A stretch of DNA of 24,000 nt from Vagococcus fluvialis (GTDB lineage Bacteria; Bacillota; Bacilli; Lactobacillales; Vagococcaceae). Numbering within the stretch: the stretch's first letter is position 1; each line of letters begins with the position of its first letter. Position numbers and translations under genes: made by a program. Shown piece by piece: positions 1 through 24,000 of this stretch. The notes under the pieces are model-generated. The model was not told the origin of the DNA and made no database searches. It saw only the letters and a program-made list of their open reading frames with translations. The DNA lies in the NCBI RefSeq assembly GCF_003337315.1, contig NZ_QPJV01000012.1, positions 51,247-75,246 of the forward strand, read 5' to 3'.

Positions 1-2
1 AT

Positions 3-932
3 GGTTTAACAAAAAATGTATTTGAAAAAGAAATTCCATTATTTGTTAATGCTGACGTAACTGAAATCACTGAAAAAGACGGACAAGTAACAGGTGTTAA
101 AGTTAACGTTGAAGGTACTGAAAAAGAAGTTAAAAGTAAAGCAGTTGTTGTGACAACTGGTGGCTACGGTGCTAACCCTAAAATGTTAGAAGCAGAAAAA
201 CCTGAATTAAAAGGTTACGTAACAACTAACTCAGATGGTAGTACTGGTGATGGTATTAAGATGATTGAAAAATTAGGTGGTCAAACAGTTGATATGGACC
301 AAATTCAAATTCATCCAACAGTACAACAAGATAAAGGTATTTTAATTGGTGAGGCTGTACGTGGTGAAGGTGGTATTTTAGTATCCCAAGAAGGTAAACG
401 TTTTGTAAACGAAATGGATACACGTGATAATGTATCAGCAGCTGAAAATGCTCTTAAAGAAAAATCATCTTACTTAATCTTTGACTCAGGTGTTAAAGAA
501 CGAGTAAAAGCAATTGATTTCTATGAAAAACAAGGTTTTGTTACAAAAGCTGATTCAGTAGAAGTTTTAGCTAAAGAGCTTAAAATGGATGAAAAAACAT
601 TACAAGAAACAGTAGATACATGGAATAAAGCAGTAGCTGATAAAAAAGATACTGAATTTAAACGCGAAACAGGTATGGACAATGGTTTAGATGGTAAAGA
701 ATTCTATGCTATTAAAATTGCACCAGGTATCCATTACACAATGGGTGGTGTGAAAATTAACACTAAAACAGAGGTTCTAGATAAAGATGGAAAAGCAATT
801 CCTGGACTTTTTGCAGCTGGTGAAGTAACTGGTGGTTTACACGGTGAAAACCGAATTGGTGGTAACTCAGTAGGAGATATTATTGTATTTGGTCGTGAAT
901 CTGGTAAACAATCAGCAGCCTTTGTAAAATAA
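3..932 (+). CDS. FAD-dependent fumarate reductase / flavocytochrome-c-type flavoprotein, C-terminal part (5' end lies outside the window)
   Basis: Frame 3 is open from nt 3 (GLTKNVFEKEIPLF...), so the GTG start at 150 in the ORF track is an artefact of the window edge. The C-terminal motifs IHYTMGGVKIN and GLFAAGEVTGGLHGENRIGGNS...VFGR are typical of soluble succinate dehydrogenase/fumarate reductase-type FAD flavoproteins. Stop is TAA at 930-932. Confidence 0.8.
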   Translation, partial: GLTKNVFEKEIPLFVNADVTEITEKDGQVTGVKVNVEGTEKEVKSKAVVVTTGGYGANPKMLEAEKPELKGYVTTNSDGSTGDGIKMIEKLGGQTVDMDQIQIHPTVQQDKGILIGEAVRGEGGILVSQEGKRFVNEMDTRDNVSAAENALKEKSSYLIFDSGVKERVKAIDFYEKQGFVTKADSVEVLAKELKMDEKTLQETVDTWNKAVADKKDTEFKRETGMDNGLDGKEFYAIKIAPGIHYTMGGVKINTKTEVLDKDGKAIPGLFAAGEVTGGLHGENRIGGNSVGDIIVFGRESGKQSAAFVK

Positions 933-948
933 TAAATGAATGATTGTG

Positions 949-988
949 CTGTGGCATAAGTTATAATACTTATGTCACAGTATTTTTA
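949..988 (+). terminator. Rho-independent terminator downstream of the flavoprotein gene
   Basis: Arm ctgtggcataagt (949-961), loop tataat, arm acttatgtcacag (968-980). The 13-bp stem has one G:U pair and is followed by tattttta. Confidence 0.7.
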
Positions 989-1009
989 TTTAAAAAGGAG
1001 TAGATTAAG

Positions 1010-1309
1010 ATGGACATCACTAATTATTTATTAGTTTGTTTAATGGAAGAAAGTGCTGAAATAGCACAAGCAGCAGCAAAAAGTATTCGCTTTGGTTTAG
1101 ATGATTCTCATCCAGAACGAGTAGGAGAAACTAATGAAGATGACCTACTAGAAGAACTGTATCAGTGTATTGCTGTTGTTGAGATGCTTCAAGAAAATAA
1201 AAATTTAAAAACTTTAACAAATGAAGAGATACAGTGTATTAAGAATAAGAAAAAAGAAAAGATGATAAAATACATGAGTTATTCTAAAGAAAAAGGACAA
1301 TTAAATTAG
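1010..1309 (+). CDS. Small acidic helical protein of unknown function (possible MazG-like NTP-pyrophosphohydrolase fold)
   Basis: SD aaaaggag lies 8 nt upstream of the ATG. The 99-aa product has an EExxE motif (LMEESAEIAQA) and a second acidic helix (DDLLEELYQCIAVVEML), reminiscent of all-alpha MazG-like proteins. The functional call comes from motif resemblance only. Confidence 0.45.
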   Translation: MDITNYLLVCLMEESAEIAQAAAKSIRFGLDDSHPERVGETNEDDLLEELYQCIAVVEMLQENKNLKTLTNEEIQCIKNKKKEKMIKYMSYSKEKGQLN

Positions 1310-1389
1310 TAATTGATTAGTGTCTTTTTCTCTATTTTTTGATACACTATTAATACAGTGTCTTTAATGTATTTGTTAGGAGGAGAAAA

Positions 1390-4209
1390 ATGAAGCGAAT
1401 TGACCGAGTTTATCAATATGTCAAAAGTGAAACTGAAAATTTAAATAGCTCAGAGATAGATAATTTTGTTGGTGTTACCACTAATCAAGTAGCTGAAAAT
1501 TGCAATATTCAGCGTAGCAATGCTAGTAAAGATTTAAATAGTCTTGTTCGTGAAGGGTTGATAGATAAGCTTGATGGCAGACCAGTGCGATATGTCTGTA
1601 AATCTGTCTTTCGTCATAAACCTCTTTCTAAATACGTAGAGAGTTATTTAGAAACAGAGCCCAATGTCAAACCACCTAAAAAAGTTGAGACTTTTACGTC
1701 AGAAGATATATTTAAGCGAGTTGTTGGGGCTTATGGTAGTATGAAAAATTCGACAGAGCAAGCAAAAGCAGCTATTCTTTATCCACCAAAAGGTTTGAAT
1801 TGTTTAATCATTGGCCCAACAGGCTCAGGAAAAACTTTTTTTGCTCATACTATGTTTCAATTTGCCAAAGAAAATCAAGTCATCGATTCTAAAAAGGAAA
1901 TGATTGTCTTTAACTGTGCTGACTATGCCAGTAACCCAGAGTTATTAATGAGTCATTTATTTGGTCATGTAAAGGGAGCTTTTACAGGAGCAGAGCAAGA
2001 AAAAGAAGGTTTGATTAGTTTAGCCAATAATAGTTATTTATTCTTAGATGAAATTCACCGTTTACCTCCAGAAGGACAAGAAATGGTTTTTTATTTTATG
2101 GATAATGGCAGTTACGCTAAATTAGGTGAAACTCAAAAAACGCATCATGCTAATGTACGTATTATTTGTGCCACAACAGAAGACCCAAGTTCATCTCTTT
2201 TAAATACCTTTGTCAGAAGGATACCAATCACTATTCAGTTACCTAATTTTAAGGATCGAACAGCTAAAGAAAAAATTGATTTAGTTAAGATGATGATGGC
2301 TATGGAGGCTAAACGAATCCAAAGAAAAATTATTTTAACAGAAGATGTGATTAAAGCTCTAATTGGTAGTGTGTCATATGGAAATGTGGGGCAATTAAAA
2401 TCTAATGTGCAGCTAGTGACAGCTCAGGCCTTTCTAAATTATATGGATAAAGATGAACTTTATATTTCACTTGATGAATTAAATGAAAATATCAAAGAAG
2501 GTTTAATTACTTTAGCTCATGATAGAGAGGGCATGTCCGAGTTGACATCACAATTAACACCGCAAATTTCAATTTCACCAAATACACCATTAGATATTTT
2601 TGAAGAAGACTCTTATGAGTTGCCATATAACTTATACGAAATTATTGGTGATAAAGCGGCTGTTTTAAAAGAAGATGGTTTAACACAAGATGCCATTAAT
2701 CATTTTATTTCAACAGATATTAATGTTCATTTGAAGTCATTCTATAGAAATCATGGATTTACTTTTGATACAGAAAGTAAATTAACAGAAATTATTGATG
2801 AGCGAATATTAAATACGACTAGAAAAATATATGAGTATGCCAAAGAAGCTCTAGACTATGATTTTCAGACGAACTTTTTATATGCAATGGGATTTCATAT
2901 TAGCTCTTTCTTGAACCGTTTGAAAAATGAAAAAGATACGGTGCACGCCAATAACGAAAATATCCAAAACATGGTAGCACACTACCCAGAAGAGATGAAG
3001 GTAGCTCAAGTTTTTAAAGAAATCATTGAAGAGGATTATCATGTGAAAGTTCCAGACTCTGAAGTTCAATACTTAACTGTATTACTCGTTTCCCTTAGAG
3101 AGAGTAAGGCTGATGGCAGAATTGGAATAGTTGTTGCCGCTCATGGTAATTCAACAGCAACAAGCATGGCACAAGTAGTGACTCAACTATTAAAAGTGGA
3201 CAATCTAAGAGCTGTTGATATGCCTCTAGAGATGAAACCAAAAGAAGCTTTTGAAAAAATAGTTGATGAAGTTGTTGCTGTTGACGAGGGGAGTGGTGTC
3301 ATGCTACTTGTTGACATGGGGTCTCTTAGTACGTTTTCAGATGATTTGAAAACAAGAACAGGTATAGAAGTCAAAACCATTGATATGGTAACAACTGCTG
3401 TGGTTCTTGAAGCTGCCAGAAAATCTAGTTTATTAGATACAAGTTTGACAGATTTACACCATTCGATTCTTGATTTCCATGGTTATACAATGGGAGACAA
3501 GGAAGAAGTTGAGATTAAAGAAACTCACTTTTCAAAAGAAAAGGCAATTGTTGCTATATGTGCCTCTGGAAAAGGAACTGCTCAACGAATGAAGGAGTTA
3601 ATAGATAAGTATTTGTTATCTCATCTTGAAGAAGATATTCACGTTTTGCCGATTTCAGTAGTAGAGATGCATGCAAAGATAAAAAGTATTCAGGAAGATT
3701 ACCATATAATAGCTACAACAGGTATTAAGGATCCAAAAATAGAGTCACCGTTTATTTCTATGGATCTTTTATTTTCGAGTGAAGGTTCACAAGTTTTAGA
3801 AAAAGTTATTTTTGATGATTTCGAAGAAGTTACCTCAGAGTTATCTTTAGAAAAAGCTCAAACTCTTTGTTATGACTATTTAAAAGATAGTTTTACGTTT
3901 ATTAATCCGGATAAATTAATGCATCCTTTATGGGATTTTGTTACAAAAGTTTGTCAGTTAAGTCAGCTACCTACGAATGAAACATTTTATATTAATCTTT
4001 GCTTACACACAGCAGGAGCTATTGAAAGAGAACTTAGAAGTGATACCTTATCAACAGAAATAACAGAATTGCAGCAAATGAAAACTAATCCATTGTACCT
4101 ATCCATTGAACCTGCCTATGAGTTATTAAAGGATACCTTACAAATCGAGTTTTCAGATAGCGAGAAATTTTTTATTCTAAAAATTGTTGAAAATGAATTA
4201 AATAAATAA
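1390..4209 (+). CDS. mptR: Sigma-54-dependent LevR/ManR-type transcriptional activator (HTH, AAA+, PRD, EIIA-Man-like, EIIB-Gat-like, PRD)
   Basis: SD taggaggag precedes the start. Walker A is GPTGSGKT and the sigma-54 contact loop is GAFTGA (HVKGAFTGAEQ). An EIIA-Man-like segment IGIVVAAHGNSTATSMA carries the His, and an EIIB-Gat-like segment AIVAICASGKGTAQRM carries the Cys. PRD-like helices with conserved His are present (GFHISSFLNRL; LCLHTAGAIERE). The gene lies directly upstream of a -24/-12 promoter and a Man-family PTS operon. Confidence 0.93.
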   Translation: MKRIDRVYQYVKSETENLNSSEIDNFVGVTTNQVAENCNIQRSNASKDLNSLVREGLIDKLDGRPVRYVCKSVFRHKPLSKYVESYLETEPNVKPPKKVETFTSEDIFKRVVGAYGSMKNSTEQAKAAILYPPKGLNCLIIGPTGSGKTFFAHTMFQFAKENQVIDSKKEMIVFNCADYASNPELLMSHLFGHVKGAFTGAEQEKEGLISLANNSYLFLDEIHRLPPEGQEMVFYFMDNGSYAKLGETQKTHHANVRIICATTEDPSSSLLNTFVRRIPITIQLPNFKDRTAKEKIDLVKMMMAMEAKRIQRKIILTEDVIKALIGSVSYGNVGQLKSNVQLVTAQAFLNYMDKDELYISLDELNENIKEGLITLAHDREGMSELTSQLTPQISISPNTPLDIFEEDSYELPYNLYEIIGDKAAVLKEDGLTQDAINHFISTDINVHLKSFYRNHGFTFDTESKLTEIIDERILNTTRKIYEYAKEALDYDFQTNFLYAMGFHISSFLNRLKNEKDTVHANNENIQNMVAHYPEEMKVAQVFKEIIEEDYHVKVPDSEVQYLTVLLVSLRESKADGRIGIVVAAHGNSTATSMAQVVTQLLKVDNLRAVDMPLEMKPKEAFEKIVDEVVAVDEGSGVMLLVDMGSLSTFSDDLKTRTGIEVKTIDMVTTAVVLEAARKSSLLDTSLTDLHHSILDFHGYTMGDKEEVEIKETHFSKEKAIVAICASGKGTAQRMKELIDKYLLSHLEEDIHVLPISVVEMHAKIKSIQEDYHIIATTGIKDPKIESPFISMDLLFSSEGSQVLEKVIFDDFEEVTSELSLEKAQTLCYDYLKDSFTFINPDKLMHPLWDFVTKVCQLSQLPTNETFYINLCLHTAGAIERELRSDTLSTEITELQQMKTNPLYLSIEPAYELLKDTLQIEFSDSEKFFILKIVENELNK

Positions 4210-4218
4210 TGACTTATA

Positions 4219-4275
4219 ATACAGTAACAATACACATGTTCAGGGTGAATAGTGTATTGTTACTGTATTTTTTTT
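4219..4275 (+). terminator. Rho-independent terminator of mptR
   Basis: Perfect 17-bp stem, atacagtaacaatacac (4219-4235) pairing with gtgtattgttactgtat (4252-4268), running into 8 T (4268-4275). Confidence 0.9.
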
Positions 4276-4350
4276 AGTGTATTCCGTATTGTGTTCTTAT
4301 TAAACCTTGCTATATATAGGTTTGGAAAATATAAAGGATGATGAGAAAGT

Positions 4351-4366
4351 TGGCACGGAAATTGCT
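4351..4366 (+). promoter_or_regulatory. Sigma-54 (-24/-12) promoter of the mpt operon
   Basis: TGGCAC (4351-4356), GGAAA, then TTGCT (4362-4366). This matches the consensus TGGCAC-N5-TTGCW exactly. It sits 74 nt upstream of the mptB ATG and downstream of the mptR terminator. Confidence 0.92.
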
Positions 4367-4439
4367 TATAATATTGTATAGAAGCAAAAGTGTTTTTTTA
4401 GTATGTATTCTTTAAGAGATGGTTTAGGAGGTTTTTTAT

Positions 4440-4937
4440 ATGAGCATAGACATACGTCTGGCACGTATAGATGATCGCTTAATTCATGGACAGGTTACAA
4501 CAGCTTGGTCTAAGCAAATGGACATTAATAGAATTTTAGTCATTAGTGATGAAGCAGCAAATAATCCGATGAGAAAAATTTTATTAAAACAAGCTGCACC
4601 CTCAGGTATTAATGTCAATGTTTTAAGTGTTTCAAGAATGATGGAAGTTGCTCAAAGTCATATTTTAGAAGGTGAAAAGTTAGCTCTTTTATTTACAAGT
4701 CCAGTTGATGTTGAGGCTTTAGTTAGAAGTGGACTTCAAATTTCTTCTATTAATATAGGCGGAATGAGTTTTTCTTCTGGTAAACAAATGGTAACTAATT
4801 TCGTTTCAGTAGATGACCGAGATATTGAAGCCTTTGTTTTTCTAGATGAACAAGGCATTGAACTTGAAATTAGAAAAGTACCTGCAGATCATAAGACCAA
4901 CTTAATGGAAGTATTAAAAAAGCAAAACTTCTTATAG
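4440..4937 (+). CDS. mptB: Stand-alone PTS mannose-family EIIB
   Basis: SD aggagg precedes the start. The N-terminal sequence IRLARIDDRLIHGQVTTAWSK contains the phosphorylatable-His motif of EIIB-Man. The protein is paralogous to the C-terminal half of the next gene. Confidence 0.88.
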   Translation: MSIDIRLARIDDRLIHGQVTTAWSKQMDINRILVISDEAANNPMRKILLKQAAPSGINVNVLSVSRMMEVAQSHILEGEKLALLFTSPVDVEALVRSGLQISSINIGGMSFSSGKQMVTNFVSVDDRDIEAFVFLDEQGIELEIRKVPADHKTNLMEVLKKQNFL

Positions 4938-5012
4938 CTTTAAAGAAGTTTTCTACTATTATAGTAGGAAAGATCTTTTAAGATAAATAATAAAAAGGTA
5001 GGAGGTAAAAGA

Positions 5013-5978
5013 ATGGTAGGAATTATCCTAGCAAGTCACGGTGAATTTGCGACTGGTGTTTTACAATCAGCTTCAATGATTTTTGGCGAGCAAGAAAATG
5101 TAGCAGCTGTTACATTAATGCCTTCAGAAGGACCAGAAGATGTTAAACGTAAAATGGAAGAAGCAATCAGTAGCTTTGACAATCAAGATGAAGTATTATT
5201 CTTAGTTGATTTATGGGGTGGTACTCCGTTTAATCAAGCAAGTAGTTTACTTGAAGGACATAAAGACAACTGGGCAATCGTTGCAGGTATGAATTTACCA
5301 ATGATTATTGAGTCATATGCATCTCGTTTTTCAATGGAAAGTGCGCATGATATAGCAAAACATGTTTTAGCAACAGCTAAAGAGGGTGTTAAAGTAATGC
5401 CTGAAGAGTTAGAGCCAGCCGTAGTTGAAACTGCAGCCAGTGAAACAGTAAATGCAGGTCGTCCTGGTAAATTAGAGTATGTATTAGCACGTATTGATTC
5501 ACGTCTTTTACATGGACAAGTAGCAACAGCTTGGACTAAAACAACAGGTCCAACACGTATCATCGTTGTTTCAGATGCTGTAGCAAAAGATGAATTACGT
5601 AAAAAATTAATTGAGCAAGCAGCTCCTCCTGGGGTAAAAGCTCACGTTGTGCCAATTGATCATATGATTAAATTAGCTAAAGACGAAGATCATTTCGGTG
5701 GTCAAAAAGCATTATTATTATTTGAAACACCTCAAGATGTATTAAAAGCTGTTCAAGGCGGTGTACCGTTATCAACAGTTAACGTTGGATCAATGGCTCA
5801 CTCAACAGGTAAAGTACAACCTAATAAAGTGTTAGCATTTGACCAAAATGATATTGATACATTTAAAGAGTTAAAAGACTCAGGTATTTCTTTTGACGTT
5901 CGTAAAGTACCAAATGACTCAAAAGGTAATATGGAAGAGATTCTTAAAAAAGCACAAGAAGAAATTAATAAGCACTAA
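5013..5978 (+). CDS. mptA: PTS mannose-family EIIAB
   Basis: SD taggagg precedes the start. The EIIA part begins MVGIILASHGEFA (His in SHG), followed by an Ala/Pro/Glu-rich linker (EELEPAVVETAASE). The EIIB part is LARIDSRLLHGQVATAWTK. Confidence 0.93.
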   Translation: MVGIILASHGEFATGVLQSASMIFGEQENVAAVTLMPSEGPEDVKRKMEEAISSFDNQDEVLFLVDLWGGTPFNQASSLLEGHKDNWAIVAGMNLPMIIESYASRFSMESAHDIAKHVLATAKEGVKVMPEELEPAVVETAASETVNAGRPGKLEYVLARIDSRLLHGQVATAWTKTTGPTRIIVVSDAVAKDELRKKLIEQAAPPGVKAHVVPIDHMIKLAKDEDHFGGQKALLLFETPQDVLKAVQGGVPLSTVNVGSMAHSTGKVQPNKVLAFDQNDIDTFKELKDSGISFDVRKVPNDSKGNMEEILKKAQEEINKH

Positions 5979-6013
5979 TTTTTTATTACAAAAGGAATGG
6001 AGGAATTATTACC

Positions 6014-6820
6014 ATGGATTTAAATTTTATTCAAATAATCTTAGTGATTATCGTGGCATTTTTAGCTGGTGTTGAAGGTATTCTTGACCAATTTCATTTC
6101 CATCAACCAGTTATTGCCTGTACGTTAATCGGTTTAGTAACAGGAAACTTAATCCCTTGTCTTATTTTAGGTGGTACACTACAAATGATCGCTCTTGGTT
6201 GGGCTAACATTGGTGCTGCCGTAGCACCTGACGCTGCATTAGCATCAGTTGCATCTGCCATTATTTTAGTTTTAGGTGGACAAGGGGAAGCTGGGGTATC
6301 ATCAGCAATCGCAATCGCTGTACCTTTAGCTGTAGCAGGTCTTTTATTAACAATTATCGGACGTACATTAGCAACTGCCTTCGTACATTTAATGGATGCA
6401 GCAGCAGCTGAGGGAAATATTAGAAAAGTTGAAATGTGGCACTTATTAGCTATCGTTATGCAAGGTCTACGTATTGCGATTCCTGCTGGATTAATCTTAG
6501 CTGTTGGAGCTGGACCAGTAAGTAGTTTATTAGAGTCTATGCCAGTTTGGTTAACAGACGGTTTAGCAATTGGTGGTGGAATGGTAGTAGCTGTAGGTTA
6601 TGCTATGGTTATTAACATGATGGCAACAAGAGAAGTATGGCCATTCTTTGCAATTGGTTTTGTATTAGCAACAGTATCAGAAATTACATTAATGGGACTT
6701 GGTGCAATCGGTCTTGCTTTAGCGTTAATCTACTTAGCGTTATCAAAACAAGGTGGATCAGGTAACGGTGGTGGCTCAAATACAGGAGATCCTGTAGGCG
6801 ACATCATCGATAACTATTAG
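6014..6820 (+). CDS. mptC: PTS mannose-family EIIC
   Basis: SD atggagg precedes the start. The 268-aa polytopic hydrophobic protein has a Gly-rich C-terminal tail (GGSGNGGGSNTGDP). It sits between EIIAB and EIID, as in manXYZ/manLMN operons. Confidence 0.9.
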   Translation: MDLNFIQIILVIIVAFLAGVEGILDQFHFHQPVIACTLIGLVTGNLIPCLILGGTLQMIALGWANIGAAVAPDAALASVASAIILVLGGQGEAGVSSAIAIAVPLAVAGLLLTIIGRTLATAFVHLMDAAAAEGNIRKVEMWHLLAIVMQGLRIAIPAGLILAVGAGPVSSLLESMPVWLTDGLAIGGGMVVAVGYAMVINMMATREVWPFFAIGFVLATVSEITLMGLGAIGLALALIYLALSKQGGSGNGGGSNTGDPVGDIIDNY

Positions 6821-6840
6821 GAAAGGAGCGAACTTTAAAA

Positions 6841-7755
6841 ATGTCAGAAAAAAGAATTGAATTAACGAAAAAAGATAGAATTTCGATTTGGTTACGTTCA
6901 ACTTTCCTACAAGGTTCTTGGAACTATGAGCGTATGCAAAATGGTGGTTGGGCATATACAATGATCCCAGCAATTAAACGTTTATACACAACTAAAGAGG
7001 ATCAAACTGCAGCCTTAACTCGTCACTTAGAGTTCTTTAATACACATCCATACGTAGCTTCTCCAATTATTGGGGTAACTTTAGCTCTTGAAGAAGAGCG
7101 TGCTAATGGAGCGCCTGTTGATGATGTAGCAATTCAAGGGGTTAAAGTTGGTATGATGGGTCCTTTAGCCGGTATCGGTGACCCTGTGTTCTGGTTTACA
7201 GTTAAACCAATCTTAGGAGCTTTAGCAGCTTCACTTGCAATGGCAGGAAATATCTTAGGGCCAATTATTTACTTTGTAGCTTGGAATGCGATTCGTATGG
7301 CATTCACTTGGTACACACAAGAATTTGGTTACAAAGCAGGATCTAGAATTACTGATGACTTATCAGGTGGTATCTTACAAGATATTACTAAGGGAGCTTC
7401 AATCTTAGGTATGTTCATACTGGGATCCCTTGTAAATAGATGGGTGTCCATCGGATTTGCGCCAACGGTTTCAGAAGTTAAATTATCTGAGGGAGCATTT
7501 ATCGAATGGGATAAATTACCTGAAGGTGCAGCTGGAATCAAACAAGCTTTACTTGATCAAGGTGCAGGTCTTTCTTTAACTGATACTAAAGTAACAACAT
7601 TACAAGATAACTTAGATAGCTTAATTCCAGGATTAGCTGGTTTACTATTAACTTTATTCTGTATGTGGTTACTGAAGAAAAAAGTATCTCCAATTGTGAT
7701 TATCTTAGGATTATTCGCAGCTGGTATCGTATTACATTTATTAGGAATTATGTAA
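6841..7755 (+). CDS. mptD: PTS mannose-family EIID
   Basis: SD aaaggag precedes the start. The N-terminal sequence LTKKDRISIWLRSTFLQGSWNYERMQNGGWAY is the hallmark start of ManZ/ManN-type EIID. The product is 304 aa, with the longer Firmicute-type segment before the last transmembrane helices. Confidence 0.93.
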   Translation: MSEKRIELTKKDRISIWLRSTFLQGSWNYERMQNGGWAYTMIPAIKRLYTTKEDQTAALTRHLEFFNTHPYVASPIIGVTLALEEERANGAPVDDVAIQGVKVGMMGPLAGIGDPVFWFTVKPILGALAASLAMAGNILGPIIYFVAWNAIRMAFTWYTQEFGYKAGSRITDDLSGGILQDITKGASILGMFILGSLVNRWVSIGFAPTVSEVKLSEGAFIEWDKLPEGAAGIKQALLDQGAGLSLTDTKVTTLQDNLDSLIPGLAGLLLTLFCMWLLKKKVSPIVIILGLFAAGIVLHLLGIM

Positions 7756-7776
7756 TTCTTACTTAAAACTTTAAAG

Positions 7777-7813
7777 GAGCTGTGACAAAAGTAAGTCACA
7801 GCTCTTTATTTTT
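7777..7813 (+). terminator. Rho-independent terminator after mptD
   Basis: Arm gagctgtgac (7777-7786), loop aaaagtaa, arm gtcacagctc (7795-7804), followed by tttattttt. Confidence 0.85.
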
Positions 7814-7849
7814 CGAATATCTGGTTGTAATCTCTTTTATTAAAAATTG

Positions 7850-7863
7850 TGTTACAATATAAT
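7850..7863 (+). promoter_or_regulatory. Possible extended -10 promoter for manO
   Basis: TGtTACAAT (7850-7858) overlaps TATAAT (7858-7863), about 30 nt upstream of the manO ATG. There is no good -35; the nearest candidate, TTGTAA at 7825-7830, is 22 nt away. Confidence 0.35.
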
Positions 7864-7892
7864 TATTAAATTAAGAAATAGGAGTTAATCTT

Positions 7893-8267
7893 ATGGTTCA
7901 ATCACTTAATACAAAAGTAGATTTAGTTGAAAAAGCCACTTCTTTTTTAGGATTTACCGATTATGGGAAAATTATGATTGGTGATAAAGGGTTTGAATTT
8001 TACGATGATCGTAAAGCTAAAAATTTTATTCAAATCCCTTGGGAAGAAATTGATTGTGTGATTACCTCAGTCATGTTCAAAGGTAAATGGATACCTAGGT
8101 TCGCTGTAAAAACTAAAAGAGATGGTACATTTACTTTCTCTGCTAAAGACCCTAAAAAAGTGCTACGTGGTATGCGTGAATACATTGGTTCTGAAAAAAT
8201 CGTTCGTTCGTTAAGTTTTTTTCAAGTGATTAAACGAGGTGTCACAAAACCATTTATTAAAAAATGA
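7893..8267 (+). CDS. manO: ManO-type DUF956 protein (conserved partner of Firmicute Man-PTS operons, function unknown)
   Basis: SD taggag precedes the start. The 124-aa product (MVQSLNTKVDLV...GKIMIGDKGFEFYDDRK...IPWEEID) matches my recollection of ManO/MptO, which is encoded directly after EIID in lactic acid bacteria and Listeria. Confidence 0.8.
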   Translation: MVQSLNTKVDLVEKATSFLGFTDYGKIMIGDKGFEFYDDRKAKNFIQIPWEEIDCVITSVMFKGKWIPRFAVKTKRDGTFTFSAKDPKKVLRGMREYIGSEKIVRSLSFFQVIKRGVTKPFIKK

Positions 8268-8270
8268 TGA

Positions 8271-8305
8271 AAAACCGTCTTTTGTTAAAAGGTGGTTTTT
8301 TTATT
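8271..8305 (+). terminator. Rho-independent terminator after manO
   Basis: Arm accgtctttt (8274-8283), loop gtt, arm aaaaggtggt (8287-8296). The 10-bp stem includes two G:U pairs and is followed by tttttttatttt. Confidence 0.7.
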
Positions 8306-8506
8306 TTGTTTATTTTTTACATTTTTAAGTATTTCTTCTAAAAAAGCTATGAATACGATTACTTTAAGGCGAAAAAAAGTCTTAACATTCGGTTTTTACA
8401 AAAAAGTAAGTAAATAATAGTTGCAATATGATGAGTTTTAATATACTATTATGAGTATATTTTAATTTAGTTCTAATTTTTCTAAGAAATATAAGGGGGA
8501 ATTTTA

Positions 8507-10192
8507 ATGAAAACGAAAAAAATGTTGTATGTTGGATTATTATCAACAGTTGTTCTTGGTTTAGCTGCTTGTGGTGGCGGAGACAAAAAAGATGCAGGTT
8601 CTTCTGAAAGTAGCTCAAAAGCTACAAGTGAAGAAACATTAGATGAAAAGCAGGTATTCACAGTTAACGTATTACAAGAGATGCCTACAGCTGACCTTTC
8701 TCTTAATACAGATGTTATTGGTTCTGTAGCTCTAAATAACGTTTATGAAGGAATTTACCGTTTAGGTGAAAGCCAAGAACCAGAACCTGCTGGAGCAACT
8801 GAAAAAGCAGAAGTAAGTGAAGATGGTTTAACTTATAAAGTTAAATTACGTGAAGATGCTAAGTGGTCAGACGGAAAACCTGTTACAGCTAAAGACTATG
8901 TTTATGGTTGGCAACGTACAGTAGACCCTGAGACAGCTTCTGAGTATGCATACTTACATGAAATCGTTAAAAATGGAGCTGCTATTACAGCAGGTGAAAA
9001 ACCAGTAGAAGAATTAGGAATTAAAGCAGTTAGTGATTATGAATTAGAAATCACATTAGAAAAAGCAGCACCTTATTTTGATTATTTATTAGCTTTCACA
9101 ACATTCATGCCTCAACGTCAAGATATTGTTGAAAAATATGGTAAAGAATACACTACTTCAAGTGAAAAAGCAGTCTACAATGGACCATTTACTTTAGCTA
9201 ATTTTGATGGACCTGGTACTGATACTGAATGGTCTTATGTAAAAAATCCTGAGTATTGGGATAAAGATACAGTTAAGCTAGATGAAATCAAAGTAAGTGT
9301 TGTTAAAGAAGCTTCAACAAGTTTAAACCTTTATGATGATGGACAAGTAGAAGAGATTCAATTATCTGGTGAGTTAGCACAACAAAAAGCTGGTGATCCT
9401 GAGTTACATATTGAGAAAAAAGCTTCTGCTCGCTACTTAGAGTTAAATCAACGAGAAAAAGACTCACAATTTAACAATAAAGATTTAAGAAAAGCTATCT
9501 CTTATGCGATTGACCGCGAAGCTTTAGCTAACCAAATCTTAGCAGATGGTTCTGTTCCTGCTAAAGGATTAGTACCAACAGACTTAGCGCATTCTCCAAA
9601 AGATAAAAAAGACTTCTCTGAAGAAGCTGGTGGAGATGTAGCTTATGACAGCAAAAAAGCTAAAGAGCATTGGGAAAAAGCTAAAAAAGATTTAGGTAAA
9701 GACAAAATTGAAGTGGATATCTTAGCATCAGATAATGATTCAACTAAGAAAGTTCTTGAATTCTTACAAGGTTCATTAGAAGAAGAATTACCAGGTATTA
9801 AAGTTAACTTAAGTCCAGTACCATTTAGTGTTCGTCTAGATCGCTCAAACAAAGGTGATTTTAGTATGGTATACGGTGGTTGGATTGCGGACTATCCAGA
9901 TCCAAGTAGTTTCTTAGACTTATTTGAAACAGGTAACTCTTATAACCGTGGTCACTACTCAAGTCCTGAATACGATAAAAATGTTAAAGAAGCTAGCACT
10001 ACTAATGTAAATGACCCAGAAAAACGTTGGGAAAATATGATTGCTGCTGAAAAACAAATTGTTGAAGATACAGGAATTATCAACATCTTGCAAGAAGCTG
10101 AAGCTCACTTACGTTCTGATAAAGTGAAAGGTGTGGTAGCACATCCAGCTGGCGCAATGTATGACTACAAATGGGCGTACAAAGTAAAATAA
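8507..10192 (+). CDS. oppA: Oligopeptide ABC transporter substrate-binding lipoprotein (SBP family 5)
   Basis: SD aagggggaa precedes the start. A signal peptide with lipobox LGLAAC|GG is followed by a Ser-rich linker. The 561-aa size and sequences such as WSDGKPVTAKDYVYGWQR and GGWIADYPDPSSFL are typical of OppA/DppA-type binding proteins. Confidence 0.9.
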   Translation: MKTKKMLYVGLLSTVVLGLAACGGGDKKDAGSSESSSKATSEETLDEKQVFTVNVLQEMPTADLSLNTDVIGSVALNNVYEGIYRLGESQEPEPAGATEKAEVSEDGLTYKVKLREDAKWSDGKPVTAKDYVYGWQRTVDPETASEYAYLHEIVKNGAAITAGEKPVEELGIKAVSDYELEITLEKAAPYFDYLLAFTTFMPQRQDIVEKYGKEYTTSSEKAVYNGPFTLANFDGPGTDTEWSYVKNPEYWDKDTVKLDEIKVSVVKEASTSLNLYDDGQVEEIQLSGELAQQKAGDPELHIEKKASARYLELNQREKDSQFNNKDLRKAISYAIDREALANQILADGSVPAKGLVPTDLAHSPKDKKDFSEEAGGDVAYDSKKAKEHWEKAKKDLGKDKIEVDILASDNDSTKKVLEFLQGSLEEELPGIKVNLSPVPFSVRLDRSNKGDFSMVYGGWIADYPDPSSFLDLFETGNSYNRGHYSSPEYDKNVKEASTTNVNDPEKRWENMIAAEKQIVEDTGIINILQEAEAHLRSDKVKGVVAHPAGAMYDYKWAYKVK

Positions 10193-10302
10193 GATATTAA
10201 CAAAAGATAACAAAACGAAATATTTGAGAATATAGAAAAGAGTGAGGTAGAATGAGATTGTAACAGAATCTACTTCTGTGACACTGTTTAGTTTGTAAAT
10301 AT

Positions 10303-10332
10303 GGGACTGTGCCATACTTATGTCACAGTCCC
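10303..10332. repeat. Stem-loop in the oppA 3' region that shares a 16-nt arm with the terminator at 949-988
   Basis: Arm gggactgtgccat, loop actt, arm atgtcacagtccc, giving a 13-bp stem with one mismatch. No adjacent T-tract. ATACTTATGTCACAGT (10314-10329) is identical to 966-981. Confidence 0.6.
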
Positions 10333-10460
10333 ATTCTAACTCTTTTTAATAACATAGTTATTGAAAATTGAAAGGATATTCGTCCTATTATCTTTTGGAT
10401 TTTTCAAAATTTAGGGTGTTTGTTACTTGATAGAAAATAAAGATGTTGGTTAAAGGAAAT

Positions 10461-10498
10461 GCAAAAATCCTATAACGAGTCTGTTATAGGATTTTTGC
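10461..10498. terminator. Bidirectional terminator between oppA and the antisense membrane-protein gene
   Basis: Perfect 16-bp palindrome arms, gcaaaaatcctataac (10461-10476) and gttataggatttttgc (10483-10498). The A-run and T-run arms allow termination in both directions. It abuts the stop of the minus-strand ORF at 10501. Confidence 0.85.
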
Positions 10499-10500
10499 TA

Positions 10501-10845
10501 TTAAGAAAATAAAGTTAGTAGGAAACTAATTATTAAAAGCGTTCCACCTACTATAAACCAGTAAATAGGTTTTTTCTTAAAAATTTCTGATAGTGGAATA
10601 TATTCTTTTGGTTCATTTTTTCTTCTTTGTTGAATGAGATTTTTCATATTCTTTTGAAAAAAATCAAAGAACCCAGAAGATAAAACAGCGATACTAGTCC
10701 CAATAATAATAAATAATAACGAGAACATAAAAAAGTTATTTGATAAAGTTGTTGTGGTAAGTGAGTTGTTTGTCACTAGGGTGAATAAAGGAATCCCAAC
10801 TATTAGAGTTCCTAAACTGATGATAATTTTTTTAGCTAGATTCAT
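10501..10845 (-). CDS. Small integral membrane protein, unknown function
   Basis: The 114-aa product has three clear hydrophobic segments and a basic loop (QQRRKNEPKEY). A weak SD (aaagga) lies 9 nt upstream. The gene is bracketed by its own terminator. Confidence 0.6.
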   Translation of the reverse strand: MNLAKKIIISLGTLIVGIPLFTLVTNNSLTTTTLSNNFFMFSLLFIIIGTSIAVLSSGFFDFFQKNMKNLIQQRRKNEPKEYIPLSEIFKKKPIYWFIVGGTLLIISFLLTLFS

Positions 10846-10931
10846 AAAAAATGTCCTTTTCTATTAGATTAATAAATTAACTCTAATTCATTTATTAATA
10901 GAAGTCAAAATATTTAAAAGGGGGAAAATAA

Positions 10932-11876
10932 ATGAAAAATTTTGCAAAGTTTTTCTTAAAACGTGTTATGTTCATGCTCATTACGTTGTGGTTAATTACG
11001 ACAATAACGTTCTTCTTAATGAAGTTACTTCCTGGTTCTCCTTATGCGAACCAAGAAAAATTATCACCTGAACAAATCCAAATCTTAAACGAACAGGCAG
11101 GCTTAGATAAGCCAGTTATTCAACAATATGGTATTTATATGGGAAATATCGCTAAAGGTGATTTTGGAACAAGTTTCCAATTTAAAAATCAACCTGTATC
11201 AAAATTATTAAAAGAAAGAATTGGGCCATCTGTCCAATTAGGGATTCAAGCTATTATATTTGGTACTTTAGTAGGGATTATTCTTGGAGCTATAGCTGCT
11301 ATGAGACAAAATACGTGGGTTGATACACTAGCTACCTTGATAGCCATACTAGGAAGGTCGATTCCAAACTTTGTCTTTGCCGTATTACTACAATATGTCT
11401 TTGCCATTAAGTTAGGCATTTTACCAATTGCTAAGTGGGATCAAGGATTTATCTCAACGATTCTACCAACCTTGGCTCTGTCCATGTCGCCACTTGCTGA
11501 CTCTGCTCGTTTTATTAGAACAGAGATGGTAGAAGTATTAAGTAGTGATTATATCGAACTTGCTCGAGCAAAAGGATTAAGTCGTATGCAAGTCGTCTTT
11601 AGACATGGATTAAGAAACAGTTTAATTCCTTTAATTACGTTACTTGGGCCACTTGCTGTCGCTTTAATGACTGGTTCATTAGTAGTAGAAAATATTTTCG
11701 CCATTCCTGGTATTGGGGAGCAGTTTGTAAAATCAATTATGACAAACGATTACCCAACAATTATGGCAGTAACAATTATGTTCTCAACTATGTTAGTAGT
11801 TGTTATCTTAATTGTTGACTTACTTTACGGTATTGTAGATCCAAGAATTCGTGTAGCAGGAGGTGGCAAAGAGTAA
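10932..11876 (+). CDS. oppB: Oligopeptide ABC transporter permease
   Basis: SD aagggggaa precedes the start. The polytopic protein carries the BPD-transporter EAA-type loop (SDYIELARAKGLSRMQVVFRHGLRNSLIPLIT), typical of OppB/DppB. Confidence 0.9.
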   Translation: MKNFAKFFLKRVMFMLITLWLITTITFFLMKLLPGSPYANQEKLSPEQIQILNEQAGLDKPVIQQYGIYMGNIAKGDFGTSFQFKNQPVSKLLKERIGPSVQLGIQAIIFGTLVGIILGAIAAMRQNTWVDTLATLIAILGRSIPNFVFAVLLQYVFAIKLGILPIAKWDQGFISTILPTLALSMSPLADSARFIRTEMVEVLSSDYIELARAKGLSRMQVVFRHGLRNSLIPLITLLGPLAVALMTGSLVVENIFAIPGIGEQFVKSIMTNDYPTIMAVTIMFSTMLVVVILIVDLLYGIVDPRIRVAGGGKE

Positions 11877-12904
11877 TGGAAAGATTAGATATTAAAAGTA
11901 TCCCAGCTGAAAAATTTGAACCAATCTCAATTAATGATAATTTAGATCGTGAAAAAATTAGTGCACCTTCATTAAACTTTTTGCAAGATTCTTGGAGAAG
12001 GTTAAAGAAAAATAAGGGTGCAGTTATTTCCTTAGTTATTTTAATTATCGTAACGATTATTGCTTTTGGATCAACTTGGGTTTCACCTCACGATCCAACT
12101 AAACAAAATCCAAAATATATTAACTTACCACCAAAAATTCCAGGTGTTGGGATTAATGGATTTAATGGTACAGCAGTTGTTGGTGGTAACAGAGTCGACA
12201 AATACGAACAAGCTAATGTACCAGATGATGTTCATTACTATTTGGGAACAGATGGTTTAGGTCGTGACCTTCTATCTCGTTTATTAATGGGAACAAGAAT
12301 GTCACTGATTATTGCCTTTGTAGCAGCCTTTCTAGATTTAACCTTTGGGGTTATCTACGGAATGTTCTCTGGAATGAAAGGCGGTAAAACAGATACCGTC
12401 ATGCAGAGGATACTAGAAGTTCTTTCAGGAGTCCCTAACTTAGTAGTAATGATTTTAATGTTGATGGTTTTCAAACCTGGTTTAATGTCTATTATTTTAG
12501 CCATGATTGTAACAGGTTGGATTACTATGGCTCGGATTGTTAGAGCTCAAACACTGAAAATTAAAGATCAAGAATATGTTTTAGCAGCAACTACATTAGG
12601 TGTTTCTCAACCTAAAATTGCTTTAAAACATGTTTTACCGAATATTTCCGGGGTTATTATCGTTCAAATGATGTTTAGTATTCCTTCAGCTATTTTCTTT
12701 GAAGCTTTCTTAAGTTTTATTGGTTTAGGTTTAACGCCACCAACTGCTTCACTTGGAACACTTTTAAATGAAGGTTATAAAACGTTTAGATTTTTACCTC
12801 ACTTAATGTGGGCACCTGCTATCACATTATCAGTTATCATGATTTGTTTTAACTTGTTAGCTGATGGTTTACGTGATGCATTTGACCCTAAAATGAATGA
12901 CTAG
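11876..12904 (+). CDS. oppC: Oligopeptide ABC transporter permease
   Basis: The start overlaps the oppB stop (TAATG at 11874-11878), indicating translational coupling. OppC-type N-terminal extension and EAA-type loop are present (QEYVLAATTLGVSQPKIALKHVLPN). Confidence 0.9.
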   Translation: MERLDIKSIPAEKFEPISINDNLDREKISAPSLNFLQDSWRRLKKNKGAVISLVILIIVTIIAFGSTWVSPHDPTKQNPKYINLPPKIPGVGINGFNGTAVVGGNRVDKYEQANVPDDVHYYLGTDGLGRDLLSRLLMGTRMSLIIAFVAAFLDLTFGVIYGMFSGMKGGKTDTVMQRILEVLSGVPNLVVMILMLMVFKPGLMSIILAMIVTGWITMARIVRAQTLKIKDQEYVLAATTLGVSQPKIALKHVLPNISGVIIVQMMFSIPSAIFFEAFLSFIGLGLTPPTASLGTLLNEGYKTFRFLPHLMWAPAITLSVIMICFNLLADGLRDAFDPKMND

Positions 12905-12918
12905 GATGGTGTTGAAAT

Positions 12919-13956
12919 ATGGAAAAAGTATTAGAAGTGAAAGACTTAAATATATCCTTTGATACTTTTGCTGGTAAAGTTCACGCCATTCGTGGTGTAA
13001 ATTTTGATTTACATAAAGGTGAAACACTAGCAATTGTAGGGGAATCTGGTTCAGGGAAATCAGTAACAACTAGAACAATTATGCGATTACTTGCTAATAA
13101 TGCAAATATTGATGAAGGTCAAATTTTATTTAAAGGCGAAGATTTAGTTCATAAGACAGAAAAAGAGATGCAATCCATTCGAGGAAAAGACATTGCTATG
13201 ATTTTCCAGGATCCAATGACTTCCCTTGATCCAACAATGAATATTGGAAACCAAGTAGCAGAGTCATTACGTAAACATCGTAAAATCTCTAAAAAAGATG
13301 CTTTGGACCGTGCTCTAGATTTATTAAAATTAGTAGGTATTCCAAATGCTGAAAAAAGACTTAAAAATTATCCACATCAATTTTCAGGCGGACAACGTCA
13401 ACGTATTGTTATTGCCATTGCATTAATCTGTTATCCAGAAGTATTAATTGCAGATGAGCCAACAACAGCACTTGATGTAACAATTCAAGCTCAAATTATT
13501 GATTTAATGAAAGATATTCAACAAAAAATTCAAACATCTATTATTTTCATTACTCATGATTTAGGAGTAGTGGCAAACGTGGCTGACCGAGTAGCCGTTA
13601 TGTATGGTGGTCGAATTATTGAAATTGGAACAGCAGATGAAATTTTTTATAACCCCCAACATCCATATACATGGGGATTATTAAGCTCAATGCCAACACT
13701 AGAAACGAGTGAAGAAAAACTTTATGCTATTCCAGGTTCACCTCCAGATTTATTAGATCCACCAACAGGAGATGCTTTCTATCCGCGTAATGAATATGCG
13801 ATGCAAATCGATACAGAAGAAGCGCCACCATTTTTTGAAGTTTCGCCAACACATAAAGCTGCTACATGGTTACTAGCTCCTGGAGCACCAGAAGTAACGC
13901 CACCAGCTGAGATTGTTAGACGAAGAGAAAAATACAAAGAGCGTTTTGGAGCTTAG
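12919..13956 (+). CDS. oppD: Oligopeptide ABC transporter ATP-binding protein
   Basis: Walker A GESGSGKS, signature FSGGQRQR and Walker B LIADEPTTALD are present, plus the C-terminal oligopeptide/dipeptide-transporter extension (HPYTWGLL). Confidence 0.92.
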   Translation: MEKVLEVKDLNISFDTFAGKVHAIRGVNFDLHKGETLAIVGESGSGKSVTTRTIMRLLANNANIDEGQILFKGEDLVHKTEKEMQSIRGKDIAMIFQDPMTSLDPTMNIGNQVAESLRKHRKISKKDALDRALDLLKLVGIPNAEKRLKNYPHQFSGGQRQRIVIAIALICYPEVLIADEPTTALDVTIQAQIIDLMKDIQQKIQTSIIFITHDLGVVANVADRVAVMYGGRIIEIGTADEIFYNPQHPYTWGLLSSMPTLETSEEKLYAIPGSPPDLLDPPTGDAFYPRNEYAMQIDTEEAPPFFEVSPTHKAATWLLAPGAPEVTPPAEIVRRREKYKERFGA

Positions 13957-13971
13957 AAAGGGGGATACAAC

Positions 13972-14925
13972 ATGGAAGCAACACAAGAAAAGAAATTATT
14001 ACTTGAAGTGAATAACTTAAAACAACATTTTAATGTTGGTCGAACAGATGAAGTAAAAGCAGTAGATGACATTAGTTTTTCTATCTATGAAGGAGAAACA
14101 TTTGGCCTTGTAGGCGAGTCTGGTTGTGGTAAGTCAACAACAGGACGTAGTATTATCCGTTTGTATAACCCAACAAGTGGTGAAATTAAATTTGACGGGG
14201 AAGATGTAGCAAAAATCAAAGGTCGTCAAAATATGAGTCAATTTAGACGTGATGTTCAGATGATTTATCAAGATCCTTACGCGTCATTAAATCCTAGAAT
14301 GAAAGTTAAAGATATTATTGCTGAGGGAATTGATGTCCACGGTTTAGCAAAAACGGAAGAAGAGAGAACTAATAGAGTTAATGAATTGTTAAAAACAGTT
14401 GGTTTAGATCCAAGTCATGGTACTCGTTATCCTCATGAGTTCTCAGGTGGGCAACGTCAAAGAATTGGGATAGCTCGTGCATTAGCAGTTGAGCCTAAAT
14501 TCATCATTTGTGATGAGCCTATCTCAGCTCTTGATGTATCAATTCAAGCTCAAGTAGTTAACTTACTTCAAGAATTACAAGAAAAAGAAAAATTAACTTA
14601 TCTTTTCATCGCCCATGATTTATCAATGGTTAAATACATTAGTGATCGAATCGGGGTTATGTACTTTGGAAAATTAGTAGAAGTAGGGACAGCCAGTGAG
14701 ATTTATAATTATGGTTTACATCCTTATACTGAAAGTTTACTTTCAGCTATCCCTTTACCAGATCCAGATTATGAAAGAGAGCGTCAACGTATTGTCTATA
14801 CCCCACAAGTAGACGACGGAAAAGAACGCCGATTACAAGAAATTGCGCCTGGTCACTCTGTTTATTGTAGTGATGATGAGGTAGCGATGTATCAAGAGAA
14901 ACTCCAAGCTAAGAAAGATCAGTAG
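13972..14925 (+). CDS. oppF: Oligopeptide ABC transporter ATP-binding protein
   Basis: SD aaggggga precedes the start. Walker A GESGCGKS, signature FSGGQRQR, Walker [12 protein letters not shown] and the HPYTESLL C-terminal domain are present. Confidence 0.92.
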
Positions 14926-14950
14926 ACAGTTCCCCCGTCTACTGTTTCTT
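14920..14950 (+). terminator. Hairpin overlapping the oppF stop codon (possible terminator)
   Basis: Arm cagtagac (14920-14927), 9-nt loop, arm gtctactg (14937-14944), followed by tttctt. The stem is short and the T-tract weak. Confidence 0.45.
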
Positions 14951-14954
14951 ATAC

Positions 14955-14991
14955 AAAAAAGAACTAACTCCTAGGAGCTAGTTCTTTTTTT
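14955..14991. terminator. Bidirectional terminator between oppF and the convergent M42 peptidase gene
   Basis: Arm aaaaaagaactaac, loop tcctagga, arm gctagttctttttt, with one internal mismatch. T-runs follow on both strands. Confidence 0.8.
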
Positions 14992-16081
14992 ATTTAATTT
15001 CATTTTTTATAGAAAGTAATTTTTCTTGGGTCATTGTACTACAAAATTCTGTTAGTAATTGGACAGTTTGATAGTAATCTTTTCTATGAATCAACAGGCG
15101 AGAAGAGTGCATGTATCTCGTTGGTAATGATAAGGTCATTGTTGGAATACCTGTCATTGCTTTATGAATATTACAAGCATCAGTTCCACCCTCAGTCATA
15201 AAATCATAATTAATATCAAGGTTTAACTGATCAGAAAGAAATTTCATTTCTTTGTAAACGCCTCTATGAGCCATAGTCAGTGAGTCTAAAAAAGAGAGTA
15301 CAACGCCATTTCCTAAAGCCGTACTTCCAGAATCAAGAGGAGTATCTTGACTTGTAGTAACATCAAGAGCAATAGCTAAATCTGGTTTAATCACATGTGT
15401 AGCAGTTCTTGTACCGCGAATCCCAACTTCTTCTTGGGTGGAGGCAACAAAATAAATATTGGCATCATGGTTAATTTCTTTTAAGTTTTGAATAATTTCT
15501 GTACATACTGCAACACAGATACGGTCATCCCATGCTTTTCCCAGTAAGTAGTCAGGATTATTCATGACTCTAAATTTAGTATTAGGTGTCACCATATCAC
15601 CTATTTCAATGCCTAGGGAAAGAACTTCTTCTTTTGAAGAAACACCTAGGTCTAGATATAGATCCATAGGTTCAATTACTTTGCTCTTTTCTTTTTCAGG
15701 CATTCCATGAGGGGCACGACAACCAACTACACCAATATATTCTTGTTCACTAATAGTTGTGACAACCATCTCTTGAGCTGGCATAACAAGCCCCCACCAA
15801 CCTCCAATTGGCAGTAAATAAACGAATCCATTTTCATCTATATGTCTAACCATAAAGCCAACTTCATCCATATGTGCAGAAAGCATAATATTAGGCCCAT
15901 CTTTTTTTCCTTTTTTTAAACAAATCATAGAGCCTGAATTATCATAAGAAATATCATCTACAAAATTTTCAACGTGCTTTTTAACTATTCGACTAACAAA
16001 TCTTTCATATCCACCAATTGCGTGAACTTCACTTAACTCTTTTAGGAGAGTTAAATTAACTTTTCCATAAGGTTCCATCAT
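14990..16081 (-). CDS. M42-family metallo-aminopeptidase (PepA/FrvX/YsdC-like), catalytic residues intact
   Basis: I moved the start to ATG 16079-16081 (MMEPYGK...), which has SD aaaggagg 5 nt upstream. The ORF-track start at 16177 would overlap the upstream gene by 80 nt and has no SD. All M42 metal and catalytic motifs are present: SAHMDEVGF, KAWDDR, TQEEVG, IALDV and RYMHS. Confidence 0.88.
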   Translation of the reverse strand: MMEPYGKVNLTLLKELSEVHAIGGYERFVSRIVKKHVENFVDDISYDNSGSMICLKKGKKDGPNIMLSAHMDEVGFMVRHIDENGFVYLLPIGGWWGLVMPAQEMVVTTISEQEYIGVVGCRAPHGMPEKEKSKVIEPMDLYLDLGVSSKEEVLSLGIEIGDMVTPNTKFRVMNNPDYLLGKAWDDRICVAVCTEIIQNLKEINHDANIYFVASTQEEVGIRGTRTATHVIKPDLAIALDVTTSQDTPLDSGSTALGNGVVLSFLDSLTMAHRGVYKEMKFLSDQLNLDINYDFMTEGGTDACNIHKAMTGIPTMTLSLPTRYMHSSRLLIHRKDYYQTVQLLTEFCSTMTQEKLLSIKNEIK

Positions 16082-16097
16082 TTTTCCTCCTTTATAA

Positions 16098-17162
16098 TTA
16101 TCTATTCTCTTGTTTGAAAGATAAGATATCTTCATTAGATAAATTTGAAATGAAATGAAGGGAAGCTTGCAAGGCATTTTCTAAATCTGCTAAATTTATT
16201 ATAGAAGTACTAGCATTTAAATTACTAGCAGGAATGTTTAGCATTAAGGTAGGAGAACCAACTCTTAATTTATGAATCCAGCCAGCATCACTACTTGTTA
16301 ATGAGTAATAATTTTGGAAAGAGATATTTTTTTCTATACAACTATTTTTAAAATCTGTTGTTAATTTTCTATTAGGTAAGATACTTCGGTCATAATAAGT
16401 CAGAAGAAGTCCATCACCTAAAATTCCTTGTTTTTCATTTTTTGTGATGTCGGTATTGGCTTCTAATGTATCGAAAGTAATAGCTAAATCAGGTTGCACT
16501 AAATTTGTTGCTGTTTGGGCACCACGATTACCAACTTGGTTTAAGACAGTTCCACCAGCATATAAATCAAAAGGCAACTCGATATCTTTTAATTCGGTTA
16601 ATAAATGGATTACTTGAAGAGCTCCATATGAACGACCGATTGCTTTTCCGAAATAGTGTGTATTGTTTGCTGAAAGAAAGCTATCTGTTGCATAAGTAAC
16701 AGAGTCCCCGTAATCAATTCCAGCGTTAATGATTTCTTCTTTAGTTAAAAAACCGCATTGAATAACAACTTCATTTTTATCGTTTAAAATTTCACCAGCT
16801 GAATTTGTTGGAACAATAACACCTGGGATAGTTTTGTTGTTAGCAGTGATTACTTGAATCTTACTTCCTAAAAGACTATCTTTTTTATGAATACCAATGG
16901 CAAGGCATTTGATTGTTCCGTTGGTTAGTAATTCTTTAACAACAAAACCACTTTCATCAATATATCCTGATACCATTACAACTGGTGCATTTTCTGTTTG
17001 AGATTTTTTGATACCGAAAATAGAACCGAGGTTATCATAAACAATATCATCGGTAATAGAGACTAATTCTTGTTTTAATAATTGACTCACATTTTTTTCA
17101 TTACCAGAGATAGCTGTTGTTTCAGTTAATTTATTTAATAAAGATAAAGTATCTGTTTTCAT
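16098..17162 (-). CDS. M42-family peptidase paralog with degenerate metal-binding and catalytic residues (predicted pseudo-peptidase)
   Basis: SD aaaggag precedes the start. The protein is colinear with the downstream M42 protein, but the motifs read SGYIDESGF (His to Tyr), KAIGRS (Asp-Asp to Gly-Arg), VLNQVG (Glu-Glu to Asn-Gln) and SNLNA (His to Asn). Only ITFDT keeps its Asp. Confidence 0.8.
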   Translation of the reverse strand: MKTDTLSLLNKLTETTAISGNEKNVSQLLKQELVSITDDIVYDNLGSIFGIKKSQTENAPVVMVSGYIDESGFVVKELLTNGTIKCLAIGIHKKDSLLGSKIQVITANNKTIPGVIVPTNSAGEILNDKNEVVIQCGFLTKEEIINAGIDYGDSVTYATDSFLSANNTHYFGKAIGRSYGALQVIHLLTELKDIELPFDLYAGGTVLNQVGNRGAQTATNLVQPDLAITFDTLEANTDITKNEKQGILGDGLLLTYYDRSILPNRKLTTDFKNSCIEKNISFQNYYSLTSSDAGWIHKLRVGSPTLMLNIPASNLNASTSIINLADLENALQASLHFISNLSNEDILSFKQENR

Positions 17163-17180
17163 GAATGAACGCTCCTTTAA

Positions 17181-17212
17181 TTAAAAAGCTCCTGATTAAC
17201 AGGAGCTTTTAT
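17181..17212 (-). terminator. Intra-operon hairpin (partial terminator or RNA-processing/stability element) between the GrdB-like gene and the M42 genes
   Basis: Perfect 11-bp stem, aaaagctcctg (17184-17194) pairing with caggagctttt (17200-17210). On the minus strand it is followed by tttttaatt and then immediately by the SD of the next gene. Confidence 0.55.
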
Positions 17213-17226
17213 TTTGAGAAATAATA

Positions 17227-17748
17227 TTAGTAGCAAAAGCTATTTTTAAATTCTTCTAAATTGTCATTTCGTGCTTTTAAGCCAGCTAATTGGCAAATAT
17301 GATCAAGAGAATCAGTTAATCCAGTTCCACCTTTTTTAGGCATTTTAACGATTGTTATCTTATCTTTGTAAGCAGAAATAACACTGTCACACTCTGTTGA
17401 CATAGCAGTTACAACTGGGATATTAACTTTTTCTTCAATGAATATACCCACTTCAGCACACATTTTTGCATAACCTTCATAATTATAAGAAGGTGCAGCA
17501 ATGACAACATCAGGTGACATTTTTTTTACCATACCTGCTATTTTTTTAGTGACATCTTCTTTATTTTCTAAGTAGAAACCATCACCACAATACAGTGTAG
17601 CAATGACAGAAGCATCTTGTTTTTTTAGAAAAGGCTCCAACATATTATAGGCACCGATACCCATATTTTTACCACCAAGAGGTAGCATAGGATTTTCTTT
17701 TCCACCAAGACCAGCCTGTGTTTGATCAAAAAGTAAAACAACTTTCAT
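17227..17748 (-). CDS. Short GrdB-like protein (N-terminal-domain homolog of glycine/sarcosine/betaine/D-proline reductase component B, no selenocysteine)
   Basis: I moved the start to ATG 17746-17748 (MKVVLLFDQ...), with SD aggag 9 nt upstream. The TTG at 17757 abuts the SD. Sequences VVLLFDQTQAGLGGKEN, VIATLYCGDGFYLEN and PDVVIAAPSYNYEGYAKMCAEVG...IPVVTAM resemble the GrdB/PrdB N-terminus as I recall it. The ORF ends in TAA and has no in-frame TGA. Confidence 0.55.
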   Translation of the reverse strand: MKVVLLFDQTQAGLGGKENPMLPLGGKNMGIGAYNMLEPFLKKQDASVIATLYCGDGFYLENKEDVTKKIAGMVKKMSPDVVIAAPSYNYEGYAKMCAEVGIFIEEKVNIPVVTAMSTECDSVISAYKDKITIVKMPKKGGTGLTDSLDHICQLAGLKARNDNLEEFKNSFCY

Positions 17749-17760
17749 TACCTTCAACTC

Positions 17761-19098
17761 CTATAAGTCATCAAATGAAATATCATCAAATGAGATTTCT
17801 GTTTCTTCAAAGCTAACTGTTTGAGATTCATCTAATAGATATTGCTTATCTAATGTTTTGATAAATGGATAGTAGATTAAACAACCAAGAGCTAGGAGTG
17901 CGAATTGCCAAAGTGCGGCAACAAAGCTTCCTGTTGACAGGTAACCTGAAAATCCGATTGGTGTTGTCCACGGTAAAGCAACACCAGTTGTATAAGGAAT
18001 AATTCCCATTTTTGTTGCAAATGTTGATAGTACTAAGTTAATTTGAGGAACTAAGATAAATGGAATCGCCATAATTGGATTTAAAATAATTGGTAAACCA
18101 AAGATGATTGGTTCGTTAATACCAAAAATACCAGGAACTAGTGACAGTTTACCTAATTGCTTAATACGTTGTGATTTACAGAATAAAATCATTACAATAA
18201 CTAATGATAATGTACTTCCGCCACCACCCCAGTTAGTAAAGAAGTTTGAGAATGGATCAGTAAAGATATTAGGTAAATCAGCGCCGTTTTGGAAAGCATC
18301 TAAGTTTTCCATTGTTAAAACTTTTGTAACAGGGCCAAATACTGAGTTGGCAACAGCGGGACCGTTAATACCAAATACCCAAAATACAGTACAAGCTAGT
18401 CCATAGATTAATTGGGCAGTTAATGTATTTCCTACACCTTTTAATGGTGTTTGTAACACTTCAAAAATCAAGTTATGCATAGTCTCAAATGGAGTCATTG
18501 CAATTCCAATACGAATAAAGAAGAATAAAATCATAACAATTGAACTTGGAATTAGTGCTTCAAATGATTTAACTACTGCAGGTGGAACTCCATCAGGCAT
18601 TTTAATTGTCCAACCTCTACGATATACCCAGTTAAATAACCAAACAGAAGTTAGAGATACTAAAAGACCTAAGAAGATACCATCAGAACCTAGAAAGTCT
18701 AAGCTTAAAGCTCCTAATGGGTTTTCTAAACCTTCAACATTGATTCTTGTAGGCGTTAAAATTAAAAATGAAACAATACCAATCGCAGCTGATTGAATCG
18801 CATCACCTTTTAATTCACGACCATAAGCGTAACTTGTACCAAAAACTGTTAAGAAACCAACCATGTTAAAGACAGCTCTTGAAACGTTTGTAAACCACAT
18901 TTCCCAACCTTCACCAAAGTAGCCAGCCCAAAATTCAGACCAGTTTGGAATAGGGAAGTTAGCAATTAATAGGAATATAGATGCTACAATGATTAGAGGT
19001 GTTGTAATTAAAAAACCATCTCTGATCGCGATTAATACCTTGTTTTTCCCTAACTTATCGGCAACTGGCATTAAAACTTTTTCTAATTTATTCATCAT
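17761..19098 (-). CDS. PTS lactose/cellobiose(chitobiose)-family EIIC permease
   Basis: The 445-aa polytopic protein carries the family-typical motif GINEPIIFGLPIILNP. SD aaggag is upstream. It has an unusual acidic C-terminal tail ending EISFDDISFDDL. Confidence 0.9.
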   Translation of the reverse strand: MMNKLEKVLMPVADKLGKNKVLIAIRDGFLITTPLIIVASIFLLIANFPIPNWSEFWAGYFGEGWEMWFTNVSRAVFNMVGFLTVFGTSYAYGRELKGDAIQSAAIGIVSFLILTPTRINVEGLENPLGALSLDFLGSDGIFLGLLVSLTSVWLFNWVYRRGWTIKMPDGVPPAVVKSFEALIPSSIVMILFFFIRIGIAMTPFETMHNLIFEVLQTPLKGVGNTLTAQLIYGLACTVFWVFGINGPAVANSVFGPVTKVLTMENLDAFQNGADLPNIFTDPFSNFFTNWGGGGSTLSLVIVMILFCKSQRIKQLGKLSLVPGIFGINEPIIFGLPIILNPIMAIPFILVPQINLVLSTFATKMGIIPYTTGVALPWTTPIGFSGYLSTGSFVAALWQFALLALGCLIYYPFIKTLDKQYLLDESQTVSFEETEISFDDISFDDL

Positions 19099-19113
19099 AC
19101 CTTTTGTTCTCCT

Positions 19114-19443
19114 TTATTTCTTGTTATTTTTTAAAGCAATAAGTGCCTGTTTTAATACTTTAGCACCATTCATTACACCGTAATCTTCTGAGTCAATCAT
19201 TAAAATAGGTTGACCGTATTTCTCAAAGTTTTTTACAGTATCATCATATAGATAGCGAACTTGTGGTCCCAACATAATTACATCTGGATGTTCTTTATCA
19301 ATTATTTCCTGCAACAAACCATGAGAGAATGCTTTGACTTCTACAGGCATTTTATTTTCAGTAGCCACATTTTGCATTTTTTGGGCTAGCATACTTGTTG
19401 ACATACCTTGACTACAAAATAAATAGATTTTTTTATTACTCAT
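19114..19443 (-). CDS. PTS lactose/cellobiose-family EIIB
   Basis: I moved the start to ATG 19441-19443 (MSNKKIYLFCSQGMSTSML...), with SD aaggagg 7 nt upstream. The active-site Cys lies in the LFCSQGMSTS context typical of ChbB/CelA-type EIIB. Confidence 0.88.
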   Translation of the reverse strand: MSNKKIYLFCSQGMSTSMLAQKMQNVATENKMPVEVKAFSHGLLQEIIDKEHPDVIMLGPQVRYLYDDTVKNFEKYGQPILMIDSEDYGVMNGAKVLKQALIALKNNKK

Positions 19444-19456
19444 TTTTATTTCCTCC

Positions 19457-20410
19457 TTATTCAATAGGTGCTTTTATTCTTTTTTCGTAAGCATCTAACC
19501 ATTCCTGAGTAATAGGTTCAATCACAGTTGTGTGATTTTCTCCCATATTAGCAATAAAAATAGCAGATTCTTCTTTATCGTTTCCAACAGAAAAAGTAAA
19601 CTCCACGTTTGTTGCGACACCCCATTCACCTGTATTATTCATAGCTACAAGAGAGAAGGCACCTGCTTTTCCGTATCGTTTTGTTAATGTGTCGTGGAAA
19701 GAATAAACTGTTTGGTCGCAAGCTTCTTGAGGTGATAAACCTTCTTTCATTTTTCTAACAATTTCATATGAAAGAATACCTTTCATTAAATCCTCGCCTA
19801 AGCCAGTTGCAGCAGCTCCACCGACTTCACTATCAACATAAAATCCAGAACCAGATAATGGTGAATCACCAACACGACCAGGACGTTTCATGAAAAGACC
19901 AGAGCTTGATGTACCAGCTGTCATACTTCCATGAGTATCCAAAGTAACAACACCAACTGTGTCATGACCATCATAAGGACTTAAATTGTGTTTTTTCATG
20001 TCATCTAAGCGATTTTGCCAGATTTTTTTAGCGCGATCAGTAAGCATTTCTTTTTCTTCAAAACCATGCTCAATCGCATATTGTGTTGCTCCGTCACCAA
20101 TTAAAAAACTATTGAATTTTTCGTGACTTAATTTTCTTGCAACAGAAATTGGATTTTTAATATCAACAATTCCTGCTACCGCACCTATTTGGAAGGTATC
20201 TCCATCCATAAAGGCAGCATCCATTTCTAAAATTCCTTTTGCATTTGGTAACCCACCAAAGCCAACAGATTTGTAGTATGGATAATCTTCAACAGATTTT
20301 ACTGTTGTCTCGAGAGCATCACCAGCAGAAGCACCAGATTTTAATTGTTCCATTGCAGCAACAATGCCATCATGAGCCATTCTCCAGGTTGCGATTGTCC
20401 CGTAATTCAT
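19457..20410 (-). CDS. Ntn-hydrolase of the asparaginase-2 family, glycosylasparaginase-like (N4-(beta-N-acetylglucosaminyl)-L-asparaginase type)
   Basis: I moved the start to ATG 20408-20410 (MNYGTIATW...), with SD ggagaggtgagg upstream. The autoprocessing/nucleophile motif is GHDTVGVV, i.e. the HDT[IV]G form of glycosylasparaginases rather than the GTVGAV form of IaaA-type isoaspartyl peptidases. The substrate-carboxylate/amino binding motif RVGDSPLSGSG and the motif ATGLGE are also present. Confidence 0.75.
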   Translation of the reverse strand: MNYGTIATWRMAHDGIVAAMEQLKSGASAGDALETTVKSVEDYPYYKSVGFGGLPNAKGILEMDAAFMDGDTFQIGAVAGIVDIKNPISVARKLSHEKFNSFLIGDGATQYAIEHGFEEKEMLTDRAKKIWQNRLDDMKKHNLSPYDGHDTVGVVTLDTHGSMTAGTSSSGLFMKRPGRVGDSPLSGSGFYVDSEVGGAAATGLGEDLMKGILSYEIVRKMKEGLSPQEACDQTVYSFHDTLTKRYGKAGAFSLVAMNNTGEWGVATNVEFTFSVGNDKEESAIFIANMGENHTTVIEPITQEWLDAYEKRIKAPIE

Positions 20411-20436
20411 GTTAAGCCTCACCTCTCCGATTAAAA

Positions 20437-20451
20437 TAATAACGTTTTCAA
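20437..20451 (-). promoter_or_regulatory. cre-like (CcpA) box in the leader of the glycosylasparaginase-PTS operon
   Basis: The minus strand reads TTGAAAACGTTATTA against the consensus WTGNAANCGNWNNCW, with one mismatch at position 14. It lies between the predicted -10 and the SD. Confidence 0.45.
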
Positions 20452-20456
20452 TAATC

Positions 20457-20489
20457 ATTATATAATAGTATATACTGTTTTGTCTATAC
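20457..20489 (-). promoter_or_regulatory. Sigma-A promoter of the glycosylasparaginase-PTS operon overlapped by two HutC/GntR-type operator motifs
   Basis: On the minus strand, -35 TAGACA (20481-20486) is separated by 18 nt from -10 TATAAT (20457-20462). The 10-bp perfect palindrome AGTATATACT (20467-20476) sits in the spacer, and GTCTATAC (20482-20489) overlaps the -35. Both fit the HutC-subfamily consensus GTMTAKAC. Confidence 0.6.
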
Positions 20490-20506
20490 TGAAATTAACA
20501 ATAAAA

Positions 20507-20536
20507 TTGACACATATTTGTCTATTAAAGTTTAAT
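20507..20536 (+). promoter_or_regulatory. Divergent sigma-A promoter for the small ORF
   Basis: TTGACA (20507-20512) is separated by 18 nt from TTTAAT (20531-20536). It lies 20 nt from the back-to-back minus-strand promoter. Confidence 0.45.
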
Positions 20537-20628
20537 AATTTCTAAAGAATCTTATGAATAATCATAAACTTTAAATTAAAAAGGGCTTAATTGTATATTA
20601 AATTTAAGAGGAGAAAGGAGTTTTAGGG

Positions 20629-20811
20629 ATGTTAGATATGAATAAAGTGATTAGACTTATAGTTTTAGGATTGGTGTTTTCATATGTATTATTTGGTAAA
20701 GCAATTATTGTTCAATCATCAGTAAAACAAACAAATATTATTCAAGAAATTCATCAATGTCTTGCAATAAATCCTTGTTCCACATACTATCTTTGTTCTA
20801 ATATTTACTAA
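20629..20811 (+). CDS. Small (60 aa) hydrophobic-N-terminus, Cys-containing peptide, unknown function
   Basis: A strong SD gaggagaaaggag ends 7 nt before the ATG. A consensus -35 promoter lies upstream and a terminator starts 4 nt after the stop. The N-terminal sequence is MLDMNKVIRLIVLGLVFSYVLFG (signal or transmembrane-like), and the C-terminal part has 3 Cys (HQCLAINPCSTYYLCSNIY). No recognisable family. Confidence 0.45.
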   Translation: MLDMNKVIRLIVLGLVFSYVLFGKAIIVQSSVKQTNIIQEIHQCLAINPCSTYYLCSNIY

Positions 20812-20814
20812 AAT

Positions 20815-20857
20815 AAAAACCACAGAGTCTATGTGGGGATAAAGTCTGTGGTTTTTA
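20815..20857. terminator. Bidirectional terminator shared by the small ORF (+) and the GntR gene (-)
   Basis: Arm aaaaaccacaga (about 20815-20826) pairs with arm tctgtggttttt (20845-20856). T-runs follow on both strands. Confidence 0.75.
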
Positions 20858-21574
20858 TTAAGGTCTGTGTAAGATATTTTTAAATGTATATTTGTCTGCT
20901 CGGTAATAAGAGTTATCATAAAGAATTGGAATACCTGAAGCTGCATAAGTAACTGTGTGAACTAATAATAATGGATCACCTAAAGGAACATCTAAATATT
21001 CACTTAATTCTTTGGTTACTAGAACAGCTTCAATTTCTTGATGAGAATAAGAAATATCAATTTGTTCAGAAATTAAGCTGAAAATTGAATGTTCTATGTC
21101 TTTTTCAGTAATATCTTTTGGTAGAAAAGAAGTCCTAATATAGATTTCTTCAATGGTCATAGGGTCTTCGTCAAAATATCTAAGACGCTTGATACGGTAA
21201 ATACTTTCATTTTCAACTTGAAGTTTTTTCTTAACTTCGTCTGGGAGGTTAGTCACAATTTCAAAATTAATAACAATCGATTTTGATGTTTTACCAAAGG
21301 CCTTAGCACTTTCAGTAAAACTTAATAGTCCATTTTGTCCACTTTGAAATTTATCACTTTGTTTCATTATGTAAGTCCCTTTACCTCTTTGTTTAACAAG
21401 AAGATTTTGAGAAATCAGTAAATCAATCGCTTTTCTAACGGTTAATCGACTGACATCGAATTCTTTTGCTAAATCATATTCAGAAGGTAATTTTTGTTTT
21501 TGACTATAGGTTCCGTCATCAATATTATTTTTAATTTTACTAGCAACTGTTTCAAATATATTTGGTTTTTTCAT
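20858..21574 (-). CDS. GntR-family transcriptional regulator, HutC subfamily (wHTH + UTRA effector domain)
   Basis: I moved the start to ATG 21572-21574 (MKKPNIFETV...), with SD aaaggag 5 nt upstream. The wHTH is KLPSEYDLAKEFDVSRLTVRKAIDLLISQNLLVKQRGKGTYI. The length of about 240 aa and the C-terminal half are consistent with a UTRA domain. Confidence 0.88.
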   Translation of the reverse strand: MKKPNIFETVASKIKNNIDDGTYSQKQKLPSEYDLAKEFDVSRLTVRKAIDLLISQNLLVKQRGKGTYIMKQSDKFQSGQNGLLSFTESAKAFGKTSKSIVINFEIVTNLPDEVKKKLQVENESIYRIKRLRYFDEDPMTIEEIYIRTSFLPKDITEKDIEHSIFSLISEQIDISYSHQEIEAVLVTKELSEYLDVPLGDPLLLVHTVTYAASGIPILYDNSYYRADKYTFKNILHRP

Positions 21575-21636
21575 ATGAACTCCTTTCATCACGAGTGTAT
21601 TATATCATGAAAGAGTAAGAGGTTTTAGTGAAAAAA

Positions 21637-22944
21637 CTATTTTCCTAATTCAGATAAAAGGTAAGTATAAATTTCTAAATTTTTAAGTAAATCTTTTTTA
21701 TCCATGTACTCATTTTTATTATGAGCAATCCCTTTTTGACCAGGGAATGAAGGTCCAAAAGCCATAATATTAGGCATTGATCTAGCATAAGTTGCCCCTG
21801 TTGTTGTAACAGGTGTTCCATCTAAACCTGTAGCGTACTCATAAACTTCAGTCATTGTTTTAACCATCGGATGTTCTTTGTCAAAATTTGTTGATGGCAT
21901 GTCTCTTGTAACTTCCATAGTAGAATTCTTTGGTAATTGAGTGTTTAAAATATTAATAATATCTTCTTTTTTAGTGCTGACAGGGTAACGCATACTTAAA
22001 TTTAAAGTTGCTTCCTGATTATCAAAGAAAAGAGAACAGGGTGTTAATGACAAGTAACCAGATTCTTCATCAAAAAAGTTAATATTAAGACCAGCTCCAT
22101 CATGTTGAAGATGTAAGCTTTTAGCTAGCCAAGTAAGATAATCTTTAAATTCACCTGTTACTTCAGGATTGTCTTTAGCTTCATTAGCAAAATAAGTAAT
22201 CACGTTTTCCCCCATGTCTGGTGCATTACTTGGAGCACGTTTTCCTTTAATATCAAAAGCTTTATTACTAATTGAGTAGTGTAAGGTATCTGGGACAGCG
22301 CTACGATCAAAATTAGCTGAAAAGTCAGTTAAGACATTTTGGGAGTTATCACTTAGTTTTGTTTTAATTGAAAGACCTAATACACCTCGCTCACCGTAAA
22401 CAGCTGGATATTTACAATCAGGTGTATAACCATACATGGGTGGAACCTCTTCTTTTAGGTAAAGAGGAATATCAGCAGAACCACTTTCTTCATCAGTACC
22501 AAAAATAATACGAATAGTTTTGGTAAAAGGGTAATTCATTTCTCTTAATAGATACAAAGCATAAAGATTAGCAATAATTGGTCCCTTGTTATCAAGAACA
22601 CCGCGACCGTAAAAGACATCATTATCAAGCGTTAAATCGAAAGGTGGGTAATCCCAATCAGTTCCCTCAGGTACGACATCGATATGTCCAACAACTCCGA
22701 TGTAGTTTTCATTGTCATCACCAAGTTGCGCATAACCCATAGCACCATTTATAATCTTTGTAGTAAAACCTAGTTCTTTAGCTAAGTTTAAAGTTTCTTC
22801 TAGTGCTTTTTTTGGTCCTAGACCAAAGGGGGCGTTAGGTTGTGCTTCACCTTTTACACTGTTAATTTGCATAATTCTACGAAGACCACTAAAAAATTTC
22901 GGTTCAATTTCTTTTAAAGCTTCATCAAACATTGAATAAGTCAA
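21637..22944 (-). CDS. M20-family dipeptidase (PepV/Sapep-like), catalytic residues intact
   Basis: TTG start, with SD aaggag 7 nt upstream. M20 motifs are present: GVVGHIDVVPEG, GRGVLDNKGP, FGTDEESGS, YTPDCKYPAVYGERG and GIAHNKNEY. Confidence 0.85.
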   Translation of the reverse strand: MTYSMFDEALKEIEPKFFSGLRRIMQINSVKGEAQPNAPFGLGPKKALEETLNLAKELGFTTKIINGAMGYAQLGDDNENYIGVVGHIDVVPEGTDWDYPPFDLTLDNDVFYGRGVLDNKGPIIANLYALYLLREMNYPFTKTIRIIFGTDEESGSADIPLYLKEEVPPMYGYTPDCKYPAVYGERGVLGLSIKTKLSDNSQNVLTDFSANFDRSAVPDTLHYSISNKAFDIKGKRAPSNAPDMGENVITYFANEAKDNPEVTGEFKDYLTWLAKSLHLQHDGAGLNINFFDEESGYLSLTPCSLFFDNQEATLNLSMRYPVSTKKEDIINILNTQLPKNSTMEVTRDMPSTNFDKEHPMVKTMTEVYEYATGLDGTPVTTTGATYARSMPNIMAFGPSFPGQKGIAHNKNEYMDKKDLLKNLEIYTYLLSELGK

Positions 22945-22966
22945 AAAATCACTCCTTTTAACAAGC

Positions 22967-22995
22967 AGTATATACTACTAAGGAAACGATTTCAA
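22967..22995 (-). promoter_or_regulatory. Sigma-A promoter of the PepV-like/GntR transcription unit with HutC-type operator and cre-like box
   Basis: On the minus strand, -35 TTGAAA (22990-22995) is separated by 17 nt from -10 TATACT (22967-22972). The -10 lies inside the same AGTATATACT palindrome (22967-22976) found at 20467-20476. TTGAAATCGTTTCCT (22981-22995) fits WTGNAANCGNWNNCW at every defined position. Confidence 0.6.
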
Positions 22996-23276
22996 AGGGT
23001 AATTAAAAGAAAAAATAGAAATTTGATGTTTTTTTATGGGGATATAATAATACAAAATTTTGATCAAAGTTGAGTAAAGAGTAAGTAAATCGAGGGTTAA
23101 AATAACAGGCATTCATAAATAAAGCTATTTTTTATCAGATTTTTCACAACCTTGAGAAAAGTTTGATAAGGCAGGTTTTTTAAAAAAGAGATATACTGTG
23201 AACATAACTATCAATAAAAGAAACGTAGATTAAATATAACGAGATGAAAATAAAAAATTTACAGGGGGAAACGATA

Positions 23277-23834
23277 ATGAAAACAATCGGATATGTATAC
23301 GCATCTAGTGAAGAAAGTTATGTGAAAGAGCAAATTGAAGGATTAAAAAGTGTTAATATTGAAACAGTAACAGTTGAGGAAGAATTAAACGAAGGAATCA
23401 GTCAAAATGATGATGTTTTAAAAGAAATCGTAGCAACTCTTAATTCAGGTGATGAGTTAGTTGTTTATGAATTACGTTGTTTAGGAAAATCTATTATTCA
23501 ATTAGCAGAATTTTTAGCAGAATTAAAAGAAAAAAATATTCAATTAGTAGTTGTTAAAAAAGGTGCTGCATACAGTGATATCGCTGATGGTCCATATGTA
23601 GAGATGATTTTAAAAATCGCTGAAATGGAAAAAATGATTATCCGTGAAAGAACAACTAAAGGATTACAAGAAGCGCGTCGTAAAGGTCGTGTAGGTGGAC
23701 GTCCAAAAATTTCTGAAGAAACAATCGAGCAAATCCGTTTCTTATACAACAACAATCGCTACACTCTTCGTCAAATTGCAGAAGAATGTAATATCTCTTT
23801 AGGAACAGCGTATAAATACGTTCAAGAAAGATAA
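23277..23834 (+). CDS. Serine-recombinase (resolvase/invertase)-fold protein with C-terminal HTH and substituted catalytic residues
   Basis: I moved the start to ATG 23277 (MKTIGYVYASS...), with SD ggggga 7 nt upstream. It is colinear without gaps with gamma-delta/Tn3 resolvase numbering. Y6, S10, G40, G58-D59 and the ERTxxG...GRxGGRPK hinge are kept. However R8 becomes Y, D36 becomes E, R45 becomes D, D67 becomes R, R68 becomes C and R71 becomes K. The C-terminal HTH is YTLRQIAEECNISLGTAYKYV. Confidence 0.75.
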   Translation: MKTIGYVYASSEESYVKEQIEGLKSVNIETVTVEEELNEGISQNDDVLKEIVATLNSGDELVVYELRCLGKSIIQLAEFLAELKEKNIQLVVVKKGAAYSDIADGPYVEMILKIAEMEKMIIRERTTKGLQEARRKGRVGGRPKISEETIEQIRFLYNNNRYTLRQIAEECNISLGTAYKYVQER

Positions 23835-23840
23835 AAATAT

Positions 23841-23886
23841 AAAAGACTTAGACATAACTAAAATGTATGTCTAAGTCTTTTTTTAA
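23841..23886. terminator. Bidirectional terminator after the resolvase-like gene
   Basis: Perfect 16-bp stem, aaaagacttagacata (23841-23856) pairing with tatgtctaagtctttt (23869-23884), extended by a T-run. It abuts the stop of a convergent minus-strand frame. Confidence 0.85.
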
Positions 23887-23999
23887 TTCAATTGATCAAA
23901 TGAATTAAAGTATTGTTTATAAGCTAAGTAAGAAGATATCATTGTAGCAAAACCAGTTGTTGAAATTAACATAAACATAACAACGATTTGATATCTAAT
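23883..23999 (-). CDS. 3' end of a convergent gene (hydrophobic C-terminus; the rest lies outside the window)
   Basis: The minus-strand frame is open from the window edge: ...IRYQIVVMFMLISTTGFATMISSYLAYKQYFNSFDQLN, then stop TAA (23883-23885), ending at the bidirectional terminator. Only 38 codons are visible. Confidence 0.3.
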   Translation of the reverse strand: MRYQIVVMFMLISTTGFATMISSYLAYKQYFNSFDQLN

Positions 24000-24000
24000 A

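Follow-up and report, generated by a model that had tools for sequence, protein, structure and literature searches.

Directly upstream of a gene for a canonical M42 aminopeptidase, Vagococcus fluvialis carries a second M42 gene whose reading frame is intact and most of whose catalytic residues have been replaced. We asked whether this upstream copy is a decaying duplicate, a peptidase in another guise, or a protein that is retained for some role beside its live neighbor. The stretch of DNA analyzed here (24,000 nucleotides; hereafter 'the window') contains eight co-oriented genes on its minus strand, running from an M20 peptidase gene through the downstream M42 gene. In the order in which they would be transcribed, the features of this region are:

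21637..22944, minus strand: PepV-like M20 peptidase, homologous to, and co-located with, M20 genes beside GntR in related loci
20858..21592, minus strand: GntR/UTRA regulator of the LSA1692 subfamily (NF041547, 345.9 bits)
20486-20457, minus strand: best promoter-like site, preceding the asparaginase gene
19457..20458, minus strand: Asparaginase_2 (Ntn) hydrolase, glycosylasparaginase-type, the first gene behind that site
19114..19464, minus strand: PTS EIIB, lactose/cellobiose family
17761..19098, minus strand: PTS EIIC, lactose/cellobiose family
17227..17757, minus strand: GrdB-like protein without selenocysteine (NF041545, 245.8 bits)
17181..17212, minus strand: stem-loop AAAAGCTCCTG-ttaat-CAGGAGCTTTT with a T-rich tail, read from the sequence
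16098..17162, minus strand: upstream M42 copy (354 aa) whose metal site is eroded, C-terminus FKQENR
14990..16081, minus strand: canonical M42 aminopeptidase, 363 aa
14920..14944, minus strand: terminator-like hairpin at the operon end, 3' of the downstream M42 gene

The downstream gene encodes an unambiguous family member (316.1 bits against PF05343). A mechanical open reading frame for it (14990-16177, minus strand, 395 aa) is 32 codons longer and overlaps the end of the upstream M42 gene. The start at 16081, 16 nt past the stop of the upstream copy, is likely the true one, because it fits the orthologs (MEPYGKV...) and sits behind AAAGGAGG; the start at 16177, which would overlap the upstream gene, is unlikely. 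The genome contains six full-length M42 genes in total.

The upstream copy also belongs to the M42 family (PF05343; MEROPS M42), with a score of 163.6 bits (cut-off 23.2) over profile positions 1-290 of 292. The best named NCBIfam models for both M42 proteins of the window are PRK09961 and PRK09864, and both score under the model cut-offs. An AF2 model of the upstream protein, built on 22 orthologs, was confident (pLDDT 90.1, pTM 0.88), and a Foldseek search with that model gave TM scores of 0.86-0.91 over ~340-360 columns to 9A5R, 5DS0, 1VHE, 3KL9 and 1Y0R, the best match being 9A5R chain A (TM 0.91). The model and these matches together show the two-domain M42 fold, comprising a catalytic domain and an inserted PDZ-like dimerization domain.

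We placed the catalytic positions with HMMER alignments to S. pneumoniae PepA (3KL9) and 5DS0, which were free of gaps across the motif blocks, and used the ligand roles that have been assigned for PhTET2 and PhTET1 (PMC8993905, PMC12516491). The seven positions read as follows:

M2 histidine: upstream Y67, downstream H70
Asp of HxD: upstream D69 (kept), downstream D72
bridging aspartate: upstream G176, downstream D185
catalytic glutamate: upstream N208, downstream E217
M1 glutamate: upstream Q209, downstream E218
M2 aspartate: upstream D231 (kept), downstream D240
M1 histidine: upstream N316, downstream H325

Five of the seven catalytic residues, spread over four of the five motifs, are therefore replaced in the upstream protein. 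D69 and D231 remain; the M1 ligands are missing altogether (G176, Q209 and N316), and D231 is the sole survivor among the metal ligands. By the seven catalytic residues that an archaeal TET survey of 2025 used as its inclusion criterion (PMC12516491), the upstream copy is a homolog and not a peptidase. Five glycines are also conserved in the family (residues 44, 77, 85, 86 and 211 of PhTET1; PMC12516491); G46, G90 and G211 of the dead copy, in its own numbering, are invariant in the ortholog alignment A1.

These alignments agree with a preliminary description of the locus, which had been made from the sequence alone. It had read the motifs as YIDE, IGRS, LNQVG, FDT and NLN in the upstream protein and as HMDE, WDDR, QEEVG, LDV and YMH in the downstream one (with the preceding residue, AIGRS and AWDDR), and every detail of both readings was borne out. 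The two proteins are colinear, as it had said (31% identity, E 5e-49), the upstream frame of 354 codons is intact behind a good Shine-Dalgarno sequence (AAAGGAG, 9 nt 5' of the start), and the loss of the His, Asp, Glu-Glu and His residues that it had reported corresponds to Y67, G176, N208, Q209 and N316. The comparison with the PepA structure that it had proposed (3KL9, together with 5DS0) confirmed that the ligand positions are replaced.

A protein of this kind might still act as a metallo-aminopeptidase if it used ligands at shifted positions, and D69, E70 and D231 would be available to such a site. We found no supporting evidence for this reading, and several observations weigh against it: the motif blocks are gap-free against 3KL9 and 5DS0 with high posterior probability, neither histidine position retains a histidine, and residues like Gly, Asn and Gln would coordinate the metals of a dinuclear Zn/Co site poorly. 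We regard it as very improbable, and replacement ligands are, judging by the alignments, probably absent from the three-dimensional neighborhood of the site as well.

If the upstream protein has lost its metal site, the gene might simply be decaying. We compared the window's genes with those of a 76%-identical ortholog locus on contig L100, from which the genes differ at 47–57% of four-fold sites; dS there is 1.0-1.6, near saturation, so that the ratios are rough although far below 1, and with that limit dN/dS was 0.11 (NG86) or 0.15 (LWL85) for the dead M42 copy, 0.05 or 0.07 for the GrdB-like gene, and 0.06 or 0.10 for the live M42 copy, for which 177 codons were available. Maximum-likelihood estimation in Biopython was unstable for the dead copy (dS 0.23, omega 0.83, with dS above 2 for the neighbors), and the NG86 and LWL85 estimates were preferred. 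All 37 upstream reading frames in our collection, from several families, are intact and stop-free, and 49 columns are invariant in an alignment of 22 sequences. The upstream copy does outpace its partner, with a rate about 1.7 times as high (identity averages 46% between pairs of upstream copies and 62% between pairs of downstream ones, and is lower upstream in 626 of 630 comparisons), which is a real, moderate relaxation.

The reading of the upstream gene as a decaying duplicate, a nascent pseudogene without function, could draw on that faster evolution and on a patchy distribution in the genus, where an ortholog was present in one of the 19 other genomes searched, with one more in a neighboring genus. 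Against it stand the 37 intact frames, the dN/dS of ~0.1, the invariant columns and the confident structural model, and we consider it barely credible. Because all frames are intact and dN/dS is ~0.11-0.15, gene decay is excluded as far as these sequences can tell. The preliminary description had taken purifying selection as the mark of a retained function and frameshifts or relaxed selection as that of decay; what we found was a ratio of ~0.11-0.15 vs 0.05-0.10 for the neighboring genes, with no frameshifts or stops among the orthologs, which supports retention. Having lost most of its catalytic residues while remaining under purifying selection, the dead copy has the marks of a pseudoenzyme.

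Orthologs of the upstream protein (40-76% identity) were found by a word-indexed search in Vagococcus, Enterococcus, Lacticaseibacillus, Companilactobacillus and metagenomes, and all of them end in the same C-terminal motif, F-K-x-E-N-R. When one genome per species was scanned, 80 loci matched, and in 32 of these a second M42 gene lies directly 3' of the match; GrdB-like and EIIC genes lie 5' in most. Genomes related to that of the window, together with short metagenome contigs, supplied four further pairs, for a total of 36 loci outside the window. The order EIIC, GrdB-like, upstream M42, downstream M42 recurs across these 36 loci, in hosts that include Enterococcus, Lacticaseibacillus, Companilactobacillus, Clostridium, Tissierella and many Erysipelotrichaceae. 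The GrdB-like protein, which is about half the length of GrdB, is part of this conserved core: of the 32 paired genome loci (L001-L032), 28 have its gene between EIIC and the M42 pair, and at least five loci have a second GrdB-like gene beside an asparaginase gene.

A maximum-likelihood tree of 92 M42 sequences placed the upstream copies in one clade and the downstream copies in another (SH-aLRT 99 each), with mirrored internal topology. The two mirrored clades imply that the duplication is old and predates the spread of the module, and that the two genes have stayed together from then on. The downstream signature is H-D-D-E-E-D-H in all 36 rows, and the unpaired sister clade and the other M42 paralogs examined are canonical as well, if Glu for Asp at the sixth position, a known alternative, is allowed. 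The upstream copy is canonical in six of 37 rows, all six of them from Erysipelotrichaceae, and noncanonical in the other 31. Each of those 31 adjoins a canonical copy, and its unpaired relatives are canonical throughout; in this collection the dead copy thus co-occurs obligately with an active paralog.

The noncanonical copies are not alike. Their pattern over the seven positions is H-D-N-E-Q-D-N/D in most Enterococcus and lactobacilli, H-D-D-N-E-D-K or H-D-N-H-E-D-E in clostridia, H-D-N-N-K-E-N in Tissierella, H-D-E-E-E-G-Y in Holdemanella, and Y/F-D-G/R-N-Q/E-D-N/D in the window and its three closest relatives. On the tree these patterns require at least three independent transitions from canonical to noncanonical and at least 15 site-level changes, with minimum numbers of five at the bridging Asp, four at the ligand Glu, two each at the catalytic Glu and the second His, and one each at the first His and the second Asp. 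The first His has been lost only in the window's subclade, which is the most eroded and sits on a long stem branch, and ligand loss as a whole arose solely in the paired upstream lineage. Erosion in the upstream lineage is thus graded, and the window's protein stands at its far end; it is not an isolated oddity. Around the replaced sites, D69, E70, V210, G211, R213, G214, Q216, T217, A218, P224 and D225 are conserved, and varied replacements amid such strict conservation are what would be expected where catalysis, and not the fold, has become dispensable.

The same series bears on whether the upstream protein has acquired a function of its own, with neither a dinuclear metal centre nor a complex with the live paralog: lectin-like or chaperone-like binding of a glycan or glyco-amino-acid, for example, or some other reaction. 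Purifying selection, together with lineage-specific residues (W295, N314, LPNR at 262-265, Y257, Q283 and the FKxENR terminus), would fit a retained surface, and most Lactobacillales orthologs (H-D-N-E-Q-D-N) keep the His, the catalytic Glu and the Asp and could hold a single M2 metal. Mono-zinc glutaminyl cyclases, too, derive from this MH-clan fold. The lineage-specific residues, however, are equally conserved in members with a canonical site, and so are not tied to a new chemistry; the replacements at the lost positions vary by lineage (N/T/G/R/Q/E, N/H, Q/H/K/T and N/D/K/E/Q/Y), which indicates lost constraint there and not a newly selected site. The window's protein, moreover, has only D231 left of its ligands, and no noncanonical upstream copy was found away from an adjacent live copy (31 of 31). 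An independent function of this kind seems to us unlikely, if worth keeping in mind.

We favor instead the reading that the dead copy partners the adjacent live M42 protein as a non-catalytic subunit, and judge its prospects to be somewhat better than even. The fold, the ligand loss, the conserved pairing, the purifying selection and the repeated loss of ligands in the paired lineage only are all computed observations. The adjacency of a canonical neighbor in every case, beside the intact frames and low dN/dS, had already spoken for a retained function, as the preliminary description had suggested, and the repeated, independent ligand loss in the paired lineage and the co-variation of upstream and downstream distances do so further. 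Pairwise distances of the two copies are correlated with r = 0.91, the highest value for any pair of module genes, and with a partial r of 0.61 when EIIC and the GrdB-like protein are controlled for; in both figures the points are non-independent and neighboring genes share a history, and mirror-tree correlation is weak evidence of interaction. Rosetta-stone fusions were also sought, and the seven two-domain M42 proteins found have halves that fall in neither clade of the window's pair, and so say nothing about it.

Heteromers of M42 paralogs are known from two systems. In B. subtilis, in-cell cross-linking and an integrative model (9A5R) describe a YtoP-YsdC heteromer (O'Reilly et al. 2023, PMC10090944). 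The dead copy matches that model better than any other structure found, and in sequence the live copy is nearest to YsdC (1VHE; E 3e-86). As in the window, two bacterial M42 paralogs are concerned; YtoP and YsdC make contact in cells. To our knowledge, neither B. subtilis partner has been described as having lost ligands, and ytoP and ysdC are not an adjacent gene pair in a PTS operon. In Pyrococcus, PhTET2 and PhTET3 form a hetero-dodecamer (PMC4220976; Appolaire et al. 2014, as cited in PMC12516491). The P. horikoshii proteins are, like the window pair, sister M42 paralogs that arose by duplication, and co-assembly into one particle is a property of the PhTET proteins; both of those subunits are active and differ in specificity alone, whereas the dead subunit of the window lacks five of its seven catalytic residues and with them the entire M1 site.

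The M1 site matters for assembly. TET metals, M1 above all, are described as stabilizing the dodecamer in the passage of PMC8993905 that cites Colombo 2016 and Dutoit 2019. With its M1 ligands gone, the dead copy may on that account not enter a dodecamer, and the complex may differ from a classical TET. One sub-case of the partner idea has a different outcome: an M1-less subunit would form small or conditionally assembling hetero-dimers with the live paralog and so tune its activity. Consistent with this, all three M1 ligands are missing from the window's protein, M1 is implicated in the oligomer interface (PMC8993905), and the deposited entries for TmPep1050 include a dimeric form (5NE6) as well as the ligand mutants H60A and H307A (5NE7, 5NE8). 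The canonical upstream orthologs of Erysipelotrichaceae nevertheless share the module, which points to an ancestral role independent of metal loss, and this form of regulation appears quite unlikely.

For the partner-subunit reading itself, we infer a physical interaction, its stoichiometry, its substrate and the contribution of the dead subunit, and propose the following scheme. The dead subunit would join the live M42 protein in a mixed oligomer built from hetero-dimers, possibly a hetero-dodecamer, in which it would shape assembly, stability or substrate handling and the live subunit would cleave. The PTS operon would import GlcNAc-Asn or related glyco-amino-acids and short glycopeptides, and the live M42 protein and the PepV-like M20 peptidase would remove residues to present the glycosylasparaginase with a free Asn. 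In a more elaborate version, which we think improbable, the dead subunit would be an obligatory block of a mixed TET, its metal-free pocket holding the GlcNAc or GlcNAc-6-P of an imported glycopeptide while live neighbors trim it. If that version were true, the particle would be a self-compartmentalized peptidase with built-in substrate-recognition subunits, and TET particles would assemble around M1-free subunits, though the M1 metal is now held to be necessary.

The substrate in this scheme is suggested by the operon. In E. faecalis, GlcNAc-L-Asn is taken up by way of the enterococcal glycosylasparaginase (ega) locus, which encodes a cellobiose-type PTS and depends on an EIIA, CelA1, from another place in the genome (Combret et al., Res Microbiol 2024;175:104169, as summarized in PMC11549559 and PMC11976118). 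The window's operon has the same set as given in those summaries, namely a GntR regulator and an M20 dipeptidase, a glycosylasparaginase, cellobiose-type EIIB and EIIC, a GrdB-like 'oxidoreductase' and an EIIA in trans; the gene set of the alfR2-pepV-asnA2 module in L. casei alf-2 (PMC6960285) matches it as well. The window's genome encodes a single cellobiose-type EIIA (PF02255), at a distance from the window on another contig (C5:85340-85618), an arrangement like that in E. faecalis, where several PTS rely on CelA1 alone. By gene content, then, the operon is a predicted ega-type GlcNAc-Asn PTS locus.

The two loci differ in two respects. The GrdB-like gene, intact in the window, is a pseudogene in E. 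faecalis OG1RF according to the summary in PMC11549559, and that summary lists no M42 genes for ega, where the window's operon has the pair. On that description, the M42 pair is not essential for use of GlcNAc-Asn in every species, and its place in the operon makes it a putative accessory part of the GlcNAc-Asn pathway. The neighbors given for L. sakei LSA1692 are EIIC, M20 and pepC genes, with no mention of M42 (PMC3146418). M42 genes likewise lie inside PTS sugar operons in E. coli (frvX, sgcX and ypdE). These E. coli genes are single, and are not known to form dead/live pairs.

The M42 pair is also set apart from the PTS genes by the stem-loop at 17181-17212, a perfect 11-bp hairpin in the 64-nt gap between the GrdB-like and dead M42 genes, directly 5' of the Shine-Dalgarno sequence of the latter. 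It was not called in a consensus terminator scan of the window. It may be a partial terminator that lowers the dosage of the M42 pair, or a stability element, and because it lies between them, co-expression of the M42 pair with the PTS genes is only assumed here.

Work on M42/TET peptidases has dealt with homo-dodecamers or with mixed sets of active paralogs, with the seven catalytic residues defining the family. Pseudoenzyme partners of active paralogs are familiar from other families, as are heteromers from M42 itself; we found no description of a dead M42 subunit in the searchable literature, where 'pseudoenzyme' combined with M42 gave nothing relevant. A conserved, selected and always-paired paralog without ligands would mean that the M42 family, too, has pseudoenzyme subunits, that the catalytic activity of one paralog became dispensable several times independently, and that subunits without metals must have another way to fold and, probably, to assemble. 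The GrdB-like protein and the M42 pair would be unexplained conserved components of a host-glycoprotein scavenging pathway in gut- and infection-associated Firmicutes. For biochemistry, the orthologs form a natural graded series, with canonical members in Erysipelotrichaceae, half-site ones in most Lactobacillales and a fully dead one in the window.

Other variant M42 proteins were seen outside the two clades. One set (P0064, P0099, P0133, P0140, P0141, P0146, P0147, P0164, P0165, P0176 and P0182) is more divergent and has lost nearly all of the catalytic residues (one pattern is S-D-N-S-V-C-G), with C-termini unlike those of the window's clade, and dead M42 proteins may accordingly be more widespread than that clade. 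A comparison of P0141 with 401 genomes of the phylum gave no match, so that the genomic context of this set was not found. Other predicted gene calls (P0065, P0072, P0076, P0081, P0086, P0096 and P0181) encode chains of ~700-790 aa with two full M42 domains. Both halves are canonical in five of these; in P0181 the first half is canonical and the second reads H-D-S-E-L-D-L, and in P0081 the second domain is split. Two further proteins, P0069 and P0085, carry ~210 additional residues N-terminal to an M42 domain; this extension shows no relation to the proteins that the window's operon encodes and looks methyltransferase-like by eye.
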